Shown here: positions 1 to 64,000 of the stretch, in pieces
Position numbering within the stretch: position 1 is the first letter of the stretch
Layout: the number at the start of each line of letters is the position of its first letter
Assembly (NCBI GenBank): GCA_026418625.1
Contig: JAOABA010000022.1
Location: forward strand, 10,572 to 74,571
DNA from: Candidatus Kapaibacterium sp.
GTDB lineage: Bacteria; Bacteroidota; Ignavibacteria; Kapaibacteriales; UBA2268
Length of the DNA stretch: 64,000 nucleotides
Reading direction: 5' to 3'
The notes under the pieces: generated by a model
Databases searched by the model: none
What the model was told of the DNA's origin: nothing
Seen by the model: the letters and a program-made list of their open reading frames with translations, nothing else
Made by a program: the position numbers and the translations under genes

Positions 1-818
1 GGTATTATTGGATGAAGGAAGATGGCATTAGATATCAACCGGGTTTAGACGATGACTCAATCTCAAGTGTTCCTGCGGCTATTCATATTAGAGATTCAAT
101 TTGGAGATTATATTACGTTGGTGATTTTTATCGGAGTAACGGCATAAGAACTGCTATCTCAACTGATTGGGGTTTGACTTGGGAACCTGAATCAAAGAAG
201 AACATTTTGTCTAAGGGAGACGTTGACCCCCACCCGGTTTACCTTACTAATGATAAAATTAGGCTTTACTTTAGAACCGGAATGACAAAACCAATAGATA
301 AGTCAGGAATTGCTTATTGCGACAGCGAAGACGGGCTGAATTTTGATACAAATCAGACAAAGTTAATTATCCCTGATAAAGAAATTGACTCAATGTTTAA
401 GCTTGATCCTGCGGTAATTAAATTCCCAAATGGAAGAACTGCAGTTTACATTGGCGAGGCTCCAAATCAGTTTAATCAATCACCACCAAAGTTAATTGTT
501 GCGTGGGATAGCCAAAACTTAAATATCAGAGAAATAGCAAAAAAAGACGAAGTCTCAATTATGATTAAGCCAAATCCCGCCAAAGATATTATAACTTTAG
601 AATATTTTCTTCCAATTTCCGGAATTATTTCGATTGAAATCTTCGATATTAAGGGAAAAAAATTTCCTATCAAAACAAAAGAAGCACACCAAAGCGGTCA
701 TTACTCATTTGAAATAAGCATAAATAATTTAAAGAAGAAATTAAGCGGCAACAATTTCTATCTTAATTTCAAGCTCGATGACCAACAGAAAACCATCCCT
801 TTCGCTGTAAATAACTAA
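1..818 (+). CDS. Secreted BNR/Asp-box repeat protein (sialidase or glycosyl-hydrolase-like) with a type IX secretion C-terminal sorting domain. The 5' end lies outside the window.
   Basis: The ORF runs to the window edge. Asp-box motif STDWGLTW (SxDxGxTW) is present. The C-terminal ~80 aa (KPNPAKDIITLEYFLP...IEIFDIKGKK) resemble a Por/T9SS CTD. Confidence 0.6.
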   Translation, partial: YYWMKEDGIRYQPGLDDDSISSVPAAIHIRDSIWRLYYVGDFYRSNGIRTAISTDWGLTWEPESKKNILSKGDVDPHPVYLTNDKIRLYFRTGMTKPIDKSGIAYCDSEDGLNFDTNQTKLIIPDKEIDSMFKLDPAVIKFPNGRTAVYIGEAPNQFNQSPPKLIVAWDSQNLNIREIAKKDEVSIMIKPNPAKDIITLEYFLPISGIISIEIFDIKGKKFPIKTKEAHQSGHYSFEISINNLKKKLSGNNFYLNFKLDDQQKTIPFAVNN

Positions 819-887
819 AAAATTATCAAAAAGTAATATTATTCAAAAAAAAATCATAAATTTGAATGATATATTTTATGGTTTGAT

Positions 888-1319
888 ATGACAGTCTTAT
901 TTTCAAAGAAGTGCGAATTAGCTTTACAATCAGTTCTTTACCTATCAATTCTACCAAAAGGCACAATCGAAAGTGCTGACAATATTTCTAAACAAATAAA
1001 AGCTCCCAGAGAATTCGTTTCTAAGATTCTTCAATCACTTACAGATGTTGATATCATCAAGTCCAAAAAAGGAAAATTTGGAGGCTTTTCCTTAGCGAAG
1101 GATCCTAAGGAAATAAAATTGATTGATATCATCACTGCAATTGATGGCGATTATGTCTTTGATAGTTGTGTGATGGGTTTTCCCGGCTGTTCAGATGAAA
1201 ATCCCTGCCCGATGCACGAAAAGTGGGCAAAACTAAGAGAAGAATCCCTCCAAATGCTTAGCACAAACACTTTAGCAGATTTATACGAGATTACAAAAAG
1301 AAAAATTGAAAAAATATAA
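888..1319 (+). CDS. Rrf2-family transcriptional regulator, NsrR/IscR-like, with a Cys cluster suggesting an Fe-S sensor.
   Basis: 143 aa with an N-terminal wHTH typical of Rrf2 (KCELALQSVLYLS...ISKQIKAPREFVSKILQSL). Three closely spaced Cys (CVMGFPGCSDENPCP). It lies immediately upstream of nrfHA. Confidence 0.75.
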   Translation: MTVLFSKKCELALQSVLYLSILPKGTIESADNISKQIKAPREFVSKILQSLTDVDIIKSKKGKFGGFSLAKDPKEIKLIDIITAIDGDYVFDSCVMGFPGCSDENPCPMHEKWAKLREESLQMLSTNTLADLYEITKRKIEKI

Positions 1320-1394
1320 TTTTTTTGTTTTTTTTAAGACAAAAAATTCCGATATTAGCTTTTGTATTTTTCAATTATTCATAGCTTTTTTTCT

Positions 1395-1973
1395 ATGAGT
1401 GAAAATGAGAGAAAAGGTTCTAAATTCAAAATTGCATTTATCGTTTTACTCGGAATTGCAGTTGGTTTAGGACTTGTAATAGTCAGAGTTTCAAACGCAA
1501 TATCTTACCTATCAGATGACCCCGTTGCTTGTGTTAATTGCCATATTATGACTCCCCAATATGCAACTTGGTTCCATAGTAGCCACCGTGAGCGGGCAAC
1601 TTGCAATGACTGTCACGTTCCGCATAACAACATAGTAAGAAAATATTGGTTCAAAGCAAATGACGGATTCCGACATGCATCAATATTTACTTTAAGGCTC
1701 GATCCTCAGGTTATCCAAATAAAAGATGATGGCAAGACAGTTGTGCAGGAAAATTGCATCAGATGTCATATTAATCAGGTCAATGATGTTTCATCATCCT
1801 ACGTTACAGGTCGAACATACAAAGAAGGAAAGGGAAATCTTTGCTGGGACTGTCATAGAAATGTGCCTCACGGAACAGTTCACAGCCAGGCATCAACTCC
1901 TTATGCCAGAGTCCCGAGACTGCATCCCGCTATTCCAGAATGGTTGAATATTAATAAAAATGAAAATAAATAA
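1395..1973 (+). CDS. nrfH: Cytochrome c nitrite reductase small subunit NrfH (NapC/NirT tetraheme quinol dehydrogenase).
   Basis: Four CxxCH motifs (CVNCH, CNDCH, CIRCH, CWDCH) and an N-terminal TM helix. The ORF-track start at 1362 is probably over-extended; the Met at MSENERKG (1395) is the likely start. Confidence 0.85.
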   Translation: MSENERKGSKFKIAFIVLLGIAVGLGLVIVRVSNAISYLSDDPVACVNCHIMTPQYATWFHSSHRERATCNDCHVPHNNIVRKYWFKANDGFRHASIFTLRLDPQVIQIKDDGKTVVQENCIRCHINQVNDVSSSYVTGRTYKEGKGNLCWDCHRNVPHGTVHSQASTPYARVPRLHPAIPEWLNINKNENK

Positions 1974-1983
1974 GAGGTTTATT

Positions 1984-3465
1984 ATGAGTGAAAAAACAAG
2001 CACTGGAAAAAAAATTTTTTATATCGTTTTATTTCTTGCAACAGTCGTTATTGTATTCATATTAGGTTTACTTGCAGCTTCGATTTTCGAAAGGAGAGGT
2101 GAATCGGTAGCTCGTCTTGAACCCGTTAAAGAAATTGCCGAATGGGAACCAAGGAATGAGGTTTGGGGTGAAAATTACCCACGTGAATACGAAACATATA
2201 GAAAAACGCTTGACACAGGTTTTCGAAGCAAATATGCCGGCTCGGCTACCATAGATTACTTAGAAGATTATCCTGATTTAGTTGTTCTTTGGGCTGGTTA
2301 TCTGTTTTCAAGAGATTTCAAGCAAGCCCGTGGTCATGCTTATGCTATTAAAGATATCCGTCAAACGTTAAGAACTGGCGGGGTTGAATTCAGTCCTCAA
2401 CCCGGCACTTGTTGGTCCTGCAAAAGCACTGATGTTCCAAGGCTAATTCAATCAATGGGCGCCGAAGCCTTTTATAAATCCAAGTGGTCTGATTTGGGCG
2501 ATCAGGTCGTCAATCCAATCGGATGTCAAGACTGCCACGACCCCAAAACAATGGATTTAAGAATTACCAGACCTGCCTTGATTGAAGCTCTCGAAAGGCA
2601 GGGCAAAAAAATGAAAGATATTACACATCAAGAGATGCGATCGCTTGTTTGTGCACAATGTCACGTGGAATATTATTTCAAAGGTCCTGATAAATATTTG
2701 ACTTTTCCGTGGGACAAAGGCTTTAGTGCTGATTCAATGGAGTCATATTATAATGAAATTGCTTTCAAGGATTGGGAACATAAGCTCAGCAAAGCACCAA
2801 TGCTCAAAGCTCAACATCCCGATTATGAGTTGTATATGACCGGTATTCACGCTGCAAGGGGTGTTTCCTGTGCTGATTGTCATATGCCTTATAAAGTCGA
2901 AGGTGGGGTCAAATTTACTGATCATCACATTCAAAGCCCTCTAAATAATATTGCTAACTCCTGTCAGGTATGCCACAGACAAAGCGAAACACAATTACTT
3001 AAAGATGTTTATGACCGTCAGGATAGAGTAGCTGAAATTAGAAAAATAGCTGAATACTCATTGAGAAAAGCACATCTTGAAGCTGAATTAGCTTGGAAAA
3101 ATGAAGCAAGTGAAGATGAGATGAAACCTATACTTGAACTAATTAGGTCAGCTCAATGGAGATGGGATTGGGTCGCTGCTGCTAATTCAGTTGGATTTCA
3201 CTCACCTGTAGAAGCTCTCAGGGTTCTTGGCACTGCTATTGAGAGATCCGAAAAAGCTCGTGGTTTGCTAAATGTTGTATTTACAAAAAGAGGTGTAAGT
3301 TTACCCGTAACTCTGCCGGATGTCGGAACTAAGCTGATAGCTCAAAAATATATCGGACTCGATATTGAAAAGATTTTGCAGGATAAGCTTAATTTCTTGC
3401 AGACTGTTGTTCCTGAATGGGACAAGAAAGCTAAGTCCCGTCAAGGAACTTTGCAGGAATATTAG
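1984..3465 (+). CDS. nrfA: Cytochrome c552 nitrite reductase catalytic subunit NrfA (pentaheme, ammonia-forming).
   Basis: CWSCK (the Lys-ligated active-site heme motif diagnostic of NrfA) plus four CxxCH (CQDCH, CAQCH, CADCH, CQVCH). A signal/TM segment is at the N-terminus. AAGAGG RBS 7 nt before the ATG at 1984; the track start at 1960 overlaps nrfH. Confidence 0.9.
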   Translation: MSEKTSTGKKIFYIVLFLATVVIVFILGLLAASIFERRGESVARLEPVKEIAEWEPRNEVWGENYPREYETYRKTLDTGFRSKYAGSATIDYLEDYPDLVVLWAGYLFSRDFKQARGHAYAIKDIRQTLRTGGVEFSPQPGTCWSCKSTDVPRLIQSMGAEAFYKSKWSDLGDQVVNPIGCQDCHDPKTMDLRITRPALIEALERQGKKMKDITHQEMRSLVCAQCHVEYYFKGPDKYLTFPWDKGFSADSMESYYNEIAFKDWEHKLSKAPMLKAQHPDYELYMTGIHAARGVSCADCHMPYKVEGGVKFTDHHIQSPLNNIANSCQVCHRQSETQLLKDVYDRQDRVAEIRKIAEYSLRKAHLEAELAWKNEASEDEMKPILELIRSAQWRWDWVAAANSVGFHSPVEALRVLGTAIERSEKARGLLNVVFTKRGVSLPVTLPDVGTKLIAQKYIGLDIEKILQDKLNFLQTVVPEWDKKAKSRQGTLQEY

Positions 3466-3562
3466 TATTTTTTAATGCAACGAAAAATATTTTTAGTTAC
3501 AATTTGATTACATAATTTCCGTCAAAATTTTTGTTTATTAAACATAATAGTGATGGAATAAA

Positions 3563-4462
3563 ATGATTGTAACTATAGATAAATCTTCAGGTTTTTGTTG
3601 GGGTGTTGTCCGAACTATTGAAAAAGCTGAGGAAACATTAGCTAATACTAATGAAAATGTATATATTCTTGGGCAGATTATTCATAACCCCCATGAGAGT
3701 TCCCGCCTCGAGGCAAAGGGTTTAAAAACTATTTCACATCAGGATCTGGAAAAAATTTCCCAAGAAAAAAATGCAAAAGTTCTTATAAGGGCTCACGGGG
3801 AACCACCATCAACTTACAAAAAAGCAGCTGAACTTGGAATTGATATCGTTGATGCCACCTGCCCTCTTGTTACTTCGCTTCAAAAAAGGGTAGAAAAATT
3901 CTACAAAGATGATTATCAAATCGTGATTTATGGCAAAAAGGAACACGCCGAGATAATTGGTCTTCGTGGGGTTTGTAATGACGAGTGTATCGTTATTAAG
4001 ACTGTCGAGGAAGCTCTCGAAAAAGTTGATTTTAGCAAAAAAACTGTCCTTATATCCCAAACTACGATGGAGAGAGCTACTTTTTATAAAATTAAAGAAG
4101 CCCTCGAAGAGAGAGTTAAAGAATTGATTGACGGTGGTGAGGTCAGCGATAGATTTACAGCTAAAGACACACTTTGCAAAGCCGTTTATGGCAGAGAAGA
4201 CAAATTGAAAGAATTTGCAAAATCTAATGATGTTGTTATCTTCGTTGCCGGACGCAATTCCTCTAACGGGAAAAGCCTTTTCCATATTTGTCAGGACACA
4301 AATCCACGCTCTTACTTTATTGAAGACATTTCCGAACTTAATATGGATTGGTTCGAGGGTGCTGAAAGAGTTGGAATTACTGGAGCAACGAGCACACCTC
4401 AATGGTATATGGAAAATGTTAAGGAAAAGATTGAGCAGGAAATGAGCTCTGTCTTAGTCTGA
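3563..4462 (+). CDS. ispH: 4-hydroxy-3-methylbut-2-enyl diphosphate reductase (IspH/LytB).
   Basis: The N-terminal GFCWGVVR motif and the length (299 aa) match IspH. Confidence 0.85.
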   Translation: MIVTIDKSSGFCWGVVRTIEKAEETLANTNENVYILGQIIHNPHESSRLEAKGLKTISHQDLEKISQEKNAKVLIRAHGEPPSTYKKAAELGIDIVDATCPLVTSLQKRVEKFYKDDYQIVIYGKKEHAEIIGLRGVCNDECIVIKTVEEALEKVDFSKKTVLISQTTMERATFYKIKEALEERVKELIDGGEVSDRFTAKDTLCKAVYGREDKLKEFAKSNDVVIFVAGRNSSNGKSLFHICQDTNPRSYFIEDISELNMDWFEGAERVGITGATSTPQWYMENVKEKIEQEMSSVLV

Positions 4463-4472
4463 TAGGCTATCT

Positions 4473-5780
4473 TTAAATAATATTTATTTCTTTTGCGGAA
4501 ACAAGCGGGAGCTGATCCCAATCAGTAGTATATTTTGGTGTTCTCATATCTGCACGGGTTCGCCATTTACGGTTGATACCCGTTGCAGCATAAAACAATG
4601 TGTTCGAACCCATTTTCTTATTAACTTCATCAACAACTTCAGTGATTTTTGCCATTTTCATTCTATCCTCAGTATCAAAAATTGATGTTTGAGAACGATT
4701 CGTAGGCACTAAACCACTCAACATTACTCCCACTTTATAATATTTATAACCAATTCTGAAAATCTGTTCGACCCCCTTCATTGCATAAGAAATCAATTCT
4801 GAGGTAGAATCAGTCGGAACAGGTAGTTGAATCAGGACACCATTATGATATTGTGCCTCTTTTTTGAATGGGTTCGTTCTAAGAAAAACCGATAAGAGAT
4901 TAGCCGAAGATTTTTGTGCTCTCATTTTTTCGCTTGCCCTCGTTACAAAAAAAGCAATAGCCTCCTTAACTGAAGCAATGTCCTGAACTGTCTGACCGAA
5001 AGAGCGTGAGGACACAATAGCTTTCTTTGCTGGTGGGAAGTATTCATATTCTATACAGGGAATTCCCTTAAGCTCAAGAGCTGTCCGCAGACCCATCACT
5101 GTCATTTTCTTTTTTATCCACTTTTCGTTTGCATTTGCAAAATCATAAGCCGTAAAGATATTCTGTAAATTGAGAAGTTTTGTATATTGTCTGCCAACTC
5201 CCCAAATATCAGCAACTTCAGTATTTTTTAAGTAATAATCTTTATTTTCTAACCCATACAAATTCAGAACTCCTTTGTTCGAAGGAACCTTCTTGGCAAA
5301 TCTATTTGCTAATTTTGCTAATGTCTTTGTTTCGGCTATACCAATTGAAACAGGGATTCCTGTCCATTTTCTGACTGTGTTCCTGATTAAACGGCAATAA
5401 TCTGTTAAATCCTTATGTGAAAAACCTTCTAAATTAATAAAGGCTTCGTCTATTGAATAAATCTCGACATCAGGCGAAAAATGTTCCAATGTGGTCATAA
5501 CTCTGTGGGACATATCCCCATAAAGCGTATAGTTTGAAGAAAATACGTGAACATTATGTTTTTTTATTATTTCTTGAGCTTTGAAAAGCGGTTCACCCAT
5601 TTTGATTCCCAACTCTTTTGCTTCATTGGATCTGGCTATAATCATTCCATCATTATTTGAAAGGACAACAATCGGTTTTCCCCAAAGTTTGGGATTGAAA
5701 ACACGTTCGCAGGATGCATAGAAATTATTGCAATCTACGAGTGCAACCGGTTTTACTTTTTTTGATACCGTTCCTTCCAT
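4473..5780 (-). CDS. umuC: Y-family translesion DNA polymerase, UmuC-like.
   Basis: The N-terminus ALVDCNNFYASCERVFNPKLWGKPIVVLSNNDGMIIARSNEAKELGIKMGEP closely matches the UmuC/DinB catalytic core. No umuD is adjacent. Confidence 0.75.
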   Translation of the reverse strand: MEGTVSKKVKPVALVDCNNFYASCERVFNPKLWGKPIVVLSNNDGMIIARSNEAKELGIKMGEPLFKAQEIIKKHNVHVFSSNYTLYGDMSHRVMTTLEHFSPDVEIYSIDEAFINLEGFSHKDLTDYCRLIRNTVRKWTGIPVSIGIAETKTLAKLANRFAKKVPSNKGVLNLYGLENKDYYLKNTEVADIWGVGRQYTKLLNLQNIFTAYDFANANEKWIKKKMTVMGLRTALELKGIPCIEYEYFPPAKKAIVSSRSFGQTVQDIASVKEAIAFFVTRASEKMRAQKSSANLLSVFLRTNPFKKEAQYHNGVLIQLPVPTDSTSELISYAMKGVEQIFRIGYKYYKVGVMLSGLVPTNRSQTSIFDTEDRMKMAKITEVVDEVNKKMGSNTLFYAATGINRKWRTRADMRTPKYTTDWDQLPLVSAKEINII

Positions 5781-7075
5781 AAAACTTCAAGACGTTCTTT
5801 GAAAGACTTTTCTTTTCCAAAATTACCCGGGAGATAGAAAGCTTTGGCATTATAATCATCAGGGAAATAATTCTCCATAACAAAATTGCCCTCGTAATTA
5901 TGAGGATATTGGTAACCTTCGCTATAACCTTCGTCTCGCATCAGCTTTGTTGGTGCATTTCTCAGATGCATAGGCACAGTAACGGAAGCTCCTCTCCTTA
6001 TCTCTCCTAAAGCATTCATAAGTCCCATATAAGAAGCATTTGATTTATTGCAGGATGCAAGATAAGTAACGCCTTGAGCAAGATTTATCTGACATTCCGG
6101 CATTCCTATCATTTCAACAGCCTGAAAAACAGATATAGCAAGAGTCAGTGCAAATGGGTCTGCATTCCCGATATCTTCGCTTGCAAATACAACCATTCTT
6201 CTGGCAATGAAGCGGGGATCTTCACCTGCATCAAGCATTTTTGCAAGCCAGAAAAGAGCTGCATCTGGATCTGAGCCTCTAAGTGATTTTATAAAGGCTG
6301 AAATAGTATCGTAATGTGATTCACCTTTTTTATCATATTGGGCAGTTTTTTGCTGAAGTGCCTTTTCGAGCAATTCTCGAGTTAAAACTACCTCATTATT
6401 ATCTTTTTTAGCAATTTTGAAGGCTAATTCAATGGCATTAAGAGCTGTCCTCGCATCACCGGCTGAGATGGTAAATAAAAATTCCCAGTCATCAATTATT
6501 ATAGTATATTTTGAAAGTATCTCATCTTTTTGAAGTGCATTAATCACAATTGAACGAATGTCTTCATTCGATAATAGATGAAGACGATAGACCTGACAGC
6601 GGCTCAATAAAGCAGAATTTACCTCAAATGAAGGATTTTCAGTCGTTGCCCCAACCAGAGTTATTTCACCCTTTTCCACTGCGTGAAGCAAGGCATCCTG
6701 CTGATTTTTATTAAACCGATGGATTTCGTCAATGAAGAGCATTGTCCTTTTACCTGACTTCCTCAATAATTTAGCTCTATCAATAACAGTTCTTACTTCC
6801 TTTACACCGGAATCTACAGCGGACATACGTTCGAAATGATAGTCCCCTATTTTGGCAATTATCAATGCTAATGTTGTTTTTCCAGAGCCGGGTGGTCCCC
6901 AGAATATTATTGAAGGCAAATCTTTACTTTCGAGAAATTTCCTCAAAGGTCCGTCACTGCCAACCAAATGATTTTGTCCATAAATATCATCAAGAGTTTC
7001 AGGGCGAACTCTATCTGCAAGTGGTGATAAGATTTTTTGATCTTGTTTTTCATCATTTTGAAAAAACAAATCCAT
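5753..7075 (-). CDS. rarA: Replication-associated recombination protein A (RarA/MgsA AAA+ ATPase).
   Basis: Walker A GPPGSGKTTLA and Walker B LFIDEIHRFNK, with a C-terminal MgsA-type helical domain; 440 aa. Confidence 0.85.
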   Translation of the reverse strand: MDLFFQNDEKQDQKILSPLADRVRPETLDDIYGQNHLVGSDGPLRKFLESKDLPSIIFWGPPGSGKTTLALIIAKIGDYHFERMSAVDSGVKEVRTVIDRAKLLRKSGKRTMLFIDEIHRFNKNQQDALLHAVEKGEITLVGATTENPSFEVNSALLSRCQVYRLHLLSNEDIRSIVINALQKDEILSKYTIIIDDWEFLFTISAGDARTALNAIELAFKIAKKDNNEVVLTRELLEKALQQKTAQYDKKGESHYDTISAFIKSLRGSDPDAALFWLAKMLDAGEDPRFIARRMVVFASEDIGNADPFALTLAISVFQAVEMIGMPECQINLAQGVTYLASCNKSNASYMGLMNALGEIRRGASVTVPMHLRNAPTKLMRDEGYSEGYQYPHNYEGNFVMENYFPDDYNAKAFYLPGNFGKEKSFKERLEVLWKERYQKK

Positions 7076-7146
7076 CGGTAACTCCGATAATTATTTCGCA
7101 ATTTATTTATTTTTCATTGATTTGACGATGATGGACTATATATATT

Positions 7147-7183
7147 AAAAAAGGGGTGGCATAAATAAAATGACACCCCTTTG
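7147..7183 (-). terminator. Rho-independent terminator downstream of rpoC.
   Basis: On the minus strand CAAAGGGGTGTCAT...ATGCCACCCCTTTTTT: a 9-bp GC-rich stem followed by a T-run, just 3' of the rpoC stop. Confidence 0.6.
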
Positions 7184-7202
7184 ATAATTCAGTTAAAGAA
7201 CA

Positions 7203-10200
7203 TCACATAGCTATAGACTCAAATTCTGATTCAATTTCTTTATCAACTTCTTTGAACACTTCGACCTCAGGCTCTGGGGTTTCTACTCTACCAAAAATAT
7301 TACCAATATCACTAATAACTTTCATTTCCTGATAATGCCTTAATCCAGTTCCAGCAGGAATTAACTGCCCTAAGATAATATTTTCTTTCAAACCATTCAA
7401 TGTATCAATCTTTGCTGAGACGGAAGCATCGGATAATACTCTTGTAGTTTCTTGGAATGAAGCAGCTGATAACCAGCTTTCAGTTGTAAGTGATGCTTGA
7501 GTAATACCTAACAGCAAAGGTTCTGCTATGGCTGGTTCGGCAGGACGTGATTCTGGTAGTTGTCTTCCTTTTTTCTTAAGTTCAGTTATGATTTCTCTAA
7601 ATCTCTTTCTTGTAACTAATTGTCCTTCTTTAAGTTTTGAGTCGCCCTTTTCTGTAACAACAACCATATTTTTTAGCTTATCATTTTCATCAACGAACCT
7701 GATTCTATCAACCTGATCATTTTCGAGGAATGGAGAATCGCCGGAGTCAGAAATTTTCACTTTTTGAAGCATTTGCCTTACGATAATTTCAATATGTTTA
7801 TCATTAATTTTAACACCCTGCATACGGTAAACTTCCTGAATTTCGTTTACCAAATACTCCTGAACGGCATTCGGTCCTTTAATCCTTAAAATATCGTGAG
7901 GATTGACTGAGCCTTCAGTTAACCTTTCGCCAGCTCTTACGAAATCTTCTTCCTGAACAAGAATATATTTTCCGATTGGAACAGCATATTCTTTTTGAGT
8001 TTTTTCGTCGGGCGAGGTAACAATTATTATTCTCTGACCTCTTTTTTGTTTATCAAAAGAAACGATTCCGTCAATTTCAGAAACTATAGCAGGATTTTGA
8101 GGAGCCCGTGCCTCGAAAAGTTCTGTAACTCTCGGTAAACCACCAGTAATGTCCCTCATTCTGCCCAAATCTCTTGGGATTTTGACTAATTGAGTTCCAA
8201 CCCCAATCATTTCATCATCTTCAACTCTGATTTGTGCTTTAGTGGGAATACTATATGATTTAAGAACATTTCCTTTTTCATCCAAAATTTCTATTGTAGG
8301 TGATTTAGTTCTATCTCTGGATTCAACTACAACTTTGGTAATGTGCCCGGTCTGTTCATCATTTATTTCCCTATATGTAACGTTTAACGCAAGATCTTTG
8401 TATCTTACTTTACCACCAACTTCCGAAATAATTGTTGAGTTATAGGGATCCCACTCATAAATCATACTACCTTTTTTGACCATTTGCCCATTCTTAACTT
8501 TTAGTTCAGCACCATAAGTTGCATCATATTTTGTAAGAATTCGGCTACTTTCGGGGTCAACAATATTAATAACACCACTTCGGCTAACAACAATCTGAAC
8601 TTCATCATCAAATTCATTTAGATAAGAAACAATTCTCACATTCTCGAACTGAATCATACCATCAAATTTAGCGACTACTGATGATTGAGAAGCAACAAGA
8701 AGAGCGGTTCCACCAGTGTGGAATGTTCTTAATGTTAGCTGTGTTCCCGGCTCACCGATTGATTGTGCTGCTATAGTTCCAACAGCTTCACCAACATCAA
8801 CTAATTTTCCTGTTGCAAGGTTTCGACCGTAACATTTTGCACAAACACCTTTTCTCGATTCACAAGTAAGAACCGACCTAATTAAAACACTTTCAATAGA
8901 TGTTTCTTCTATTTTTCTTGCTATTTCTTCATCAATTACTTCACCAGCTTTGACTATAAGTTCATCTGTTAATGGATCGACTACGTCCAAAAGAGTTACT
9001 CTACCGATGATTCTTTCGAAAAGGGGCTCTTTAACTTCTTCTCCATCTTTAAGGGCTGTCATTTCAACCCCTCTGATTGTATGACAGTCGCTCTCAGAAA
9101 TAATAACATCTTGAGAAACATCGTGCAATCTTCTTGTTAAATAACCAGCGTCGGCTGTTTTGAGAGCTGTATCGGCTAAACCTTTTCTTGCTCCGTGTGT
9201 GGAAATGAAATATTCAAGAATAGAGAGTCCTTCTTTAAAGTTTGATATAATTGGGTTTTCAATAAGCTCACCAGTAGAACCCGATAGCGATTTTTTCGGT
9301 TTTGCCATTAAACCTCTCATACCGGCTAACTGTCTAATCTGCTCTTTGGAGCCTCTTGCTTGAGAGTCTAACATCATCCAGAAAGTATTGAAACCTTGAT
9401 TGGCTTTGGATAGCTCAGAATAAAGCCTATCAGCAACACGGTTTGTGGCAGTTGACCAAGTATCAATGATTTTATTATATCGTTCGCCGTGGGAAATAAC
9501 ACCACCTTGATAATTGTTTTCTACTTCGTCAATTTTCGCCTGAGCCGAATTAATAATGGTTTGTTTATCGTCTGGAACTAATACATCCCCGATACTGACC
9601 GAAAGACCACCTTTTGTAGCATAAGTAAATCCAATTTCTTTAAGTGCATCCAAAAATTCGACTGTTCTTGCCAATCCAACTGCTCTGAAACAAATACCAA
9701 TTATTTGTCTTAGTCTTTTCTTAGTTAATAATTCATTTAGAAATCCAATTTCTTTGGGAACAATTTGATTAAATAGGATACGACCTGTTGTAGTTTCAAT
9801 TAATTTACCTTCTATTCTAACTTTTATTTTTGCGTGAAGGTCGAGCGTCCCGCTATTATAAGCTATAATTACTTCTTCAGGAGATGAAAACATTCTGTTT
9901 TCTCCCATAGCACCGTGCCTGACTTTTGTTATGTAATAAACACCAAGAACCATATCTTGCGAGGGAACTGCAATTGGATCTCCGTTCTGTGTGTGCATAA
10001 TATTATGCGGTGCCAACATTAACAAAAGAGATTCAAGTTGAGCTTCGTAACTAAGAGGAACGTGAACTGCCATCTGGTCACCGTCGAAGTCAGCATTGAA
10101 AGCCGTGCAGACCAATGGGTGCAATTGTATTGCCTTTCCTTCAATTAATCTTGGTTGAAAAGCTTGGATACCGAGCCTGTGCAGAGTGGGAGCTCTGTTT

Positions 10201-11495
10201 AATAAAACGGGATGTCCTTCTATGACTTTTTCTAATATATCCCAAACTTCGTTAGTTTTTCTCTCGACAAGTTTTTTTGCACTTTTGACAGTTTTTACGT
10301 GACCACGCTCTATAAGTTTTCGAATGATGAACGGTTTGAATAGTTCGACAGCCATATCTTTCGGGAGACCACATTCGTGGAGCTTCAGTTCAGGACCTAC
10401 AACAATAACCGAACGACCTGAATAATCAACTCTCTTTCCAAGAAGATTTTGTCTAAATCTTCCTGTTTTTCCCTTGAGTGTGTCAGCCAATGATTTTAAA
10501 GCTCTTTGGGATTCACTTCTTACAGCACGTCTGCTATTGTCAAAGAGTGCGTCAACTGATTCTTGGAGCATCCTCTTTTCATTTCTTAAAATGACTTCGG
10601 GTGCTTTGATGTCAATTAATCTTTTTAATCTGTTATTTCTAATTATAACTCTTCGATATAAATCATTCAAATCTGAAGTAGCAAATCTACCTCCTTCGAG
10701 AGGCACAAGAGGCCTCAGGTCAGGTGGAATAACAGGTATAACATCAAGAACCATCCACTCAGGTTTATTAACTGACAAGTTACCGTCCGGTGTAATAAAT
10801 GCATCAAGGACTCTCAATCTTTTTAAGAGTTCAGCTTTCTTTTGCTGCGAAATTTCTTCAGTCCTTAGAACTTGCTTTAATTGAGCATAGGTTTCTATTG
10901 GATTTACTCTTTTTAGCAATTCTTTGATAGCTTCACCACCAATAAGGGCAATGAATTTATTTGGATCTTCATCATCGAGGTTTCTATCATCATCGGTTAA
11001 GCTCATCATTACTTCGAGATATTGTTCTTCGGTTAGTAAGTCATTGTGTTGCAATCCGGTTTTTCCGGGCTGAACCACGATGTAAGATTCATAATATACA
11101 ATTCTCTCTATGTCTTTGGTTGGAATACCAAGAATAGCAGAAATTTTGCTTGGAAGAGTTCTTAAAAACCAGATATGAACGACCGGGACAGCAAGCATAA
11201 TATGTCCCATTCTTTCTCTTCTTACCGATTTTTGAGTAACTTCGACCCCGCATCTATCACAAACAATACCTTTATATCTAATTCTTTTGTATTTACCACA
11301 GGCACATTCCCAGTCCCTAATAGGACCAAATATTTTCTCACAGAATAAGCCGTCTTTTTCGGGCCTGAAAGACCTATAATTTATGGTTTCAGGTTTTGTT
11401 ACTTCGCCGTGAGAACGATTTAAGATATCATCTGGCGAGGCTATTTTGATAGCTATTCTCGAAAAACCTTTTCTTGGAATTGATTTTGGTTGCAT
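7203..11495 (-). CDS. rpoC: DNA-directed RNA polymerase subunit beta-prime.
   Basis: 1430 aa. Conserved NADFDGD catalytic motif and zinc-binding CxxC motifs near the N-terminus. It follows rpoB. Confidence 0.97.
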
Positions 11496-11528
11496 TGGAT
11501 ATTTCTCCTAAATATCAATTTATTATTT

Positions 11529-14500
11529 TTAATCTATTTCAATATCAAGACATAATCCTTGAAGCTCCCTAACAAGAACGTTAAAGGATTCAGGAATGTT
11601 AGGATTAGGCATATTTTCGCCCTTTACGATTGATTCATACATTTTGGCTCTGCCCTGCACATCATCGGATTTGACAGTTAACATTTCCTGTAATGTATGA
11701 GCTGCCCCATAAGCCTCAAGAGCCCAAACTTCCATTTCCCCAAGCCTTTGACCACCAAATTGAGCTTTTCCTCCTAATGGTTGCTGGGTTATTAGAGAAT
11801 ATGGTCCTATTGACCTTGCGTGAATTTTATCTTCGACCAAGTGTGACAGTTTGAGCATATAAATTACACCAACAGTGATTTTTTCGGTGAACTTATCGCC
11901 TGTTCTTCCATCGAATAGGACGGATTTTCCATCTCTTGGTAAGCCTGCTTTTTCTAAATAATCCCCTACGTCTTCCCAAGTAGCACCGTCGAATATTGGT
12001 GTTGCAAAATGGACATTTAATTTTTGACCTGCCCATCCAAGAGCTGTTTCAAATAATTGTCCAAGATTCATACGTGAAGGCACACCAAGAGGATTTAAAA
12101 CTATGTCAACTGGTGTTCCATCTGGCAAAAAGGGCATATCCTCAACTGGAACAATCTTTGATACAATTCCCTTGTTTCCGTGTCTTCCAGCCATTTTATC
12201 GCCGACCATTAATTTTCTTTTCTTAGCAATATAAACCTTTGCCATCTGAAGAATTCCGGGTTGTAATTCATCACCAGTTACTATTTTATTTCTTTCAGTT
12301 TTAATAGTTAAGATTATCTCATTTCTTTCGTGATGATAATTTTTCATTAATGTTGTGAGCAACTCTTGTTTCTCGTCGTTATGACATACCTTTGAATTAA
12401 CATCAAGTAGCTCCGGCTTTAATATTCCTTCTTCGTATTTTGCAATTACTTCTGATTTCTTAACAGTAGTGCCACTTCGGAAAATTGACTGCCCGTTTGT
12501 TAATTTCAGTCCATATATTTTTTGACCATTCAATATTTCTGATAATTTCTCGATACAGGAATCATCAAGAGACCTTAGCAAATCTTTTTCTTTTTTGGCA
12601 AGTTGTTCTTGACGTTTTTTCTCTTCGGCTTTACTATCTTTTTCGGATGAAAGCATTTTTCTTGTAAATAGTTTCGTATTAATAACAACACCTTTCAAAC
12701 CCGGTGTAGCTCTGAGAGAAACATCCTTAACGTCGCCTGCTTTATCTCCAAAAATTGCCCTAAGAAGTTTTTCTTCGGGGGTGGGGTCTGTTTCTCCTTT
12801 AGGGGTTATCTTCCCAATTAATATATCACCTTCGGTAACTTTCGCCCCTACTCGAATAATACCAAATTCATCCAAATCTTTAGTAGCTTCTTCGCTAACA
12901 TTTGGAATTTCACGAGTAAATTCCTCTTCACCTCTCTTAGTATCCCTTACTTGCAAAGTGAACTCTTCTATATGAACTGATGTAAATATGTCTTCGGCTA
13001 CCAATCTTTGTGAAACAATGATAGCGTCTTCAAAATTATATCCTCGCCAAGGCATAAAAGCTACTAAAATGTTCTGACCTAAAGCCAACTCCCCTTTATT
13101 CGTGGAGGCTCCGTCAGCAAGTGGTTGTCCTTTAACAACTCTATCACCAACCTTGACAATCGGTTTTTGATTTATGCAAGTATCCTGATTTGTTCTAAAG
13201 AATTTTACCAAAGGATAAACAGCTTTTCTTTTGGTATAAAAGGTTGTTAATTTTTCTTCTTCAGTTCTATTATCATCGTAATTTACTATTATTTTATCAG
13301 CACTAACATATTCAACTACTCCATCACCTTCAGCTAATAACAAAGTCCTTGAATCATAAGCAACTTTTGCTTCCATACCCGTGCCAACTATTGGGGCACT
13401 TGGTCTTAATAATGGAACAGCTTGGCGTTGCATATTCGAGCCCATCAAAGCACGGTTAGCGTCATCGTGTTCAAGGAATGGAATGAGTGAGGATGCGGCA
13501 CTTGTAATCTGGTCTGTCGAAACATCTATGTATTGGATGGAATCTGCATCAACCATAACAAAATCGCCCGAAAGTCTGGCTTTAACTCTTTCTTCGATTA
13601 TTTTACCATCCTTGTCAACTTTTGTGCTTGCAGGGGCAATTATTAATCCATCTTCTCTCTCGGCAGTTAAATATTCTATTTGGTCAGTTACGTATCCATT
13701 TTCGACCTTTCGATATGGTGTTTCAATGAACCCAAGACTATTAATTCTTGCGTGAATAGCTAATGAAGAAATCAAACCAATATTTGGACCTTCAGGAGTT
13801 TCAATAGGACATAATCTACCATAATGAGTGTAATGAACGTCACGAACTTCGAATCCAGCACGTTCTCGAGTCAAGCCACCCGGTCCAAGTGCTGATGTTC
13901 TTCTTTTATGGGTCAGTTCGGCTAAAGGATTTGTCTGATCCATAAATTGAGATAGCTGGTTTGTTCCAAAAAACTGATTAATGACTGAAGTAATTGTTCT
14001 TGCATTAACCAATTCATTGGGCGAGAGGTTCTCTGCATCGTGTATGCTGAGTCTTTCTTTTATTGTTCTTGCCATTCTTGCCAAACCAACATTAAACTGT
14101 GCAGTTAATTGCTCTCCCACAGTTCTTACTCTTCTGTTTCCAAGATGATCTATATCATCTCCAGCTTGTTTTGTATCGTGAAGATGAATAAGGTGTTTAA
14201 TAATAGCTACAATATCTTCTTTGGTAAGAGTTGTGATGCTATAATCAATATCAAGTTTGAGTTTTTGATTTATTCTGAACCTACCAACAATACCAAGATC
14301 ATATCTTTTGGGGTCAAAAAACAGTTTTTTAAGAAGTGCTTCTGCGGTTTCGATATCTGGTGGTTCGCTTGATCTTAATTGGCGATAAATAGCTTCTAAT
14401 GCATCTTCACGTGTTTTTGCAGTATCTTTGGACAAGGTTTTAGCAATTATTGGTTCATCATTTGGGTCAGAATAATTAAATATTCTCAATGGCAAAAGCT

Positions 14501-15368
14501 CTGCTTGAAGCATTCTTTCGAGCAATTCCTGAGTTATAATTGTGTCACGAGTTGCAATTATTTCACCTGTGGACATATCTATAACATCAGAGGCTATTCT
14601 GCGACCAAGAAGGCTTGTATCAACTTCCTCGGGCTTTATTTCTTTGGATAAATCAAATAAATTCAATAAATCTTCATCGGAAGAGTAACCTAATGCTCTG
14701 AGCAATGTTGTAACTGGAAACTTTTTCTTTCGGTCAATATAAGCAAACAACACATCGTGTATATCTGTGATAAATTCAACCCAAGATCCACGGAATGGAA
14801 TTATTCTTGCTGTGTAAATTCTCGTTCCATTGGGATGAAGAGCATCATCGTAAAAGACTCCCGGGGATCGGTGCAATTGAGTTACTATAACTCTTTCTGC
14901 TCCATTTATGATAAAAGTTCCTCTTGGTGTCATTGCAGGAATGTTACCAAGATAAACCTCAGTTTCTATAGTATCAAAATAATCTTCGGTGTCTTTTTCT
15001 GCTTTACTGGAAAGTCTAAGCTTTGCTTTTAGTGGTTTTGAATAAGTTAATTCTCTTTCACGGCATTCATCTTCTGTGTATTTAGATCTTTCGACACTAT
15101 ATTCCACAAACTCTAATTGATAGATTGATGATGCATCCTCAATAGGAAAATTGTTCATAAAAGCTTGTTGCAAGCCTTTATTCTCACGCTGGTCGGGTGG
15201 AACATTTTCCTGAAGAAAATCTTCATAGGCTTTGAGCTGAATGTTCAATAAATCGGGATATTTATGATATTCTTTCTCTGTCCCGAATTGAACTCTGTCC
15301 CTTAGTCTTATAAAATGATTATTTTTGTTTAGTTGAGAGTTTTTTGTGGTGAGTTTATTTGTTTCCAC
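11529..15368 (-). CDS. rpoB: DNA-directed RNA polymerase subunit beta.
   Basis: 1279 aa with conserved rpoB regions. It sits in the canonical position between rplL and rpoC. Confidence 0.97.
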   Translation of the reverse strand: METNKLTTKNSQLNKNNHFIRLRDRVQFGTEKEYHKYPDLLNIQLKAYEDFLQENVPPDQRENKGLQQAFMNNFPIEDASSIYQLEFVEYSVERSKYTEDECRERELTYSKPLKAKLRLSSKAEKDTEDYFDTIETEVYLGNIPAMTPRGTFIINGAERVIVTQLHRSPGVFYDDALHPNGTRIYTARIIPFRGSWVEFITDIHDVLFAYIDRKKKFPVTTLLRALGYSSDEDLLNLFDLSKEIKPEEVDTSLLGRRIASDVIDMSTGEIIATRDTIITQELLERMLQAELLPLRIFNYSDPNDEPIIAKTLSKDTAKTREDALEAIYRQLRSSEPPDIETAEALLKKLFFDPKRYDLGIVGRFRINQKLKLDIDYSITTLTKEDIVAIIKHLIHLHDTKQAGDDIDHLGNRRVRTVGEQLTAQFNVGLARMARTIKERLSIHDAENLSPNELVNARTITSVINQFFGTNQLSQFMDQTNPLAELTHKRRTSALGPGGLTRERAGFEVRDVHYTHYGRLCPIETPEGPNIGLISSLAIHARINSLGFIETPYRKVENGYVTDQIEYLTAEREDGLIIAPASTKVDKDGKIIEERVKARLSGDFVMVDADSIQYIDVSTDQITSAASSLIPFLEHDDANRALMGSNMQRQAVPLLRPSAPIVGTGMEAKVAYDSRTLLLAEGDGVVEYVSADKIIVNYDDNRTEEEKLTTFYTKRKAVYPLVKFFRTNQDTCINQKPIVKVGDRVVKGQPLADGASTNKGELALGQNILVAFMPWRGYNFEDAIIVSQRLVAEDIFTSVHIEEFTLQVRDTKRGEEEFTREIPNVSEEATKDLDEFGIIRVGAKVTEGDILIGKITPKGETDPTPEEKLLRAIFGDKAGDVKDVSLRATPGLKGVVINTKLFTRKMLSSEKDSKAEEKKRQEQLAKKEKDLLRSLDDSCIEKLSEILNGQKIYGLKLTNGQSIFRSGTTVKKSEVIAKYEEGILKPELLDVNSKVCHNDEKQELLTTLMKNYHHERNEIILTIKTERNKIVTGDELQPGILQMAKVYIAKKRKLMVGDKMAGRHGNKGIVSKIVPVEDMPFLPDGTPVDIVLNPLGVPSRMNLGQLFETALGWAGQKLNVHFATPIFDGATWEDVGDYLEKAGLPRDGKSVLFDGRTGDKFTEKITVGVIYMLKLSHLVEDKIHARSIGPYSLITQQPLGGKAQFGGQRLGEMEVWALEAYGAAHTLQEMLTVKSDDVQGRAKMYESIVKGENMPNPNIPESFNVLVRELQGLCLDIEID

Positions 15369-15519
15369 TTTTTTTACCTCCGATGTAGATTTTATTCATC
15401 GAAAAAAAATTTCTGCCTTACTCAACTTTTTTGGGAGAGCAAAACAGAAAATTGTTTTTATTGAATGTTATTAATGTTCAAATTTATTTTTTAAAGTTCA
15501 GAAATTTGGTTAAAATTAT

Positions 15520-15565
15520 CTAAAAACAAAATGAACTGAAGGAATCCCTTGAGGACTCCTTCAAG
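15520..15565 (-). terminator. Hairpin plus T-run between rplL and rpoB (the classical rplL-rpoB attenuator/partial terminator).
   Basis: Minus strand CTTGAAGGAGTCCTCAAGGGATTCCTTCAG followed by TTCATTTTGTTTTT; an imperfect ~10-bp stem. Confidence 0.45.
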
Positions 15566-15601
15566 TTTTATTATGAAATAATATTTCTCAAAATCTCTTT
15601 A

Positions 15602-15985
15602 TTATTTTAGTGTTACTTTTGCTCCTGCAGCTTCAAGTTTCTTTTTGATATCTTCGGCTTCTTCTTTGCTAACTGCCTCTTTGACCATCTTGGGTGCTCC
15701 TTCGACTAAATCTTTGGCTTCTTTTAAACCTAAACCTGTTAACTCACGAATAACCTTGATAACATTTAATTTGTTTGCACCAAACTCTGTTAGTTCAACG
15801 TCGAATTCAGTCTTTTCTTCTGCTGGTGCAGCTTCGGCAGCGGCAGGTGCTGGACCACCGGCAACCATTACTGGTGCTGCTGCAGTTACTCCAAATTTTT
15901 CTTCGAGAGCTGTTTTCAATTCAGCTGCTTCAACTAATGTAAGATTTGATATTTTTTCTAATAATTCTTCAACAATTGGTGTCAT
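15602..15985 (-). CDS. rplL: 50S ribosomal protein L7/L12.
   Basis: Ala/Glu-rich hinge and the conserved C-terminal domain. AAGGAG RBS precedes the Met of [11 protein letters not shown] (15985); the track start at 16012 is probably over-extended. Confidence 0.9.
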
Positions 15986-16019
15986 AAAATTTATCTCCTT
16001 AATTTCGTTCAAAAAATGT

Positions 16020-16544
16020 TTATGAAGCTTTTTTCTTAGCTACTTCCTCAACCAGATAAGCAACATCTCTCAGAACAGCATTGATAGATCCAACTATGCC
16101 TGAAACAGGTGAAGTAAGTGAACCTAAAATGCCAGCGATTAATTGTGGTTTTGATGGAAGTGAAGCTAATTGCTTGAGTTGAGAACCGTCATAGTAAACA
16201 CCTTCAATGACTGCAGCTTTTAGAGATGGTATATTGTTTTTTTCAAATTGATCCTTGATAACTTTTGCTGGTGCAACGGGGTCATCGTAACCGAAAATCA
16301 CACCTGTAGCACCTTTATATTTAGCTTCAGGGATGTTGAAAGAACCAATTTCGGACAAAGCTCGCTTTATTAAAGTGTTTTTAGCTACTTTCAGTTCCAT
16401 ACTCGACTTTTTCAGGTCTCTACGAAAGACTACGGCTGATTCAACATTCATTCCCATAAAATCAACTAAGTAGAAACCCTGGGCTTTCCGAAACTTTTCA
16501 ACAAGTTCGGCAACTATCTGTCGTTTTTTCTCCTGTGTAACCAT
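16020..16544 (-). CDS. rplJ: 50S ribosomal protein L10.
   Basis: 174 aa, upstream of rplL, with a typical L10 N-terminus. Confidence 0.9.
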
Positions 16545-16650
16545 ACATACCTTATTTATTTATAATTACCATTTAAACGGCAACAAATCATAATGATTTG
16601 AGAAGCACTTGCCGTTGAAAGAGTACGTAATATTCATATTTAATAAAGTT
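16545..16650 (-). promoter_or_regulatory. Putative ribosomal protein L10 leader (autoregulatory mRNA structure) upstream of rplJ.
   Basis: The 106-nt rplA-rplJ spacer contains an inverted repeat, AACGGCAAGTGC...GTTGCCGTT. The position matches the L10(L12)4-binding leader known in other bacteria. Confidence 0.4.
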
Positions 16651-17352
16651 TTAATCTTTTTGCTGAAATGATAATTCATTTACTCTTACGCTTGGACCCA
16701 TAGTTGAGCTGAAAAACACACTTTTAATATATTTTCCTTTGGCAGTTGCTGGTTTTGCTCTTATGACACTATTTACAAAAACATTTAGGTTTTCAGCAAG
16801 TTGCTCATTTGTAAATGAACATTTACCAATTGCAGCGTGAATGTTACCGGTTTTGTCAACACGGTATTCAATTTTACCAGCTTTAACTTCCTTAACAGCC
16901 TGTGTAATGTCGAATGTAACAGTTCCACTTTTGGGGTTAGGCATTAATCCTCGTGGTCCGAGTATTCTTCCTAATTTACCAACTTCGCCCATAACATCAG
17001 GAGTTGCAATAATAACATCAACTTCTGTCCAGCCACCTTTGATTTTTTCAATATATTCATCAAGACCGGCGTATTCAGCGCCAGCATCGAGAGCTTCTTT
17101 ATCCTTTGGTGGTTTTGCAAGGACTAAAACCTTTACTTGCTTACCTGTTCCGTGTGGCAGAGAAACAGTTCCTCTTACCAACTGGTCTGCTTTACGGGGA
17201 TCGACACCCAAATTCATTGCAATTTCAAAAGACTCATCGAATTTTGCATTTGCTGTTTTTTTGACTATAGAAACAGCTTCCTGATAAGGATAAATTTCCT
17301 GCTGATTAATGCTTTTAACTAATGAATTATATCTTTTACCATGTTTTTTCAT
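16651..17352 (-). CDS. rplA: 50S ribosomal protein L1.
   Basis: 233 aa with conserved L1 sequence ([14 protein letters not shown]). Confidence 0.92.
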
Positions 17353-17380
17353 AATTTCTTCTCAGATAATAAAAAAAAGA

Positions 17381-17806
17381 TTAACCCTCAACAACAATTC
17401 CCATACTTCTTGCGGAGCCTTTAATCATATTTACGGCACTTTCCAGCGTATCACAATTTAAATCATCCATTTTGATTTTAGCTATTTCTTCTGCCTGAGC
17501 CTTAGTTATTTTTCCAACTTTTGTTTTGTTTGGCTCTGCAGAACCTTTTTTCAAACCGGCTGCTTGGGCTAATAAAACGGCTGCCGGTGGCGATTTAACC
17601 ACGAAAGTAAAGGACTTGTCAGAATAAAATGTTATTACTGCAGGAAGTATTGTTCCTTTTTGTTTAGCAGTTCTTGCATTGAATTGTTTTACGAATTCCA
17701 TACCGTTCAAGCCTCTTTGTCCAAATGCCGGTCCAACAGGTGGTGCCATCGTCGCTTCACCAGCATTTAATTGTAACTTGAACGATCCCATTACTTTTTT
17801 TGCCAT
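17381..17806 (-). CDS. rplK: 50S ribosomal protein L11.
   Basis: 141 aa; conserved [13 protein letters not shown] motif. Confidence 0.92.
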
Positions 17807-17871
17807 TGTTTTTTCTCTTTTTAAAAACTTGAAAATTCTTTGACAGATTTATTGTTAATTTATTTTAAATA

Positions 17872-18498
17872 TTAATGATTTTCTAATTCAATTTGTCTAA
17901 AATCTAATTCAACTGGTGTTTTTCTTCCAAGAATACCAACTTCAACTTTTACTTTTTGTTTCTCATAATTTACTTCTTTAATTGTTCCGTTAAATGAATT
18001 AAAAGGACCATCAATAACTTTAACGGGGTCACCAACTTGAAAAGCAGTTTCAATAGTTTCTATACTTTTTCTTTCTTCAACTCTGCCGATTATACGGTCA
18101 ACTTCGTGCTTTTGAAGTGGGGTTGGTTCTTTTTTGGTTCCGACAAAACTAACTACTGATGGAATATTGCTTATCAGTTCATGGTTTTTTTTATCCATAA
18201 TCATATTGATAACAATATATCCGGGCAGAAAGTTCTTAACTTTGGTTCTTCTTTTGCCTCCACGAACCTCGAAAACAGTTTCCTGAGGAATGATTATTTC
18301 TCCGATTTTATCTTGGAGTTTTAATCTTTTGACTTCAGCTTCGATTGAAAGCTTAACTTTTTGCTCGTGTCCCGTGTATGTTCTAAGGGCATACCATTTG
18401 AAACCGGGTCTTTCTTCAATTTTTTCATCACTTTTATTTGAATCAACTTCTTCGTTGTTATCAATTAAATTGGATTCGATATTTAGTTCTTCGTTCAT
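17872..18498 (-). CDS. nusG: Transcription termination/antitermination factor NusG, with an acidic N-terminal extension.
   Basis: KWYALRTYTGHEQKV NGN domain and a C-terminal KOW domain (GDPVKVIDGPFNSFNG); located downstream of secE. Confidence 0.9.
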   Translation of the reverse strand: MNEELNIESNLIDNNEEVDSNKSDEKIEERPGFKWYALRTYTGHEQKVKLSIEAEVKRLKLQDKIGEIIIPQETVFEVRGGKRRTKVKNFLPGYIVINMIMDKKNHELISNIPSVVSFVGTKKEPTPLQKHEVDRIIGRVEERKSIETIETAFQVGDPVKVIDGPFNSFNGTIKEVNYEKQKVKVEVGILGRKTPVELDFRQIELENH

Positions 18499-18522
18499 AG
18501 CAGGGAAATAGTGATGATTTAA

Positions 18523-18711
18523 TTAAAAAATAAACCCAATAGCTTTTGTTACAAGCCAATCAATTAAGTAAGTGAAAACAGTAAATATAAGAGTTGCAAC
18601 CACGACGACAACTGTGGACTCCCTCAATTGTTCTTTTGTGGGCCAAGAAACTTTTTTCATTTCTTTTGCAACATCACTGAAAAAGTTTTTTATTTTTTCA
18701 ATCATAATCAA
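18523..18711 (-). CDS. secE: Preprotein translocase subunit SecE.
   Basis: 62 aa with a single C-terminal TM helix, at the conserved tRNA-Trp/secE/nusG position. Confidence 0.8.
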   Translation of the reverse strand: MIMIEKIKNFFSDVAKEMKKVSWPTKEQLRESTVVVVVATLIFTVFTYLIDWLVTKAIGFIF

Positions 18712-18725
18712 TCCTTTAGAATACT

Positions 18726-18800
18726 TGCACGGGTGGAAGGACTTGAACCCTCAGCCTACGGTTTTGGAGACCGCCGCTCTGCCAATTGAGCTACACCCGT
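18726..18800 (-). tRNA. tRNA-Trp (anticodon CCA).
   Basis: Hand-folded cloverleaf: acceptor ACGGGTG/CACCCGT, anticodon loop CTCCAAA, T-loop GGTTCAAGTCC. Confidence 0.8.
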
Positions 18801-18806
18801 AAAATC

Positions 18807-18881
<75 letters not shown>

Positions 18882-18885
18882 AGAG

Positions 18886-18960
18886 CGGAGCGGGAAACGG
18901 GGTTCGAACCCGCGACCCTCAGCTTGGGAAGCTGATGCTCTACCAGCTGAGCTACTCCCG
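18886..18960 (-). tRNA. tRNA-Gly (anticodon CCC).
   Basis: GCGGGAGTAGCTCAGCTGGTAGAGC...anticodon loop TTCCCAA...GGTTCGAACC. Confidence 0.8.
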
Positions 18961-18992
18961 CTTTTCAAAAACACACCATTATAAACAACTTG

Positions 18993-19065
18993 AGCGGGAG
19001 ACGAGGCTCGAACCCGCGACCCTCAGCTTGGAAGGCTGATGCTCTACCAACTGAGCTACTCCCGC
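18993..19065 (-). tRNA. tRNA-Gly (anticodon TCC).
   Basis: GCGGGAGTAGCTCAGTTGGTAGAGC...anticodon loop CTTCCAA...GGTTCGAGCC. Confidence 0.8.
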
Positions 19066-19079
19066 ATTTTTTCTCTTTG

Positions 19080-19163
19080 TGGGCAGGGAAGGATTCGAAC
19101 CTCCGTAGGGCTGAGCCCAGCAGATTTACAGTCTGCCCCGTTTAACCGCTTCGGTACCTACCC
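19080..19163 (-). tRNA. tRNA-Tyr (anticodon GTA), with a long variable arm.
   Basis: GGGTAGGTACCGAAGCGGTTAAACGGG...anticodon loop CTGTAAA...variable arm GGGCTCAGCCCTAC...GGTTCGAATCC. Confidence 0.8.
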
Positions 19164-19231
19164 TTTGTTTTAGCCTACAAAATTAAGAAAAAATTTTATT
19201 TTATACAAAATTTATTTAAAATTTTTTTTAT

Positions 19232-21346
19232 TTAAACAGTTATTACATTTTGTATATCTACTTCGGTATCGGCTGGTATTTCTGTGTAACTAATAACGCT
19301 AACCATCGGATATTGATTATGTATCATTTTGTAAAAATATGGACGTATTTGTGCTGAACAAATTACTATTGGTAGGTATCCTGTCATTGTTATATCATCA
19401 ATTGCTTCTGAAAGACTATCGTAAATTTTCTTTATCGTTTCAGGTGATAAACCTAACGTAGGACTCGAAGTAGCTTGACTGCCAGATTGAAGTGCATTTG
19501 TCATTATTTGCTCTAATTGTGGGTCTAATGAAATTGCATGTATTACTCCGTTTTGGTCTTGATATAATTTCTTTATTGTTTCCGATAAGTTATGTCTTAC
19601 AAATTCTGTAAGAACATCTATATTTTTTGTTACTTTATAATACTCAAGCAACGCTTCCAAAATTAGTGGAAGATCCCTAATTGGTATTCCCTCCCTTAAC
19701 AAATTCTGCAAAACTTTTTGAATTGTTGCTATTGGTAATGTATCCGGATTGATTTCTTCGACTAAAGCAGGATAATCTGACTTAAGATTCTCGATTAAAT
19801 GCTTTATATCCTGTCGTGTTAGCAATTTATCTGCATTTCTTCTTATCAATTCCGTAAGATGAGTAATCAAAACAGTGGCAGCCTCGACTACCGTAAATCC
19901 CATTATTTCAGCATTTTCTCTGTCAGCGTTCGAAATCCAAGTGGCAGGCAACCCAAAAACAGGCTCTGTAACTTTTATACCCCGAATTTCACCTTCGGCG
20001 GTGCCGGAATTCATTGCCAGTAGCATATTTGGATGTAAAACATTCCTTGATATTTCAATTCCCCGAATTTTTATTACATATTCTTCGGGTTCTAATTGCA
20101 GATTATCTCTTACTCTTACCGGTGGCAATATAATTCCTAATTCTACCGCTAATTGTTTCCTGACGTTTGCTATTCTTTTGAATACATCGCCACCTTGAGT
20201 TTCATCAACTAATGCAATAAGACTGTATCCCAGTTCAATTTCAACTGGGTCAACTTTTAGCAGGTCTTCTACAGGTGCTTCTTCGGGTTTAGTAGCAACC
20301 TCTGCTTCTGTCATTTCTTTGACTAATTTTTCCTGTTCTTCTTTCTTTATGCTTTTTGTTCTGATATATGCTAATCCACCGACAATTGATGATAAAATCA
20401 GAAAAGGAATTGTTGGAAAGCCCGGTATAAAACCCATCAAAAACATAGCTGCAGAAGATATCCAAATAGCTCTCGGTTTTGCACCAAATTGTTTTCCTAA
20501 TTCAATGTCGAGTTTTTCAGATGATGATGAACGAGTAACAACCAAGCCACCTGCAACCGAAATCAAGAGCGAAGGTATCTGAGAAACTAATCCATCGCCG
20601 ATTGTCAAAATTGTGTAAGTGGAAAGAGCGTGTGTTATATCCATTCCTCTCTGTGTCATTCCGATTATAAAGCCGCCTATTATATTAATACCCGTAATTA
20701 TTAGTGCAGCTATAGCATCACCTTTAATAAATTTAGCAGCACCATCCATTGCTCCATAAAAATCTGCCTCTTTGGATAGGCTATCCCTTCTTCTTCGGGC
20801 TTCTATCTCGTCAATATAACCTGCGTTCAAGTCAGCATCAATGCTCATTTGCTTACCCGGAAGCGCATCGAGAGTAAACCTTGCAGCAACCTCAGCAATT
20901 CTGGTTGAACCTTTGATAACAACTATGAAATTTATTACAAGTAAAATTAGAAATATAATTATACCAACAACATAATTCCCACGAATAACAAATGTTCCAA
21001 AAGCATTGATTATTTCACCTGCGTGACCATCACTAAGTATTAATCTTGTTGCAGCAACGTTCAAACCTAATCTGTAAAGTGTTGCAATTAACAAAATCGT
21101 TGGAAATGAAGAAAATTCAAGTGGGCTTAACAAATATATGGCTACCACCAAAATTAATATTGACATTGCAAGATCAACCGCAATCAATAAGTCCAGCAAA
21201 AATGGAGGCAAGGGTAGCACAAGAAGTGTTAAAATTAGTAATACTCCACCCGCTAAGAGAATATCTGGACTTTTTGATAAAGAAGATAAAAAATCTCCTT
21301 TGTTTTTAGTTTCGCCAGTCAAATATAATTGTTTATTATTAGCCAA
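19232..21346 (-). CDS. flhA: Flagellar biosynthesis protein FlhA (export gate).
   Basis: 704 aa with N-terminal polytopic TM region and a C-terminal cytoplasmic domain; FHIPEP family signature. Confidence 0.92.
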   Translation of the reverse strand: MANNKQLYLTGETKNKGDFLSSLSKSPDILLAGGVLLILTLLVLPLPPFLLDLLIAVDLAMSILILVVAIYLLSPLEFSSFPTILLIATLYRLGLNVAATRLILSDGHAGEIINAFGTFVIRGNYVVGIIIFLILLVINFIVVIKGSTRIAEVAARFTLDALPGKQMSIDADLNAGYIDEIEARRRRDSLSKEADFYGAMDGAAKFIKGDAIAALIITGINIIGGFIIGMTQRGMDITHALSTYTILTIGDGLVSQIPSLLISVAGGLVVTRSSSSEKLDIELGKQFGAKPRAIWISSAAMFLMGFIPGFPTIPFLILSSIVGGLAYIRTKSIKKEEQEKLVKEMTEAEVATKPEEAPVEDLLKVDPVEIELGYSLIALVDETQGGDVFKRIANVRKQLAVELGIILPPVRVRDNLQLEPEEYVIKIRGIEISRNVLHPNMLLAMNSGTAEGEIRGIKVTEPVFGLPATWISNADRENAEIMGFTVVEAATVLITHLTELIRRNADKLLTRQDIKHLIENLKSDYPALVEEINPDTLPIATIQKVLQNLLREGIPIRDLPLILEALLEYYKVTKNIDVLTEFVRHNLSETIKKLYQDQNGVIHAISLDPQLEQIMTNALQSGSQATSSPTLGLSPETIKKIYDSLSEAIDDITMTGYLPIVICSAQIRPYFYKMIHNQYPMVSVISYTEIPADTEVDIQNVITV

Positions 21347-21372
21347 TTTCTTTTTAAAAATTATTCTTCTGT

Positions 21373-22497
21373 TTAATTATTATTTCTGTAAATATTTGTC
21401 CAATTTGCCCGATTTCTTTTGTCTTTTCGCTTTAATTGATATACATAAGCCAGAACTTGGGCAACTGCTTTAAACAAATTTTCCGGTATTTCCATATCAA
21501 CATCGGTAGAAAAGAACAAAGCCCGTGCCAACGGTGGTTGTTCCACAATTGGTATTAAATTTTCCTCAGCTATTTGCCTGATTTGTGCTGCCAGATAATC
21601 GGCTCCTTTTGCTACAACAACAGGGGCGCTCATTTTGGCTGAATCATAAGCAAGTGCAACAGCATAGTGTGTTGGGTTAGTGATTACTACATCTGCCGTT
21701 TTCACATTCTTTAACATCAGCTTTCTAATTCTCGACCTCATTATTGAGCGAAGTCTGGCTTTCACTCTTGGGTCACCCTCTGCTTGTTTGTTTTCTTCCT
21801 TAACTTCTTGTTTTGTCATTTTTAAATCTTCTTTATAGCGGTATCTTTGATAAAGCATATCAGCAACAGCTATCAAAATATAAACTGCTCCAACCTTTGC
21901 TACAACCTCTAAACTCACCGAAGCAAGAAAAGCTCCTATCTCTGATATTGGTTTCTCTATTAAATCAATTGTCTCTTGGACCTTGTCTTCGAGAATATCA
22001 TAGACAACAAACCCAAGAATAAAAATCTTAATTAGGCTTTTTGTCAATTCAAAAACTGACCGTCCTGAAAAAAATATTTTTTTTAAACCTGATAATGGAT
22101 TAAATATCCTTTTAAAATTCAACCCTTCAGTAAATTTTTTTGTGGCTATATGTAAACCAGTTTGTGATATTTCTGCGATAAGAACTATTAAAAAGATTAA
22201 AGAAACAATTGGTAGAATTAACTTTATAAAAAAAAGAATAAACTTAAAATAGTAAGCTGAAATATTCTGAGTTGTCAATTCAATGTTGGTTGATTCAATG
22301 AAAATAATTCGCATAAATTTTTGGATGTCTGCCATCATAGGAGAACCCATCAAAAAGACAATAACACCACCAACAAGCAGAACGGCTGCAGTTGTAACAT
22401 CCATACTTTTTGCTGTTTGTCCGCGAGCACGAGCTTCTCTTATACGCTTCGCACTCGCCGGTTCAGTTTTTTCCTGACCATCTTTGTTTTCTGCCAT
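21373..22497 (-). CDS. flhB: Flagellar biosynthesis protein FlhB.
   Basis: 374 aa with the NPTH autocleavage motif (VVITNPTHYAVAL). Confidence 0.9.
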   Translation of the reverse strand: MAENKDGQEKTEPASAKRIREARARGQTAKSMDVTTAAVLLVGGVIVFLMGSPMMADIQKFMRIIFIESTNIELTTQNISAYYFKFILFFIKLILPIVSLIFLIVLIAEISQTGLHIATKKFTEGLNFKRIFNPLSGLKKIFFSGRSVFELTKSLIKIFILGFVVYDILEDKVQETIDLIEKPISEIGAFLASVSLEVVAKVGAVYILIAVADMLYQRYRYKEDLKMTKQEVKEENKQAEGDPRVKARLRSIMRSRIRKLMLKNVKTADVVITNPTHYAVALAYDSAKMSAPVVVAKGADYLAAQIRQIAEENLIPIVEQPPLARALFFSTDVDMEIPENLFKAVAQVLAYVYQLKRKDKRNRANWTNIYRNNN

Positions 22498-22501
22498 CTT
22501 T

Positions 22502-23299
22502 TTAGACTTTCCCTTTTCCCAAAGACATTATTATTTTCATTGTTTCATCCTGAAATAATTCAAGTGAATTTTTTGCTACCATTATTAATATTGGTGTTGA
22601 TATTAAAAGAACAAGTAATCCAACAGCAATTTTAAGCTGAAAACTCATTACGAATATATTTGTTTGAGGAGCTATTCTTGCCAATAATGCTAAAACCAAA
22701 TTAGTTAAGAAGAGTGCAACAAGGATAGGAGCGGAAATTTTCACACCTATAATAATGACACTTGTTGCAATCTTTATCATCAAATCTTTTGCTGACAATG
22801 AGAATTCAAGTGTTGTCAATGGAATTATATCAAGACTTGCATTTAGGCTTTCAATCAAATAATGATGCCCATTAAGTAATAAAAATAAAACAAGCGTTGC
22901 CATTTCGAATAGGTTCCCAACCAAGGTTGGAGAATCATCACCCATATTAAACATAGCAGCGGCTTGGTAACCCATATCAAAATCAATAATACCACCTGCA
23001 AGTTTAGCACCCCAAAAAACTAAATTTGCAGTATAACCAATGATAAATCCAATAAACATTTCCTTCATAACAAGAAACACCAAATTCCACAGGTGAAAAT
23101 CAATCTGAGGTTGGCTTTCCCAATGAGTTGCCGTTAATGTAAATGCAAGTATGAATGATATAATAATTTTTAACTGAATATTAATAGCCATACTTTTGAA
23201 AAAAGGGGCTGAAATAAATAATCCTGTTATTCTGACAAAGATTAGCAGACCAATGATAAATTTTCCTGTTAAAAAATATATATCACTTGAATTTATCAT
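22502..23299 (-). CDS. fliR: Flagellar biosynthetic protein FliR.
   Basis: 265-aa polytopic membrane protein sitting between fliQ and flhB. Confidence 0.85.
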   Translation of the reverse strand: MINSSDIYFLTGKFIIGLLIFVRITGLFISAPFFKSMAINIQLKIIISFILAFTLTATHWESQPQIDFHLWNLVFLVMKEMFIGFIIGYTANLVFWGAKLAGGIIDFDMGYQAAAMFNMGDDSPTLVGNLFEMATLVLFLLLNGHHYLIESLNASLDIIPLTTLEFSLSAKDLMIKIATSVIIIGVKISAPILVALFLTNLVLALLARIAPQTNIFVMSFQLKIAVGLLVLLISTPILIMVAKNSLELFQDETMKIIMSLGKGKV

Positions 23300-23562
23300 T
23301 TAAGCGTGGGAATCATTTTTATGATTTCAATTGCGAAAGTTTTGATATTGCTGAGCATAAAGGGAAGAAATAATACACTCATCAAAAATACTACTAATAG
23401 CTTGGGGACAAATGTCAATGTCTGTTCCGAGATTGATGTTGCGGCTTGAAAAATTGATATTAATAAGCCTATTACCAAGGATGCTAAAAGAAGTGGTCCG
23501 CAAATAAGAATAACATAATAAAAGGCATCTCTAACTAATTGTATAACCATTTGGTCTGTCAT
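23296..23562 (-). CDS. fliQ: Flagellar biosynthetic protein FliQ.
   Basis: 88 aa, two TM helices. It overlaps fliR by 4 nt, consistent with translational coupling. Confidence 0.85.
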   Translation of the reverse strand: MTDQMVIQLVRDAFYYVILICGPLLLASLVIGLLISIFQAATSISEQTLTFVPKLLVVFLMSVLFLPFMLSNIKTFAIEIIKMIPTLK

Positions 23563-23577
23563 ATTCTTTCCTTTTTT

Positions 23578-24354
23578 TTACCTTAAAATACTTTGCATTA
23601 GGGATTCAATCACTAAATACCAGCCATCAACTAATATAAATAAGAGCAGTTTTATAGGCAATGATATCAATTGCGGAGGCAAGAGAAACATTCCGAGCGA
23701 CATCAGCACACTCGCTATCACCATATCCAGAACAAGGAATGGAACGAATAGCAAAAATCCAATCTGAAATGCCATCTTTAATTCACTTATTGAATAAGCA
23801 GGTATGATTGTCCAAATTGATACTTCACTTATATCGGCTGGTTTATCTTTTCCGCTTAACTTGATAAAAAGCCTTAAATCTTCTTCCCTTGTATGCTTAA
23901 GCATAAAATCCCTGAAGGGCTGAACTATATTATCAACAGCCTGAGTTTGATTTATTTCTTCTCTTATATAGGGTTGAAGCCCTCTTTCGTTTGCCTGATC
24001 CAGAACCGGCTGCATAACAAAAAATGTAAGAAATAGGGCTAAACCGGATAAAAGTTGATTTGGTGGTTGCGTCTGAGTCCCAAGTGCCTGCCTTAAAAAG
24101 TGAAAAACTACAATTATTCTGGTAAAGCAGGTCATCATTATCAAAATTGATGGTGCAAGAGTCAAAACGGTAATAACAGCAAGAATCTGCAAATTCAACG
24201 CTAAATCATCGCTTTTATCTGAATTGTTTACATTTATTGAAACAGTTGGTAAGGTCAGATTATTAGTTTGGGGTGCCTGAGCAAATCCTTTGCCCAGAGA
24301 CCCCAAGAATAGAACAGTAATCAAGAACAGACCTGCGATAATTCCTTTTATCAT
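23578..24354 (-). CDS. fliP: Flagellar biosynthetic protein FliP.
   Basis: 258 aa with a signal peptide and conserved FliP core (FTRIIVVFHFLRQALG). Confidence 0.88.
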   Translation of the reverse strand: MIKGIIAGLFLITVLFLGSLGKGFAQAPQTNNLTLPTVSINVNNSDKSDDLALNLQILAVITVLTLAPSILIMMTCFTRIIVVFHFLRQALGTQTQPPNQLLSGLALFLTFFVMQPVLDQANERGLQPYIREEINQTQAVDNIVQPFRDFMLKHTREEDLRLFIKLSGKDKPADISEVSIWTIIPAYSISELKMAFQIGFLLFVPFLVLDMVIASVLMSLGMFLLPPQLISLPIKLLLFILVDGWYLVIESLMQSILR

Positions 24355-24393
24355 TCTCCTAATCCATTAGTTTTTTGTCCGAAATCACTTATT

Positions 24394-24409
24394 ACAATAG
24401 CTGTGCCAA
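24394..24409 (-). promoter_or_regulatory. Candidate sigma-54-type promoter (-24 GG / -12 GT) upstream of fliP.
   Basis: Minus strand TTGGCACAGCTATTGT, about 45 nt upstream of the fliP ATG. It matches TGGCAC-N5-TTGC except that GC is replaced by GT at -12. Confidence 0.3.
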
Positions 24410-24548
24410 AGTAAAAATCATTTCTCTGATTTTTTTATTCTATGATTTTATGTTCTTTTAAATCATATATTTAAAGGTATTCGAGGAAGGAAATAATTTT
24501 TTTAGGTTTAATCTGTTGATGAAATCTAATTTGCCACAAAAAAATAAA

Positions 24549-24566
24549 TTGTTCATTATTGAACAA
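24549..24566. promoter_or_regulatory. Perfect 18-bp palindrome in the divergent fliP / repeat-protein intergenic region; candidate operator.
   Basis: TTGTTCA-TTAT-TGAACAA, read directly from the sequence. Confidence 0.35.
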
Positions 24567-24716
24567 TTGTCTAAAAAGTTTATTGGATAAAAAAAACACA
24601 AGATTTACAGAATTTATCATATTATATCATTTTTTTTGTAATAGAAAATTAAATACATTATTTTATTTGACTTGAAAAATTAAATCATTGAAAAATATTT
24701 AAGTTGGAGAATAACA

Positions 24717-27062
24717 ATGGCACTAAAATCAGAGATTGAGAATCTGGAAGTAAATTGCAAAACTGCTATCGAGTTAATTAATCTTGCTCTTAAAGCACTC
24801 GAAGAACCCACAGACAAGGAATATGCAGCTCATCTGCTCGAGAAAGCCGAAAACCTTTGCTCGGTTCCAATTGATTACATCAGACTCGCCGAAGCTTATA
24901 TAATTGGTTTCGACGATAAAGATAAAGCTGATGAATTTTATGAAGAAGCCGAAGATAATTGTTTCGAGGCTATTGAATCAGCTGAACTCGGTCATAGTAT
25001 TGCAAAATACCTTGGTGACAAAGACAGAGCCAAAGAATTTTTGAACTCGGCAGCGAAAGATGCCAAAAAACCTGCTGAAATACTGACAATCATCTCTTAT
25101 GTCAAATCTGACCTGAGCGATGATGCCTTGGCAAAAGAACTGATGACAAAAATTGAAGCACAATGCAAAACACTTGATGATTATAAATCTCTGGCAAAAA
25201 GCATTATTGCTGATACTAATGATAAACAATCCGCTAAAGAATTGCTCAAAAAAGCAGAAAGCAAAGTAAACGGAATCGCAGACTACGTCAAATTCTGCGA
25301 AATTATCAATGAATTATTAGAAGATAAAGAATGGATTAATGACATACTTGAGGAAAATTCCGAAGATGCTCAATTTACAAAAGATTTCACACTTTTAGCT
25401 ACAGCATATAAAAATTTCTGTGCTGATGATGATAAAGCAAAGGAAATGCTTGATTCAGCAAAAGATTATGCAATGAAAGGTGATGAATTCATTGATCTTG
25501 CCTTTACATTCTGGAATTTATATCAAGACAAAGATTTGGCAAGTCAGTTCTTCGAAAAAGGATTGAACGATCTAAATGATACTGCCAAATTGCTCGAAAT
25601 TGCTGGACTAATTGCCAAAGATATAAAGGATGAAAACCTTGCCAAAAAGTTCTTCAAAAAAGCTGAATCCAAGATGACCTCTGCAAAAGACCTTAGCAAT
25701 TTAGCTAAAGTGGTAATTAATGACCTAAACGACAAAGAATATGCAAAGGATATCTATTCAAGAGCAACTGAAAGCATTGATGATCCTAAGGAACTCATAA
25801 GATTAGCTGATGAACTAATCTCGGCAATCGGCGATAAGGAAATGGCTAATTCTATTTATCAAAAAGCTTTCGAAAAAGCTGAAAAACTTGATATTTTGCT
25901 CGAAATTGTTGATGAATCTGCCAAAAATGACGGAAGCAAAGAATTTATTCGAAATGTCATTCAAAAAGCTGAAAATTTAGCGAATGGCAGTCCTGAACTA
26001 ATTCTTGTAGGTCAAAAAATTCTGAAAGCACTTGGTGACAAAGACTATGCTGCAAAAGTTCTTACTAATGCCGAAGAAATTGTTACAAGCCTAAAAGAAT
26101 TGAAGGATGTCTCAGTTGTAGTAAACGAAAATTTCGCTGACAAAAAAGAATGGATTGATAGAATAAACGTAAAAATACAGAAAAGAGAAGAAAATCAGGC
26201 TAAGTATGATGAATACCAAAAGCTTGAAAATGATGCTAAATTACTAAAGGACTACCTGAACCTTGTTGATGATTTAATGGCAACTCTCGATGATCCTTAC
26301 TATGCTAAGAAACTTCTTGGTAAAGCAGAGAACTTGCTGAATAATGAACAATTCAATATTGATAATTACGAAAAACTTATAGTTTCAATCAAAAAACATC
26401 TGAATGATACTAACTGGATTTTCAATATTTTAAATCATATTCTTCAAAACAGAGTTAAATTCGTTTTTGATTATCTCAATCTAATTGATATTACATTAAA
26501 ACATATAACAGATGAACCATCAGCGAAAAAATTAGCTGAGGAAATACTAAAGAAAGCCGAAAATGTCATTGATAATTCTGATAAAAAACTTGCTTATGAC
26601 TATTTCAAATTAGCCAAAATAGCTTATGAAAAATTGAATAATACTAATTGGGCTTTGGATTTATTAGCCAAAGCTGAAAAGTGCGATTTAGATCCTTATG
26701 CCTATGTTAATATTGGAAATCTCGAACTTAAGCTCAATAAACAGGATATTGCACAGACGAATTTCGATAAGGCTATTTCGAATTGCAAGTCATCTGCAGA
26801 AATTGTGAATTTAATCTCATTCCTTAAAACAATTAACGATGATAATAACTTGCTTGTTAATCTTTATTTGAAGGGCAAAAACAACCTCAATCAGCTTAAT
26901 GAAATGATTACTTGGGCTGAAGGATTTGTTGATTTGTTTGGTGATAAAAACAGAAGCGAAAAGATTTATAGCGATATCCTTAATCAAGCAAGAAACAAAG
27001 AAGAGAAAGAACTTGTAAACCTCAGCCGAAAACAAAAATTAGAAGGAGAATATTGGGAATAA
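24717..27062 (+). CDS. Large cytoplasmic solenoid protein made of about 20 copies of a 34-aa repeat (TPR length, non-canonical consensus DK[DE]xAKxxLxKAE...D[YL]xxLA). Function unknown.
   Basis: 781 aa with no signal peptide. Manual alignment of the units (e.g. DKEYAAHLLEKAENLCSVPIDYIRLAEAYIIGFD, DKDKADEFYEEAEDNCFEAIESAELGHSIAKYLG). GGAGA RBS before the ATG. Confidence 0.7.
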   Translation: MALKSEIENLEVNCKTAIELINLALKALEEPTDKEYAAHLLEKAENLCSVPIDYIRLAEAYIIGFDDKDKADEFYEEAEDNCFEAIESAELGHSIAKYLGDKDRAKEFLNSAAKDAKKPAEILTIISYVKSDLSDDALAKELMTKIEAQCKTLDDYKSLAKSIIADTNDKQSAKELLKKAESKVNGIADYVKFCEIINELLEDKEWINDILEENSEDAQFTKDFTLLATAYKNFCADDDKAKEMLDSAKDYAMKGDEFIDLAFTFWNLYQDKDLASQFFEKGLNDLNDTAKLLEIAGLIAKDIKDENLAKKFFKKAESKMTSAKDLSNLAKVVINDLNDKEYAKDIYSRATESIDDPKELIRLADELISAIGDKEMANSIYQKAFEKAEKLDILLEIVDESAKNDGSKEFIRNVIQKAENLANGSPELILVGQKILKALGDKDYAAKVLTNAEEIVTSLKELKDVSVVVNENFADKKEWIDRINVKIQKREENQAKYDEYQKLENDAKLLKDYLNLVDDLMATLDDPYYAKKLLGKAENLLNNEQFNIDNYEKLIVSIKKHLNDTNWIFNILNHILQNRVKFVFDYLNLIDITLKHITDEPSAKKLAEEILKKAENVIDNSDKKLAYDYFKLAKIAYEKLNNTNWALDLLAKAEKCDLDPYAYVNIGNLELKLNKQDIAQTNFDKAISNCKSSAEIVNLISFLKTINDDNNLLVNLYLKGKNNLNQLNEMITWAEGFVDLFGDKNRSEKIYSDILNQARNKEEKELVNLSRKQKLEGEYWE

Positions 27063-27273
27063 ACTAAATTAAAATAACTCAATAATTTTAAGCAAATTCC
27101 CAAAAAAAGTATTTCACTTTCTTATCGTAAAGTGGTTATTTCGTTTTTTTTCTTCTTTTTTTGAGATTAATCAATTAGTTTTTACTCTTACAAAAACTAT
27201 AGATTGAGGACAAACAAGCTGTCTGTCTTGCAATGAACAGTTGATAAGAATTTTTTCCTAAGCAATGATAATT

Positions 27274-28164
27274 TTAAATCAATCCGGCATTTTGCATTGC
27301 TTTTTTGAATATATCTTTGTTTTTCTTAGTCATTTCGAGCAATGGCAAACGATAAACAGGGTCAATTTTTTTCATCAAAGCTAAAGCATATTTGACTGGT
27401 ATAGGATTGGATTCGATGAAATTCAATTCCATCAGTTCCATCAATTCGTAATGAATTTTACGAGCTTTGTCGAATATTCCGTTCATTGCATTTTTGACCA
27501 TTTCGCTGAATTGCTTAGGTGCATAATTGCTAATAACCGAAACGACACCTTTTCCTCCGAAAGCAATTATCGGGAGAGTGAAAATATCATCACCAGAAAG
27601 CAAATTGAAGCCTTCGGGAGCATCTTTGATAATCTTCATCATTTGCTCAAAATTCCCAGAGGCTTCCTTAGTAGCCACAATATTTTTGCAGGTTTTAGCC
27701 AATTTTAACTGAGTTTCCGCAGAAATATTAACTCCCGTCCTACCGGGAACATTATAAATGATAACTGGAATATCAACATTATCCGCTACTAATTTAAAAT
27801 GCTCATATAATCCATCCTGAGTGGGTTTGTTGTAGTAGGGAGCAACAAGCAATAAACCTGTAACACCTAAATTGAATGCTATAGTAGAAAGATTCAGAGT
27901 GCCTTCGGTTTCATTACTGCCGGTGCCTGCGATAATCGGAATTTTCCCTCCAGCATATTCAATTGATTTTTTGAAGATTGCAATTTTATCATTAATTGTT
28001 AAAGTAGCACTTTCGCCTGTTGAACCACAAACAACGATTGCATCAACACCACCTTGAATCTGAAATTCAATTAAATCTTTTAGTGCTTCAAAATCTACTG
28101 CGCCACCTTTTTGAAATGGAGTTACAAGGGCTGTTATTGTTCCCTGCGGTATATATTTTTTCAT
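27274..28164 (-). CDS. dapA: 4-hydroxy-tetrahydrodipicolinate synthase.
   Basis: 296 aa; TALVTPF...GGVDAIVVCGSTGESATLT motif and an active-site Lys region. Confidence 0.88.
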   Translation of the reverse strand: MKKYIPQGTITALVTPFQKGGAVDFEALKDLIEFQIQGGVDAIVVCGSTGESATLTINDKIAIFKKSIEYAGGKIPIIAGTGSNETEGTLNLSTIAFNLGVTGLLLVAPYYNKPTQDGLYEHFKLVADNVDIPVIIYNVPGRTGVNISAETQLKLAKTCKNIVATKEASGNFEQMMKIIKDAPEGFNLLSGDDIFTLPIIAFGGKGVVSVISNYAPKQFSEMVKNAMNGIFDKARKIHYELMELMELNFIESNPIPVKYALALMKKIDPVYRLPLLEMTKKNKDIFKKAMQNAGLI

Positions 28165-28378
28165 CAGCTAACCCCTTTTAATAAAACATTATTTTCTGAA
28201 CAGAACTTTAAAACAAAATAAATTATAAATTTAATATTAAAAATAATGCTTTTATTTATTATTTTAAAAAAAATATTTTTATATAACTTAAATTATTATG
28301 ATTAATATACTTATAACTGTTGTTGTTCAATTATAACTTTTAAAAAATTCCGTATTTATATTTACTATTGATTTGCTC

Positions 28379-28923
28379 TCATTCAATTATTTTATAAATT
28401 GCACCATTTGGTGTTAAAATACTCTCAATGAGGTTGAATTTGAAGCTTTTCATTTCTCCAAAGAGAGTCTCCCTGTATTTTTCGATAGCTTTTCTAAAAT
28501 TTGTCCTATCAGCGAATTTAACTCGTTGGAGTGTGATGTGAGGATGGTATTCACGTTTTTCTGGTTTAAACCCGAACTTTTGCAATATTTTTGTTGTTTC
28601 TTTCTGAATTTCAAAGACCTTCCCATCAGGATTCAGAACATTTATAAAAAGAACTCTTGGATTTCTCAAATCAGGAAATGCCCCTAATCCTTTGATAATT
28701 AAATTTGACTCAAAGTTTGTATGATAATTTTTTAAACTGTCCCTGATTTTCTCAACAACTGACTCTTCTGTATCTCCAATGAAATGATAGGTGAAGTGTA
28801 GGTTTTCGATTTCCACCCATTTTCCTTTCGTTGCATTTTTGAATTCCTTCTGCAATTCATCATAAATATTATCAAGTATTAAACCATCAATAAAAGTTCC
28901 GGTAAAAATTCTTTTCGATGCCA
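28379..28923 (-). CDS. thpR: RNA 2',3'-cyclic phosphodiesterase (2H phosphoesterase, ThpR/LigT family).
   Basis: Two H-x-T-x motifs (HFTYHF, HPHITL). The probable start is the Met of MASKRIFTG (28923), giving 181 aa; the track ORF is extended 57 codons upstream. Confidence 0.7.
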
Positions 28924-29012
28924 TATTTCTAATTTTTATTATTAAATTGTAACAAAATAAAGAATGTGGTGTTAATAATAAAAATTTTTTTTTTGTAAGA
29001 AAGAGAGTTAAT

Positions 29013-31463
29013 ATGAGAAAATTAGTTTGTTTGCTTTTTATATTGACATTATTCCAAACTTCCACAGTTCTCTCTGAGTGGGAGCATAAGTTCAACGCTG
29101 TAAACGAACAATGCTATGTTGAACTCGATGGTAAGCTCTATCGGGGCTTTACAAATGGCCTTTCTATATATCACTTAAAAAAGAATCAAGAAAAGTTTTA
29201 CACTATGCTAAATTCGGATTTACCCGGTAATTATGTAAATTCAATGATATTGCTGGAAGATAAATCAATCTTAGTTAGCACCGATAAAGGTCTTGCTGTG
29301 ATTGAAAATGGAGTGATTACAACTAACAAACCAATTTGCACAACTTACCCTGATAATGACTCAAGAAAATTGTATTTAGATGAGTTTTCTAATATCTGGA
29401 CTTTTTCAGCTCAAAAGGTTCATTTATTCAAGGATAATGAATGGAAAACATTTGATTTAAGCACACAGAACATCCCTTTTCCTTTTGAAATTCTTGAATT
29501 ATTTGTTGATGGTGATAGTGTTTTGGCAATGTTTCATAACCAGCTAAAATCAGGCACTTCTTATTATTATAACACTAATTCAGATTTATATCTCTCGATA
29601 GCCATAATAAACGAAAACGGTATTTCTTACCTTTGGCTGGATAATCAAACATTCCCCTATAGACAAGGGGGTTATAGTCTTATCAGATCTGGTGATGAAC
29701 TTTGGTTTCAAAATTATAATGCAATATTTAAGTATAAAAATGATAGATGGGATAGCCTCAAAGTATTCAACTTCGGTAATTATAAGCCTTATTTCAGCAC
29801 ACAATCATTTTTTAAAGATAAATTCGGCAGGGTTTGGACTATTTTGGAAGATACCCTCAAAAAAATTCGATTACCAGCTTCCTACGACCCAAGCACTAAT
29901 AAAGTAAAAGTTTATCTTGAAAATGAAAAAGAGAGTTTCTACTATATTTCTGTCCTGAGTAATGACAATTTGATGATTTGGAATCACTCAACAATGGTCT
30001 TGTATGATATTGAAACCGACACTTGGAAGAAATCTTCATCAGTATCATTAGGAATTCCTGAAAACTGTCTGTTCTTTAAGCCAAGAATACTTAATGGAAA
30101 AATTTATGTTTTTCTATCGGTTATTTATCAAAATTATTCTTATGATTATACATTCTATGGTAACTTATTCTGTATAGAAGATAAAACGGTAATACCAAAA
30201 TTATTTAATGAATTACCCTATTCCTCTCTGGTTCAATGCGCAATTAACAAAAAAGGTCAGGGACTGTTTAAAGGAAGATTTGTAGGGGAGGAACTGAAAG
30301 TTCAGACTTCATCTGGTTTTGTTCAGCAACGCTTTTATTCAAATGTATTTCCAGTAGTAGCATTACCAGACGGTAATATTTATTTTAGCAAATTTACTAT
30401 TGATAGGAAAAATATTTATTCGACCATCGCAACTTGGGATGATTCAGATTTGGTCCAAATTGATATGGGATTCAAGGATAAAAATGCTGATTTAAGCGAT
30501 ATTGATTATTATCAAGATAATATAATTACAATGGGCACTTATTATTATGACCCAAAACAGGATTCTGCTACAACTTGTATTTCAATTTATAACACTAAAA
30601 CAAAAAAATTAAATAAATATGACAAATTTAACTCAGGTTTGCCTGATTATTATTTTGAAAAGGTTGATATTATTTGGTTTGTTCAGGATACGGTTCCTAA
30701 AAGTATCAGTGTTGATGATGCTGGAAATGTCTGGCTTATGACCTCAATGAGCCTTATAAAATTCAAAGATGGAAAAGTTAATATTTTTGATTTGCCAAAG
30801 AACTCAGATGGAAGCCCATTATCAATTCCAAAAATTTTCTTTGATGGCAATTCAAAGCAACTCATTGCTTATTTCGAATCTTTTGAACCACATAATTATT
30901 ATACTTATAGAGCTAAATTTTATTTCTTTGATACATTTTTTAACCAATGGGATAGCACTGATATAAAAGGTGCCGGAATTATTGGTAAATTAGTTCGTAT
31001 GAAAAAGCTGCTTGATGGTAATGTCTGGGCTTGCGATAATTTAGGCTACTTTTATAAATATTCTGGCGATGGAAAGTTCAAAATTTTCGACTTAAGAATA
31101 AATAACCGACCAAACCTTGGATTTCAAATAAACGATTTTTCGATGGATGTAAACGGTTATTTACATTTAGCTACTGATATTGGTTTGCTTTCTAACAAAT
31201 CAATTTTGCTGAATGTTGAGGAAAATGACAAATTTTCAAACGAACTGAAAGTTTACCCAAATCCCTTTAACGATAAAATTAACATTGAATTACCTAATGA
31301 TGATATTATCCAATTTGAATTGATTGATATTTTCGGCAGAAGGATAATTAAATCCTATGGAACAAATTATTTAAATACCGAGACAATCTCAGCAGGATTA
31401 TATATTTTAAAAGTTCAAAACTCGAATAATCAGTCGAAATCAATAAAAGTAATAAAATATTGA
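29013..31463 (+). CDS. Secreted hypothetical protein with beta-propeller-like repeats and a T9SS C-terminal sorting domain.
   Basis: Signal peptide MRKLVCLLFILTLFQTSTVLS. The C-terminal ~75 aa (LKVYPNPFNDKINIELPND...GLYILKVQNSNNQSKSIKVIKY) are a typical Por_Secre_tail. Confidence 0.65.
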   Translation: MRKLVCLLFILTLFQTSTVLSEWEHKFNAVNEQCYVELDGKLYRGFTNGLSIYHLKKNQEKFYTMLNSDLPGNYVNSMILLEDKSILVSTDKGLAVIENGVITTNKPICTTYPDNDSRKLYLDEFSNIWTFSAQKVHLFKDNEWKTFDLSTQNIPFPFEILELFVDGDSVLAMFHNQLKSGTSYYYNTNSDLYLSIAIINENGISYLWLDNQTFPYRQGGYSLIRSGDELWFQNYNAIFKYKNDRWDSLKVFNFGNYKPYFSTQSFFKDKFGRVWTILEDTLKKIRLPASYDPSTNKVKVYLENEKESFYYISVLSNDNLMIWNHSTMVLYDIETDTWKKSSSVSLGIPENCLFFKPRILNGKIYVFLSVIYQNYSYDYTFYGNLFCIEDKTVIPKLFNELPYSSLVQCAINKKGQGLFKGRFVGEELKVQTSSGFVQQRFYSNVFPVVALPDGNIYFSKFTIDRKNIYSTIATWDDSDLVQIDMGFKDKNADLSDIDYYQDNIITMGTYYYDPKQDSATTCISIYNTKTKKLNKYDKFNSGLPDYYFEKVDIIWFVQDTVPKSISVDDAGNVWLMTSMSLIKFKDGKVNIFDLPKNSDGSPLSIPKIFFDGNSKQLIAYFESFEPHNYYTYRAKFYFFDTFFNQWDSTDIKGAGIIGKLVRMKKLLDGNVWACDNLGYFYKYSGDGKFKIFDLRINNRPNLGFQINDFSMDVNGYLHLATDIGLLSNKSILLNVEENDKFSNELKVYPNPFNDKINIELPNDDIIQFELIDIFGRRIIKSYGTNYLNTETISAGLYILKVQNSNNQSKSIKVIKY

Positions 31464-31616
31464 AATAATTGAAATAATTTACATATAAATCAATTCACTT
31501 TTTGGATATTTTATACCAAAAGATGTTGAATTTATCAATAATAAGATGTAAAGAATGCTTTGGTTTTTAGTTTAAAGGCTCATTATTCAATATCAATATT
31601 ACTGACGAAATATTTA

Positions 31617-32873
31617 TCAGACAATCTTCTTCAGCTTTTGGGTGCGGTAAGCGTTGAGCATAAGTCCAACCAAGCAGAAATTTGTGATTAAGAAAGAACC
31701 GCCGGAACTTAAAAAAGGCAGGGGTATTCCCATTACGGGGACTATCCCGATAGCCATTCCGATATTAATAATAGAGTGATATAGAATAATAACTCCTCCT
31801 CCAAAGCTAACTATACTAAGAAATTTTGAATCAGAGGCTGCCGCTATTCTCATCGAGCGGTTAATCAGGAATGCCAGTAATCCTATGACTAATAGTCCTC
31901 CAAGAAATCCAAATTCTTCCGTAGGAACTGAGAAAATGAAGTCTGTCCATTGCTCCGGAATATATTTCAATCTTGTCTGAGTTCCCTGCAAAAACCCAGC
32001 CCCAGTTAAACCGCCGTTACCAACTGCAAGTATTGATTGAATTACGTTATAGCCCTGTTTTTTTGGATGCGAACCCGGGTCAAGAAAAATTGCAATTCTT
32101 TCTTTCTGGTATGGTTCGAGCTTTTCGACTATAATATTTGATAAATAACCTGCTACTCCAACTATTATTATTCCTAAAACCGTTACCCAAATTTTTCTTC
32201 TGAACAGAGCGGCTATTATTGCAAAAATTGAAAGAGAAAGGACAAAATAACCTATGCCAAACAATGAAAAAATTACTACTAATGGAGTTGCAACAAGAAT
32301 AAATATTATGAATAAGTCAAATCCAGCCCAGAAAAGTATCCCTATAAACAAAGCAAGAAATACTGTCGTTGTTCCGTGGTCAGGTTGTAGAAAAATCAAA
32401 GTTACAGGAACAACAAAAATTAGCAATAGCTTTCCAAGGTCTCTGACTGTATGGACATCAAACCCCCTTGTTGAAATGAATTTAGCTAATAACAACAAAG
32501 TTGATAATTTTGCAAACTCCGCCGGCTGAAGATTGAAGCTTCCGAACGAGAGCCATCCTTTTGTCCCGTTAATCTCCTTTCCGATTATTAATACTGCAAT
32601 TAGAAGCAGTATATTAGTTCCGAAAAGGATATAAACTATATTTGTTATCCATCTTTCGGGTATAAAAGTTATACCAACCATCAGTGCAAGACCAATAATT
32701 GAATAGTAGAGCTGGCGGGTAAAGATTGAACTCATTCCTGCATCAAAAGTTGCACTATAAATCGAAATCAACCCGATGGCTGTCAGAGTAACAGTAGTTA
32801 GAAAAGTTCTCCAATCGAAGAATTCTCCCGGATTCCTTTTTAAATAAATTCCTGTTTCTCTCTCTTGACCCAT
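31617..32873 (-). CDS. SEDS-family peptidoglycan glycosyltransferase (RodA/FtsW).
   Basis: 418 aa with ten predicted TM helices and conserved SEDS residues (QPAEFAKL, GGSF). Confidence 0.8.
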   Translation of the reverse strand: MGQERETGIYLKRNPGEFFDWRTFLTTVTLTAIGLISIYSATFDAGMSSIFTRQLYYSIIGLALMVGITFIPERWITNIVYILFGTNILLLIAVLIIGKEINGTKGWLSFGSFNLQPAEFAKLSTLLLLAKFISTRGFDVHTVRDLGKLLLIFVVPVTLIFLQPDHGTTTVFLALFIGILFWAGFDLFIIFILVATPLVVIFSLFGIGYFVLSLSIFAIIAALFRRKIWVTVLGIIIVGVAGYLSNIIVEKLEPYQKERIAIFLDPGSHPKKQGYNVIQSILAVGNGGLTGAGFLQGTQTRLKYIPEQWTDFIFSVPTEEFGFLGGLLVIGLLAFLINRSMRIAAASDSKFLSIVSFGGGVIILYHSIINIGMAIGIVPVMGIPLPFLSSGGSFLITNFCLVGLMLNAYRTQKLKKIV

Positions 32874-32878
32874 TTTGT

Positions 32879-33763
32879 CTAAGAATAAATAATTCTAAAA
32901 AGTGCTTCACGATATTTTTCTGCTGTTTTTTCGATTATTTCAGCAGGTAATTCAGGTGGTGGTGGTTGCTTGTTCCAATTAATGCTTTCGAGATAATCAC
33001 GGAGAATTTGTTTATCAAAATTATACTGTGGCTTTCCCGGAGCATAGTGTTCCTTTAACCAAAACCTTGATGAATCGGGAGTTAGGACTTCATCAATTAA
33101 AAGTAACTCATTATTTTCATCTAATCCGAATTCAAACTTAGTATCAGCAAGGATAAGATTGCTTTTCTCCAATTTTTCTGAAGCGAAATTGAAAATATCT
33201 ATTGAGATTTTGCTGACTTTTTCAGCTAATTCTTCTCCAATGAGCTTTTGCATTTCCTCGAAGGAAATATTTTGATCGTGTCCGCTTTCAGCCTTTGTTG
33301 ATGGAGTAAAAATCGGTGCCGGGATTTTCGAAAATTCAAGAAGACCGTTGGGAAGCCTTATTCCACATACTGTTTTCTTCTCTTTGTATTCCTTCCAACC
33401 GGAACCAGCAAGATAACCACGAACCACACATTCAACAGGTAAAGGATTGCATTTCCTAACAAGCATTGAACGACCTTCGAGTATCTCCCTATATGGCTTA
33501 CATTCTTCCGGATATTCAGATGGATTATCTGTAATAAAATGATTTTTGACTATATGAGCAGTATTCTTGAACCAATAGACAGAGATTTTTGTTAAAATCG
33601 AGCCTTTTTCAGGAACTGGCTGGTTCATAATTACATCAAAAGCTGAAATTCTGTCGCTCGCTATGAAAAGGAGATAGTCCCCTAAATCATAAACATCCCG
33701 GACTTTCCCCCTTTTCAAGAGTTTTAGCCCTTGCAACTCTGTATTGATTACTATTTTACTCAT
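32879..33763 (-). CDS. purC: Phosphoribosylaminoimidazole-succinocarboxamide synthase (SAICAR synthetase).
   Basis: 294 aa; N-terminus KRGKVRDVYDLGDYLLFIASDRISAFD. Confidence 0.88.
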   Translation of the reverse strand: MSKIVINTELQGLKLLKRGKVRDVYDLGDYLLFIASDRISAFDVIMNQPVPEKGSILTKISVYWFKNTAHIVKNHFITDNPSEYPEECKPYREILEGRSMLVRKCNPLPVECVVRGYLAGSGWKEYKEKKTVCGIRLPNGLLEFSKIPAPIFTPSTKAESGHDQNISFEEMQKLIGEELAEKVSKISIDIFNFASEKLEKSNLILADTKFEFGLDENNELLLIDEVLTPDSSRFWLKEHYAPGKPQYNFDKQILRDYLESINWNKQPPPPELPAEIIEKTAEKYREALFRIIYS

Positions 33764-33803
33764 CAGATTTAAATATAAATTTAAATCACAAATATATTAT
33801 TAT

Positions 33804-34679
33804 TTACTCAAATTCGTGAAGAATTTTTTTACAATAACTCTTATAATCAGAATTTGGTAAACTTTCTACGGTTGCTTTATATTTGTCAATGCTGATGAAA
33901 CCCTGTTGCAAAGCAATTTCCTCCAAACAAGCGATTTTTCTTCCCTGCCTTTGTTCAATAGCACGAATAAAAACACTTGCGTCAATCAAATTAGCCGGGG
34001 TTCCTGTGTCGAGCCAAGCTATACCACGCCCTATAATTTGAACATCTAATTCATTTGTTTCGAGGTAAGCTTTATGAACATCTGTGATTTCTATTTCGCC
34101 CCTTGCACTGGGTTTTAATTTTTCGGATATTTCGCAAACACGACTGTCAAAAATATAAAGTCCGGGAATAGCATAATTGGATTTTGGATTTTTTGGTTTT
34201 TCCTCTATACTAATTACTTTTCTGTCCTTGTTGAATTCAACAACTCCATAGCTTTCAGGGCTATCAACCCAATATGCAAAAATTGTTGCACCATTGTTGC
34301 TGTCGAGTGCTTCACGGAAAAATGTCAGCTTCCCATAGAAAAGATTATCCCCGAGAATTAAGCAAACTTGGTCATTACCAATAAATTCCTTTCCTAATAT
34401 AAAAGCTTGAGGTAAACCACCCGGATATGGCTGAACTTTATAATGCAGGTTAACGCCCCATTGACTACCATCACCTAATAGTTTCTGATAATTTGGTGTA
34501 TCTTCTGGTGTTGAAATAATCAAAATATCTTTGATATGTCCAAGCATCAGAATAGCAAGGGGATAATAAATCATTGGTTTATCGTAAACGGGTTGCAACT
34601 GCTTACTAAAAGCACTTGTCATTGGATAAAGCCTTGTCCCCTTGCCACCAGCAAGTATTATACCTTTTGTGTATTTCAT
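33804..34679 (-). CDS. rfbA: Glucose-1-phosphate thymidylyltransferase.
   Basis: GIILAGGKGTRLYPMTSAFSKQLQPVYDKPMIYYPL matches the RmlA N-terminus; 291 aa. Confidence 0.88.
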   Translation of the reverse strand: MKYTKGIILAGGKGTRLYPMTSAFSKQLQPVYDKPMIYYPLAILMLGHIKDILIISTPEDTPNYQKLLGDGSQWGVNLHYKVQPYPGGLPQAFILGKEFIGNDQVCLILGDNLFYGKLTFFREALDSNNGATIFAYWVDSPESYGVVEFNKDRKVISIEEKPKNPKSNYAIPGLYIFDSRVCEISEKLKPSARGEIEITDVHKAYLETNELDVQIIGRGIAWLDTGTPANLIDASVFIRAIEQRQGRKIACLEEIALQQGFISIDKYKATVESLPNSDYKSYCKKILHEFE

Positions 34680-34682
34680 AAA

Positions 34683-35123
34683 TTAATTAATAATAAATAC
34701 AACATTCATTGAAGTATTACCAGTCAAAGTATCACGAAGATGTAATCGGACATCTCCAGGCTTACGATATAAATTTTTTGGAACACTAGCTGTAATTACA
34801 GTTGCTAAAGTATCTGAATTGGAAACCAATTGCTGTGTATCCCAATAAACAACCGTGTTGCGAGTTCCATTCTGGACATTGAACCATAATGCTGATTCTC
34901 CATTTTCCTGCACGTTGAAATCCTGACCGGCTTTAGTAAAGTTTGGACCCCAATTAAGAATAACAATAGGACCTTCGGGTTTCTTTGCGGTTACTTCTTT
35001 TTTTGCAACTGTGTCTTTTGTTTCTTGTGGTTTTTCTCCGCTTTGTTGGTTGCAAGAAGACAACCATAAGCTAAACATCAAGATAAAAGCAAGTTTTGAT
35101 AATAATTTCATAGATAACTCCAA
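34683..35123 (-). CDS. Hypothetical lipoprotein.
   Basis: Signal peptide with lipobox LSSC. No recognisable domain. Confidence 0.45.
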   Translation of the reverse strand: MELSMKLLSKLAFILMFSLWLSSCNQQSGEKPQETKDTVAKKEVTAKKPEGPIVILNWGPNFTKAGQDFNVQENGESALWFNVQNGTRNTVVYWDTQQLVSNSDTLATVITASVPKNLYRKPGDVRLHLRDTLTGNTSMNVVFIIN

Positions 35124-35127
35124 TAAA

Positions 35128-35652
35128 TTAATGAACAGGTTTTAAATTTGTTTTTCTAATTTTTTTAATAATAAAAATTGTTGCTGCTAAAACATAAAAT
35201 GGCAGCTCAATTAATAGAGCGTGAAAAGAAAATTTTAGCATTTCTTTTGGATTGTGCCAACCGGGGCTATATTCCGAAACTGATGGAAATAAATTAAATA
35301 ATAAGATATTTTGATTGATGAGGGGCCAGAAAAAAGCAACCCCCATACCGTTAGAAGGATTGGTATCCATCATTGCATCGAGCAATAAATGACTTAAACC
35401 CCCGATTAACATACCAATAAAAACATTCTTCTTAATTTCTTTTTTTGTGAAAAGATAGCCTAATAAACTAATCAGTAGAACGAAGAAAATATTATGCGTT
35501 ACAACACGATGAATCTCGTTAAACCAAGGGAACGGAAGAAAAATAAAATCAAAATCTACCAATAAAGCAGCTATAAAGGCAGAAAGGACTGTTGCCTTAG
35601 AGGCTTTTGCCGTTAAAATATAAGAAACCGATATGTGACCTATTGGTGTCAT
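35128..35652 (-). CDS. Membrane-bound metal-dependent hydrolase (DUF457/YdjM-like).
   Basis: 174 aa and polytopic. His/Asp motifs (VTHNIFF, SHLLLDAMMD) typical of this family. The start overlaps the stop of the upstream methyltransferase. Confidence 0.5.
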   Translation of the reverse strand: MTPIGHISVSYILTAKASKATVLSAFIAALLVDFDFIFLPFPWFNEIHRVVTHNIFFVLLISLLGYLFTKKEIKKNVFIGMLIGGLSHLLLDAMMDTNPSNGMGVAFFWPLINQNILLFNLFPSVSEYSPGWHNPKEMLKFSFHALLIELPFYVLAATIFIIKKIRKTNLKPVH

Positions 35653-36335
35653 TATTTAATCTTTTCTAAAACTCTATCTATAAAACTTTGCAGAGATTCT
35701 TCGTTTACCTTAACAAACATTAGTTCCCAACCATAAAAGTAGCCTTTCTGCAAAGTAAATTCTTTCTTTAGAACCTTTGCTATAAACTGAAGTTCACTAT
35801 TTGTTAAATGAGTAATGTTGTAATCATCAAGCGAAAAATTATCCGATAGCCAAGTCCAATCGTCGGGCCACTCCCTCATATTAACCAAATCAAAACCATT
35901 TCGATTCATTAATGCGATAAAACTTCCACGAGTAAATTGCTGAATATGCCCACCACCATCAGGATGTATCAAACGGTAAAGCCTATCTGTAATATTTGTC
36001 GAATCAGGAATTCCAATATGAGCAAGACCACCCATTTTAAGAATATGATTGATTGAATAAGCAAGCTCTTCAGGCTCTTTGACGTGCTCGAAAATATTAT
36101 CCGCAACGACCAAATCATATTTGTTTTTTAGTTCTGCTTTATTATAAAGCTTTGTTACATCTTCCTGAAAGAAATTGAAATTATCCCGATTGTGATTTGG
36201 CGGGAAGAATAAATCATAACCATCAATCACACAATTTTCAGGAAGCTTATCATACCATTCCGATCCTTTGGCTCCGCAGCCAAGGTCAGCTATAAGCCAG
36301 CCTTCCTGAACAATTTCCTCGAAAAATAATTCCAT
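35652..36335 (-). CDS. Class I SAM-dependent methyltransferase.
   Basis: Motif I IADLGCGAKG and a VVADNIFEHV post-I region; 227 aa. Confidence 0.7.
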   Translation of the reverse strand: MELFFEEIVQEGWLIADLGCGAKGSEWYDKLPENCVIDGYDLFFPPNHNRDNFNFFQEDVTKLYNKAELKNKYDLVVADNIFEHVKEPEELAYSINHILKMGGLAHIGIPDSTNITDRLYRLIHPDGGGHIQQFTRGSFIALMNRNGFDLVNMREWPDDWTWLSDNFSLDDYNITHLTNSELQFIAKVLKKEFTLQKGYFYGWELMFVKVNEESLQSFIDRVLEKIK

Positions 36336-36401
36336 TAATGATTACTTTATTACCAAAAACTTTTGCAAAAACTTATTTATCAAAAAATTATTTTGATTTT
36401 T

Positions 36402-37754
36402 TTAATTAGAAATTCTTTTTTCAATTTTTTCAAGATAAGATTCAATGCTATTAATCAGAGTTTGTTTCTGAACCTCTTTTTCAATATTTACAGTTTCGAT
36501 GTTTTTAATATTCTCCTGTTGTAAGCTGATTATTTCATCTTTTGAAATAAGCAAATCCTGTAATTCAGATATCTTAGCGTTCAATGAATCCCTTTGGGCT
36601 ATTAATGTTGTCTTCTCCTTTAAAGCTGAGAATAGTTTATTTTCCAGATTAAGTTTTTCATTACTCAATAGTTTCAGCTGACTCTCTTTTTCTGAAATTT
36701 TTGACTGTAATTGAACAATTTCATTTTGCATTCTGTGAAATTCTGCCTGATATTGCTTGAACTCAATCAATTTTGCCTCGATTTCTTTCTTATCCGATTC
36801 AATCTGCTTAATTTTTTCTTCGTAGTCATTGATTTTCGTTAAATCTTCGCTTAATGACTTAATCTTTTCGTTTAAATCATTAATAATTTCATCCTTCTGC
36901 GAAATTTCCTTTTGAAGTTCTTCAATTTTGATATTTAGGTTATCCTTTTCATTCAATTTTATTTCAAGTTCGGAAATATTTTCTTTTAAACTTTTTTCTT
37001 CGGATAATTTTTCCTCATATTTATTTTTTAATTCAAAAAGTTCTTTTTCGACTTCAGATAGTGTGTTTTTTAATTCATTTAATCTTGCGTCTTTAACTTC
37101 TATTTCGCTTCTAAGTTCATCTTCTGTGTTCTTATATGACTCAATTTCTTCATTCAGTCGGAGAATTTCAGATTCGTAACTGCTTTTAATTTGATTGAGT
37201 TCCTCTTTAGCTTTTTCGAGTTCTTCTTCGTTTGCTATGTTTACTGAACTCAATTCATTAATTCTTGTGGAAAATTCCTCGAACCTATATTCATTATTCT
37301 TATATTCAGCCAATAGATTTTTTAGCTCCAAAATTTCCTGATTCAGACTGTTTATGATATGATTCTTTTCGATAATGTCATTCTGGGCAATTTTCAATTC
37401 TTCTTGTAATTTTTCGGAAATGTCAGATTCAATCTTCTGATTTAGCTCTGAAACAAGTTTTTCAAGTTCTGAATTTTTTTCGGTCAGATTGTTTATTACT
37501 TTTTGAAGCTCATCAACCTTGAATGAATAATAGGATTCTTTCTCACTTTGAACATTTTCGCTTTCAAAATCGAAGAAATAATTTTTTGATTCCTTTGGAA
37601 TTTTCCTCAACTTATCGTTTTCTTCACGTAAGTAGCGGATTAATTCGGCAGACATATTAATAAAATGCCATAAATTATTAACCGCAGTCTGAATGGACTG
37701 ACTCGGTTTTAATTCCTCTTCTTCAATGTTATCAAACATTCTGTGATTTTCCAT
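36402..37754 (-). CDS. Long coiled-coil protein of unknown function.
   Basis: 450 aa with a continuous E/K/L/N-rich heptad-like sequence after an ~50-aa N-terminal head. Confidence 0.55.
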   Translation of the reverse strand: MENHRMFDNIEEEELKPSQSIQTAVNNLWHFINMSAELIRYLREENDKLRKIPKESKNYFFDFESENVQSEKESYYSFKVDELQKVINNLTEKNSELEKLVSELNQKIESDISEKLQEELKIAQNDIIEKNHIINSLNQEILELKNLLAEYKNNEYRFEEFSTRINELSSVNIANEEELEKAKEELNQIKSSYESEILRLNEEIESYKNTEDELRSEIEVKDARLNELKNTLSEVEKELFELKNKYEEKLSEEKSLKENISELEIKLNEKDNLNIKIEELQKEISQKDEIINDLNEKIKSLSEDLTKINDYEEKIKQIESDKKEIEAKLIEFKQYQAEFHRMQNEIVQLQSKISEKESQLKLLSNEKLNLENKLFSALKEKTTLIAQRDSLNAKISELQDLLISKDEIISLQQENIKNIETVNIEKEVQKQTLINSIESYLEKIEKRISN

Positions 37755-37791
37755 TTATGTAATTTAATTTTTTACCAATAATTTTGATAAA

Positions 37792-40227
37792 TCAGATAGC
37801 TCTTAATTTAGCGTTAAATTTCTTCTCAACTTTGCCAATTATATTGTCAATAACAGTTGTGATTTCTTTTTCTTCGAGAGTGTGATCTTCAGAATTAAAT
37901 ACCATCGAGAAGGCAATGCTTTTCGTCCCTTCAGGAATATTTTTTCCTTTATATAAATCGAAAATTTCAAGGCTTTTTAGCAGTTTTCCACCTTCTTTAA
38001 TTATCTCTTCATACAATAAGTTGGCAGGTAGATTATCCTCCACAAGAAAAGCTAAATCCCTTAGAACCGGTGGATAAGGCGAAACCTTTTGATATTTGTT
38101 TTCCTTTTGCTCAATTTTTCTTAGCTCCGTCAGATTCAGCCTTAAAATGTAAACTGGATGTCTAATATCATATTTTTGCTGAAATTCCTTACTGATTTCT
38201 CCAATTTCACCAATTATTTTCTCATTTAAATAAATAGCAAGATGATTAGCGTTGAAAATCTTGCTCTGTCCATTCGAATTATTTAGTATCAAAGTTCCGA
38301 GATTGAAGAAATTCTTTAAATCTTCAAAAATTCCTTTTATATCATAAAAATCTACTAATCTTGGTTTTTCGTCCCATCGAGTAGGTGATATTTCGCCCGA
38401 AATAGCAACCATAAGCTCTTCGATTTCCAGCACATTATGAATGAATTCATCAGCTGACTCAGTCCTGTGGAAAGACTTGCCAATTTCGAAAATCCGAATA
38501 TTTGAGGTTCCAAGAGCATTATTCCTTCCAATTGTTTTCAGAAATGAGGGAACGAGGGAAGTCCTCATCATTGACAATTGTTCACCTAAAGGATTCGAAA
38601 TTTTGAATGGAGTCTCGCCCATTATCTCGGCTGACTCAGGATCAACAATGTTTTGTGTTATGACCTCATTAAATCCCGAATAAGTCAAAAATCTTTTAAT
38701 CTTTTCCCTGAATGGATTAACCTGCAATTTCTCAGGAACTCCTTTTCCTGAAAAATCAATATTGCTCGTAAAGTCAGGAGAAAGGTTATCATAATTATAT
38801 AACCTTGCAATTTCTTCAATTAAATCAATTTCGAGCGATATGTCAACACGGTAATTTGGAATTTCAACCTGAATTTGGTTTGCATCCTCCGATATAATAT
38901 TAATGCCAAGTGATTTTAGCAGAGATTTAATCGTTTCATTTGATATTTCCAAGCCAATAATGTCCTTAGCTCTTTGAAATCTTAAATTTATGACTGGTTT
39001 GGCTTTTTTGACAGGGTAAACATCCATTACACCGCTTTCAGGTTCACCTCCGCAAATTTCTGCAATGAGTTGAGTGGCTCTGTTCGAAGCATAAATGATA
39101 TTATCAATATCAACACCTCGCTCGAAGCGATATGATGACTCGCTTTGTATTCCAAGCTTTTTCGATGTCCGCCTAATGGAGGAGGGATTGAAATAAGCTG
39201 ATTCGATAAGAACATTAGTTGTATTGTCGTTAATCTCGCTGTTTAACCCACCCATAACACCACCGATTGCAACAGACCTTTCGCCGTCACATATCATTAA
39301 AACAGAACTGTCAAGTTGTCGCTCAGTGTTGTCAAGAGTAATAAATTTTTCAGCGTCATTCGCTGATTTAACAATTATCTTATTCCCTTTCAGCAAATCT
39401 AAATCAAAAGCGTGAAGTGGCTGCCCGCATTCGAGCAATATATAATTCGTTATATCAACTACATTGTTAATAGGTCTTTGCCCTAACATTTTCAATCTGT
39501 TTTTGAGCCATTGAGGTGATTCGCTTACCTTTACATTTCGTATAACCCTTGCAGTATAACGTGGGCAATTCTCAACATCAATAATTTCAACACTGACTGA
39601 GTCCTCTGATTTAGTGTCAGCTTCATTAAAATTAATTTTGGGGTATTTAATTGGAACTTCTTTTCCAAAATTATATGAAATATAAGCCGCTATCTCTCTT
39701 GCAATACCGATATGGCTCAAACAATCGGAGCGGTTTGGTGTTATTCCGACTTCAAATACGATATCATTTACTCCAAGATAATCCGCAAGGCTAATTCCAT
39801 CAGTTACTTCTTGCGGTAAAACCCAAATTCCGCTTTTATCTTCGCCCAGACCAAGCTCATATTCCGAACAAATCATACCTTCGGAAACAATGTTTCTAAC
39901 TGGTCTGGTTTCGAGCTTTAAGCCATTTACAGGAACGATGGCTCCGGGCAGACCCAAAATAACAGATTGACCTGCAGCGACATTCGATGCTCCACAAACA
40001 ACAGTTCTAACATCTTCGTTTATTTTAACCTTGCAAACGGATAATTTGTCGGCATTTGGATGTTTCTCCTTTTCCAATACCTTAGCCGTAAAAAAACCTT
40101 GATATTTCTCTGCATAATTTTCAACAGCATCTATCTCAAGCCCGAGCATTGTCAATATATCAGAAAGCTCGGAAACACTGAAATCAAAGTCTATTAATTC
40201 TCTAAGCCAATTATAAGAAACAAGCAT
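37792..40227 (-). CDS. pheT: Phenylalanine--tRNA ligase beta subunit.
   Basis: 811 aa; the N-terminus MLVSYNWLRELIDFDFSVSELSDILTMLGLE and the B3/4, B5 and FDX-ACB domain order. Confidence 0.92.
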   Translation of the reverse strand: MLVSYNWLRELIDFDFSVSELSDILTMLGLEIDAVENYAEKYQGFFTAKVLEKEKHPNADKLSVCKVKINEDVRTVVCGASNVAAGQSVILGLPGAIVPVNGLKLETRPVRNIVSEGMICSEYELGLGEDKSGIWVLPQEVTDGISLADYLGVNDIVFEVGITPNRSDCLSHIGIAREIAAYISYNFGKEVPIKYPKINFNEADTKSEDSVSVEIIDVENCPRYTARVIRNVKVSESPQWLKNRLKMLGQRPINNVVDITNYILLECGQPLHAFDLDLLKGNKIIVKSANDAEKFITLDNTERQLDSSVLMICDGERSVAIGGVMGGLNSEINDNTTNVLIESAYFNPSSIRRTSKKLGIQSESSYRFERGVDIDNIIYASNRATQLIAEICGGEPESGVMDVYPVKKAKPVINLRFQRAKDIIGLEISNETIKSLLKSLGINIISEDANQIQVEIPNYRVDISLEIDLIEEIARLYNYDNLSPDFTSNIDFSGKGVPEKLQVNPFREKIKRFLTYSGFNEVITQNIVDPESAEIMGETPFKISNPLGEQLSMMRTSLVPSFLKTIGRNNALGTSNIRIFEIGKSFHRTESADEFIHNVLEIEELMVAISGEISPTRWDEKPRLVDFYDIKGIFEDLKNFFNLGTLILNNSNGQSKIFNANHLAIYLNEKIIGEIGEISKEFQQKYDIRHPVYILRLNLTELRKIEQKENKYQKVSPYPPVLRDLAFLVEDNLPANLLYEEIIKEGGKLLKSLEIFDLYKGKNIPEGTKSIAFSMVFNSEDHTLEEKEITTVIDNIIGKVEKKFNAKLRAI

Positions 40228-40322
40228 AAAAAAATAATATAAGTAATTAAAAGAATTGCAAATTAGTCAATTTAGATGAAATTTTTATTACCAAATTCCT
40301 CCAAGAAAAAATTGGGAATAAA

Positions 40323-40531
40323 TTTACTATGTCCGTCTTGGTGATTGGGTGGGGAAGTTTGTCAAAATTGAATAGCAACTACTTTCAAGTAGTGGAGAAA
40401 TAAATCATTTTTAAAGGTGCTTTACTGTAGAAACAACATCCCAGTCTGTGCAACAAAAGATGTCCTACACCTTTGAGGTGTAGGACATCTGAAAAATAGC
40501 TTTTTTGTCACTCTGAACGAAGTGAAGAGTC
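40323..40531 (+). repeat. Copy 1 of a ~205-bp hairpin-rich dispersed intergenic element (R element).
   Basis: About 90% identical to 40733-40936. It contains the 13-bp stem hairpin GATGTCCTACACC-TTTGA-GGTGTAGGACATC (40459-40489) and the hairpin ACTACTT-TCA-AGTAGT. Confidence 0.85.
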
Positions 40532-40663
40532 AATAATAATTCAATGACTTATGTGATATGGATTCTTCGCCTTCGGCTCCTAATAACTCCTTTTTACACA
40601 GCCTCGCATACAGGAATCTGAATTCATGATTTTCAACATCCTTTGCGAATTTGTTTTATCCAT

Positions 40664-40687
40664 AGAGACACAGAATTCTGTGTCTCT
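40664..40687. repeat. Perfect 24-bp palindrome between the two R-element copies.
   Basis: AGAGACACAGAA|TTCTGTGTCTCT, read directly from the sequence. Confidence 0.85.
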
Positions 40688-40732
40688 ACAGAGGATTGAT
40701 GTTTCAAATTTGCCATCAGGGCTTTACTATGT

Positions 40733-40936
40733 CCGTCTTCATGATTGGGTGGGGAAGTTTGTCAAAATTGAATAGCCACTACTTTTAAGTAGTGGAGAAA
40801 AAAATCATTTTTAAAGGTGCTTTCCGTTAGAACAGACTCCTCTTTCCGTGCAAAAAAGATGTCCTACACCTCTAAGGTGTAGGACATCTGAATAAATAGT
40901 ATTTTCGTAACACTTCACTTCGTTCAGAGTGACAAA
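40733..40936 (+). repeat. Copy 2 of the R element.
   Basis: Same order of motifs as copy 1. The hairpin at 40858-40888 keeps the identical 13-bp stem but carries a different loop (TCTAA). The terminal 21-nt segment (40913-40933) is the exact reverse complement of 40507-40527 in copy 1. Confidence 0.85.
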
Positions 40937-40970
40937 GAATCATTTTTTATACTTTTTACACAGCCTAAGA

Positions 40971-41195
40971 GGCAGGAGTTTTAGAGAATACAAAAGATTC
41001 CTGTTTGCACAGGAATGACGATGATTTTGACGGTGTCACTCCTGCGAAGGCAGGAGTTTTAAAGAACACAAAAGATTCCTGTTTGCACAGGAATGACGAT
41101 GATTTTGACGGTGTCACTCCTGCGAAGGCAGGAGTCTTAGAGTAATGAAGAGATTCCTGTCTCCACAGGAATGACAGGGAAGTTGGGGAAATCTC
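40971..41195 (+). repeat. Tandem direct repeat: 78-bp unit x 2.7, each unit with two hairpins.
   Basis: Units begin at 40971, 41049 and 41127 (GGCAGGAGTTTTAGAG...). The inner hairpin ATTCCTGT-TTGC-ACAGGAAT and the unit-junction hairpin CACTCCTGC-GAAG-GCAGGAGT(G) are both present. The third unit is diverged, with loop CTCC on a conserved stem. Confidence 0.85.
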
Positions 41196-41209
41196 TTAAT
41201 TAACAGTTA

Positions 41210-41500
41210 TTATTCTCCAAGAAGATATCTTGTAATTTCTTCCCATTCCTCTTCGAAAGTAGTTTTTGGTTTTGGACGTCCTGCAATGGAATACCAATAG
41301 GATGCATTCCATTCATTGGGCTCTTTTCTGTGAAGATAGGCATGAACCCAAGCAGCAGTTTTCGTATTCATTGCTTGAACAATATTATGAGCCTTGTCCC
41401 AGTTTCCTTGTGCTTCAAACCAAAGTGCCACGAGTTCTTTGCTAATTCCCGCTGGTGGATTTTCTTGATTTAATGTAGATTTAAATTCCTCAAATGTCAT
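41210..41500 (-). CDS. Hypothetical small protein (96 aa).
   Basis: The ORF begins 2 nt after the ispD stop and is Trp/His-rich. No recognisable family; coding status is plausible from operon context only. Confidence 0.4.
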   Translation of the reverse strand: MTFEEFKSTLNQENPPAGISKELVALWFEAQGNWDKAHNIVQAMNTKTAAWVHAYLHRKEPNEWNASYWYSIAGRPKPKTTFEEEWEEITRYLLGE

Positions 41501-41502
41501 AA

Positions 41503-42228
41503 TTAATAATACCTAACCTTTGCCAATACTTCTGATAGCCAAAAATCAGGTTTCGAGGTTATTTTTATATTGAATTCTTCGCCGGGGATTACGTGAACAT
41601 TATAACCTAAATTTTCCACTAAAGTTGCATCGTCTGTTACGATTTGTTCCCCATTTTTTAAAGATTGATAGGCTTGATAAATGATTTCAGTTTTGAATCC
41701 CTGCGGAGTTTGAACACTAACAAGAGTATCCCTTGCTATTGTGCCTTGTATGAAATTATCCTCATCAATCACTTTAATTGTTTCCTTAGGGGTCAAGCCC
41801 GGTATTGCTGCCCCAAATATTTTTGTAGCTTCAATTATTTCCTGAACAAGCAAAGGACTTGCAAATGGACGAACTGCATCGTGAATTAAAACAATTTCAG
41901 AATTGAGAACTGCCTTGGTATTCATAGCATTTAGAACCGAAAAATGTCTTTCCTTGCCTCCATCCACAAGGTCAGTTACCTTTGAAATATTATAGTCCCG
42001 AACATAAGCTTCGAGTTTGCTTTTATACTGAGGCAGCACAGAAACTACAATTGAAGTGATATCAGGTGTAATCTCAAAAATCAGAAGTGTTCTGACAATA
42101 ACGGGTATGCCATCCAAATTAACAAACTGTTTTGGAATGTTTCCGCCAAATCTGTCACCTGTTCCACCAGCGGGTATTATTGCCGCTATATTAGTTTTTT
42201 TCTTATCTTTCATAACGATATTTTTCAC
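41503..42228 (-). CDS. ispD: 2-C-methyl-D-erythritol 4-phosphate cytidylyltransferase.
   Basis: IAAIIPAGGTGDRFGGNIPKQFVNLDGIPVI matches the IspD N-terminus; 241 aa. Confidence 0.85.
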   Translation of the reverse strand: MKNIVMKDKKKTNIAAIIPAGGTGDRFGGNIPKQFVNLDGIPVIVRTLLIFEITPDITSIVVSVLPQYKSKLEAYVRDYNISKVTDLVDGGKERHFSVLNAMNTKAVLNSEIVLIHDAVRPFASPLLVQEIIEATKIFGAAIPGLTPKETIKVIDEDNFIQGTIARDTLVSVQTPQGFKTEIIYQAYQSLKNGEQIVTDDATLVENLGYNVHVIPGEEFNIKITSKPDFWLSEVLAKVRYY

Positions 42229-43525
42229 TTATCGAGGGTGGTTGATAAAGCCTAAAATCACCGAACCCATTAATATCAACAAAAATAAATTGTCTATTGT
42301 TAGTATAAGTCCATCGCTCAAAAACTCTATTATCACCATAAGGTGTTTGTCTTTCGACGTTATATGGCTTTCCAAAAATAATAAAAACCATTCCTTTGTC
42401 AGTTCTCCAGCCTTCTACATAAGACCTAAAATTTTTATTTGCATAATCAACTCTTGCATAATATTCTTCATAAGCCTCATTTCTATCAGTATTCGGAGTT
42501 GGATCCAATTTTTTCCAGAATTGTTCAAATCTGCTTTGCTTTTCTTCAATCGTTGCACCTGCCTCTATATAATCAATTTCTTCCTGAGTTGCAACATATC
42601 TGAGTTGCTTAATTGATTTATTTAGGTCGCTTATTATCACTCCCGAAATAGATCTAAATATTCTTATTGAACGCTCTGTTACTGCAAGGAAACCAGATGG
42701 ATTGTAATCATTTTCATCATTTGTTTGCTTCATCGCAGTTAATCTCAATGTATAGCCACCCTGCAAAATATTCTGTGGTAGAATAATTCTAATGTAATTT
42801 CTATTGACATTGGCAGAACTGTTTCTACTAATTTTTTTGCTTTTTTCAACAACCTCACCGTTAGAGTTAATGAGTTCATAAAAATAATCAACTGATTCAA
42901 GATTTAATTTCGAATATGATTCAAAAAAAATGAAAAAACCATCAGTTAAATCACCTACATTTTCAGATAAATGAGGTGTGATTTTAAATCTACCCTCCCT
43001 TTCCTCGATAGAACTGACAAGCATTAAGCCACTCAAGGAAAAATTAAAATCATTAAAATTAAGAACTGTTAATACTCTTGATCTCTGATTAAACTTCTTT
43101 GAAAAATTATCAATTATTTCCACTGTGATTTCATACTTACCCGGTTTTAGAAAAAAAATATTTTGAGTATAATCAAAGGAAGCATTTGAACCAAGTGCGA
43201 TATTATAATCTCTTTCAAATAATTTTCTTTGCTGAGTTTTGGTTTCAACAATATTGCTATTCTCATCGTAAATGGATATTGTTAAATCATAGGAAGCACT
43301 ATAGTTATCCCCTGTTTTGAAAAAACTAAGAGTTTGATATGGGACAACTGTAAATATATCCACTCTACCAAGTGAATCCAAATCAGATTTAAAGCAAATA
43401 GCATCGAAATAGAAAGTTCCGCTTGTTCCTTCCCTTTCAAAAGCTTGTGAAAATAAATTCGAGGGAAGAAATGACAATGAAATAAAACTCAAAATAATAA
43501 TTAACTTAAATAATTTCAGATTCAT
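42203..43525 (-). CDS. GWxTD domain-containing secreted protein.
   Basis: Signal peptide. C-terminal region EGWRTDKGMVFIIFGKPYNVERQ...FERWTY matches the GWxTD signature found in Bacteroidota/Ignavibacteria. Confidence 0.65.
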   Translation of the reverse strand: MNLKLFKLIIILSFISLSFLPSNLFSQAFEREGTSGTFYFDAICFKSDLDSLGRVDIFTVVPYQTLSFFKTGDNYSASYDLTISIYDENSNIVETKTQQRKLFERDYNIALGSNASFDYTQNIFFLKPGKYEITVEIIDNFSKKFNQRSRVLTVLNFNDFNFSLSGLMLVSSIEEREGRFKITPHLSENVGDLTDGFFIFFESYSKLNLESVDYFYELINSNGEVVEKSKKISRNSSANVNRNYIRIILPQNILQGGYTLRLTAMKQTNDENDYNPSGFLAVTERSIRIFRSISGVIISDLNKSIKQLRYVATQEEIDYIEAGATIEEKQSRFEQFWKKLDPTPNTDRNEAYEEYYARVDYANKNFRSYVEGWRTDKGMVFIIFGKPYNVERQTPYGDNRVFERWTYTNNRQFIFVDINGFGDFRLYQPPSISEKYRYER

Positions 43526-43668
43526 AAATAATTATTTAAAATGTCATCATTAAAAATTAAAATTAACGTTAAATCTCTTATATTAATTCATTCAAATCAA
43601 TAAAAAAAAATAAATTACGTTTGCTAATTTTTTATATGACGAAAAAATAGATAATTAAAGGCGGAAAT

Positions 43669-44040
43669 TTGGCAACAATTTTCAGAAAAAAGAAAAAAAA
43701 CGAACTAAACTACCTCGAAATGACACCTTTTGCAATTTATTCCCACGAATTTAATTCTGAGGGTAAGATTGATGTTCTCGTCCCAAGATTTTCTGATAAA
43801 GTTTTTGGCAAACTCCTCCAACCCCGATTAAAAAATAAATATATTAAAGCAAATTTAGACGAATTCGGCTCGGCTACTTGGCAACTTATCAATGGAACAA
43901 ATTCTGTAACAAGAATCGGAGAATTGCTAACCGAAAAATTTGGTGAGAAAATTCAACCTGTCTATGATAGATTAACTTTATTTTTGACACAATTATATAA
44001 TGCTGGTTTTATTTCATTTAAAGAATTAGAAAGGAAGTAA
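43669..44040 (+). CDS. PqqD-family protein (RiPP-recognition-element-like small chaperone), orphan.
   Basis: The core ANLDEFGSATWQLINGTNSVTRIGELLTEKFGE...VYDRLTLFLTQLYNAGFISF fits the PqqD pattern (LNxxgxxIWxLiDGxxtvxeIxxxLxexy...dvxxFlxxLxxxGli). Confidence 0.5.
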   Translation: MATIFRKKKKNELNYLEMTPFAIYSHEFNSEGKIDVLVPRFSDKVFGKLLQPRLKNKYIKANLDEFGSATWQLINGTNSVTRIGELLTEKFGEKIQPVYDRLTLFLTQLYNAGFISFKELERK

Positions 44041-44042
44041 CT

Positions 44043-45506
44043 ATGGGAAATGTTCTCGGTTCATTAGAGCCAAAAAGTGTTTGGAATTTTTTTGAAGAAA
44101 TCACACAAATTCCAAGACCCTCAAAAAAAGAGGAAAAAATTGCTGCTTATATCATTGATTTTGCTAAAAAGAATGGTTTTGAATATAAAACCGATAAACT
44201 TGGCAATATCGTCGTTCGCAAACCTGCTACTCCGGGTATGGAAAATAGAGTTCCTACTGTCATTCAAGGGCATCTCGATATGGTTTGCGAAAAAAACGCT
44301 GACGTTGAATTTGATTTTATGACCGACCCAATTCAACCCTATATTGATGGCGATTGGGTAAAAGCCAAAGGCACAACACTCGGTGCTGATAATGGTATCG
44401 GTCTTGCAATGGGGCTGGCAGTCCTTGCCTCCAATGATATTCCACATCCCCCAATGGAATTGCTTTGCACGCTCGACGAGGAAACCGGATTAACGGGGGC
44501 TGTTCAGCTTGGAACTGACCTTTTGAATGGCAAAATTTTAATTAATCTCGATTCAGAGGAAGATGGTGCCTTTACTATCGGTTGTGCTGGAGGAACCAAC
44601 ACCTCAGCTACATTTATGTATGATGAAGATGCAGTTCCATCTGGTTCAGTTGCTTACGAAGTTGCTATAAGAGGTTTGCAGGGTGGGCACTCTGGTATCG
44701 AAATTCACGATGGCAGAGCTAATGCAATCAAACTTCTAAACAGATTTTTATGGACAATCACTAAGTCTCTGGATGTAAGAATATCATCCATTAGAGCCGG
44801 AAGCGCTCATAATGCTATTCCAAGAGAAGCCTTTGCCATTGTTACATTATCACCTGCAATTGAAAATCAATTTAAAGAAAAAGTTGCAGAGTTTGACAGA
44901 ATCTATAAAAGCGAATGGCAATCAAAAGAGAAAAACATATCTCTTTCAGCCCAAACAACAGCCCTTCCAACAAGAATAATGTCAAAGAGCCTTCAAAAAA
45001 GATTATTGACTTCAATTTATGCAGCCCCGCATGGTCCTATGAGATATAGCCCAGACATTCCGGGCTTGGTTCAAACATCAACCAATCTGGCAATTGTTGA
45101 AACAAGACCTCTGGAAATATTTGTTTTGACAAGTCAAAGAAGCTCAGTCGAAACTGAAAAGACTGATATGGCAAATACCGTAAGGAGTGCCTTTGAACTG
45201 GGTGGTGCCGTTGTTCGACACGGTGATGGCTATCCTGCTTGGCAGCCGAACATAAATTCTCCAATTTTGAATTTAGCTGTTAAAATTTACAAGGAAATGA
45301 CTGGTAAGGAGCCAAAAGTCGAAGCAATTCACGCAGGTTTGGAATGCGGTTTGATTGGCGAAAAATACCCCGGTATGGATATGCTTTCATTTGGTCCAAC
45401 TCTTAAAGAGGTTCATTCACCAAACGAGAAGGTTCAAATATCAACCGTCCAAAACTGTTGGAATCTATTAACAAGAATATTAGCTAATATTCCAGAAAAG
45501 AGTTAA
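44043..45506 (+). CDS. pepD: Aminoacyl-histidine dipeptidase (M20C Xaa-His dipeptidase, PepD).
   Basis: LEPKSVWNFFEEITQIPRPS...GHLDMV N-terminus and the GADNGIG metal-binding motif; 487 aa. Confidence 0.85.
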   Translation: MGNVLGSLEPKSVWNFFEEITQIPRPSKKEEKIAAYIIDFAKKNGFEYKTDKLGNIVVRKPATPGMENRVPTVIQGHLDMVCEKNADVEFDFMTDPIQPYIDGDWVKAKGTTLGADNGIGLAMGLAVLASNDIPHPPMELLCTLDEETGLTGAVQLGTDLLNGKILINLDSEEDGAFTIGCAGGTNTSATFMYDEDAVPSGSVAYEVAIRGLQGGHSGIEIHDGRANAIKLLNRFLWTITKSLDVRISSIRAGSAHNAIPREAFAIVTLSPAIENQFKEKVAEFDRIYKSEWQSKEKNISLSAQTTALPTRIMSKSLQKRLLTSIYAAPHGPMRYSPDIPGLVQTSTNLAIVETRPLEIFVLTSQRSSVETEKTDMANTVRSAFELGGAVVRHGDGYPAWQPNINSPILNLAVKIYKEMTGKEPKVEAIHAGLECGLIGEKYPGMDMLSFGPTLKEVHSPNEKVQISTVQNCWNLLTRILANIPEKS

Positions 45507-45527
45507 TTTTTCAGAATAATATTTTAA

Positions 45528-45568
45528 AAGCCGCATTCAATTATTTCGTTGTTTGCGGCTTTTTTTAT
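45528..45568 (+). terminator. Rho-independent terminator after pepD.
   Basis: AAGCCGCATTCAATTATTTCGTTGTTTGCGGCTTTTTTTATTTTT: an 8-bp stem followed by a T-run. Confidence 0.65.
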
Positions 45569-45731
45569 TTTTGGCAATTTACTATTGATGAAAGTGCAAA
45601 CGCCCAAATTCATTCAAGATGTATATTGTTAGGTTTCACTAAAAAATCCCAACAAATCCATTTCAATATTTTTCCAATCCTGATTTAGATTGTAATCAAC
45701 AATCCTTTAAAGAATGCTTTATCTTTTCAAT

Positions 45732-46526
45732 TCAATTCTTTGCTTTTTTGAAGGAATAAAATAGAAAATAAAGACCTAATAAAATAAAGGGTATGCTTAA
45801 GAATTGTCCCATATATAATGGCAGGGTCTTCTCGAAATCAGCCTGTGTCTCTTTGAAGAATTCAATGACAAACCTTGCACTGAAAAGCAGAGTCAGGAAA
45901 ATCCCTGCTAATCTGCCCGTTGGGAGGTTTGCCTTATATTTTTTGTAAATGAAGAAAATTATTATGAAGATAACAAGATATGAAATTCCCTCGTAAAGCT
46001 GCGAAGGATGTCGGGGAATATTGTCAACGCTCGTAAAGATAAAAGCCCAAGGCACATCAGCAGGCCTCCCGATTATTTCAGAATTGAAAAGATTGCCCAT
46101 TCTAACGAGGAAGGCAGCCAAGGCAACGGGGATAACTACTCTGTCGAAAAGCCATAAGAGCTTGATATCCTTGAATCTTAGATGAAATAACAACAATGCC
46201 AGTAGAATTCCGATGCCGGCTCCGTGGCTTGCCAATCCACCTTTCCAGACATATAATATTTCAATCGGATTCGATAGATAATAATCAGGTTCATAAAAAA
46301 GGCAATGACCAAGTCTTGCCCCGATAACAGTTCCAAGAACTAAATAAATTGTCAGAGATTCCAATGCTTTTGGACTTTTATTCTCAACTTTGAAAATCCA
46401 CGACATAATTGTGTAACCAAGAATAAAACCAAGAGCAAAAAGAAGCCCATACCACCTGATATGAATGGGTCCTAACTGAATAATTTCCGGCGAAACGCTC
46501 CAAACTATTGATGCAAATATTTCCAT
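45732..46526 (-). CDS. lgt: Prolipoprotein diacylglyceryl transferase.
   Basis: GPIHIRWYGLLFALGFILGY N-terminus and the Lgt signature region. Confidence 0.88.
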   Translation of the reverse strand: MEIFASIVWSVSPEIIQLGPIHIRWYGLLFALGFILGYTIMSWIFKVENKSPKALESLTIYLVLGTVIGARLGHCLFYEPDYYLSNPIEILYVWKGGLASHGAGIGILLALLLFHLRFKDIKLLWLFDRVVIPVALAAFLVRMGNLFNSEIIGRPADVPWAFIFTSVDNIPRHPSQLYEGISYLVIFIIIFFIYKKYKANLPTGRLAGIFLTLLFSARFVIEFFKETQADFEKTLPLYMGQFLSIPFILLGLYFLFYSFKKAKN

Positions 46527-46551
46527 TTTGTATTCTCTTGAAACATAAAAA

Positions 46552-47451
46552 TTATTTTGAATCCTCTTTCATTTTAAGTTCTGGATTGAAATCAACAGCA
46601 TTGGCAGCCCAAAGAAGTTTTTCCCTCAGCAAATCGTAATAACTTGAATTAAGAGGCTTAATGAGTTTAACAACTGCCTCGGAACGTCTGAAAACGACGG
46701 GTTGGTTGTTAGGTAAAACTCTAATAATTTGTCCGTCAGCCACCAGATTAGATTCTCCAGTTGGGGAATAAGTAATAATACTTACATCATTGGTATCTGG
46801 AATTACAAGTGGTCTGAGGTTCATTGAGTGAGGACAAATAGGGGTCAGGCAAAAAACTCTGGTAGAAGGTGCAAGAACTGGACCACCGGCTGAAAGCGAG
46901 TAAGCTGTTGAACCTGTAGGAGTCGTCAGAATCAATCCATCAGCCCGATAATCTGCAATATGGTGCTTATTGGAAAATGTTCTCACTGTAATCATTCTCG
47001 AGGAATCCCTCTTCTCAATCACAAAATCATTTAGAGCGTATAGAATTTCACCATTATATTCAGTTTCAATCACAGCCCTATCAACTACCCTATAATTGCC
47101 CTCGACAAGATTAAAGATTACCTCATCAAGCTTGTCAATCGAGAACTCTGCCAAGAATCCAAGCTTACCAACATTAACACCTAAAATTGGTATATCGTTT
47201 TTAAGCATTAGACGGGCTGCATGGAGCATTGTCCCATCACCACCAAAGGAAATCATAACATCTGCGAATTTCTCGAAATCTTCAATAGAGGAAGCCTTAA
47301 CATATTTTTTTAATTCTGGCTTAATCTTAGAAATAAAATCTGGAGTTCCATAGCATTCGGCACCGTGGTTAACTAATTTTTCAATAGTAACCTCAGCACA
47401 TTGAATAGCTTCGGGCTTATTTGCATGTTCAAAAAGAGCAATTTTTTTCAT
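46552..47451 (-). CDS. nadK: NAD+ kinase.
   Basis: GGDGTMLHAAR motif and the NE/DGLILTTPTGSTAYSLSAGGP motif. Confidence 0.88.
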   Translation of the reverse strand: MKKIALFEHANKPEAIQCAEVTIEKLVNHGAECYGTPDFISKIKPELKKYVKASSIEDFEKFADVMISFGGDGTMLHAARLMLKNDIPILGVNVGKLGFLAEFSIDKLDEVIFNLVEGNYRVVDRAVIETEYNGEILYALNDFVIEKRDSSRMITVRTFSNKHHIADYRADGLILTTPTGSTAYSLSAGGPVLAPSTRVFCLTPICPHSMNLRPLVIPDTNDVSIITYSPTGESNLVADGQIIRVLPNNQPVVFRRSEAVVKLIKPLNSSYYDLLREKLLWAANAVDFNPELKMKEDSK

Positions 47452-47659
47452 GAAATTACTTTCTATTAATTTTTGAACCTCAAAAATAAGAAATCAAAAC
47501 TTAACTGCAAATAAAACTTGTTTAATAATCAAATTCGAATAAAAGTTACACAATATAAGACTAAAATAGTCGTATTTTTAAATGATTTTAATTTTAAATT
47601 TCTTTGAAAATTATTGAATATTTGATAATTTGCTATTTCGATTGAAAAATGTTTAGGAA

Positions 47660-48022
47660 GTGATTATGCTTGAAGCTTATTTGCCATTGATATTTATGTT
47701 GATATTCGGATTCGGAATAGCAGTTATTTTTCTGGTTCTATCTGAATGGCTTGGTGCAAGGAGAATTACAAAAGAAAAGCAAACAACTTATGAGAGCGGA
47801 ATGCAACCTTTCAGGACTGCAAGAGACAGATTCTCAGTTAAGTTCTATCTTGTTGCAATGAGTTTTATAGTATTTGATATCGAGGTTGTATTTCTCTATC
47901 CTTGGGCTGTTCAGTTTAAAATGCTAAGTCCCGAAGCAATTATTGCTATGTTCATCTTCATCGCAATATTGTTTGCCGGATATTTTTATGAATTAAGAAA
48001 GGGAGGAATAGAATGGCAATAA
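47660..48022 (+). CDS. nuoA: NADH-quinone oxidoreductase subunit A.
   Basis: 120 aa, three TM helices, conserved YESGM and [12 protein letters not shown]. Confidence 0.88.
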
Positions 48023-48564
48023 ATGCATTAGAAAGAGATGGTTTTCTTACCACAACGGTAGAAAACGTTATTAAATGGGCACAAAAAAATTCTTTGTGGC
48101 CTATGCCGCTGGGTATATCCTGCTGTGCCATTGAGATGATGGCATTTGCCTCGCCAAGATTCGATGTTTCAAGATTTGGTTCGGAAGTTTTCAGGATGTC
48201 CCCAAGACAATCTGATTTACTGATAGTTGCCGGAACAGTTACTTACAAAATGTCTTGGGTTGTCCGTAAAATTTATGACCAGATGCCTGATCCCAAATGG
48301 GTGATTTCAATGGGGGTCTGTGCATCAACTGGTGGTATGTTCCGCAGCTATTCAGTTGTTCAAGGGATTGATCAGTTCCTTCCGGTTGATGCTTATGTTT
48401 CGGGGTGTCCCCCAAGACCAGAGGCTCTAATCAAAGCCCTTATGCTTATTCAGGAAAAAGTTCAGAAAGCACATAAACCAGATCTATTCAATTTCGGAAA
48501 GAATGTTTCTCCAACACCTGTTCAGAAACCTTTCCCGTCAAAACTGACTGAAGTGCACGTTTAA
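48013..48564 (+). CDS. nuoB: NADH-quinone oxidoreductase subunit B (N2 cluster subunit).
   Basis: CCAIEMM, GxCxxxGG ([11 protein letters not shown]) and VSGCPPRPE Fe-S ligand motifs. Confidence 0.9.
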
Positions 48565-48705
48565 AGCATTGATAAAATCACAGAATATAAATCTTAAAGG
48601 GATGTTTGTTCTAATATTTGGATAAACATCCTTTTTTGTTATAAATTAAGACCACCTCTTCTTCTTCCCTTTTTCACATTCCTGTGACGGCTGAAATATG
48701 AAATC

Positions 48706-48960
48706 AGGCTTTAAGGGAAGTTTGTAATGATTGAATAGCCACTTCTTTTAAGTAGTGGGTAAAAAAAATATTTCCAATAATGCCTTCGGTTAGAATAGAC
48801 AACCCTTTTTGTGTAACAAAAGATGTCCCACACCTCTAAGGTGTAGGACATCTGAAAAGATAGTATTTTTGTCACTCTTCACTGAGTTCAGAGTGACAAA
48901 CAACCACTTTTTATGCTTTTTACACAGCCTCATGCACAGAAATGACTTTGAAAGTGCAAT
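48706..48960 (+). repeat. Copy 3 of the R element plus a degenerate 78-bp-type unit, in the convergent intergenic region after nuoB.
   Basis: Same motif order as 40323-40531, but it lacks the first ~28 nt. The hairpin at 48822-48852 has one mismatch in its stem. It is followed by TTTTTACACAGCCT and a degenerate unit, as at the 40.9 kb locus. Confidence 0.8.
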
Positions 48961-49041
48961 AAAAGCTGTCCGACATCTTGAAAATGTCGGACAGCTCAAC
49001 ATAATTATTTGGTTTAGAAGAACAAAACGCTTCGAGTATTT

Positions 49042-49890
49042 TTACTTCCTCCTGAAAACAGCGTCAGAGCGAAATTCGAGCTTGGAATCAATTGTAGTCA
49101 ATCGAGTATTTTTCAGTTGAATTTCATAAGGAACTTGCTCCATTTGGTTAGAACCTGCTTTTTTTGATGGCTTTGGAAATTGAACTTCTGTATTGATTGC
49201 TATAGGAACTGCCATAGGTTTCATTATATCTGCGAATTCAAGCTGAGAATCATAACCCCAAGGAATTTTCCACTCAAGCAATTTGAAAAAGAACTTTGTC
49301 TTTAAAGTCAGTTTTGCCGGACGAGGCTTAAGAACTATATATCCGCTGTCAGTGCCTTCAAGATTGAACGAAACCGGTTCGTTCAGGTAAATTTGAACTT
49401 CAGGTGAAATAGAAGCAGGAACGCCGATATATTTACCTGAAGCGCTGATAGCTCCCTTCCCCTCTATTTCAATTTTTCCCTCAATAATATTCTTATCAAA
49501 TTTAGAAAAATTTATTGCTTTGATATTAACCGAAAAACTTCCAGTATCAATATTGATGTAGTTTGTGTAGTTGATACCTAAAACCGATTTATCCTCTTTA
49601 ACCACATTTTTCGATTGCCGGAAAATAATCTTAATATCATCTTCTCTTCTATTGGAAAGAGCTTTCAATATAGTATTTAAAGGATTAACACTTAAACGAA
49701 GGATAAAATCATTCCCTGAGGGTAGATTTTTTGTTCTGTCATCTATGTTTCTATCAGCTAAATTGATTTGAGGTTGATAAAAATCAATCAATTTTTGTGA
49801 TTGTTCAATTGTCGGCAAGTCAATACTTTTACATCCAAACAAAGTGATAATAATTGATATGAATATAAAAATTAAACTGTAACTTTTCAT
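49042..49890 (-). CDS. Hypothetical lipoprotein.
   Basis: Signal peptide with lipobox LFGC. No recognisable domain. Confidence 0.45.
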   Translation of the reverse strand: MKSYSLIFIFISIIITLFGCKSIDLPTIEQSQKLIDFYQPQINLADRNIDDRTKNLPSGNDFILRLSVNPLNTILKALSNRREDDIKIIFRQSKNVVKEDKSVLGINYTNYINIDTGSFSVNIKAINFSKFDKNIIEGKIEIEGKGAISASGKYIGVPASISPEVQIYLNEPVSFNLEGTDSGYIVLKPRPAKLTLKTKFFFKLLEWKIPWGYDSQLEFADIMKPMAVPIAINTEVQFPKPSKKAGSNQMEQVPYEIQLKNTRLTTIDSKLEFRSDAVFRRK

Positions 49891-50687
49891 TTGACCTCCA
49901 CTTTATCAATGCTCATTGCAACAAAGACCTTACCTCTGAATATCAATATTTCATTGAGTTTCAAGCTGTATTTAATCGGGTAATCATTATACGAAACAAG
50001 CATATTGACTTTGTCCTTGATATTTATGTTGGCTTTTTCCAAAAGGAAATCATTGGTGAAAGACAATGGAATTTTAAGCGGTGGAAAGCTTTTGCTGAGG
50101 TTTGCCAGATTAATTTTAATTAGATTTTCGATTATTTCATCTGTTCCACCCAATAAACCTTTTGCATCGGCTATTGGAGAAATGTTAAACGGTTCGAGAT
50201 TCATTTCAAGTTCATTTTTGAGCATTTTGAACGTTACAATGCAGTCCATCGAAAGAGAAACATCAACATTATAACTGTTATTATGAGCCAAAAGAGTGAG
50301 CGTTGCAATTGCCGAGCCATTGAACAGCGTAAGCTTTGTCTTCAGAATCTTATAGCTTGTGGCAGGGTCGAGCCAACCCTCCGAAGAATCATACTGCATA
50401 GCTATCTTGTTAAGGAAAGCCTCAGATAAATAAAAGCTTATGTCAGCATTTTCTGGAGGGTTACCTTCATTAAGACGCTTTGCAAGGCTTGTAGCAGCTA
50501 AGAATTTTACTTCCATCATTTTAGCTTCCCTTGCCTTATCGAATTGGACAGGGTCAATATCAGCACCTGCAATTTTTTTAATAATGCCGCAGGAGGTTAG
50601 CAAAATGGCTAAAGATATAGTAAATATTATAAATTTCATAATCAAAAGTATTATTTTTAAAGGAACAAAATTAATAATTTCAATCAA
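49887..50687 (-). CDS. Hypothetical lipoprotein, translationally coupled to the downstream lipoprotein gene.
   Basis: Lipobox LLTSC. There is a 4-nt overlap with the next gene. Confidence 0.45.
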   Translation of the reverse strand: MIEIINFVPLKIILLIMKFIIFTISLAILLTSCGIIKKIAGADIDPVQFDKAREAKMMEVKFLAATSLAKRLNEGNPPENADISFYLSEAFLNKIAMQYDSSEGWLDPATSYKILKTKLTLFNGSAIATLTLLAHNNSYNVDVSLSMDCIVTFKMLKNELEMNLEPFNISPIADAKGLLGGTDEIIENLIKINLANLSKSFPPLKIPLSFTNDFLLEKANINIKDKVNMLVSYNDYPIKYSLKLNEILIFRGKVFVAMSIDKVEVK

Positions 50688-50739
50688 TTATATTATCTTT
50701 GTAATCTGATAAATTTTGTTGAAGAAATAATTAATTTTT

Positions 50740-51723
50740 ATGATAAATATTGGTGTTGTCGGTGCAACCGGCCTTGTTGGCAGAAAAATGTTAGAAGTTC
50801 TTGAAGAGCGGAATTTCCCGATTGGAAAAATAAGGCTTTTTGCTACTTCTAAATCTGCAGGGCAGAAAATAAAATTTAAAAATGAATTAATTGAAGTTGA
50901 AGATGCTTCAAATTCAAGTTTTAAAGGGCTGGATATTGCTCTTTTCTCTGCCGGTAAAGAAGCGAGTAAAAATATTGCACCAAAAGTAGTTGCTGATGGC
51001 TGTGTTGTTATTGATAATGGTAGCTATTGGAGAATGGACAAAAACGTTCCTCTTGTTGTGCCAGAAGTTAATCCCGAAGATGCTTTCAAACATCAAGGAA
51101 TAATAGCAAATCCAAATTGCTCAACGATTCAGCTTGTTGTTGTTCTAAAACCTTTGAATGACAAATTTGGAATAAAAAGGGTTGTTGTTTCGACCTACCA
51201 ATCTATCTCTGGTGCTGGTCAAAAAGGTTTGAATCAGCTTTATTCTGAGTTAAAAGGTGAAACTCCAAAGGATAGAATTTCAAATCAACAAATTGCCTTT
51301 AACACTGTTTTTCACGCAATCAGTGATGACAGTCTCTATTCCGAAGAGGAAATCAAGATGATTAATGAGACACGCAAAATTTTAAATTATCCTGATTTAA
51401 AAATTTCTGTTACCTGCGTCCGATTACCAATTACAGGTGGGCATTCTGAATCAGTAAATATTGAATTTGAAAAAGAAATCCATTTAGATGAAATAACAGA
51501 TACACTCAAAAATGTGAAGGGAGTTGTTGTCCTCGACGAACCAAAAAAAGAAATTTATCCGACACCAATTTTGGCTGAGAATAAAGATGAAGTGTTTGTT
51601 GGAAGGATAAGGAGAGACACTTCTATAGACAATGGAATTAATCTTTGGGTTGTTTCTGACAATTTAAGAAAAGGAGCCGCTACAAATGCTGTCCAAATAG
51701 CAGAATTATTAATTAGAAAGTAA
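50740..51723 (+). CDS. asd: Aspartate-semialdehyde dehydrogenase.
   Basis: VGATGLVGR NAD-binding motif and the active-site Cys in NPNCSTI. Confidence 0.9.
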   Translation: MINIGVVGATGLVGRKMLEVLEERNFPIGKIRLFATSKSAGQKIKFKNELIEVEDASNSSFKGLDIALFSAGKEASKNIAPKVVADGCVVIDNGSYWRMDKNVPLVVPEVNPEDAFKHQGIIANPNCSTIQLVVVLKPLNDKFGIKRVVVSTYQSISGAGQKGLNQLYSELKGETPKDRISNQQIAFNTVFHAISDDSLYSEEEIKMINETRKILNYPDLKISVTCVRLPITGGHSESVNIEFEKEIHLDEITDTLKNVKGVVVLDEPKKEIYPTPILAENKDEVFVGRIRRDTSIDNGINLWVVSDNLRKGAATNAVQIAELLIRK

Positions 51724-51745
51724 AATTATTTTAACCATTAGAGTT

Positions 51746-53236
51746 ATGGAAACACAATTTAAAAAACAGTTAATTATAGTAATTATTTCTTTGATATTTC
51801 CAGCGATAATTTTTTCACAAACCGATTATGACCCGAGGAATTCTGTCATTAAGATTTATGTTAATGATTATTCTTATAGCTATCGAATACCTTGGCAAAA
51901 TTTGCCTCCTTCATCTTCATCAGGTTCAGGTGTTGTGATTGAAGGAAATAAAATCCTGACAAATGCACATAATGTTACGAATGCAACATTTATTCAGGTC
52001 AAGAAATTTAACGATTCAAAAAAATATATTGCAAAGGTGGAGTATATCGGAGATGAATGTGATCTTGCTTTGTTAAAAGTAGATGACAAAAAATTTTTTG
52101 AAGGAGTTAAGCCTTTAGAGATAGCTGATGTCCCTCACTTGCAAGAACAAATCTATGTGCTGGGTTATCCGATTGGAGGAGAGGAACTTAGCATAACCAA
52201 AGGAGTCATTTCAAGAATAGAATATCAAACTTATACTCATTCTGGAATGGGGTTGATGGCTTGTCAAATTGATGCAGCAGTAAATCCGGGTAATAGCGGT
52301 GGTCCTGTTATGATTGAGGACAAAATTGCAGGTATTGCTTTCCAATCCGATATGTTCGCCGAAAATACAGGCTATTTCATACCTAAACCTGTCATTGACC
52401 ACTTCCTTGAAGATATCAAAGATGGAACTTATGATGGTTTTCCTTTTCTGGCTATGCAAACTCAAAATTTAGAAAATGAAGATTTACGGAAGTATTATAA
52501 ATGTGAAGATGATGATTATGGTATGCTTGTAACCTACATAGCCGATATTTCTCCTTTGAAAAATATATTGAAAACTGAAGATGTAATTATCGAAATTGAC
52601 GGAGTTCCAATTTCGAGCGACGGGACAGTAATTTTCCGCCCAACAGAAAGAATTAATTATAATTATGTAATTGACAAAAAGTATATCGGTGATGAGTGCA
52701 AAATAAAAGTGATCAGAGATGGCAAAAAGATAGATCTAAAATTTAAATTATCTTTAAGCGGCTCAGATGCTTTTATTATGTATTCTGATGAATTTAATAT
52801 AGAACCAAGATATTTCGTCTTTGCTGGCTTTGTTTTTCAGGCTCTAACCATAAACTACTTGAGAACTTTTGGAAATTATTGGTATTACGATGCTCCTAAA
52901 TCCTTGCTTAGTTATGCTGGTGCTTACAAATCAGACTCTCTTCACGAAGTAGTTATAATTAATACTATATTAAAAGATGAAATAAACCAAGGTTATGATG
53001 ATTTTGGTTACGGTTCTTTCATAGTTAAATCAGTTAACAAAAAGAAAATTAAAAAACTCGATGATTTAATAAACTTTATTGAATCTGAAAAATCAGAATT
53101 CCTCATATTTGAAGATCTTGCCTATAACAAGATAGTTTTAAATAGAAAGAATGCCATTTTAAGAAATAATGATATTCTTAAGAATTATAATGTTGTTTCA
53201 GATAGATCTAAAGTATTTAAAAAAGGGGGTAAATAG
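51746..53236 (+). CDS. Secreted trypsin-like serine protease (S1 family).
   Basis: Signal peptide plus a catalytic triad context: TNAHNV (His), CDLALLKV (Asp) and GNSGGPV (Ser). Confidence 0.7.
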   Translation: METQFKKQLIIVIISLIFPAIIFSQTDYDPRNSVIKIYVNDYSYSYRIPWQNLPPSSSSGSGVVIEGNKILTNAHNVTNATFIQVKKFNDSKKYIAKVEYIGDECDLALLKVDDKKFFEGVKPLEIADVPHLQEQIYVLGYPIGGEELSITKGVISRIEYQTYTHSGMGLMACQIDAAVNPGNSGGPVMIEDKIAGIAFQSDMFAENTGYFIPKPVIDHFLEDIKDGTYDGFPFLAMQTQNLENEDLRKYYKCEDDDYGMLVTYIADISPLKNILKTEDVIIEIDGVPISSDGTVIFRPTERINYNYVIDKKYIGDECKIKVIRDGKKIDLKFKLSLSGSDAFIMYSDEFNIEPRYFVFAGFVFQALTINYLRTFGNYWYYDAPKSLLSYAGAYKSDSLHEVVIINTILKDEINQGYDDFGYGSFIVKSVNKKKIKKLDDLINFIESEKSEFLIFEDLAYNKIVLNRKNAILRNNDILKNYNVVSDRSKVFKKGGK

Positions 53237-53316
53237 TGTTTTTTTTTCTTATAATGAAAGTTTTCAGTTATTTAATTTATTATTAAAAGCTTCAAATTAA
53301 ACATATACTATATAGG

Positions 53317-55281
53317 CTAAAAATTTATATTTATTTGAAAGATAATTTTTTTATCCTGATTACCTAAAATTTGGTTTAAACCACTGCCAAGATTATCAAC
53401 ATTGTTTTTCGAAGTAATGGAAAATCGAAATGCGGCTGATAGAAATTCAGTAATACTATACCTTACTCCGAAATATCCTCTCCAGCCCTGTTCGTAGAGA
53501 ACTTGTGAATACATATATCCCTGAACGGGACATTCAAATTGCCAGATGGCTGACTCATAACTGTCTGTATCAAATTTTGTTATTCTTCCTTGAAATAATA
53601 AATCAGGAATTGGCTTGTAAGTCATTTCTAATGAAATGGCAAAACCTGTTTCGTTTGGTTTTACATCAACCATATTAATAAAATTGAAATCCGAACGAAG
53701 TCTAATCTGGAAAGTTTCACTAAATTTTCTTTGATATTCAATTCTTGAGTAATATTTTGATTTCTGGATATAATTTTTGTTCCCTTTGTTGTCCGAAATA
53801 TTATCTGTCTTGCTTTCGTAATTAAATCTAAATCTTAAATTTGAGGAGTTATCAATATTCCAATCGGATTGAACGAAAAAATCCTGCCCGTTTTTCAAAA
53901 AAGGAATAAAAAAAGTTCTTGCCAGAGTCTTGAAGAAATCAAAATAGCTTGATATAATAATGCTTTTTGAGAGTTTCCATTTTATCCCAGTATAAATTCC
54001 AGTTTCATTGTTAACTTCTGGTGAGTCACCAAAATTAAATCCAAAGGGTGAACGAAAATTTTCATCGAAATATCTGAAATTCACTACAAATTCTATATTA
54101 TCAAAAGATTTGTTAAATGCAGCCCTCAATGCCAATTTTCTGTTATTATCAATGCTAAATTCTCCTAAAAGTCTTGACTTACCAAGATTAATCAGATAAT
54201 ATAAAGAACCGAGATAACCTGTTTGCCCGTGCAATACAGCTCTTGAATCGCTATTAATGAATTTATCATAATTATATAAAAAACCAGATAAACCTATTAT
54301 GTTATTTAAACTGTTCATTTCGGATTTAAAACCAATAATAGTCTCATTCAGGTTATTTTTTTTCTGAATTTCTGATTCAGTTCTGAAAAGACCTAAATTA
54401 TAAATAGAAATAATTGTATCGTTTGAATTATTGATTGTCCCTGATAGTTTCCTTGATGAAAACCAAGCAGAGTTTCTGATATTGAAATTTTTGGAAAGCT
54501 TTAAATCGAAACTAATTGAAGCACCTCGAAAAAAATCTGATTCGGTGGAAGATATATAACCACTTGTGTTTGAATTGAAGCTAACTGCAGGATATATTGT
54601 CTCAGCACCTTTACCAAAGCTATATTGACTCCAAAGAATATTTCCCATACCTGAATGGATTAAAAAATCACCCAAAGTAATATCAATTCCCATTAACTTA
54701 AATTTAAAATATCCGGCTATAAATTCTGTAAGACTTTGCTCACCAATGTCTTTTGATAATAATAACCCAGCCTTAATATCCTCATAATTTGTTCTAAACC
54801 TGAAATATGTGTCATAGGGTGAACCAAGGAATTTACTATTTTCAAAACCTTTTATTTGGTTTATCAAAGGTTGATATCTGGCTCTTGCATCAAGTTTAAA
54901 TTTTTTCTTTTTTTCTATTTCATCACCTAAATATGTAGTCAGAGTCAGCAAATAAAAGATATCGTCAGATAAAATCAAGGAATCTCTGATTTCTGAAAAT
55001 TTGATGTCTGGATTTTGTTTTATTAGCTGTTTAATTCTGATGGCTAAATCATAAGAAATAGCTGGTATTTCTGCAATTTCTTTTTCGGACGAAACCCTTA
55101 AATTTATTGGATTTAGGATAAAATATTCAATCATATCCAAAGAGATATTCGCATTTTCTTCTGATGAAATTCTTTCCACTAATTGTTCTAATTGCTCGGG
55201 GTTATAATTTTGAGCAGGTAAAGTTAGAACAGAAAAAATACAAACAATAATGCAGGGTATTATGGTAATTCTATTAGCCAT
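53317..55281 (-). CDS. Outer-membrane beta-barrel protein with an N-terminal helix-hairpin-helix (ComEA-like) segment.
   Basis: Signal peptide, alternating amphipathic beta-strand pattern and a C-terminal Phe (QININF). Confidence 0.45.
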   Translation of the reverse strand: MANRITIIPCIIVCIFSVLTLPAQNYNPEQLEQLVERISSEENANISLDMIEYFILNPINLRVSSEKEIAEIPAISYDLAIRIKQLIKQNPDIKFSEIRDSLILSDDIFYLLTLTTYLGDEIEKKKKFKLDARARYQPLINQIKGFENSKFLGSPYDTYFRFRTNYEDIKAGLLLSKDIGEQSLTEFIAGYFKFKLMGIDITLGDFLIHSGMGNILWSQYSFGKGAETIYPAVSFNSNTSGYISSTESDFFRGASISFDLKLSKNFNIRNSAWFSSRKLSGTINNSNDTIISIYNLGLFRTESEIQKKNNLNETIIGFKSEMNSLNNIIGLSGFLYNYDKFINSDSRAVLHGQTGYLGSLYYLINLGKSRLLGEFSIDNNRKLALRAAFNKSFDNIEFVVNFRYFDENFRSPFGFNFGDSPEVNNETGIYTGIKWKLSKSIIISSYFDFFKTLARTFFIPFLKNGQDFFVQSDWNIDNSSNLRFRFNYESKTDNISDNKGNKNYIQKSKYYSRIEYQRKFSETFQIRLRSDFNFINMVDVKPNETGFAISLEMTYKPIPDLLFQGRITKFDTDSYESAIWQFECPVQGYMYSQVLYEQGWRGYFGVRYSITEFLSAAFRFSITSKNNVDNLGSGLNQILGNQDKKIIFQININF

Positions 55282-55293
55282 AGAGCTTATATA

Positions 55294-56121
55294 TTACCAA
55301 TAAAAAGAAAGTGCAAATGACTTTGAAAAACCAAGATAAGAATGATAATTAAGCCCTGCGGATATGCCTATAAAATTTAAAGGTGTTATTTTTACTGCAA
55401 GTCCGGCGATTTCAGGATTAGTTGAGTAAGCTAAATAAAAGGCAAGATAATCGCTTATTAGATATTTGCCTGAAAAAGTAAATCCGGTTTGATAATTAAT
55501 AAATATTCTTGTCCCAAGCTCCAATGAGATTTCATCATTTATTGATGCCCCTAAACCAATATTAATTGAATGGTTAAATAGTGATTTTTTTTCCTCGGGA
55601 TATGGATTGTGATAATAAACATAATTAAAGCCGGCATTGAACATTTCTGAAAGTTTTAGAATGAATCCAAGATTTATATTAAATGATGAAAAGTTATTGT
55701 AATTTTTGATTGATTGCCTGTCATAGCTGAATGACAAGCCTGCATCGAGAATTGAAGAGATATTTAAACCTGTAAGAAGAGTTGCCGAAAAATCAGAATA
55801 AAGAGAATTTCCAAGATTATATATGGAGACTGCCGCAGTAAAATCATCACTAATCTTATTTCCTATCATTATCATAGCAGGAGAAATTTCTGGAAGATTA
55901 AAAACTGATGGAGAATAAATAACTGTAGCATAATTCGAATCGGATTGGGCAATCAGTGCTGGATTTGTTTTCCTGTCGCTGTCCAGTAAAATTGTTTTAC
56001 CGCTTATGCTCGGCAGTGGATTGATGTTGAAATAATTAATCTCTGGTGCTGACTTTAGTATTTCATTCGAAAATAAAGTTAAAAGTAATAGAAAACCAAC
56101 CTTCGTAAAATTCATTTTCAA
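55294..56121 (-). CDS. Outer-membrane beta-barrel protein (possibly a PorP/SprF-like T9SS-associated OMP).
   Basis: Signal peptide and a C-terminal aromatic pair (FYW); 275 aa. Confidence 0.4.
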   Translation of the reverse strand: MKMNFTKVGFLLLLTLFSNEILKSAPEINYFNINPLPSISGKTILLDSDRKTNPALIAQSDSNYATVIYSPSVFNLPEISPAMIMIGNKISDDFTAAVSIYNLGNSLYSDFSATLLTGLNISSILDAGLSFSYDRQSIKNYNNFSSFNINLGFILKLSEMFNAGFNYVYYHNPYPEEKKSLFNHSINIGLGASINDEISLELGTRIFINYQTGFTFSGKYLISDYLAFYLAYSTNPEIAGLAVKITPLNFIGISAGLNYHSYLGFSKSFALSFYW

Positions 56122-56139
56122 TCTATTTTTATTCTTAAT

Positions 56140-57189
56140 TCATTCCCTTTTTATGTTTATCATATTAAGGATTCTATCAATTTGTAAATCATAACATAAC
56201 TTTTGAGAGGCAATCTCACAATTAATTTTGTAATCATCCTTATTTTCAAGGATTTGTCTGATTGCATCAGCTATTTCGATCGAGTTTGCCTTGTGAGATA
56301 TAAGTTTTCCAATATGATACTCATCAATAATTTTTTTCATAGCAGGTAAATCCGTAACAAGCGAGGGAATTCCTGCCATACAATATTCAAATAATTTATT
56401 TGGAAGGGCTAAACGATAAGAAAATGAAATGGGTCTTATGAAAACAACACCCATATCGGCAGATGATGTCCAATCGAGAAGTTCATCATAAGTTTTGATG
56501 CCCATATAAAAGACTTTTGACCTCACATTGTATTTATCGGCTGTCTTATAAATCACTTCATCAATATGACCCTCGCCGAAAATGCAAAAGACAGTCTTCT
56601 CAAGAAATTGAAGTGATTCAATAATTTTTTTTATGCCTCTGCCTTCGAAAATCATTCCCTGATATATAATTATATTAACGTCGTCTGCAAGGTTCAAGGT
56701 TTCTCTGATTTTATTAGATTTTTCAATCTTTCGATAGAAAGGGACATTCATTATTACATTGAAAGGTTTCTTTGTGTTGAAATGCTTGGAAAGGTATTCC
56801 GCATCCAAACTACCTGAAACTATGAACTCATCAACATTATTAACAAGAAATCTTTCTATAATAGATAAGATTAATTGTTTTATGGGATTTTTATGGAGTG
56901 TGCCAAGAGCCGAATAAATCTCACGGGAGTCATAAAATAACTTATACTGTTTTTTTTGCTTTTTCAAAGATGAGGGAAGAAGAGAGTATAAATCCATTGC
57001 AAAAACATAAGAAACATTTGATTCCTTCAACATTCGACTAACTTTTTTACAAAAAGAATACCACCTTGGGAAAACTCTCTTGCTTTGAGGAACTTTTATT
57101 GGGATAAACTCAATCAAATCCTTTGAATAATTAGCTTGACTCTCAAAGACAGGATAGACAACGCAAACCGGTCTTTCGGGAGCTATCAC
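56140..57189 (-). CDS. Glycosyltransferase, GT4 (family 1) type.
   Basis: C-terminal GT-B fold signature (GIPSLVTDLPAMKKII, E-x7-E). Confidence 0.7.
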   Translation of the reverse strand: MIAPERPVCVVYPVFESQANYSKDLIEFIPIKVPQSKRVFPRWYSFCKKVSRMLKESNVSYVFAMDLYSLLPSSLKKQKKQYKLFYDSREIYSALGTLHKNPIKQLILSIIERFLVNNVDEFIVSGSLDAEYLSKHFNTKKPFNVIMNVPFYRKIEKSNKIRETLNLADDVNIIIYQGMIFEGRGIKKIIESLQFLEKTVFCIFGEGHIDEVIYKTADKYNVRSKVFYMGIKTYDELLDWTSSADMGVVFIRPISFSYRLALPNKLFEYCMAGIPSLVTDLPAMKKIIDEYHIGKLISHKANSIEIADAIRQILENKDDYKINCEIASQKLCYDLQIDRILNMINIKRE

Positions 57190-57301
57190 TTTTGCCAGAT
57201 TTAAAGCTCGAGCGTCATTTATAACGTTCGAGAAACTGATTAGGCAAATTTGGTATTTTTCGGGTATATCTTTTATATGCTACCCCCTAAAATTTTATTT
57301 A

Positions 57302-58279
57302 TCAGAATTTAAAATGATAAGTGCTTCTTAAAATTCCTCTTGCATTAAATCTTTCCTTGAATGCTATCAAACCAAGCTGTGGTGTCATTGGGTCCTCTGC
57401 TGATGTATCCTGAGAAACACCAATATCAACCCAGTCAAAACCGTTCTCTTTAGACCATCTCATTGTTTCATACATAATAAGATAAATCGGTTTGAGATAT
57501 TCATATTCATAAAGAAGCATATTATAAAAGCATAGAACAACCTTGCTGTTGCAAATGAACAATAAAGAGCCTGCGATTGGTTTTTCTTCGTAATAAACCA
57601 TCTGAAGTTTTATGTTATCTGGAAGCAGTTCCTTCAGACGTAGCATATCTTCCAATGTATGAGTAGGCTTTACATTATGTCTTGCTTTGTTCTCAATCAA
57701 GATTTTATTGAAGTTGACAAAATCGTCACTTTCTCTGATTGATAATTTTTTCTCTCGAAGAATTTTATGAATAGTTTTCCTCGAAGTTTTATCGCACTCA
57801 GCAAGTATGTCTGTTGTGCTTCTTAGGTCAATAGCGTGAGATATATAGTGCAATTCAAAATCAAACTTCCGATAAAGCATTGCATATTCGAGATGTTGTG
57901 ATATTTTTTTGGAATATACAATTGGCGGGGGAATTAAATAAACATCGCTAAAATTCTTTTCTCTGCAAAATTCCATAAATGAATCAACGATTTCAAGAGC
58001 AAGCTCAAAATGAATATCCTTTGTTACGAATGAACCGTAACTTGCTCCAACAGGTGACCAAAAAATTGAACCATTAGCCGTTAAACCACCGGGAAGGACA
58101 GCTATTAATTGGTTATCCTTATAAAACATAAGGTGGTAGAAATTAAATTTACCCTTTGGATGATAATCAAGAAAGTCCTGAAGATGAAAAATTGTTCCAT
58201 TGTTTGAATTCAAAACGAATTTATCCCATTCTTCTCTGTCTTTTTCCGTATATTCTGATATTACTATTTTATTCATCAA
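57302..58279 (-). CDS. FemAB-like / BioF2-like GNAT-fold acyltransferase (exopolysaccharide-associated type).
   Basis: 325 aa. General resemblance to FemAB-related proteins found in polysaccharide loci. No catalytic motif was verified. Confidence 0.45.
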   Translation of the reverse strand: MMNKIVISEYTEKDREEWDKFVLNSNNGTIFHLQDFLDYHPKGKFNFYHLMFYKDNQLIAVLPGGLTANGSIFWSPVGASYGSFVTKDIHFELALEIVDSFMEFCREKNFSDVYLIPPPIVYSKKISQHLEYAMLYRKFDFELHYISHAIDLRSTTDILAECDKTSRKTIHKILREKKLSIRESDDFVNFNKILIENKARHNVKPTHTLEDMLRLKELLPDNIKLQMVYYEEKPIAGSLLFICNSKVVLCFYNMLLYEYEYLKPIYLIMYETMRWSKENGFDWVDIGVSQDTSAEDPMTPQLGLIAFKERFNARGILRSTYHFKF

Positions 58280-58341
58280 ACAAAAAGGTAATTAATAAAG
58301 AATCAAAAATAATGAAAAAATAGAAATGATGAATTTTTGAT

Positions 58342-59442
58342 TTATTTTCGGGAAAAATGCTTTGAATCACCATAAACATTAAAAGCTATATGTCTTCCGG
58401 TTGATTCTATTCTTAACTGAATACATTCAAAGCAATCATTAGCAAATTCATCAATGCAGGGTTTTCCGTCATAGAGCTGATATTCTTTTCTGACATTGGT
58501 TGGTGTAAGCAGTGGCATAATAACATTAGCCCCAAACATCAAACCAGCTTCTCGCCCCATCGGATACATCGCTTGAAGGGCGGTCGTTGAAGCAATATTA
58601 ACATCTTTCAAAAAAATTCTTGTTACTGCTATCATTCTAAGGGACAGGTCATAAAGAAATCTCTTCTTTTTTAAATATTCATCAAAAAGATAATTCAAAG
58701 GAGTATCTTTATGGACAATGAAAGGTCCCATTCCAATCATATCTATATCATAATTCTTGAAAAAAAGAATATCATTTGCAAGGTCTTCTGTTGTTTGATT
58801 TGGTAAACCTATCATAACGCCTGTCCCAACTTGAAAACCCACCTCCTTCAAATATTCAAGGCATTTTACCCTATTATCAAAAGATTGGTAGTCAGGATGA
58901 AAAGATTTAAAAAGCTCGGGGTTGCTTGTTTCAATTCTTAATAAATATCTGTGGGCTCCTGCATCGAAAAATTTTTTGTAAGTATCTTTCGTTTGCTCTC
59001 CTACACATAAGGTGATTCCTAAGCCATCGGGAAGTTTATCGGAACGGGTTTCTTTCTTAATTTTTTTAACAAGATTAACTACTAAATCAATGAAAGCTTT
59101 GTCCTGCCTTTCGCCAGATTGCAAAACAAGAGAGCCATAACCCTGTTCTGCACACCAAAGAGCTGATTCCATTATTTCGCTTTCTTCTAATGTATATCTT
59201 TTTATGTTCTTATTGCTTTTTCTTATACCGCAATAATAGCAATCATTATGACAAACATTCGAAAATTCAATCAACCCTCGAAGATAGACCTCCTCGCCAA
59301 CATATTCTTTCATAATTGAATATGCTTTTGTGCGGATTAATTCTATTTTGTCTGGATTATTTTCGTTAAGTAAATTAACAAGGTCAGCCCTTGTAAACTC
59401 TTTTTTTTCCAATATTTTAGTAATATTATCAGTCATATTCAA
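58342..59442 (-). CDS. Radical SAM enzyme, HydE-like ([FeFe]-hydrogenase maturase / BioB-ThiH clade).
   Basis: CHNDCYYC (Cx3Cx2C). The surrounding LRGLIEFSNVC...CGIRKSNKNIKRYTL is very close to the HydE N-terminus as recalled; 366 aa. Confidence 0.55.
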   Translation of the reverse strand: MNMTDNITKILEKKEFTRADLVNLLNENNPDKIELIRTKAYSIMKEYVGEEVYLRGLIEFSNVCHNDCYYCGIRKSNKNIKRYTLEESEIMESALWCAEQGYGSLVLQSGERQDKAFIDLVVNLVKKIKKETRSDKLPDGLGITLCVGEQTKDTYKKFFDAGAHRYLLRIETSNPELFKSFHPDYQSFDNRVKCLEYLKEVGFQVGTGVMIGLPNQTTEDLANDILFFKNYDIDMIGMGPFIVHKDTPLNYLFDEYLKKKRFLYDLSLRMIAVTRIFLKDVNIASTTALQAMYPMGREAGLMFGANVIMPLLTPTNVRKEYQLYDGKPCIDEFANDCFECIQLRIESTGRHIAFNVYGDSKHFSRK

Positions 59443-59486
59443 TTTGTTTTGACGTTTTAATTAAACATTTAAGCTTTTTTAGTATT

Positions 59487-60029
59487 ATGATTTTGGAAAC
59501 TGGAAATAATGGAAAGATAATCACATATAAAGGTATTACACCTAAAATACACGAATCTGTCTTTCTCTGTGATGGAGTTAAAATCATTGGAGACGTAGAA
59601 ATTGGTAAGGATAGCTCTGTATGGTATAACTGCGTTATCAGGGGTGATGTCAATTATATCAGAATTGGAGAAAGGACAAATATACAGGATTTGTCAATGT
59701 TCCACGTTCAGAACGGAACACACCCTTTAATCATTGGAAATGATGTTAGCATTGCACATTCTGTTACTCTGCACGGTTGCATTCTTAATGACAAATGTTT
59801 AGTTGGGATTGGTGCAATCATTTTAAACGGTGCAATGGTTTCCTCAAATTCAATTGTCGCAGCCGGTGCACTTGTCAAAGAAAATTTTAATGTTCCAAGT
59901 GGAGTTCTTGTTGCAGGTGTTCCTGCAAAAATCATTAGAGATTTGAAACCTGAAGAAATAGAAATGATCGAAAGGACTGCAAAAAATTATGTCCACTATG
60001 TTGAAGAATATCGTAATCAGATTAAATAG
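59487..60029 (+). CDS. Gamma-class carbonic anhydrase family protein (hexapeptide repeat, YrdA/PaaY-like).
   Basis: Left-handed beta-helix hexapeptide repeats and conserved His residues (HVQNGTH); 180 aa. Confidence 0.75.
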   Translation: MILETGNNGKIITYKGITPKIHESVFLCDGVKIIGDVEIGKDSSVWYNCVIRGDVNYIRIGERTNIQDLSMFHVQNGTHPLIIGNDVSIAHSVTLHGCILNDKCLVGIGAIILNGAMVSSNSIVAAGALVKENFNVPSGVLVAGVPAKIIRDLKPEEIEMIERTAKNYVHYVEEYRNQIK

Positions 60030-60036
60030 GTAAATT

Positions 60037-60681
60037 ATGTCAATATTTGAATCGCTTGATAATTTAAGAAGAGATTACACAAAAGATTCGTTTAACGAAA
60101 AAACTGCTCTGAAAAATCCTTTTGAGCAATTTAAGGTTTGGTTCGACGATGCTGTTAATTATCCAATGATGGAGCCGAATGCAATGGCTTTATCAACCGT
60201 TAACTCCGAAGGGAAACCATCTTCGAGAATTGTTTTACTAAAAAGATATGATGAAAACGGATTTGTTTTTTTTACTAATTACGAAAGTCGTAAAGGAAAA
60301 GAACTTGAGAAAAATCCTTATGCTTCCCTACTTTTTTATTGGGATAGATTAGAAAGGCAAATAAGAATTGAAGGAATAACAGAAAAAATTTCGAATGAAG
60401 AATCAGATGACTACTTCCAGAGCCGTCCTTACGAAAGTAGGCTTGGTGCTTGGGCATCGAAGCAAAGTGAAGTTCTGCCATCGAGGTTTACTCTTATTCG
60501 TGAAGTCGCAAAACTGTTAGTTAAATATCCTGCTAAAGTTCCTCTACCTCCATTCTGGGGAGGATATCGCCTTAAACCTGATGTTTTTGAATTTTGGCAA
60601 GGTCGCCCAAGCAGACTCCACGATAGAATTAGATATTCCAAACGTGGAGAGCTTTGGGTTATCGAAAGACTTTATCCTTGA
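60037..60681 (+). CDS. pdxH: Pyridoxamine 5'-phosphate oxidase.
   Basis: RIVLLKRYDENGFVFFTNYESRKG FMN-binding core and the C-terminal RLHDRIRY motif. Confidence 0.88.
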   Translation: MSIFESLDNLRRDYTKDSFNEKTALKNPFEQFKVWFDDAVNYPMMEPNAMALSTVNSEGKPSSRIVLLKRYDENGFVFFTNYESRKGKELEKNPYASLLFYWDRLERQIRIEGITEKISNEESDDYFQSRPYESRLGAWASKQSEVLPSRFTLIREVAKLLVKYPAKVPLPPFWGGYRLKPDVFEFWQGRPSRLHDRIRYSKRGELWVIERLYP

Positions 60682-60684
60682 TTC

Positions 60685-63600
60685 TTAGTTCAATAATCTG
60701 ATTACTTTCTTTGTAATAATTTGATTATTCGGAAAATAGAATCTTATAATAAACAGACCTTCCTGCGAGGAATAGTCAGCTAAATCAATTTTTGCGAACT
60801 CGTCAGAAATAACCTTTGACCCGAGTTTTTCACCGAGCAGATTATAAATTTCTACCAAATATTCGCCCTGATAATTACTTACTAAATTTATGACACCACT
60901 CGTTGGATTTGGTGAAATGTTAAAATTATCAATTATCAATTCATTTCTGACTGATGCGAATGTTACATTAAATTCCTCAGAAAATTCAGATAAACAGGAC
61001 CCGATTTTAACACGGACAGAATACAAACCGTTCGTTTTTGGTTCATAATATTGTTCTGTCGCATCGGGAATAATTTGCTTATCCAAATACCATTGATTTC
61101 CTATTGGTGAACTTGATTTCAATCTGTCATCGTCAACTGTTATAATAGGTTTTTCTGGTGTTGAGGCAACATCAATATCTTGGAAAATGATCTTCTTGCA
61201 ATTTGTAGTTGTATTCGTCTGGGTAACATAAACTTTCCCGTTTCCTTGAGTAATCCATTTTACCTCAATTTGATGACCTATTGAATCACCGATTATCTCT
61301 CCGCCTACAACCCTCCATTCACTTGTTAGATTTTTATCATTATAAGTTGTATAAGTTTCCGTTGAATTTTCGCAAGTTCTGGCATTGCCCGATATAAAGG
61401 GATCTGGAATTGAATTAACTACTACCTCATATTCTGAGGAATCCATACAACCCGATTGATTAATGAAAACTACTTTAACGGTTCCCTTTCCTGTCTGATT
61501 CCAAACAACCAACGCACTGTCGCTATTTATCTGTTTCTTAATAGTTCCACCTTTTATAGACCATTGCTTTGTGATTTTACCTGTAGTTTTTTCGACAGAG
61601 TATATATTTTCGCTATTCAGACAAGTTGATTTCTCACCTGATATTTTCGTAGCAACTGGTGCTTCATTGATTGTGATGTCCCTTTCAAGCAACGTAAAGC
61701 AACCTGTCTCGTTGATGGTTTGCTTTAATCTCAATTTTCCTTTTCCTTTGCTGCCCCAAAGTATTTTCACCATTTCCTGATTAAGAATTGAGTGAACCTT
61801 TCCTCCCTCGACTTCCCAATCATTCTTATTTCCAGCAACTATTGGTGAACGATAGATGAAATAGCTGTTTTCACAAACAGCCAAATCGCCAATTATTGTT
61901 GGATTTGGAACGGGATTAATTGAAACCTCCAAAATTGTAGTATCGGTGCAACCTGAAGCACTTGATTTGGCAAGTCTTATTATTCCTGTTCTGCTTGTAT
62001 CATCCCATTTAATCTGGACATTTGGGGATTTCGTATCGCCAATTAATTCTCCACCTTTAATAACCTTCCAAGTATTAATTATCCCATTTTCTACTGTGGT
62101 AAAATATGGTTCTATCGTTCCTGAGCAAACAACACTTTTGCCTGATATATAAGGATAAAGCTTAGCAGTTATTACTAAATCCTGACCGTTATCAAATCCA
62201 GTTGTTGAGGGATTCGAAGCAATAATTCTGATTCTGTATTTAGAACCTGAGGCAATATTTACTGGGATTAAAGCTGTAATCGTTCCTGATGTTGTTGATG
62301 TTAGGCTCCCTATTTGGATTTGGTTGTTAAATTTTCCAAGACTGTCAGAAAGATAAGCCCTGAAGACATTCCCATCATTAAAAGTGATTCCAGCAGTAAA
62401 ATCAATCTGAATGTAATTTCCGGCACATAATTTACCATTTATTGCAGTTATAATAATCGTTCCAGTAGTAGTAAATGAAAAAACTGATGACCATCCTGTT
62501 TGACCTTGGGCAGTCGTTGCTCTTACCCTCCAGTAATACCTTGTATTGTTTGATAAATCGGACGAAGGTGTGAAAGATGTTCCTGTCAGTCCAGTTTGAT
62601 TTATTACAAGATTTGAAAAACTTGAAACATCAGACACCTGAATTTCATAGGAAGTAGCCCCAGTAAAAGTATTCCAAGTGAAAGTCGGTCTTAAACCAAG
62701 ATTCGTTGAATTATCAGCAGGACTAATAAGAACAGGAACTGAAATTGTATCAAAGCCAACATAAAAAGTGATTGTATTTCCCGAAGAACCAATCTCTGAA
62801 ATATTTAAATATCCGGCAGAACCGTTCGAAAGAAAAGCTGATGGATTTGTGAAATTATTTATCTGGGTTCTACTGACATCGCTCGAAAAATTTGCACTGT
62901 TAACGGTGCCGTTGTTAGTTGTTGTTCCATTTGGTCTATAAACATAAACTTCATCGGGTGGTCCATTAGCATTTCCCTGACCACTATAGGAATTATTAAT
63001 CCTATAAACTATTAAACCGCTTCCGGGAAGGGAATTCTCGAAAGTTCCTGTTTTCCTTCTATATTCCACAACAAAATATTCTGTGGTAGAAACAGGTGAT
63101 TTTATTTTGTAAGCATTATTTGTTGAGCTTGTTAAAGGGCTTAATGTATAATAACCGGATGTGGTAATCTCTGGGATGCTTGCTATCCAACCAGCATATC
63201 TGAATTTCATATATGCACACATATGTTGAGGTGGACTCAAATTATTTTCCATCAAATCCCAAGGACCAACCGGACTAATTCCATTGCTTGTATAGTGATA
63301 TAAATCGGGAGCACCGAGGGAATGGAACATCTCGTGGCAAAGAACACTATTATTGGTCATACTTCGAATTTGGAAATTATAGGTATAGACCCTTTTCTCG
63401 TTTATAGTTACTGTAAGGCTGTAAAGTGACCACATATGGGGCCATAGAAGACTTGCCCAAGCATCGGGTGTTCCCGAAACAATGAAACAAACATTATCAA
63501 CATATCCGTCATTATCGCCATCAATATTCAATGATGTAGGTATCTGAGATTTAATTGCATTTACTGCATTTGCGAGTAACGTATGCTCCCTGTCCCTGCG

Positions 63601-64000
63601 TTGGGTTGAATTCTGATAACCAATCGGATTTGTATTCGCATCATAGGGACGATAATAATTTCTGGGTTGAGTTGCCTGATAAGATATTACCGTTGATCCA
63701 TTTGTTTCGGGATAAAAATATGTTTGAATTGACAGACTATTATAAGATGCCTCACGAAAATAATTCTTCATTGAATTACCGCTTTCAGCGTTAAACATAC
63801 TTTCGTAAGTCGAACGCTGGTCAGTAAATTCGCTTTCGTCCGAAAACCTTATGAAAATCACTATATTATTGATGGTCCCTGTTTTTGGTGTCTGGACTCT
63901 ATCCCTTTTTGAATCATCAATTGGTTTATATCTATATTCAAGGAATTCATCTACTCGAGGTTTAATATACTCGTAAGAAAATTTAAGCCACGGTTTCAAT
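60685..64000 (-). CDS. Large T9SS-secreted zinc metalloprotease (HExxH, M6/immune-inhibitor-A-like) with Fn3 and repeated beta-sandwich domains. The 5' end lies outside the window.
   Basis: The ORF runs to the window edge (the first codon is TTG, so it is truncated). HEMFH zincin motif. Fn3-like segment (PVLISPADNSTNLGLRPTFTWN...YEIQVSD). At least four ~90-aa Cys-containing repeats. C-terminal Por_Secre_tail (ISPNPTSGVINLVS...LFIIRFYF). Confidence 0.7.
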   Translation of the reverse strand, partial: LKPWLKFSYEYIKPRVDEFLEYRYKPIDDSKRDRVQTPKTGTINNIVIFIRFSDESEFTDQRSTYESMFNAESGNSMKNYFREASYNSLSIQTYFYPETNGSTVISYQATQPRNYYRPYDANTNPIGYQNSTQRRDREHTLLANAVNAIKSQIPTSLNIDGDNDGYVDNVCFIVSGTPDAWASLLWPHMWSLYSLTVTINEKRVYTYNFQIRSMTNNSVLCHEMFHSLGAPDLYHYTSNGISPVGPWDLMENNLSPPQHMCAYMKFRYAGWIASIPEITTSGYYTLSPLTSSTNNAYKIKSPVSTTEYFVVEYRRKTGTFENSLPGSGLIVYRINNSYSGQGNANGPPDEVYVYRPNGTTTNNGTVNSANFSSDVSRTQINNFTNPSAFLSNGSAGYLNISEIGSSGNTITFYVGFDTISVPVLISPADNSTNLGLRPTFTWNTFTGATSYEIQVSDVSSFSNLVINQTGLTGTSFTPSSDLSNNTRYYWRVRATTAQGQTGWSSVFSFTTTGTIIITAINGKLCAGNYIQIDFTAGITFNDGNVFRAYLSDSLGKFNNQIQIGSLTSTTSGTITALIPVNIASGSKYRIRIIASNPSTTGFDNGQDLVITAKLYPYISGKSVVCSGTIEPYFTTVENGIINTWKVIKGGELIGDTKSPNVQIKWDDTSRTGIIRLAKSSASGCTDTTILEVSINPVPNPTIIGDLAVCENSYFIYRSPIVAGNKNDWEVEGGKVHSILNQEMVKILWGSKGKGKLRLKQTINETGCFTLLERDITINEAPVATKISGEKSTCLNSENIYSVEKTTGKITKQWSIKGGTIKKQINSDSALVVWNQTGKGTVKVVFINQSGCMDSSEYEVVVNSIPDPFISGNARTCENSTETYTTYNDKNLTSEWRVVGGEIIGDSIGHQIEVKWITQGNGKVYVTQTNTTTNCKKIIFQDIDVASTPEKPIITVDDDRLKSSSPIGNQWYLDKQIIPDATEQYYEPKTNGLYSVRVKIGSCLSEFSEEFNVTFASVRNELIIDNFNISPNPTSGVINLVSNYQGEYLVEIYNLLGEKLGSKVISDEFAKIDLADYSSQEGLFIIRFYFPNNQIITKKVIRLLN

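Follow-up and report, generated by a model that had tools for sequence, protein, structure and literature searches.

Long TPR solenoids such as CTR9, SKI3/TTC37, the TPR domain of OGT and PRP6, as well as the designed consensus TPRs (CTPRs), are built of tandem 34-residue helix-turn-helix units that form a continuous solenoid. Smaller TPR-based proteins include the class II type III secretion (T3SS) chaperones LcrH/SycD, which are cytoplasmic and carry 3 TPRs in ~160 aa, and PilF/PilW, which are lipoproteins of ~250 aa with signal peptides. Gene order brings in a further system, QmoABC, in which QmoA-QmoB is a flavoprotein/iron-sulfur module of dissimilatory sulfur metabolism and QmoC has a membrane-integral haem-b domain and Fe-S cysteine motifs.

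Here we analyze a gene of Candidatus Kapaibacterium sp. located in a stretch of 64,000 nucleotides of contig JAOABA010000022.1 (hereafter, the window). Its 781-aa product shares the 34-residue tandem helix-turn-helix units and the continuous solenoid of the long TPR proteins. Unlike these proteins, it belongs to a bacterial, cytoplasmic family of fixed length (~775 aa) with a specific N-cap, a central pair of long helices and the motifs AQFTKDF and AMxGxE. Like LcrH/SycD it is TPR-based and cytoplasmic, and its gene lies beside type III (flagellar) export genes, but it is ~5 times longer with ~22 repeats and its linkage to secretion genes is not conserved. In Kapabacteria-like genomes the gene occupies the same slot as qmoC, immediately after qmoA-qmoB. 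However, the protein possesses neither a transmembrane segment nor Fe-S cysteine clusters and therefore cannot stand in for QmoC, whether as a membrane subunit or as a redox subunit; related genomes encode qmoC with sat-aprBA.

Gene context and repeat architecture

The 781-aa open reading frame described in an earlier, sequence-only reading of this DNA was borne out exactly in coordinates and length (Table 1). As that reading also described, the gene is divergent from the flagellar export operon, with fliP on the - strand across a 362-bp spacer and fliQ, fliR, flhB and flhA behind fliP. With fliP divergent and dapA convergent, the TPR gene is monocistronic and forms a single transcription unit. 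Its GC content is 33.2%, against 34.8% for the window. Scanning the locus for promoters and terminators yielded no more matches than in shuffled sequence; the spacer presents several weak sigma-70-like matches, and their count is likewise no higher than in shuffled sequence. The other annotated genes of the window are housekeeping genes, no sulfur-metabolism genes were seen among them, and qmoA-like and qmoB-like proteins found no match in the window by tblastn.

Table 1. Features of the TPR gene and its surroundings (window positions).
Feature	Position	Strand	Basis or remark
flhA, flhB, fliR, fliQ, fliP flagellar export genes	19232..24354	-	context only; lineage-specific adjacency, outside the feature
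fliP	23578..24354	-	
AT-rich (21% GC) divergent spacer, 362 bp, common to fliP and the TPR gene	24355..24716	.	
GGAG ribosome-binding site (Shine-Dalgarno), 7 nt 5' of the ATG	24706..24709	+	sequence read directly
781-aa TPR-type solenoid gene, complete including stop codon	24717..27062	+	ORF list, ATG start
N-terminal cap, aa 1-32, helices 4-11 and 17-27	24717..24812	+	AlphaFold2 model, conservation
13 regular repeats of 34 residues, all helix hairpins, aa 33-474	24813..26138	+	repeat HMM, AlphaFold2 model
Atypical long-helix pair between the two repeat arrays, aa 477-506	26145..26234	+	AlphaFold2 model, conservation
C-terminal array, 7 degenerate TPR-like hairpins closed by a capping helix, aa 510-776	26244..27044	+	AlphaFold2 model, repeat HMM
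dapA	27274..28164	-	

The protein has a mass of 89 kDa, a pI of 4.77 and a net charge of -42, with 12.8% Lys and 19.6% Asp plus Glu, in agreement with its earlier description as very acidic and Lys-rich. The absence of a signal peptide was also confirmed: the N-terminus presents no hydrophobic stretch, no transmembrane segment was detected in the 781 residues (maximum of 1.15 in a 19-residue Kyte-Doolittle window), and neither a signal peptide nor a lipobox was found. The protein is soluble and cytoplasmic.

The repeat length of 34 residues was recovered independently by BLOSUM62 autocorrelation, which peaked at lag 34 (+0.26 relative to -0.76 +/- 0.08 in shuffles, ~13 standard deviations) with harmonics at lags 68, 102 and 136. 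With an iterated repeat HMM, 13 strong in-register units scoring 25-39 bits apiece were identified across aa 33-473; a further ~9 units, weaker and partial, fell at the N-terminus and within aa 500-760. No 102-bp periodicity or tandem repeat was detected in the gene at the DNA level, which indicates that the repeats are ancient and led us to reject their recent amplification.

Several sequence features are superimposed on this periodicity. Two motifs that mark the family, AQFTKDF (aa 218-224) and AMKGDE (aa 252-257), fall within the 13-repeat array, and the pair of long helices carries the invariant residues K486, R490, Y497 and E504. The eight cysteines are scattered, without Fe-S clusters, and mostly occupy one repeat-phased position where Cys alternates with Ala. 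Relatives may have Ala, Leu or Ser at this position, which lies four residues past the equivalent of the TPR Ala A27, on the same face of the helix. This alternation and this placement suggest that the site is a packing position. On these grounds we provisionally rejected the idea that repeat-phased Cys 14, 48, 82 and 150 form a redox or persulfide relay; in addition, the short 608-aa members of the family lack three of these four residues.

A divergent TPR solenoid

The sequence-only reading began its repeat unit at what corresponds to TPR helix B and concluded that the consensus did not follow the TPR pattern. This conclusion was not upheld as stated, since most of the pattern emerges when the unit is made to begin with the other helix. 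With its start shifted by 17 residues, the repeat becomes [LYF]xxL[AG]xx[IVY]xxxLGDKxxAxxx[LYF]xKAE, which keeps the TPR hallmarks: [LYF] at W4, L7, Ala or Gly at G8, Ile, Val or Tyr at Y11, G15-D16, A20, Leu or Phe at F24, and A27. Spacing and residue classes are preserved within each helix ([LYF]xxL[AG]xx[IVY] and Axxx[LYF]xxA). Relative to the TPR, however, helix B is displaced by +1 with respect to helix A through one extra residue in the A/B turn, the inter-repeat loop is shorter and Pro32 is absent. The description of the repeat as non-canonical therefore stands in part: the turn insertion, the missing Pro32 and scores below every Pfam TPR threshold support it, whereas the hallmark small and large residues are in place.

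We compared the repeat to known families using profiles. A repeat profile built from 412 units of 34 family members aligned to a designed consensus TPR at 11.5 bits per copy and with the one-residue gap in every copy. Searches of Pfam, NCBIfam and PDB sequences with the window protein returned nothing above any threshold. Its best Pfam scores were 13.3 bits for TPR_8 (cut-off 25.7), 11.1 bits for TPR_1 and 16 bits for TPR_MalT (cut-off 45), and the marginal TPR_8 and TPR_1 matches were restricted to aa 660-689. Among the 34 family members, TPR_8 was matched at E<0.01 in 16 (best 5e-10), TPR_14 in 10 and TPR_2 in nine. The best PDB sequence matches of the family profile were a consensus-designed TPR (E=7.8e-4), PRP6, TTC8, TTC5 and OGT. 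The profile search that the sequence-only reading had proposed, like the fold search described below, returned only TPR or other helical-repeat proteins. Sel1-like repeats have units of 36-44 residues; no Sel1 Pfam match was found in the window protein or in the 34 members, and the period is exactly 34.

We also carried out the structure prediction proposed at the same time. An AlphaFold2 model made with the 34-sequence alignment (mean pLDDT 90.9, pTM 0.52) is a continuous all-helical solenoid of 45 helices, arranged as an N-cap pair, 13 regular hairpins, a long pair (477-506) and, after it, seven degenerate hairpins closed by a capping helix. DSSP assigned to this model paired helices of 14-15 residues separated by turns of 2-3 residues. 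Foldseek searches against the PDB with the model retrieved long TPR/HAT solenoids (CTR9, SKI3/TTC37, TPR subunits of IFT-A, PRP6 and SYF1) with E-values of 1e-9 to 1e-5; the TM-scores to these solved solenoids were low (0.15-0.27) and do not establish a match in superhelix geometry. Neither the fold searches nor the profile searches indicated a specific functional homologue. The predicted fold class is a TPR-type alpha-solenoid with ~22 divergent hairpins. The earlier count of about 20 copies is therefore right by predicted structure, with 13 of the copies clear by sequence. Together, the profile and fold evidence identifies the protein as a divergent member of the TPR superfamily (clan CL0020 in Pfam).

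Family distribution and linkage to qmoA-qmoB

A word-indexed search recovered 39 homologues, almost all of 774-784 aa and the best only 47% identical, and an exhaustive profile search extended the list to 868 representatives at E<1e-3, including 150 at E<1e-30. With one genome considered per species, relatives are encoded in 224 of 185,579 species. The best 80 of these 224 are Kapabacteria/Ignavibacteria-like MAGs and Gamma- or Betaproteobacteria. Most proteobacterial members among these 80 come from sulfur-oxidising groups (Thiocystis, Thiocapsa, Lamprocystis, Thiohalocapsa, Thiothrix, Thioalkalivibrio, Thiobacillus and Sulfuriferula), a pattern that is an impression gained from record titles. 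Several of the Kapabacteria/Ignavibacteria-like MAGs with the family bear placeholder 'Hyphomicrobiales' titles. A scan of metagenomes recovered relatives when the family alignment was used as query and no confirmed relative when the window protein was used alone.

Conservation spans the full length of the protein and includes 16 invariant columns; the window copy retains all invariant residues. Peaks of conservation are located in the N-cap and at aa 205-272, 307-323, 477-493 and 732-748. The N-cap ranks with the best conserved segments (33 of 34 members have Cys14) and is also kept in a 608-aa form from Thiobacillus and Hydrogenophilales, which is devoid of residues 33-202, or exactly five 34-residue units. 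These members constitute a length-conserved (~775 aa), uncharacterised family without a dedicated Pfam or NCBIfam model.

Of the 16 Kapabacteria-like genome loci that extend far enough upstream, 12 have qmoA-qmoB directly before the family gene on the same strand, and the order qmoA-qmoB-TPR was also found in several metagenome contigs. The first gene of the pair encodes an HdrA-like flavoprotein of ~422 aa and the second a protein of ~740 aa with HdrA, 4Fe-4S and MvhD/FlpD domains. Close homologues of the 740-aa protein carry the name QmoB (JGI, NCBI), and an orthologue 58% identical to it sits in a qmoA-qmoB-sat-aprB-aprA locus (L093); another genome (L094) presents qmoAB alone. In the related 'Ca. 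Thermonerobacter', qmoAB is apart from sat-aprBA-hyp-hyp-qmoC (PMC6338057). The spacing between qmoB and the TPR gene is 3-90 bp in nine of 14 loci. The TPR proteins of these trios are mutually 37-81% identical (median 45%), and the genes downstream of the trio differ in every locus, those upstream in most. The persistence of the trio at this level of divergence, with changing flanks, suggests that it has been maintained beyond background synteny.

The linkage is not universal. No qmoAB genes were found near the family gene in the window lineage, nor within 10 kb of any proteobacterial locus. In a rough neighbor-joining tree (no support values) the window lineage is nested inside the qmoAB-linked clade, which suggests a secondary loss of the linkage in that lineage. 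In most Chromatiaceae AprM is used and qmo is missing from the genome (PMC2211403), and a strict partnership with QmoAB therefore cannot explain the whole distribution. The family does not track Qmo cleanly, and its adjacency to qmoAB within one phylum could in part be inherited synteny.

Probable scaffold function and candidate partners

The reading that best explains these results as a whole is that of a cytoplasmic TPR scaffold, possibly serving QmoAB and without a flagellar role, to which we assign a probability of about 0.4. Its components differ in strength. Given the predicted fold, we have high confidence that the protein would function as a scaffold. The long acidic solenoid would hold partner proteins along its superhelical groove without catalyzing a reaction, as other long TPR arrays do. 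We propose that the family may tether or assemble QmoAB-type (HdrA-like) redox modules because its gene is the third of qmoA-qmoB-TPR in most relatives within the phylum and because its proteobacterial hosts are mostly sulfur oxidisers. QmoA-QmoB is the only putative partner that comparative genomics indicates, and a link to the QmoAB module or to sulfur metabolism is the best available lead, although a tentative one. In the window lineage, a rearrangement would have parted the gene from qmoAB and put it beside fliP.

Alternatively, the protein may be a generic TPR adaptor of the cytoplasm that serves clients other than QmoAB and flagella, for example in protein assembly, quality control or Fe-S maturation, in which case the adjacency to qmoAB would be inherited synteny. 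We consider this explanation and the QmoAB/sulfur lead to be about equally likely. An all-against-all clustering of ~1,400 ORFs from 92 loci revealed no neighbour gene common to different phyla, only clade-specific neighbours, as expected for an adaptor of this kind. Every short form of the Thiobacillus type has an Sfum_1244/DUF6866 gene after it (15 loci), and in Thiobacillus ChpA/PilJ come next. Loci of Chromatiaceae present upstream genes for SufE, an IscA-type protein and a Lon-substrate-binding-domain protein, and other Gammaproteobacteria present neighbours that, judged by sequence alone, resemble poly(A) polymerase-type nucleotidyltransferase or cytochrome oxidase assembly genes. These varied neighbours favor a generic adaptor, as does the window copy, which is unlinked from qmoAB with its invariant residues still present. 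On the other hand, the trio has been kept amid shuffled flanks at a divergence that passive synteny does not usually withstand. At the other extreme, the family could be an unrecognised dedicated accessory subunit or assembly scaffold of QmoAB, shared horizontally by Kapabacteria and sulfur-oxidising Proteobacteria, that sets the partner of QmoAB (AprAB or another enzyme); we consider this version unlikely.

The sequence-only reading had raised the possibility of a flagellar assembly or regulatory scaffold, which can be extended to an export chaperone that would share its regulation with fliPQR-flhBA by way of the divergent promoter region. We searched ~170 fetched family loci by tblastn with the FlhA, FlhB, FliR and FliP proteins of the window and the FliK and FlgD proteins of another locus (L011). 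Besides the window, only three relatives (L013, L095 and L096) have flagellar genes adjoining the family gene; they share the fliPQR-flhBA synteny of the window, and the gene divergently adjoins fliP in all four. The TPR proteins of these relatives are 79-81% identical to that of the window and their FlhA proteins 95% identical, which makes the four genomes a single genus-level lineage and their shared arrangement a single event. The L011 contig presents a fliK-flgD operon upstream of qmoAB-TPR, with the qmoAB pair intervening. In the ~150 other loci, none of flhA, flhB, fliR, fliP, fliK and flgD was found within 6-10 kb. The NCBIfam LcrH/SycD model (TIGR02552) matched weakly (E=1.1e-3), but its 18.7 bits are far under the cut-off of 104.8 and reflect generic TPR similarity, and the protein is about five times the length of a T3SS chaperone. 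The repeat is assigned to TPR and the linkage is absent outside one lineage, essentially the outcome that the sequence-only reading had named as refuting its idea; the flagellar proposal is therefore largely refuted and we regard it as very improbable, and the unrelated cytoplasmic adaptor that the sequence-only reading offered as its alternative is supported. That the gene adjoins the flagellar export operon is an accident of gene order confined to one lineage. We also considered whether genes for motility are enriched around the family, with fli genes in the lineage of the window, fliK/flgD in L011, CheB in L007 and ChpA/PilJ in Thiobacillus, and rejected this, these genes being clade-restricted and no more frequent than a rough estimate of chance for motile bacteria.

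Finally, a type IV pilus biogenesis protein of the PilF/PilW type, as some JGI annotations of homologues have it, is scarcely credible: the corresponding NCBIfam model (TIGR02521) scored 24.4 bits against a cut-off of 154, the 781-aa protein is three times longer than PilF/PilW and devoid of a signal peptide or lipobox, and outside the Thiobacillus clade no pilus genes lie nearby.

A long TPR scaffold is an ordinary kind of protein, and the flagellar reading should stay out of its annotation. As a by-product, our analysis defines a length-conserved family whose sole deep gene linkage is to qmoA-qmoB and whose hosts are mostly sulfur-cycling bacteria. This family constitutes a testable candidate for wiring soluble QmoAB to its partners where qmoC is encoded elsewhere.

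Repeat units and residue phase of the TPR protein

The 781-aa TPR protein has shorter relatives of 608 aa in Thiobacillus/Hydrogenophilales, and the 34-member protein alignment A1 shows that these lack exactly 170 residues, corresponding to five 34-residue units, while retaining the N-terminal cap (aa 1-32). On this alignment, the repeat count in the family has been altered by one whole unit at a time or several, never by a fraction, and the Thiobacillus/Hydrogenophilales clade can dispense with repeats one to five. The window protein also presents recurring cysteines in a single repeat phase (14+34k). The first of them, Cys14, is conserved in 33 of the 34 family members, and the equivalent positions 218 and 252 are occupied by Cys or Ala in relatives. 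This position is probably a buried packing site for small residues rather than a redox site.

The TPR protein is only 79-81% identical between the window and the three other loci with flagellar export genes beside it (L013, L095, and L096), whereas the flanking flagellar proteins of the same genomes are 88-96% identical. The sequence of the TPR protein is thus changing at a clearly higher rate than those of the proteins encoded beside it.

Coordinates of the features discussed (window positions unless a locus is named)
Feature	Location	Strand	Remarks
Phased cysteines, TPR protein	aa 14, 48, 82, 150; nt 24756, 24858, 24960, 25164
Segment missing from 608-aa form	aa 33-202; nt 24813-25322		Alignment A1
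DUF6866 (Sfum_1244-family) gene	L073-L092 and L010:4827-5882		Function unknown
qmoA-qmoB-sat-aprB-aprA, two small genes, Fe-S protein gene	L093:1791-11319	All one direction	Ignavibacteriaceae contig
Large secreted protein	12-818		Por_Secre_tail (type IX secretion) sorting domain
Rrf2-family regulator, NapC/NirT-type tetrahaem cytochrome, cytochrome c552	888-3465	+	Last two nrfH-nrfA-like
Five tRNAs (Trp, Thr, Gly-CCC, Gly-TCC, Tyr) and putative secE	18523-19163	-
Large secreted protein	29013-31463		Por_Secre_tail (type IX secretion) sorting domain
Protein with PKD and Ig-like domains	60685-63999

Gene neighbourhoods of the relatives

In all 15 genome loci from Thiobacillus/Hydrogenophilales, a DUF6866 gene lies directly 3' of the TPR-family gene on the same strand, followed in most of them by genes for a ChpA-like kinase (~2,000 aa) and PilJ. 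Within the same phylum as the window, the Ignavibacteriaceae contig L093 has its dissimilatory APS reductase genes in one compact locus. Several MAGs with a Kapabacteria-like TPR locus (among L013-L042) are publicly labelled 'uncultured Hyphomicrobiales bacterium'. These MAGs present T9SS proteins and Kapabacteria-type qmoAB, and their labels look like placeholder or erroneous taxon names.

Other genes of the window

The tRNA cluster and the putative secE separate flhA from the nusG-rplKAJ-(L7/L12)-rpoBC block, so the flagellar export operon abuts core transcription and translation genes; the secE assignment was judged from its sequence and its position before nusG. The Por_Secre_tail domains fit an organism of the Bacteroidota/Ignavibacteria type. 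Finally, the nrfH-nrfA-like genes indicate a capacity for nitrite ammonification.

Follow-up and report, generated by a model that had tools for sequence, protein, structure and literature searches.

Repeat hairpins and gene remnants probably fill an operon boundary upstream of pheT in a Candidatus Kapaibacterium contig

We analysed a window of 64,000 nt from contig JAOABA010000022.1 of Candidatus Kapaibacterium sp., in which a gap of 982 bp (40228-41209) separates pheT from an ORF of 96 aa (ORF96). The sole ORF of at least 50 aa in the gap (40965-41117) begins with GTG and lies on a tandem repeat, in agreement with an earlier note on this DNA that had seen no plausible ORF here. The features of the gap, its neighbours and a related site elsewhere in the window are as follows.

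37792-40227, minus strand: pheT, with Pfam domains B3_4, B5, FDX-ACB and others; a protein look-up gave no exact record for its product.
40228-40311, minus strand: pheT promoter and 5' leader, the sole part of the gap kept in all close relatives.
40325-40375, plus strand: cassette copy 1, a 5'-truncated pseudogene fragment of a T9SS C-terminal domain (translation YYVRLGDWVGKFVKIE, then stop), with a stop codon just upstream.
40376-40395, plus strand: hairpin 1, copy 1 (CAACTACTTTCAAGTAGTGG), which natively lies 3' of genes in the T9SS cargo family.
40458-40490, unstranded: RAYT-type REP, copy 1, with a 15-bp stem and a 3-nt loop (AGATGTCCTACACCT TTG AGGTGTAGGACATCT), terminator-like on the minus strand.
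40507-40531, plus strand: hairpin module GTCACTCT...GAGTC, copy 1, in the opposite orientation to copies 2 and 3.
40560-40622, plus strand: decayed REP-like remnants, then the cassette right end TTTTTACACAGCCT and half a CGTC REP (ACAGGAATC), from alignment; a decayed counterpart occurs in L114, a relative's locus.
40626-40775, plus strand: cassette copy 2, a longer T9SS C-terminal-domain pseudogene fragment of 49 codons plus stop (translation MIFNILCEFVLSIETQNSVSLQRIDVSNLPSGLYYVRLHDWVGKFVKIE, then stop).
40663-40688, unstranded: perfect palindrome of 26 nt within the pseudogene reading frame of cassette copy 2.
40776-40795, plus strand: hairpin 1, copy 2 (CCACTACTTTTAAGTAGTGG).
40857-40889, unstranded: RAYT-type REP, copy 2.
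40907-40933, minus strand: GTCACTCT module, copy 2.
40970-41203, unstranded: BIME/NIME-like cluster in which a 78-nt head-to-head dimer of CGTC-tagged REPs is present in 2.6 tandem copies.
40997-41019 (minus), 41035-41057 (plus), 41075-41097 (minus), 41113-41135 (plus) and 41153-41175 (minus): CGTC REPs.
41210-41500, minus strand: ORF96, the upstream neighbour of the gap.
48674-48946, plus strand: cassette copy 3, an orphan in another intergenic region between a nuoB-like gene (48013-48564, plus) and an ORF (49042-49890, minus); it has a decayed C-terminal-domain end (GKFVMIE, stop codon at 48736-48738), hairpin 1, a REP (48821-48853), the GTCACTCT module (48871-48897) and the right end with half a REP.

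The composite repeat locus described in the earlier note proved real, and all of its parts were recovered, some with altered dimensions. Two stretches recur within the gap at an offset of 399-400 nt (40323-40457 and 40723-40857, 87% identity; 40455-40496 and 40854-40895, 93% identity). The two copies, put at about 205 bp in that note, extend by alignment to about 240 nt each, and a third lies at about 48.67-48.95 kb. The tandem repeat at 40970-41175 has the reported 78-nt period, with 2.6 copies (previously 2.7) and 91% matches. The palindrome is perfect as stated, but measures 26 nt (13+13) rather than 24; the window holds no second one, and 0 are expected from shuffles. The count of at least seven strong hairpins rose to at least 12, namely two copies of hairpin 1, two 15-bp REPs, the palindrome, two GTCACTCT modules and five CGTC REPs. 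When folded as minus-strand RNA, 40312-41209 reached -284.8 kcal/mol, versus -195.8 ± 6.6 kcal/mol for shuffles (z = -13.6). As had been claimed, a simple promoter or terminator spacer is too little to describe this gap. Other kinds of array were considered and set aside: the units lack the unique spacers of a CRISPR array, there is no integrase or cassette ORF as in an integron attC array, and the template and variable repeats of a DGR would not fit copy differences that are not confined to adenines, or the lack of a reverse transcriptase.

We compared the gap with the corresponding region of relatives. The 84 nt next to pheT (40228-40311), which contain a promoter-like TTTGCA-17-TATTAT at 40262-40234, are 87-90% identical to the DNA immediately upstream of this gene in L114-L120, regardless of the gene further upstream. 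The gap measures 172, 314, 610 and 776 bp in close relatives versus 982 bp here, and relatives with merely 172 bp upstream of pheT retain just this leader. In all relatives, synteny covers pheT and the genes downstream of it, whereas the upstream neighbour varies and only 40228-40311 is conserved; the gap is therefore probably where two transcription units meet, with ispD-ORF96 on its upstream side and the pheT operon on its downstream side, and not the interior of an operon. The compact co-directional operon of the earlier note is correct as to the tight packing of the flanking genes, but these do not form one conserved operon, since in relatives synteny is lost 84 nt upstream of pheT.

A consensus scan for hairpins followed by T-runs found five sites in the gap, all on the minus strand, versus 1.0 ± 1.0 in shuffles; T-runs follow the three minus-strand CGTC REPs. 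Because all five face the direction of the genes, we infer that the array most likely acts as a terminator and stabiliser of the ispD-ORF96 transcript and would insulate the pheT promoter.

Judging from its translation and alignments, the "205-bp element" is the truncated 3' end of a T9SS cargo gene together with its downstream hairpins; its coding start had been overlooked in the earlier reading. The window segment 40686-40799 shares 71% DNA identity with the 3' end and flank of an intact BNR/Por_Secre_tail gene of a relative (L116:4546-6027), and cassette copy 2 is 75-88% identical to cassette copies in L127, L138 and L180. In L116, L127 and L138, hairpin 1 stands behind the stop codons of intact genes. 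At the window cassettes, no intact ORF ends in a Por_Secre_tail C-terminal sorting domain, and 49, 16 and 7 terminal codons are readable, each stretch preceded by stop codons. In relatives, the cassette stands behind intact paralogs and also occurs as orphan fragments, and four 5'-truncated orphan copies were found in metagenome loci. The bodies of three intact paralogs are 44-60% identical where aligned, and their last ~60 codons and 3' flanks are nearly identical.

The distribution of the cassette could also be explained if this unit of ~240-400 bp were an active non-autonomous mobile element, with the copies at 40.3, 40.7 and 48.7 kb as insertions. This would fit the three copies at two loci with 87-93% identity and the orphan copies at several loci in relatives, and the REP that the cassette bears is one that a RAYT could recognise. 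However, terminal inverted repeats or target duplications were not seen at these copies, and their left ends are cut at differing points in coding-homologous sequence (7, 16 and 49 codons here), while copies in relatives retain open frames of 63-93 codons. Concerted evolution of paralog 3' ends accounts for the identity, and we consider transposition as a unit unlikely. Insertion of the cassette into a CGTC REP, with copy 3 between the two halves of one hairpin, was rejected as well: the hairpin is only apparently split, its left flank being decayed coding sequence that aligns with copy 2.

The core of the 33-nt RAYT-type hairpin occurs exactly in at least 113 genome loci from many Bacteroidota families. 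Pairs of this REP, 630-690 nt apart, flank an ORF of ~190 aa in L014, L015, L019, L061, L067 and others, and by tblastn a RAYT-like ORF was found in 13 of the 113 hairpin-selected loci, among the matches listed. These ORFs score 24-28 bits with Pfam Y1_Tnp, above the gathering cutoff of 23, and match NCBIfam REP_Tyr_transpos over its full length with 66 bits, below the cutoff of 80. They carry NHFH, YIHQNP and, as the serine motif behind the Tyr, HSSF or YSSF. YIHQNP fits YIH[QN]NP in the signature of subclass 2.6, and NHFH is near its NH[LIV]H, inexactly, as F, the middle residue of the HUH motif, lies outside the printed set (table in PMC6006769). A RAYT subclass 2.6 with atypical flanking hairpins has been described in Bacteroidetes (Quentin et al. 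2018, PMC6006769), and is the same as Bacteroidetes RAYT group 5 (PMC6006769; Bertels et al. 2017). On these motifs, the RAYT-like Y1 transposase gene of other Bacteroidota appears to fit Bacteroidetes subclass 2.6.

We derived the REP consensus AGRT-GTCCYACACCT-NNN-AGGTGTRGGAC-AYCT. Outer pair 2 of the stem covaries, with Watson-Crick pairs in 107 of 112 cases versus 47.7 in shuffles. The unpaired 5' GT[AG]G foot of the canonical RAYT-associated REP is absent, and GTAG/CTAC lies inside the 15-bp stem. Among the matches listed, MAG UR.bin11 has dozens of copies and other MAGs several. All papers listed by a literature search with the hairpin core were unrelated. The source window has three copies in its 64 kb. 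All three lie inside one cassette type, and no copy of the hairpin occurs in the sampled relatives; cassette duplication may have carried them along passively, rather than RAYT activity having produced them.

The 78-nt unit is, on its stem, tag and orientation, a head-to-head REP dimer of the Neisseria dRS3/NTS type. CGTC-tagged REPs, including Neisseria dRS3, have been catalogued in Bacteroidetes, Chlorobi and other phyla, and the class CGTC-1 is defined by a CGTC or TGTC tag, an 8-bp stem whose first two positions are A-T, a 4-nt loop, a short unpaired tail with the consensus CCA, and dispersed multiple copies that are mostly head-to-head dimers (Di Nocera et al. 2013, PMC3733652). The dRS3 element was later extended to NTS and generalised as Ssn-related motifs (SRM); the Ssn nuclease binds and cleaves the dRS3-containing NTS repeat, and in other bacteria Ssn genes have related motifs at their flanks (Chenal et al. 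2025, PMC11893778). The CGTC-REP pattern is matched five times, versus 0.00 expected, in the orientation - + - + -; their starts alternate between 38 and 40 nt apart within the 78-nt period, and the tags meet across a 15-nt spacer. Unpaired tags read tCGTCATTCC, gTGTCACTCC and cTGTCATTCC. They precede 8-bp stems with 4-nt loops, of an a-type (ATTCCTGT / GCAA or GGAG / ACAGGAAT) and a b-type (ACTCCTGC / GAAG / GCAGGAGT), the latter with C-G rather than T-A at the second stem position. The unpaired tail is CTT, TTT or CTC in the window and CCA or CTA in L116. With the Neisseria NTS consensus, 22 of 28 positions match, and the four stem differences are two compensated pairs (against PMC11893778). 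The published degenerate SRM search sequence has 0 matches in the window, because the window stems are more A+T-rich, whereas it matches the NTS consensus used as a control and once the L116 array.

The same alternating array recurs at another locus of a relative (L116:1040-1275) with compensatory stem changes, and further CGTC-REP arrays lie at other loci in L127, L138 and L180. The relative-type REP was found in at least 120 metagenome loci, and CGTC units are present at unrelated loci on contigs with G+C contents of 28-64%. None of the loci listed in the genome and metagenome scans is the source of the window. In three of the 120 REP-selected metagenome loci, among the matches listed, an exact relative-type REP lies ~10 nt upstream of the start of a single-domain GIY-YIG gene, and Pfam PF01541 was confirmed for two of these three genes. 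A literature search with translated REP motifs (IPAFAGMT and similar) gave no useful match.

These data support one of the two readings offered in the earlier note, a DNA-level repeat or mobile element family, since the hairpins are multi-copy and dispersed. The family is already known: contrary to the statement that no such element had been described, CGTC-tagged REPs (PMC3733652), NTS/Ssn (PMC11893778) and RAYT 2.6 (PMC6006769) are all on record. The other reading, a structured non-coding RNA locus, was not borne out. At the gathering threshold, Rfam finds five tRNAs in the whole window and nothing else, and a covariance-model search of the gap at E <= 10, a check which the note had proposed, gave sub-threshold matches only.

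We nevertheless weighed whether the hairpins could be the functional product of one or more dedicated structured small RNAs, similar to FtrB. The Rfam model for FtrB (RF02748, Francisella sRNA B) aligns over its full length to 41093-41208 with 38.7 bits (E = 1.9e-4), FtrB is a real 115-nt transcript in Francisella (PMC3091763), and the gap has a very stable fold (z = -13.6). Structure covariation, another point raised in the note, is also present: stems are kept paired in both REP families, and compensatory changes between genomes preserve them. However, the score lies far below the gathering cutoff of 66, and FtrB resembles the array in having a CGTC-type REP hairpin flanked by other hairpins; this REP is present in the FtrB probe sequence itself, which points to a shared repeat, not orthology. 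Furthermore, the locus is not conserved in relatives, the recurrence of the same units at unrelated loci is the pattern of a DNA repeat and not of an orthologous RNA gene, and no promoter-like site exceeds chance. A dedicated RNA gene is therefore very unlikely.

We regard as highly improbable that the repeats are an assembly artefact, collapsed or mis-joined. Short-read assemblers do mishandle repeats such as those of 78 and 400 bp, and tandem copies 1 and 2 are 97% identical; yet the copies differ in an orderly way (68-97%), the cassettes have different 5' truncations and one has an inverted module, and the join of the pheT leader to cassette copy 1 recurs in the independent assemblies L115 and, decayed, L114. 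Finally, aminoacyl-tRNA synthetase genes often have structured leaders and the array lies upstream of pheT, but a cis-regulatory pheT leader of the attenuator or T-box type is hardly credible, as no Rfam cis-regulatory family reaches its threshold (PyrR 23 bits versus 54), the relatives with 172 bp keep only the 84-nt leader, and the hairpins are dispersed repeats.

Taken together, we think it quite probable that the gap is not one device but a boundary between operons in which repeat debris of known kinds has accumulated. It is an ordinary though well-preserved case of a known phenomenon and not a new RNA gene. Outward from pheT come the 84-nt leader, two tandem 5'-truncated 3' cassettes and the amplified CGTC-tagged REP dimers, where the lineage-specific cassette comprises the last T9SS cargo codons, their own hairpin, the RAYT-type REP, a small hairpin and half a REP. 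What was observed is the composition of the gap, its homologies, how the copies are distributed, the links between REPs and enzyme genes in other genomes, and that the locus is not conserved. The REPs would be hairpins of single-stranded DNA processed in trans by dedicated enzymes, an HUH Y1 transposase (RAYT subclass 2.6) handling the 33-nt hairpin and an Ssn-like GIY-YIG single-strand nuclease the CGTC REPs. We assume both enzymes and their action in the source genome, because regex, tblastn and phmmer searches for RAYT and GIY-YIG genes turned up none across the 64 kb of the window and 124 kb of loci from relatives. Gene conversion would spread the cassette among paralogous cargo genes, gene decay or deletion would leave orphan copies, and the 400-bp and 78-bp periodicities would be local duplications between repeats. 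This operon-boundary reading does not account for where the 26-nt palindrome came from or why one hairpin module was inverted in place.

We wondered whether the C-terminal sorting domain and its REP-laden 3' flank may form a portable recombination cassette, copied between diverged T9SS cargo genes and left as orphans at operon boundaries, with REP hairpins, as targets of RAYT and of an Ssn-type single-strand nuclease, setting the end-points. This idea is doubtful; if true, it would be a functional analogue of the repeat-bounded variable loci of Neisseria. The locus itself opens no new biological question. It extends the range of RAYT subclass 2.6 hairpins and of the Ssn-linked CGTC/NTS-type hairpins, both present in an Ignavibacteria/Kapabacteria-like lineage, supplies a sharp REP consensus for subclass 2.6, whose flanking structures were earlier called only "atypical", and independently reproduces the REP-GIY-YIG association in metagenomes. 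For annotation, it illustrates that REP arrays attract false gene calls, such as a 128-aa "gene" on the L116 REP array, and false ncRNA predictions.

Among known systems, genes with a T9SS C-terminal sorting domain (Pfam PF18962, Por_Secre_tail) resemble the cassettes in that each "205-bp" copy begins with sequence that encodes the end of this domain and has 71-88% DNA identity to the 3' ends of the relatives' intact cargo genes; unlike those genes, the window copies are pseudogene fragments of 7-49 codons after stop codons. With RAYT subclass 2.6 REPtrons, the 33-nt hairpin shares its pairs around a ~190-aa Y1 HUH transposase with NHFH and YIHQNP, its multiple copies elsewhere in RAYT-bearing genomes and, in agreement with the reported "atypical" structures, the missing foot. 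The differences are that GTAG/CTAC is inside the stem here, which is long and perfect (15 bp), not "weak", that the three window copies all ride in one cassette, and that a RAYT was not seen in the window or relatives.

Compared with CGTC-1/SRM elements, the array differs in its more A+T-rich stems (CCTGT/ACAGG), in a b-type stem that begins A-C rather than A-T, in a tail of CTT or TTT rather than CCA, and in that an Ssn gene is not visible in the window. It has in common with them a CGTC/TGTC tag that is unpaired, a 4-nt loop on an 8-bp stem, the clustering of head-to-head dimers, and a relative-type variant that adjoins single-domain GIY-YIG genes in metagenomes; a short tail is present in both, but its sequence differs. 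The BIMEs of E. coli and NIMEs of Neisseria differ from our cluster in host, here an uncultured Ignavibacteria/Kapabacteria-like member of the FCB group, and in that our cluster is mixed with gene-remnant cassettes. Like them, it consists of regularly spaced alternating REPs with conserved linkers, is tandemly amplified and intergenic at a gene 3' end, and by analogy is a candidate terminator or mRNA stabiliser.

The gap between pheT and a 96-aa ORF (ORF96) lies at 40228-41209, within tightly packed minus-strand genes (31.6-43.5 kb), as our ORF map bore out. The earlier note's observation of a repeat-filled, hairpin-dense gap was confirmed. Where at least seven strong hairpins had been claimed, at least 12 were counted, and the minus-strand RNA fold of 40312-41209 reached -284.8 kcal/mol, compared with -195.8 ± 6.6 in shuffles (z = -13.6). 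Two element copies are indeed present at 400-nt spacing and 87-93% identity, with an alignable length of about 240 nt instead of 205; the perfect palindrome measures 26 nt, not 24, and the 78-nt tandem unit amounts to 2.6 copies, not 2.7. The gap had been described as without a plausible ORF, and its sole ORF of at least 50 aa coincides with the tandem repeat. A third element copy, beyond the coordinates first reported, was found in a separate intergenic region.

Features of the gap, its flanks and the third copy
37792-40227, minus strand: pheT, all diagnostic Pfam domains present
40458-40490: 33-nt hairpin of copy 1
40663-40688: perfect palindrome, TAGAGACACAGAATTCTGTGTCTCTA
40857-40889: 33-nt hairpin of copy 2
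40970-41175: tandem array of the 78-nt unit
41210-41500, minus strand: ORF96, without a Pfam match
about 48.67-48.95 kb: copy 3 of the element
48821-48853: 33-nt hairpin of copy 3

Elsewhere in the window, a minus-strand cluster of five tRNA genes lies at 18728-19163 (58-74 bits against Rfam tRNA).

The nearest taxon-named pheT proteins, from Ignavibacteriae, Kapabacteria or Bacteroidota MAGs, are about 50-54% identical. Only seven closer relatives were available (76-92% protein identity), and we compared their loci (L114-L120). Gene order downstream of pheT is syntenic in all seven, and the upstream neighbour and gap size vary.

Upstream neighbour and gap size at the relatives' pheT loci
L115: GWxTD-IspD-ORF95, same as the window; 314 bp
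L114: another gene, opposite strand; 610 bp
L116, L117, L119 and L120: glycosyltransferase 9; 172 bp
L118: 440-aa gene; 776 bp

The sole gap segment conserved in all seven is 40228-40311 (87-90% identity), which contains a promoter-like TTTGCA-17-TATTAT. Because the upstream neighbour and gap size differ and only this segment is conserved, the gap is a transcription-unit boundary and a synteny breakpoint, most of it not conserved, and not the interior of a conserved operon; the earlier note had placed it within a compact co-directional operon.

The repeated element, hereafter the cassette, comprises the 3' end of a T9SS cargo gene and downstream hairpins. Plus-strand translation of 40626-40775 gives MIFNILCEFVLSIETQNSVSLQRIDVSNLPSGLYYVRLHDWVGKFVKIE and a stop codon, the terminus of a T9SS C-terminal sorting domain. 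Of these domain-end codons, 16 survive in copy 1 and 7 in copy 3, in each case preceded by stop codons. The palindrome lies within this pseudogene frame (IETQNSVSL), and no second copy of it was found elsewhere in the window or in any fetched locus. Further, 40686-40799 shows 71% identity to the 3' terminus and flanking sequence of an intact BNR/Por_Secre_tail gene from a relative (L116:4546-6027). The product of that gene ends ...IKIFNLLGECVLSV...LLRIDVSCLPAGVYFVRVGDWVGRFVKI before the stop, and the gene is followed by the same hairpin as in the window, CCACTACTTTCAAGTAGTGG. The metagenome scan with the CGTC-tagged REP (a small palindromic repeat) also returned several contigs from L116's metagenome, plus loci L228 and L149. 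The same cassette recurs in those loci in the order last ~60 codons, CCACTACTTTCAAGTAGTGG, more hairpins and REP array. There it follows three intact paralogous genes (474, 493 and 711 aa), whose bodies are 44-60% identical where alignable and whose ends are near-identical; four 5'-truncated orphan fragments occur among the same loci. Since the ends are near-identical, the bodies diverged and truncated orphans present, the cassette is a 3' end that has been homogenised across a family of cargo genes, and its orphan remnants are common. Three of these orphans lie in the window.

The junction between the pheT leader and copy 1 is common to the window and L115, with a decayed form in L114, and is therefore older than the split of those genomes. 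The hairpin module GTCACTCT...AGAGTGAC is inverted in copy 1 (40507-40531) relative to copies 2 (40907-40933) and 3 (48871-48897), with colinear flanks. Either a small palindromic unit flipped in place here, or it was inserted independently the other way round. In relatives' cassettes (L127, L138, L180, L228), we observed a conserved, MITE-like, A+T-rich insert of ~250 nt with inverted ends AAACCTTAGTAGAAG / CTTCTACTAAGGTTT with a CGTC REP on one side and the REP array on the other (for instance at ~3180-3440 on the reverse strand of L138). The pheT-upstream gap of L118 (9225-9400, reverse strand) holds a C-terminal-domain remnant different from the window's (AYFVRLGNRAGRFIKI and a stop codon), then a terminator hairpin; cargo-gene ends recur at this breakpoint.

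The 33-nt hairpin AGAT-GTCCYACACCT-NNN-AGGTGTAGGAC-ATCT is present in all three of the window's cassette copies. A scan of one genome per species located its core at no fewer than 113 loci, drawn from Cyclobacteriaceae, Chitinophagaceae, Cytophagales, Roseivirgaceae, Taibaiella, Flavihumibacter and others; one MAG alone has dozens of copies. The hairpin is the sole sequence that these loci have in common with the window. Among 112 distinct hairpins, loop sequence is unconstrained, arm position 5 covaries (T-A 89, C-G 17), and the four outer base pairs, beyond the core, keep their complementarity while varying in sequence. The second outer pair (A-T 48, G-C 52) is Watson-Crick in 107 of 112, compared with 47.7 in shuffles, and pairing ends exactly past 15 bp. 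Several loci have a ~190-aa ORF with a hairpin on either side, the pair being 630-690 nt apart; tblastn found this ORF in 13 of 113 hairpin-selected loci (at least 113 exist). It scores 24-28 bits against Pfam Y1_Tnp, above the cutoff of 23, and its match to the NCBIfam REP-associated tyrosine transposase spans the full length and reaches 66 bits, below the curated cutoff of 80. Its YIHQNP is the motif of TnpAREP subclass 2.6 (RAYT group 5), and its NHFH is near, though not exactly, the signature NH[LIV]H (PMC6006769). These matches mark the ORF as RAYT-like (RAYT, REP-associated Y1 transposase), and we class the 33-nt hairpin as a RAYT-type REP. By tblastn, no RAYT gene was found in the window or the relatives' loci, and the hairpin itself, with up to four substitutions allowed, was also missing from the relatives' 124 kb and from metagenome loci totalling 670 kb. 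In a Cyclobacteriaceae MAG (L063, 5018-6503), a RAYT gene flanked by the 33-nt REP directly adjoins a GIY-YIG ORF, placing two repeat-handling enzyme types side by side. MAG UR.bin11 (contigs JAKIZN01) has dozens of 33-nt REPs that form a regular mosaic together with several further conserved repeat modules, a REP landscape far denser than the window's.

Two CGTC-tagged REPs set head to head make up each 78-nt unit. The pattern GTCAYTCCTGY-N4-RCAGGART matches five modules, oriented - + - + - (expected 0.00). The same alternating array occurs at another locus of a relative (L116:1040-1275), with compensated stems CCCGT/ACGGG and CCCAC/GTGGG. A called 128-aa gene there (L116, 992-1378), without a Pfam hit, lies wholly on the array and is probably a false prediction due to repeats. 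The a-type REP was found in at least 120 metagenome loci of 28-64% G+C. The exact 24-nt CGTC REP (GATTCCYGTTTGCACRGGAATGAC) occurs in their contigs (L121-L240) from 28% to 64% G+C, and one REP sequence is therefore common to very different organisms.

T-runs follow five minus-strand hairpins (three CGTC REPs and both RAYT-type REPs; shuffles 1.0 ± 1.0). The minus strand is the direction of the flanking genes, and the plus strand of the gap has no hairpin with a T-run. Read most simply, the array would terminate and stabilise the ispD-ORF96 transcript before the pheT promoter is reached; REP clusters elsewhere terminate or stabilise transcripts (summarised in PMC3733652). The suggestion of a structured non-coding RNA was not supported: the best Rfam match in the gap, FtrB, is sub-threshold (38.7 bits vs 66) and arises because the FtrB probe sequence contains a CGTC-type REP (PMC3091763).

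We propose that an old rearrangement brought a truncated cargo-gene end, already bearing CGTC REPs beside ORF96, up against the pheT leader, a fused state that the window and L115 would have in common. A second, longer cassette copy in the window's lineage may then have given the 400-bp periodicity, and the REP dimer was probably triplicated recently, because its copies 1 and 2 are 97% identical.

In its single-stranded form, the NTS of Neisseria is bound and cleaved by SsnA, a 94-aa GIY-YIG nuclease, and many bacteria have related motifs flanking their ssn genes (Chenal et al., PMC11893778). The published degenerate pattern of these Ssn-related motifs matches none of the window REPs and one REP copy in L116. 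Neither the window nor the relatives' loci yielded a single-domain GIY-YIG gene. At three of the at least 120 metagenome loci, a REP lies ~10 nt upstream of such a gene; two of these genes belong to Pfam PF01541, and at least two have more REPs on the far side. The window's a-type REP matches the NTS consensus CGTCATTCCCGCGMAVGCGGGAATCYRG at 22 of 28 positions, and the four stem differences are two compensated pairs. The earlier suggestion of a repeat or mobile-element family was right in kind, but such families are already described, this phylum included, contrary to the note's remark that none was known for this lineage. The window modules resemble family CGTC-1 of Di Nocera et al. in their CGTC or TGTC tag, 8-bp stem, 4-nt loop, short tail and head-to-head pairing; CGTC-1 has been equated with Neisseria dRS3, and its super-family is on record for Bacteroidetes and Chlorobi (PMC3733652). 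The locus is a fresh example of these already described kinds of repeat.

Follow-up and report, generated by a model that had tools for sequence, protein, structure and literature searches.

A covarying hairpin family of Kapabacteria/Ignavibacteriota-type genomes as the probable REP unit of a RAYT-like transposase

A short hairpin that recurs between genes of a Kapabacteria-like genome is most probably a REP unit, the folded single-stranded form of which would serve a RAYT-like Y1 (HUH) tyrosine transposase as its substrate. The REP family has multiplied in genomes of the Kapabacteria/Ignavibacteriota type; it adds one more member to a type of repeat already known and does not constitute a novel sort of element. 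Shown here are the existence of the family, the covariation of its stem, the intergenic position of its copies in the 64-kb window (the whole stretch of DNA that was analyzed), and the presence of its units both beside RAYT-like genes of relatives and, in frame, inside them; outside the window, intergenic status and gene contexts were taken from crude ORF calls.

Within the window, which has a G+C content of 35%, the sequence GATGTCCTACACC-N5-GGTGTAGGACATC is found without mismatch at 40459-40489 and 40858-40888, and with one mismatch, a T to C change in the 5' arm, at 48822-48852; none of 100 shuffled sequences gave a match. The earlier note had described a perfect 13-bp stem conserved across the copies with a 5-nt loop. 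The identity of copies 1 and 2 holds, but copy 3 carries the mismatch, and both folding and a repeat finder extend the stem to 15 bp (AGATGTCCTACACCT/AGGTGTAGGACATCT) and leave a loop of 3 nt. The loops given under the 5-nt reading (TTTGA in copy 1, TCTAA in copies 2 and 3) were found in the window exactly as reported; with the full stem, they shrink to TTG and CTA, respectively. Both TTG and CTA are one transition away from TTA, and their difference may reflect either two transitions from TTA or a flip and one change. The hairpin energy is about -25 kcal/mol with a z-score of -7 to -9 on either strand, and a whole-window scan, which detected no more than 14 strong hairpins, includes the three copies as well as the diverged hairpin at 48964-48996. 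At 33 nt with a 15-bp stem, the unit is a short stem-loop palindrome within the 20-40 nt range of REP sequences. A search of the whole window against Rfam at gathering scores returned five tRNAs only and left the hairpin unmatched.

A diverged fourth family member (table 1) has the upstream flank GTGCAAnAAA (here GTGCAAtAAA) in common with copies 1-3, shows a compensatory A-T to C-G change in its outer stem, and lies ~50 nt downstream of the stop of a minus-strand gene. All four hairpins are intergenic, which gives four copies per 64 kb. The conservation of the hairpin in the window is real and beyond chance: In the alignment of the three blocks that contain copies 1-3, the 30 stem positions show 0, 1, and 1 differences in the three pairs, compared with 19%, 29%, and 19% in the flanks (binomial P = 0.0016, 0.0005, and 0.013).

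Table 1. Features of the two intergenic regions of the 64-kb window that contain the hairpin, with neighboring genes
Feature	Coordinates	Strand	Description
pheT	37792..40227	-	Left border of region 1
Mosaic block copy 1	40322..40604	+	Short T9SS C-terminal-domain (CTD) coding remnant (..IYYVRLGDWVGKFVKIE-stop, ends 40375); H1 40368-40395, REP, H3 40507-40532 (inverted vs. copies 2 and 3); extra ~40-nt insert; end motif CTTTTTACACAGCCT 40590-40604
REP-type hairpin copy 1	40458..40490	.	AGATGTCCTACACCT ttg AGGTGTAGGACATCT; TTTGTTGCAC after stem on minus strand
Mosaic block copy 2	40626..40966	+	Longer T9SS-CTD remnant (MIFNIL..QRIDVSNLPSGLYYVRLHDWVGKFVKIE-stop, ends 40775); H1 40768-40795, REP, H3 40907-40933, end motif 40952-40966
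REP-type hairpin copy 2	40857..40889	.	Stem of copy 1, loop cta; TTTTTTGCACG after stem on minus strand
Three tandem 78-bp repeats	40970..41203	+	Abut block copy 2
96-aa ORF, then ispD	41210..42228	-	Right border of region 1
nuoB	48013..48564	+	Left border of region 2
nuoB terminator hairpin	about 48592..48632
Mosaic block copy 3	48697..48930	+	CTD remnant with 24-nt deletion; between nuoB and the gene at 49042-49890; H1 48731-48758, REP, H3 48871-48897, end motif 48916-48930
REP-type hairpin copy 3	48821..48853	.	One mismatch (AGATGTCCcACACCT), loop cta; TTTGTTAC after stem on minus strand
Diverged fourth family member	48964..48996	.	AGCTGTCCGACAT cttgaaa ATGTCGGACAGCT
Minus-strand gene	49042..49890	-	Right border of region 2

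The hairpin copies occupy two intergenic regions, and each of copies 1-3 lies inside a block of ~250-340 bp that is itself repeated, two blocks forming a tandem pair (period 400 bp) and the third being located 8 kb away. The blocks are composed of a T9SS-tail gene remnant, a hairpin H1 (TTGAATAGCCACTACTTTTAAGTAGTGG), the REP hairpin, a hairpin H3 (GTCACTCT..AGAGTGAC), and a conserved end motif. The remnant ends in ..QRIDVSNLPSGLYYVRLHDWVGKFVKIE and a stop, and intact relatives end in ..GVYFVRVGGRVGKFVKI (locus L021) and ..GMYFVRIGDRVGKFVKL (L088), each likewise before a stop. H3 of copy 1 is inverted with respect to copies 2 and 3 (24 of 27 matches in inverted vs. 16 of 27 in direct orientation). 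Each of the 78-bp repeats next to copy 2 holds a hairpin ATTCCTGT..ACAGGAAT followed by GAC, which is terminator-like on the minus strand.

The earlier note had regarded these blocks as copies of one element, a view that we abandon. An H1-anchored metagenome scan yielded 28 further H1 copies, about a dozen of which form the left end of a ~150-bp unit with inverted repeats TTGAATAGCCACT / AGTGGCTATTCAA, and five of which follow a T9SS tail as in the window; in none of the 28 was the REP hairpin seen by eye downstream of H1 within the 260-nt flanks. This speaks against a single composite mobile element made of T9SS tail, H1, and hairpin, and the modules therefore look independent: The window "element" was put together as a mosaic from separate modules and afterwards underwent duplication as one block, and several such palindromic modules likewise make up the mosaic intergenic regions of these genomes. 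As the window copies are due to block duplication and not to three separate insertions, the window itself bears no sign of mobility. A MITE was also considered for the hairpin and rejected, since the unit is the palindrome alone and its flanks differ between genomes; the module with a MITE-like form is H1, not the REP hairpin.

To describe the family outside the window, one genome per species was scanned with AAGATGTCC-N15-19-GGACATCTGA, a pattern in which the outer 8 bp are fixed and the inner 7 bp and the loop are free. This returned at least 108 loci, mainly in Kapaibacterium/Ignavibacteria-type MAGs, and 154 family hairpins were counted within those listed. Among the matches listed, 47 loci belong to the MAG CAZOBD01, 16 to CAZCLJ01, and 4-6 each to OW818654.1, JAVSMQ01, DAIOVK01, and JAERMQ01, so that many dispersed, mostly extragenic copies per genome, another property of REP sequences, are found here as well. 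CAZOBD01 and CAZCLJ01 are labeled "uncultured Hyphomicrobiales," but the genes they carry are similar to those in the window and in Kapaibacterium MAGs. A few matches are chance occurrences inside genes of unrelated bacteria (e.g., Achromobacter). The fetched loci are at most about 70% identical to the window by BLAST, and the flanks of the unit differ between genomes, with A-rich sequence 5' of the unit and GA/GG 3' of it. It should be noted that the outer stem was set by the search pattern, and its conservation across genomes is partly due to this way of collection; neighboring units that were not anchored by the pattern show the outer-stem variants AGATGGAC.., AGATGTGC.., and AGATGTCG...

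The free part of the stem supports a constraint on pairing. Of the 108 listed matches with a 17-nt center, 104 are palindromic in the free part, with 687 of 728 free pair cells in Watson-Crick pairing, and the pair type switches between subfamilies (AT/TA/GC, TA/CG, and CG/TA): Pair 9 is AT in 60, TA in 24, and GC in 10 of the listed matches, pair 13 is TA in 81 and CG in 21, and pair 14 is CG in 85 and TA in 18. Covariation was counted over 65 distinct family sequences, in which only the outer stem was fixed and chance matches were included. Instead of random substitutions in stem and loop alike, these additional copies show two-sided changes in six of the seven free stem pairs, with standard pairs in 89% of the pair cells (74% in shuffles) and 73 double-change cells (21.1±3.4 in shuffles). 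Covariation scored 0.447, compared with 0.182 in shuffles (none of 500 reached the observed value) and 0.08-0.14 for slid partners, and the selection for secondary structure proposed in the earlier note is thereby supported. Its free loop is so in part: Among the listed matches entropy rises from 0.60 bits in the inner stem to 1.48 in the loop and 1.76 in the flank, but loop bases 1 and 3 are complementary in 72 of the 108 (35 of 58 distinct sequences; 25% expected, P about 1e-8).

This complementarity turns the unit into a near-perfect 33-bp palindrome with one asymmetric central base, the consensus of which is AGATGTCC-N-ACAYYT, a 3-nt center, and then the reverse complement; each arm of the units in the commonest subfamily has, in turn, the form AGATGT-CCA-ACATCT. 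Within the largest subfamily, the central base of G..C-ended loops is G in 20, C in 9, and A in 3 copies, which fits the pattern expected from flipping of the palindrome. Stem mismatches favor the RNA of neither strand (G.T in 10 cells vs. A.C in 17, P = 0.25) and carry no strand-specific RNA signal. Taken together, the missing wobble bias, the loop complementarity, and the flip-like central base indicate that the symmetry arises and is maintained in the DNA rather than in RNA.

A search of the hairpin-anchored loci for Y1 transposases, with E. coli RayT and IS200 as approximate queries, gave one weak match (E = 0.03) on OW818654.1 (locus L049). The gene (L049:6862-7467) encodes MPTNFHFLV and YIHQNPVRSKLV, passes the Pfam Y1_Tnp cut-off (24.6 bits; cut-off 23), and matches the NCBIfam model NF047646, "REP-associated tyrosine transposase," with E = 1e-15 and a score of 57.8 bits, which falls short of the cut-off of 80. 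Because it contains an in-frame stop codon, the gene is probably a pseudogene. This one RAYT-like gene in 725 kb of hairpin-anchored loci is embedded in hairpins, with one upstream, one inserted in frame, and five downstream in an array with a 53-bp period, and its singularity fits the low copy number of RAYT genes. The encoded protein has 647 homologues at E<=1e-10, mostly in Kapabacteria, Ignavibacteriota, and Bacteroidota, some of which are named "REP element-mobilizing transposase RayT" in their source.

Gene neighborhoods were looked up for six of the 647 homologues. CAZCLJ01 (L142) has six hairpins upstream of the RAYT-like gene, one inside, and five downstream; JANJUO01 (L143) has three upstream, two inside, and three downstream, in the variant AGATGTGCCACACCT; in JAHCIB01 (L140/141), AATGAACTCCACCT lies downstream in both loci and AGATGGACTCCACCT upstream in L140 only, the L141 contig having almost no upstream flank; and P0028 (L134-139) has one hairpin inside and, downstream, an array that repeats every ~74 nt. 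P0046 (L144) has a 15-bp/3-nt hairpin of different sequence 20 nt upstream, and no hairpins flank the gene of the homologue P0058 (L145/146). RAYT-like genes are thus flanked by family units in five related genomes, including that of L049, and each transposase lineage has its own stem variant. A CRISPR array was ruled out by the near-identical spacers of the arrays in L049, L142, and L134-139.

The transposases score 51-65 bits on NF047646 (E = 1e-14 to 1e-18, below the cut-off of 80), the sole family matched, and their best match in a structural database, the E. coli TnpA-REP structure PDB 4ER8, is weak (profile E = 0.044). They carry the motifs MPTHFHFLV, YIHQNPVRS, and FSSYQDY, and in the protein alignment the HuH motif is immediately followed by an insert of variable length (0 to about 40 residues), which reads like translated repeat units (..DVQHFESVGHL.., ..DVSHFGSVAHLE..). 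A search of the 64-kb window found no RAYT-like gene. The proposed link to RAYT comes from relatives, the shared genes of which are about 70% identical in nucleotide sequence, and the window's own genome presumably encodes the transposase. Among the roles that the earlier note had listed, a protein-binding or recombination site fits best, judging by the position of the family beside these genes.

E. coli TnpA-REP and the TnpA of IS200/IS605 serve as the model for the mechanism by which the transposase may act on the hairpin, and such activity would be the reason for its conservation. When the DNA is single-stranded, the unit would fold into the 15-bp hairpin; the transposase would recognize the stem in its folded form together with the foot, without regard to the loop, and would cut and rejoin beside the stem, by which units would be copied or moved and tandem arrays built. 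Only variants that still fold would propagate, and this restriction would lead to paired substitutions in the stem along with drifting loops and flanks. In the window, the block was duplicated three times as a whole, its REP stem staying intact while the remainder diverged by 19-29%.

The likeness to the REP/RAYT systems (REPtrons; REPINs) of E. coli and Pseudomonas, with REP and TnpA-REP (RayT), extends to several features. The palindromic unit (of 33 nt here) is found outside genes in tens of copies in one genome, often stands in tandem or is combined with other motifs in the manner of E. coli BIMEs, flanks a low-copy Y1/HUH transposase gene, and has a separate variant for each transposase lineage. 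There are also differences. The stem starts with AGATG and ends with CATCT and lacks the canonical GT[AG]G (or CGTC) foot, which sets the unit outside the GTAG and CGTC superfamilies of PMC3733652. The unit is a near-perfect palindrome with a 3-nt center, whereas REP stems of E. coli and Pseudomonas are imperfect and bulged; the transposases fall below the NCBIfam cut-off for RayT; and the host is a Kapabacteria-like member of the Bacteroidota/Ignavibacteriota instead of the Proteobacteria.

Another counterpart is TnpA-REP subclass 2.6 of the Bacteroidetes, which has the Y motif YIH[QN]NP, an SS motif, and a length of about 179 aa, and the genes of which have "atypical secondary structures" on their flanks that recur at other sites of the genome (PMC6006769). 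In the scheme of Quentin et al. 2018, subclass 2.6 corresponds to Bertels group 5 and subclass 2.4 to group 4, and subclass 2.4 alone was reported to have in-frame insertions (PMC6006769). The system described here agrees with subclass 2.6 in host (Bacteroidetes), Y motif (YIH[QN]NP), protein length (~179 aa), a serine motif that follows the catalytic Tyr, and flanking structures with genomic copies, and the "atypical" structures would be the counterpart of a unit without canonical foot. It differs in its HuH motif (THFH vs. NH[LIV]H) and W motif (FQ vs. WQ), and its in-frame insertions match subclass 2.4 while the other motifs match 2.6, the subclass being assigned by eye from these motifs. 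The arrangement of hairpin and transposase is the REP-RAYT arrangement already described for Bacteroidetes; a literature search for REP in Ignavibacteria found nothing specific.

If the hairpin were primarily an intrinsic terminator, or a 3' mRNA-stabilizing stem-loop, of minus-strand transcripts, its stem would be kept for RNA folding and its recurrence would result from duplicated gene 3' ends. Every window copy indeed has a stable stem followed by a T-run on the minus strand and lies downstream of a minus-strand gene (41210-41500; 49042-49890), the mismatch of copy 3 would be a G.U wobble in minus-strand RNA only, and a terminator scan reported two of the hairpin copies (5 sites in the region vs. 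0.8 expected); family-wide, 25 hairpins located <=100 nt past a stop codon are in the T-run orientation and 11 in the opposite one (P = 0.03). Yet the orientation to genes is mixed, with 20 co-oriented, 17 anti-oriented, 14 convergent, and 12 divergent cases by crude ORF calls, and this, together with the lack of a wobble bias on either strand, speaks against a pure terminator. Moreover, RNA folding has no need of complementarity that continues into the loop, other genes of the window (pepD, nuoB) have ordinary short GC-stem terminators, and neither the tandem arrays, the in-frame units inside coding sequence, nor the clustering around transposase genes is accounted for. The same applies to the comparison with dispersed-repeat terminators such as paired uptake sequences of Neisseria or REPs acting as terminators, which likewise have a stable stem and then a T-run on one strand, often past stop codons: Here the orientation is inconsistent, half-sites are not clearly enriched, and units are also found in arrays and inside genes. 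A pair of DNA uptake sequences was rejected, GATGTCC occurring 14 times in the window, six of these in hairpins, with four expected, and AGATGTCC occurring once outside hairpins. We thus regard a primary role in termination as unlikely; termination on the minus strand is possible as a secondary, co-opted use, as has been proposed for REPs (PMC3733652).

It is also conceivable, if quite improbable, that the hairpin has no function and is a passive palindrome in a segmental duplication, homogenized between arms or copies by intrastrand template switching or gene conversion and under no selection. The inverted H3 of copy 1 implies that palindromic modules rearrange in place, and both the symmetry running through the loop and the flip pattern of the central base suit a symmetric mode of generation; correction from arm to arm is, however, compatible with a REP unit and no substitute for it, and a passive palindrome leaves unexplained the dozens of dispersed copies per genome in several species, the subfamily-specific stems, and the enrichment around and inside RAYT-like genes. 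Lastly, the hexamers AGATGT/ACAYYT, which alternate in orientation at a 9-bp spacing, could form a double-stranded operator for a dimeric DNA-binding or nucleoid protein of the host. REP/BIME elements of E. coli bind gyrase and IHF, the unit can be read as a perfect 33-bp palindrome, and in the commonest subfamily it consists of four hexamers in alternating orientation. The inner-stem hexamers nevertheless vary freely between genomes while remaining paired, which speaks for structure over base-specific recognition of a duplex; half-sites are not clearly enriched (GATGTCC 8 times outside hairpins vs. 4 expected in the window), and no candidate protein was identified. Such an operator is very improbable.

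With the REP unit of a RAYT-like transposase as the preferred reading, a conspicuous conserved hairpin in a poorly studied lineage known mostly from metagenomes would be explained as part of a REP-transposase system, and the family gains a concrete sequence definition and a putative cognate transposase clade; no new category of biology is opened by this result. In annotation, it may help to recognize units and peptide-like insertions inside genes that would otherwise be misread, and the system could be used for testing RAYT-type recognition of hairpins without a canonical GTAG foot. More speculatively, and with considerable doubt, this might be an uncharacterized Kapabacteria/Ignavibacteriota REP-RAYT lineage, the 33-mer of which would be a zero-spacer "REPIN" of two inverted 15-nt mini-hairpins (AGATGT-NNN-ACAYYT, with 4-6 of 6 pairs self-complementary) that switches between one 15-bp and two 6-bp hairpins, the transposase might remain tolerant when its own repeat inserts time and again in frame behind the HuH motif, and units might have been co-opted as one-way terminators.

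Units with the AGATGTCC foot are also found in filamentous cyanobacteria. In CAZOBD01, the unit is one among many different palindromic modules strung between genes.

The H1 hairpin module is a dispersed repeat in its own right, independent of the family hairpin (the REP-type 33-nt palindrome) beside which it lies in the mosaic blocks. At about a dozen metagenome loci it terminates a ~150-bp MITE-like unit on one side, the layout being TTGAATAGCCACT..GGGATTTATCC..GTGACTAAAGTC..AGTGGCTATTCAA. The stop codon of a T9SS C-terminal domain lies immediately 5' of H1 in five metagenome loci, the same arrangement as in the window, where the final 18-50 codons of a gene for a T9SS-secreted protein are present as repeated remnants and the intact gene is absent nearby. 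An intact gene was found in L088, a locus from another genome (around 6082-6434); it ends ..GDRVGKFVKL and stop, and is followed by a 49-codon copy of its own tail and then by a family hairpin. Within the T9SS-tail remnant of block 2, a perfect palindrome with an 11-bp stem (40663-40688; TAGAGACACAG aatt CTGTGTCTCTA, centre GAATTC) may be a further inserted palindromic unit.

Coordinates of the repeat modules in the window and at loci from other genomes and metagenomes
Feature	Window	Other loci
H1 hairpin module (TTGAATAGCCACTACTTTYAAGTAGTGG)	40368-40395, 40768-40795, 48731-48758	Metagenome loci L109-L133
T9SS-tail remnants (..GLYYVRLHDWVGKFVKIE, stop)	40322-40375, 40626-40775, about 48697-48745	
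H3 module (GTCACTCT..AGAGTGAC)	40507-40532 (copy 1), 40907-40933 (copy 2), 48871-48897 (copy 3)	
Tandem 78-bp repeats (n = 3)	40970-41203	
Cyanobacterial palindromes with the family outer stem		L037 4726-4761 (Caldora sp.); L068 2122-2157 (Symploca sp.)
In-frame repeat units in transposase genes		L049 7061-7096; L142 3341-3374; L143 2694-2781; L134-139 3213-3245

The H3 module of copy 1 is flipped in place relative to copies 2 and 3 (24/27 matches inverted, 16/27 direct), and modules related to H3 (GTCATT..GAACGAAGTGAGGAAT) are carried by loci of the MAG CAZCLJ01. Each of the 78-bp repeats consists of a hairpin, ATTCCTGTTTGCACAGGAAT, followed by GAC, with a second pairing (ACTCCTGC..GCAGGAGT) that spans the unit borders; motifs of a hairpin plus AATGAC were found again in related genomes.

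Both 15-nt arms of the family hairpin are themselves self-complementary (4-6 of 6 pairs around a 3-nt centre, e.g., AGATGT-CCA-ACATCT), so that the 33-mer could form either one long hairpin or two mini-hairpins. It thereby resembles a REPIN, but with zero spacer between the two mini-hairpins. A hairpin of unrelated sequence adjoining the L144 transposase gene (L144 2449-2481) also has a self-complementary arm, ATTCAT-CCG-ATGACT (5/6 pairs).

Two MAGs of filamentous cyanobacteria contain perfect palindromes that have the outer stem of the family (AAGATGTCCGACTTCTTCAAGAAGTCGGACATCTGA) and share their flanks; these palindromes may represent the same repeat-transposase lineage in a different phylum, or may have arisen by convergence. 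In CAZOBD01 (L002-L106; e.g., L022, L035, and L083), a MAG labeled Hyphomicrobiales yet with genes similar to those of the window and of Kapaibacterium MAGs, chains of many distinct palindromic modules lie between genes in variable order and orientation, among them GTCATTGCGAGC..GCAATGAC, GACCCCACCCC..GGGGTGGGGC, and CATTCCCAAATCGGAGTTTGGGAATG.

The RAYT-like transposase genes of related genomes hold in-frame repeat units, in every case directly 3' of the HuH motif, which give peptide inserts of 0 to ~40 residues (about columns 106-140 of the transposase protein alignment). According to the published classification of TnpA-REP proteins, only subclass 2.4 has such insertions (PMC6006769), but the remaining motifs of the transposases here fit subclass 2.6.

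Elsewhere in the window, five tRNA genes are clustered on the minus strand (18728-19163).

Follow-up and report, generated by a model that had tools for sequence, protein, structure and literature searches.

The 982-bp gap between pheT and a conserved 96-aa gene (ORF96) in the stretch of Candidatus Kapaibacterium DNA analysed here (64,000 nucleotides; hereafter, the window) contains a tandem array with a 78-bp period that is probably a small mosaic cluster, akin to NIME and BIME arrays, of a single hairpin motif of the NTS/SRM family repeated in alternating orientation. Rather than being a new gene or system, the array is a local variant of an already known class of repeat and sits in a degenerating intergenic region. 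Along the minus strand, a GWxTD-domain gene is followed by ispD, ORF96, the 982-bp gap and pheT, and the gap is rich in pseudogene fragments and palindromes other than those of the array. As to the role of the hairpins, namely, nuclease sites, terminators acting at the RNA level, or relics, we infer it below from the evidence at hand.

TRF delimits the array at 40970-41175 (2.6 copies, 91% matches, score 342), which makes it the top tandem repeat of the 64-kb window by far, with the runner-up scoring 75. In a repeat search, the units start at 40970, 41048 and 41126, with identities of 100, 97 and 68%, respectively. Units 1 and 2 differ at just 2 of the 78 positions, so that their near-identity, pointed out in the earlier note, stands, at a measured 97% rather than the ~95% given there. 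Unit 3 is diverged, as also reported, with the identity of its spacers down to ~60%, the stem kept and the loop changed from TTGC to CTCC. By inverted-repeat and degenerate pattern search, five perfect hairpins with 8-bp stems and 4-nt loops were identified in the array: the SEQ6-type stems (ATTCCTGT-N4-ACAGGAAT) at 40997, 41075 and 41153, and the ACTCCTGC-GAAG-GCAGGAGT hairpins at 41038 and 41116, bearing out the description of a 78-bp tandem array with two hairpins per unit. The hairpin pattern has 5 matches in the window vs 0 in 100 shuffles of the window. Folding as ssDNA predicts the five hairpins on either strand (z = -6.8 and -6.4).

The tandem arrangement had been thought to create, by itself, the second hairpin across the junction of adjacent units. 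This is an artefact of the chosen unit boundary, with the unit begun inside hairpin A. When the unit is re-phased to 41034, both hairpins are located inside every full unit, and the leftmost partial copy alone lacks the 5' arm of A, where the conserved terminus of element R2 (CTTTTTACACAGCC) stands instead. In its natural form, the unit is an inverted doublet in which A and B are joined tail to tail by a 17-nt spacer, plus a 14-nt head-to-head linker. In this phase, the array reads half A0, spacer, B1; linker; A1, spacer, B2; linker; A2, diverged spacer, B3 and tail (Table 1). The 14-nt linker recurs at 41098-41111, the spacers between the 20-bp hairpins span 17-21 nt, and the GC content of the hairpins is 0.43-0.58 vs 0.24 for spacer sp1. 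The earlier judgement that the array is not CRISPR-like holds because the array repeats its spacers too, with both sp1 and the linker recurring. A CRISPR array was rejected for this repetition and for the neighbours, pheT, ispD, the GWxTD gene and ORF96, and an integron attC site was rejected on architecture.

Table 1 Features of the array and its surroundings (positions in the window)
Feature	Coordinates	Strand	Remarks
R1 + R2, tandem ~400-bp elements	40323-40722, 40723-40969	+	From repeat search
Whole array	40970..41203		2.6 copies of the 78-bp unit
A0	40970..40979	+	3' arm of hairpin A only, GGCAGGAGT
B1	40993..41020	-	SRM-like hairpin CGTCATTCCTGTGCAAACAGGAATCTTT
Linker, 14 nt, head-to-head, B1 to A1	41020..41033		GATGATTTTGACGG
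A1	41034..41061	+	SRM-like hairpin TGTCACTCCTGCGAAGGCAGGAGTTTTA; T after palindrome
B2	41071..41098	-	Same sequence as B1
A2	41112..41139	+	TGTCACTCCTGCGAAGGCAGGAGTCTTA; C after palindrome
Outer 13-nt inverted repeat around B3	41143-41155 / 41190-41202		92% complementary
B3	41149..41176	-	TGTCATTCCTGTGGAGACAGGAATCTCT; stem as in B1/B2, loop GGAG
ORF96, 96-aa conserved gene, function unassigned	41210..41500	-	Last gene of the GWxTD-ispD-ORF96 run
R3, third R copy	48715..48947	+	Downstream of nuoB; ends in half-site GCACAGAAATGAC

Hairpin A, read on the plus strand, is TGTCACTCCTGC-GAAG-GCAGGAGT, and hairpin B, read on the minus strand, is CGTCATTCCTGT-GCAA-ACAGGAATC. With each read in the orientation that puts GTCA first, A (TGTCACTCCTGCGAAGGCAGGAGT) and B (CGTCATTCCTGTGCAAACAGGAATC) agree at 18 of 26 positions; the stem differs twice, both times by a compensatory change that gives C-G in A and T-A in B. 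Therefore, A and B are one motif in opposite orientations. This point was missed in the earlier note, and so were the relationship of the motif to NTS, SRM and dRS3 and the lack of conservation of the array in the closest relative, both of which are addressed below. The GTCA flank is present in all five array hairpins, and the C immediately 3' of the palindrome is found in B1, B2, B3 and A2, with a T in A1. Other GTCA-hairpins occur in the window at the background level, and all five intact copies of the motif are confined to one gap.

Doublets 1 and 2 differ at 9 positions, all in spacers or loops, and the 39 positions of stems and flanks are free of differences (P = 7.4e-5), in agreement with the earlier observation that stems are conserved while loop and spacer drift. 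Judging from the sequence, this invariance of stems and flanks amid drifting spacers points to selection or ongoing gene conversion acting on the hairpins.

Two published definitions allow comparison with the motif, both from Chenal et al. (Nat Commun 2025, PMC11893778): the NTS (Neisseria Transformation Sequence; CGTCATTCCCGCGMAVGCGGGAATCYRG), inside which lies the classical dRS3 repeat, and a degenerate Ssn-related motif (SRM). Single-domain GIY-YIG Ssn proteins (cd10448) require NTS/SRM hairpins to be ssDNA for binding and cleave a few nucleotides upstream of them; binding depends critically on the C that follows the palindrome and cleavage on the three nucleotides that precede it, and the activity of Neisseria SsnA is abolished when the palindrome sequence is changed with the structure kept (PMC11893778). 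Hairpin B on the minus strand (CGTCATTCCTGTGCAAACAGGAATC) is identical to NTS at 20 of 28 positions, with compensatory stem differences, and keeps both critical flanks, namely, GTC (cleavage) and the C that follows the palindrome (binding). Thus, the array motif is, to all appearances, a stem variant of the NTS/SRM/dRS3 hairpin in which C-G is replaced by T-A at two pairs. The likeness extends to a GTCA-flanked, oriented palindrome of ~20 nt that has a 3' C and a 4-nt loop rich in purines (PMC11893778), intergenic location, clustering, spread over phyla and, for the variant in locus L025, a position beside a GIY-YIG gene. The array differs from NTS/SRM in its stem, TCCTGY/RCAGGA vs TCCCGC/GCGGGA, and in its low copy number here. 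The published SRM pattern, HGTCWYN(0-2)YYVSBRHN(0-5)WNVSBRGN(0-2)RNCYNB, has no matches on either strand of the window, whereas the control NTS does match; A1, B1 and B3 fail the pattern solely at stem positions, with C -> T and G -> A.

The stem variant is not limited to the window. A scan of one genome per species (GTDB) for ATTCCTGT-N4-ACAGGAATGAC yielded at least 117 loci, compared to a chance expectation of ~4 for 19 fixed bases. The host lineages among the loci listed include Nitrospirota, Planctomycetota, many CPR, Binatia, Flavobacteriaceae, Ignavibacteriales/Melioribacteraceae and a Bathyarchaeota MAG (L070). Conservation reaches outside the query: among the matches listed, 83 of 124 are preceded by TGG, 61 of 124 have the loop TTTC, read as GAAA in the GTCA orientation, and many have GTCATTCCCGC-GAAA-GCGGGAATCCA ~20 nt upstream. 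A 23-26-nt sequence, ctGGATTCCTGTTTTCACAGGAATGAC, is near-invariant across very distant phyla among the matches listed, CPR and the Bathyarchaeota MAG L070 included; some MAGs have several copies of it, as seen for Nitrospirae MYbinv3 and CSMAG_1143, each with at least 5 loci. Only 2 matches were obtained among the IMG/VR viral contigs, with no phage link.

Within the listed loci (at least 117), canonical SRM matches number 31 vs 1 in shuffles. The variant is often paired with such a canonical SRM: 22 of these 31 are no more than 100 nt away from it, and the pairs comprise 14 in tail-to-tail, 5 in head-to-head and 3 in same-orientation arrangement. Given these tail-to-tail and head-to-head pairs, both junction types of the array in the window have precedents elsewhere. 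Tandem arrays that contain the motif were found in 3 of the at least 117 listed loci; in a Deltaproteobacteria MAG, the array has a 97-bp unit composed of B and an SRM-like partner hairpin. The array linker ATGACGATGATTTTGACGGTGT gave 7 matches in a metagenome scan, all of them unrelated chance matches in coding sequence, and no copy-number variants.

An association with a candidate nuclease comes from L025 (Thermodesulfovibrionia), where the motif lies beside the gene for a 96-aa single-domain GIY-YIG protein (PF01541, 66 bits). This gene is flanked on the 5' side by the SRM-like hairpin CGTCATTCCCGA...TCGGGAATCCAG and on the 3' side by an inverted CTGGATTCCTGTTTTCACAGGAATGAC, the TCCTGT variant. 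Such a hairpin-gene-hairpin order is the same as the SRM-ssn-SRM gene layout described by Chenal et al. 2025 (PMC11893778). By regular-expression search and tblastn, an adjacent single-domain GIY-YIG gene was found in only 1 of the at least 117 listed loci, namely, L025. A PDB search with the L025 protein gave a weak match to UPF0213 protein BH0048 (1ZG2, E = 0.008) and no SsnA structure. The weak GIY-YIG match in L113 was rejected as an Ssn protein, being a 553-aa exonuclease/UvrC-like fusion. Among the ORFs examined in the 64-kb window, no GIY-YIG or transposase gene was found.

The related loci L120 and L121 encode ORF96 proteins with 83% identity to that of the window and share the synteny, with a gap of 314 bp vs 982 bp in the window. 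This gap contains one T9SS-tail fragment and three hairpins of the same family, all in the gene-strand orientation, and the 78-bp array is absent. The outcome entertained earlier, an array absent from or unstructured in close relatives, thus applies in its first part and fails in its second: in L120, hairpin GTCATTCCTGTGCAAACAGTAATG is nearly intact, with one stem mismatch and the 3' C lost, and the other two hairpins are decayed but still present. B1 corresponds to this L120 hairpin and is, therefore, likely to be the ancestral copy; the correspondence was read by eye, as a global alignment of the gaps did not pair the hairpins. In more distant relatives, the array site is occupied by other variants or by nothing, and a relative of the nuoB locus has GTCATTCCTGTGCATACAGAAA where the window has R3. 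From these comparisons, the array site appears to be conserved and its content dynamic.

The array is located beside ORF96, 34 nt past its stop codon on the minus strand, and is followed by the R elements, in the order given in the earlier note. At E<=1e-3, the ORF96 family counts 1663 homologues, among them proteins from Bacteroidota, KSB1 and Thioploca, and is matched by no Pfam or NCBIfam model; in every relative examined, ORF96 directly follows ispD. The copies of the R element (n = 3, ~230-400 bp) open with part of a T9SS C-terminal sorting domain, after which come several hairpins and, at the end, a decayed SRM-like half-site; in R1 and R2, the sorting-domain fragment is on the plus strand. 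The degenerate array unit previously noticed after the third R copy amounts to no more than the half-site GCACAGAAATGAC at ~48935-48947, which has no intact stem.

The R elements show several further features. The ORF at 40626-40775 matches Por_Secre_tail positions 26-66. In the Melioribacteraceae MAG L113 (~3200-3230), an intact T9SS-tail gene of 877 aa is followed, after ~200 nt, by the same hairpin. The central 15 nt of the GTCACTCT...AGAGTGAC hairpin in R1 (40513-40527) are exactly the reverse complement of those in R2 (40913-40927; CTGAACGAAGTGAAG vs CTTCACTTCGTTCAG), with the orientation of the flanks unchanged, that is, an inversion of the hairpin centre; R3 (48864-48904) has the centre in the R2 orientation. 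The T9SS-tail pseudo-ORF in R2 contains a perfect 26-bp palindrome, TAGAGACACAGAATTCTGTGTCTCTA, at 40663-40688. At 40458-40490, 40857-40889 and 48821-48853 there are hairpins whose stems are 15 bp long, AGATGTCCTACACCT / AGGTGTAGGACATCT, with one mismatch in the third copy; T runs follow them on the minus strand. They are strong terminator-like structures opposed to the preceding T9SS-tail fragments. Between R3 and a 282-aa gene, at 48964-48996, there is a hairpin with 16-bp arms, AGCTGTCCGACATCTT / AAAATGTCGGACAGCT, which is partly kept in L118.

An architectural parallel is offered by the NIME arrays, in which dRS3 hairpins are set apart by 19-214-bp RS elements and which are syntenic, with a strain-variable repeat number (Bentley et al. 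2007, PMC1797815). The present array shares with them 20-bp inverted-repeat hairpins, short, AT-richer spacers, a syntenic yet variable arrangement and gene-fragment cassettes alongside. The differences are that the dRS3 consensus, ATTCCC-N8-GGGAAT, is not matched (B, ATTCCT-N8-AGGAAT, agrees at 10 of 12 positions, and A, ACTCCT-N8-AGGAGT, at 8 of 12), that the spacers, at 17-21 nt, reach at most the lower end of the RS size range, and that the host is a Kapabacteria MAG, whereas NIMEs have been described as Neisseria-specific (PMC1797815). The array also bears resemblance to repeats of E. coli with respect to imperfect palindromes, alternating orientation, short linkers and a 3' intergenic position, and terminator or mRNA-stabilising effects are plausible for it as well. 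The REP/BIME elements of E. coli and REPIN doublets are palindromes headed by GTAG or GTGG that are mobilised by RAYT (IS200/IS605-like) Y1 HUH transposases. The head of the array hairpins is GTCA, rather than GTAG or GTGG, no RAYT gene was found among the ORFs examined in the window, and the partner family indicated is GIY-YIG.

Under the reading that we favour, a NIME/BIME-like cluster of NTS/SRM-family hairpins, the hairpins would extrude when the DNA becomes single-stranded, during replication, DNA uptake or repair. The extruded hairpins would then be the binding site of a putative cognate Ssn-type GIY-YIG ssDNA nuclease that would recognise the palindrome together with the 3' C and nick a few nucleotides 5' of GTC, with the A sites offered by the plus strand and the B sites by the minus strand. 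Because a change of the NTS palindrome abolishes SsnA activity, the array hairpins would need a different, candidate cognate enzyme. The 78-bp period presumably stems from a recent duplication of one A-B doublet with its linker, through slippage or unequal exchange between identical hairpins. As a possible side effect, the B hairpins with their T-rich tail might terminate or stabilise the ispD-ORF96 transcript, in the manner of REP/BIME.

That last effect could also be the entire function, in which case the hairpins would act at the RNA level only, as terminators or 3'-end stabilisers of the GWxTD-ispD-ORF96 transcript that insulate pheT, and the triplication would be incidental. We consider this unlikely. 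The start of the array 34 nt past the ORF96 stop codon does suit a terminator, each B hairpin is followed on the gene (minus) strand by a T-rich tail (CTTTTGTGTT and similar), the minus-strand GCAA loops are of the GNRA type, and a consensus scan flags all three B hairpins as terminator-like on the minus strand (5 sites in the region vs 1.0 expected). However, the B stems are short (8 bp, with only 3 G-C pairs) and the T tracts behind them are broken, a T tail on the gene strand is missing from the A hairpins, and much stronger 15-bp terminator-like hairpins follow inside the R elements. Furthermore, termination leaves unexplained the near-identical sequence in more than 100 loci of unrelated phyla and the conserved GTC and C flanks. 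A terminator role is, in any case, compatible with the main explanation.

The hairpins might, alternatively, be non-functional relics of a past invasion of hairpin repeats that went through one slippage amplification and then neutral drift in a decaying intergenic region, which we hold to be improbable to the same extent. The low copy number of the motif in the window together with the decaying L120 copies, which have lost the 3' C, imply that the elements may be relics rather than active sites; copies are decayed in L118 as well, the gap is full of pseudogene fragments and palindromes, and the array linker was not recovered from the metagenome collection. What drift does not readily account for are the five stems and GTC flanks that remain perfect while the unit 3 spacers are only ~60% identical (P = 7e-5).

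The least credible proposal, and a quite improbable one, is a small RNA of the FtrB type encoded on the plus strand with the hairpins as structural modules: 41093-41208 (plus strand) aligns over the entire length (115 positions) of Rfam RF02748 (FtrB) with 38.7 bits and E = 4.5e-5, and FtrB is a ~110-nt RNA on a Northern blot in Francisella (Postic et al. 2010, PMC3091763), but the score is far under the gathering threshold of 66, the similarity rests on the shared NTS-type hairpin given that the FtrB consensus contains GUCAUUCCCGCGUAGGCGGGAAUCUC, a scan for sigma-70-like promoters, which does not cover Bacteroidota-type promoters, found none on the plus strand of the gap, and FtrB deletion has no growth or virulence phenotype (PMC3091763). 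The resemblance consists in an NTS-type hairpin followed by a longer hairpin closed by GAGAU/AUCUC, such that A2+B3 aligns end to end; an Rfam search of the window returned no match at the gathering score. The hairpin in the FtrB consensus, GUCAUUCCCGCGUAGGCGGGAAUCUC, is a canonical NTS/SRM hairpin, and the original Northern probe was that hairpin. FtrB itself looks like a transcribed Ssn-related repeat element, a link that we did not find stated in the literature. The FtrB case shows that NTS-type elements can be transcribed; the locus in the window does not thereby become an FtrB gene.

A broader and speculative extension, to which we assign a low probability, is that the TCCTGY-stem hairpin defines a distinct Ssn/SRM specificity class across many phyla and that NIME-like arrays in Kapabacteria, located beside silent cassettes of T9SS C-terminal domains (the R elements), are recombination hot spots under the control of an ssDNA nuclease that shuffle the tails of secreted proteins.

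If the interpretation of the array as a NIME/BIME-like cluster of the NTS/SRM family is correct, Ssn-type hairpin repeats and NIME-like arrays reach the Kapabacteria/Ignavibacteria lineage. The current SRM pattern would then undercount the family, since it leaves out the T-A stem variant, which is present in more than 100 species-level genomes, from CPR to Nitrospirota. An Ssn nuclease that has a new ssDNA specificity would also be expected from this variant and could be of use for ssDNA tools.

Follow-up and report, generated by a model that had tools for sequence, protein, structure and literature searches.

The nuoA-nuoB pair of a Candidatus Kapaibacterium contig, very probably a complete unit of a split complex I

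The nuoA and nuoB genes and their surroundings

The window, by which we mean the whole 64-kb stretch of DNA that was analyzed, carries two adjacent genes for complex I subunits on its plus strand. The first, nuoA (47666..48022), encodes the 118-aa membrane subunit A/ND3 (Pfam PF00507), and the second, nuoB (48013..48564), encodes the 183-aa subunit that holds [4Fe-4S] cluster N2 (Pfam PF01058). The nuoB ATG at 48013 precedes the nuoA TAA at 48020-48022, creating the 10-nt overlap ATGGCAATAA that an earlier, sequence-only reading of this DNA had correctly described, and the overlap sequence ATGG(G/C)A(T/A)TA(A/G) was kept in most of the relatives compared. A Shine-Dalgarno sequence for nuoB (GGGAGG, 48001-48006) lies within nuoA, 6 nt 5′ of the nuoB ATG, and translation of nuoB is likely coupled to that of nuoA through the overlap. 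The conserved start of nuoA is the ATG at 47666, while a GTG at 47660 was not conserved in congeners. Existing gene calls for nuoA were divided between a 118-aa protein, in three relatives, and a 124-aa protein with an upstream start, in three others.

In the case of NuoA, PF00507 (Oxidored_q4) was matched over profile positions 2-99 of 99 (E=1e-34), comprising the full-length domain, and the best match among solved structures was the NuoA chain 8qby_A (E=6e-27), with NuoA/ND3 chains matched over the full length of the protein. NuoB matched PF01058 (Oxidored_q6; E=5e-28), and its best solved-structure match was Nqo6 of T. thermophilus (213 bits, E=1.7e-62), whereas the hydrogenase small subunits MbhJ and HycG scored 98 and 87 bits, respectively. 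All four cysteines that bind N2 were present (C37, C38, C103, and C132), including the tandem CC, and their contexts (CCxxE, GxCA, and GCPPRP) aligned with the Nqo6 motifs CCAIEM, GxCA, and GCPPRPE. Additionally, a protein identical to the NuoB of the window has been deposited from a Candidatus Kapabacteria bacterium (MCX7735937.1).

Neither nuoC nor nuoD follows nuoB, as the sequence-only reading had also noted. Moreover, when all 13 Nuo proteins of the annotated E. coli K-12 operon were used as tblastn queries, A and B alone were recovered from the 64-kb window, and the outcome was the same when NuoC, NuoD, NuoE, NuoF, NuoG, and NuoH sequences from relatives were added. This lack of partner genes in 64 kb is what might be seen if nuoAB were the decaying relic of a lost complex I, but the two genes show the opposite of decay. 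Between the window and the contig of a strain of the same species (L001; nuoB 91% identical in DNA, protein identical), nuoB differed at 49 nt, all of them synonymous, with 0 amino-acid differences; the corresponding values were 24 nt and 0 amino acids against strain L002, and 88 nt and 4 amino acids against congener L087. Likewise, nuoA differed at 8 nt and 0 amino acids from L002, and at 39 nt and 2 amino acids from L088. These sequence comparisons show nuoA and nuoB to be canonical complex I genes that are intact and subject to strong purifying selection. The domains are of full length, all cluster ligands are kept, and the strong purifying selection on nuoB rules out a decaying relic, to which we attach almost no credence.

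The other large ORFs of the window are ordinary chromosomal genes, identified by Pfam as rpoB/C, nusG, flhA/flhB/fliR/fliP, pheT, purC, ispD, lgt, nadK, asd, and a gene for an HtrA-like protease. The flagellar export apparatus genes flhA, flhB, fliR, and fliP form a cluster on the minus strand (19232-24354), which adjoins five tRNA genes (18728-19163) and a region containing nusG, ORFs of ribosomal protein size, rpoB, and rpoC. At 43669-45506, a PqqD-family ORF (123 aa) is located 2 nt upstream of an M20 peptidase gene; this PqqD/M20 flank was not common to congeners, and synteny with L121 stopped at the far end of lgt (45730). When the flanking genes (pqqD-like, M20 peptidase, lipoproteins, asd, and htrA-like) were compared with those of 82 GTDB loci, the sole match was L001, such that the neighbors of nuoAB are not conserved past the species or genus level.

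Leader, terminator, and the spacer beyond nuoB

Immediately 5′ of nuoA is a conserved block (47601..47660, plus strand) that likely comprises a promoter and 5′ leader. Within it, TTTG (47603-47606) is followed after 19 nt by TAATTTG (47626-47632), an arrangement that we take to resemble the −33/−7 promoter type of Bacteroidota, and an AGGAAG Shine-Dalgarno sequence is positioned just 5′ of the nuoA ATG. The 60-nt leader was nearly invariant among the window, L121, and L087, while the 2.8-kb block spanning lgt, nadK, and nuoAB was only ~81% identical, and the leader block could be a putative promoter or regulatory leader. A scan for the sigma-70 consensus returned no enrichment over shuffled sequences and was not used as evidence.

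At the other end of the pair, an intrinsic terminator is predicted at 48596..48635 (plus strand), formed by a 16-bp stem and an 8-nt loop and then TTTTTTGTT. The hairpin begins 32 nt after the nuoB stop codon according to the terminator scan and appeared in the MFE fold as well as in the centroid fold, and this terminator was kept in strains L001 and L002. A hairpin and T-run were found in the same place after nuoB in L003, L006, L009, L084, L087, and L121, with unrelated stems, reading GGCTGTCTCG... in L121 and GGAATTCCCA... in L087, and being GC-rich in L003, L006, L009, and L084. Conservation of the structure despite unrelated sequences speaks for a genuine stop of transcription after nuoB. 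With a predicted promoter region and a predicted terminator of its own, nuoAB would form a small operon.

The spacer between nuoB and the next gene is 477 nt long (48565-49041). The nuoB terminator comes first in it, then a middle cassette, and last the terminator hairpin of a convergent lipoprotein operon (48964..48996, minus strand), which was recognized as an inverted repeat by self-BLAST and by folding, with its T-run on the minus strand. The sequence-only reading had assigned the entire 480 bp after nuoB to a copy of a repeat element, R. Such a copy is present (~48686..48935, plus strand), occupying ~250 nt mid-spacer inside a strain-variable cassette (48665-48959), but the remainder of the spacer is other sequence, including the two terminator hairpins. 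A nuoC pseudogene in the spacer was considered and rejected, as tblastn gave no similarity and there is no room for it. Past the spacer are, as that reading had it, two convergent putative lipoprotein genes (49042-49890 and 49887-50687, minus strand), which have the lipoboxes LFGC and LTSC, matched no Pfam family, and lie outside the nuo unit. The flank at 48960-49046 was homologous in L001, and the first lipoprotein gene was 97% identical there, coming right after the same spacer flanks.

Aligned over 216 nt, the spacer copy of R matched 40752-40966 at 84% identity, and its identity to 40352-40530 was 77%. It contains a degenerate tail of a T9SS sorting domain (GKFVMIE, then a stop; 48715-48738) and three hairpins (48739-48758, 48821-48853, and 48871-48897). 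In the upstream region, R is composite (40323-41203), with a 400-nt tandem duplication (40323-40966) and then three 78-nt tandem units (40970-41203), each of which carries the hairpin GATTCCTGT..ACAGGAATG. A stop-to-stop ORF in this region of R (40587-40775) preserves, as a pseudogene fragment, part of a T9SS C-terminal sorting domain (Por_Secre_tail, E=7e-7, 29.8 bits), of which the other R copies retain only the last 7-17 codons. The site 3′ of nuoB may hold the debris of T9SS cargo genes.

Between strains, the occupant of the spacer varied. The L001 contig (675-897) shares both terminator flanks with the 48665-48959 region of the window and has in place of R a different middle cassette, akin to the 78-nt repeats (40970-41203), while L002 carries R. 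Hence, R came or was exchanged at the strain level, and such an arrival implies that it postdates the isolation of nuoAB by a long time. Judging from these exchanges, the space between the two convergent terminators seems to be a site where such repeats land or are exchanged. R was absent from the 83 loci screened, and from congeners L086, L087, and L121.

Arrangement of nuo genes in relatives

Relatives were collected by a scan of GTDB with NuoB, and their loci were typed by tblastn with E. coli references. In L004, L006, L008, L009, and L015, nuoAB stood alone, with 5-10 kb of downstream sequence that lacked nuoC-N. L005 had nuoAB together with a convergent nuoD 1.6 kb away, as a separate unit, and in L013 a separate nuoCD pair was located 1.8 kb from nuoAB, behind genes on the opposite strand. 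Among the Ignavibacteriota/Kapaibacterium loci, contiguous nuoABCD(EF) clusters were found in L007, L010-L012, L014, L016, and L017; for three of these (L010, L012, and L017), to which the NuoB of the window was 65-70% identical, nuoCDEF came directly 3′ of nuoB. Overall, nuoABCDEF was present in L010, L012, L017, and L018 (NuoB identity 59-70%), and clusters comprising A-H in L019 and L021-L023. Based on gene content, the nuoAB of the window can be assigned to the 14-subunit (NuoEFG-linked) type, in that the clusters of its nearest homologues include nuoE and nuoF; the compared set offered no 11-subunit-type cluster as a contrast. NuoB-like genes without detectable nuoA or nuoC/D neighbors, or accompanied only by a nuoI-like gene, were also encountered in many loci of Acidobacteriota, Bacteroidota, and other phyla (L026, L031, L038, L043, L056, L058, L061, and L067; L030, L032, L044, L049, L052, and L076).

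In a neighbor-joining tree of NuoB (~160 residues, computed without support values), the window grouped with L003, L004, L005, and L006, and this group was adjoined by L009 and L013, all of these loci being split. Searching a protein database extended the comparison to closer relatives. Congeners with 98% identical NuoB (L086-L089, L121, and L122) kept lgt and nadK next to nuoAB, and their DNA homology to the window ended exactly at the nuoB stop codon, where T9SS lectin-like genes came next. In L090-L093 (NuoB 89% identity), a YfhO gene preceded nuoAB, and rpiB followed it. In a complete 4.49-Mb relative (OW818654.1), nuoAB was at 3.139 Mb with a convergent gene for cytochrome c peroxidase after it, and nuoD stood alone at 3.767 Mb (L085, 3757251-3778525), 628 kb from nuoAB; NuoC of this genome was not among the best 120 matches to the NuoC of L013, and only nuoAB and nuoD were located there. 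Another relative, of 3.58 Mb (L120), had nuoABCD, after which the cluster stopped. Of the contigs returned by a metagenome scan with NuoD, only three were from the low-GC lineage and the others came from high-GC organisms with ordinary A-N operons; nuoD was isolated in the low-GC metagenome contigs L095 and L096. Genes for NuoD lacking an adjacent nuoC were thus seen in the low-GC, Kapaibacterium-type L085 (OW818654.1), L005, L095, and L096. Isolated nuoAB was found in L004, L006, L008, L009, L015, L084, L086-L093, and L121-L122, and R in none of those tested. As far as the sampled loci indicate, isolated nuoAB is the rule in the NuoB clade of the window (Kapabacteria/Kapaibacterium MAGs), with neighbors that vary by lineage.

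These arrangements bear on the proposal, made in the sequence-only reading, that the repeat marks a rearrangement breakpoint. By sequence comparison, synteny between congeners truly breaks at the 3′ flank of nuoB, in that T9SS lectin genes occupy it in L086-L089 and L121 versus lipoprotein genes in the window, and to this limited extent the word breakpoint is apt; however, the break never involved nuoC-N, and the nuo genes were not severed there, as homology to species with ~81% DNA identity ends exactly at the nuoB stop codon, where those species have no repeat. For R, or recombination between R copies, to have severed an ancestral nuoABCD... after nuoB, with the rest moved or deleted, one can point to the R copy in the spacer 3′ of nuoB, to the T9SS sorting-domain fragment that R carries, and to two more copies 8 kb upstream, which are recombination substrates in principle. 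Yet the operon ends at nuoB in R-less congeners, in more distant Kapaibacterium loci, and in one complete genome, and the nuoB terminator precedes R and recurs in L001, which lacks R at this site. Additionally, R and its paralogue share ~84% identity in non-coding DNA, and R is in L002 but replaced in L001, as expected from a strain-level arrival, and tblastn detected no nuoC remnant in the spacer. We therefore regard severing by R as very improbable.

A second proposal was that NuoAB constitutes a self-sufficient module. In complex I structures, NuoB requires NuoD to build the quinone site, and genomes with isolated nuoAB do encode NuoD of the matching clade, within 2 kb of nuoAB in L005 and L013. 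NuoB is, moreover, the standard N2-cluster subunit, with far greater similarity to its complex I counterparts than to the small subunits of hydrogenases, as its score against Nqo6 and its four N2 cysteines attest, and in the nearest NuoB relatives with longer clusters (L010, L012, and L017) nuoCDEF lie directly downstream. These observations speak against a free-standing module, and equally against a spare pair that plugs into a separate 11-subunit complex, in either case without dedicated partners of the 14-subunit type. Such readings could draw on the movement of nuoAB as a unit between genomic contexts with its conserved regulatory region, on OW818654.1, in which nuoC was neither beside nuoD nor among the best 120 NuoC matches, and on the two complex I gene sets that have been reported in Ignavibacteria (PMC3362086). 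On balance, we consider them quite unlikely.

A probable split complex I and its known counterparts

Taken together, the sequence data make it very probable that nuoA-nuoB is a complete two-gene unit of an ordinary split complex I rather than the stump of an operon, the whereabouts of its partners at other loci being inferred from relatives. The notion that the nuo operon is truncated after nuoB could not be sustained in the face of the conserved leader, the terminator of its own, the intact genes, and the same isolated pair in relatives. The sequence-only reading had itself entertained a split operon with the rest elsewhere, and this is the possibility that gained support: isolated nuoAB was clade-wide, nuoD was 628 kb off in OW818654.1, and scattered sets have been published. 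It had also recommended comparing synteny with relatives, holding that a split conserved in them without any repeat would tell against its suspicion of a truncation, and this is how the relatives proved to be arranged.

In this organism, then, NuoA and NuoB would be made from the small nuoAB operon and would join NuoC, NuoD, NuoH, and other subunits in the membrane, the latter being encoded at other loci, as in relatives. The product would be a 14-subunit-type NADH:quinone oxidoreductase like those reported from Ignavibacterium, Melioribacter, and Ca. Thermonerobacter. The division of the genes after nuoB would be old, having arisen before the divergence of the lineages that share isolated nuoAB. 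R, comprising a T9SS gene-tail fragment and hairpin modules, would have entered the gap between the terminators recently, at the strain level, and would have had no role in the split, being a recent passenger in this terminator-to-terminator gap.

Beyond annotation, the finding has little consequence. Where a contig from Kapabacteria or Ignavibacteria has nuoAB on its own, this is no reason to record complex I as truncated or incomplete, or to assume a repeat-driven rearrangement, and pathway-completeness tools that require the nuo genes to be contiguous will underestimate complex I in these groups. A more far-reaching possibility is that the 14-subunit complex I of Kapaibacterium has been divided into tiny units, each under its own control (nuoAB, a solitary nuoD, and a nuoC that is elsewhere or absent), with the almost invariant leader reflecting separate regulation. 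We consider this unlikely; if true, one NuoAB pair could serve two complex I isoforms, or the quinone module could be assembled on demand.

The split-operon arrangement is already documented for this bacterial group, and the window is one more instance of it. Specifically, Ignavibacterium album (PMC3362086), Melioribacter roseus (PMC3534657), and Ca. Thermonerobacter thiotrophicus (PMC6338057), which belong to the same group, each have a 14-subunit nuo set that is scattered over several loci, alongside a compact 11-subunit operon. More broadly, according to a survey of prokaryotic genomes, split and single-cluster arrangements occur side by side in most of its complex I clades (bioRxiv 10.1101/2025.03.13.643058). 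In comparison with the scattered sets of the three named organisms, the Kapaibacterium-type clade has nuoAB alone and nuoD or nuoCD separate, while other members keep ABCD (L120) or ABCDEF (L010, L017). The minor twist, at least among the loci compared here, is that the Kapaibacterium-type clade cuts its first nuo cluster down to nuoAB.

With respect to the canonical nuoA-N operon of E. coli and Thermus thermophilus, the pair has A and then B in the same order, from the same families, and with the same N2 ligands; in the canonical operon, however, nuoC and nuoD follow directly, whereas in the window a transcription stop is predicted 32-80 nt after nuoB. In cyanobacteria and chloroplasts, ndhC-ndhK-ndhJ, the homologues of nuoA, nuoB, and nuoC, form a small operon apart from the other NDH-1 genes. 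The window resembles this arrangement in that the A and B homologues would be in a separate small operon, and NdhK and NdhC were among the solved-structure matches. The cyanobacterial and chloroplast operon differs in that it includes the NuoC homologue and serves a photosynthetic NDH-1 without NuoEFG, and the NuoB of the window was much nearer to the respiratory Nqo6 (213 bits) than to NdhK (~160 bits).
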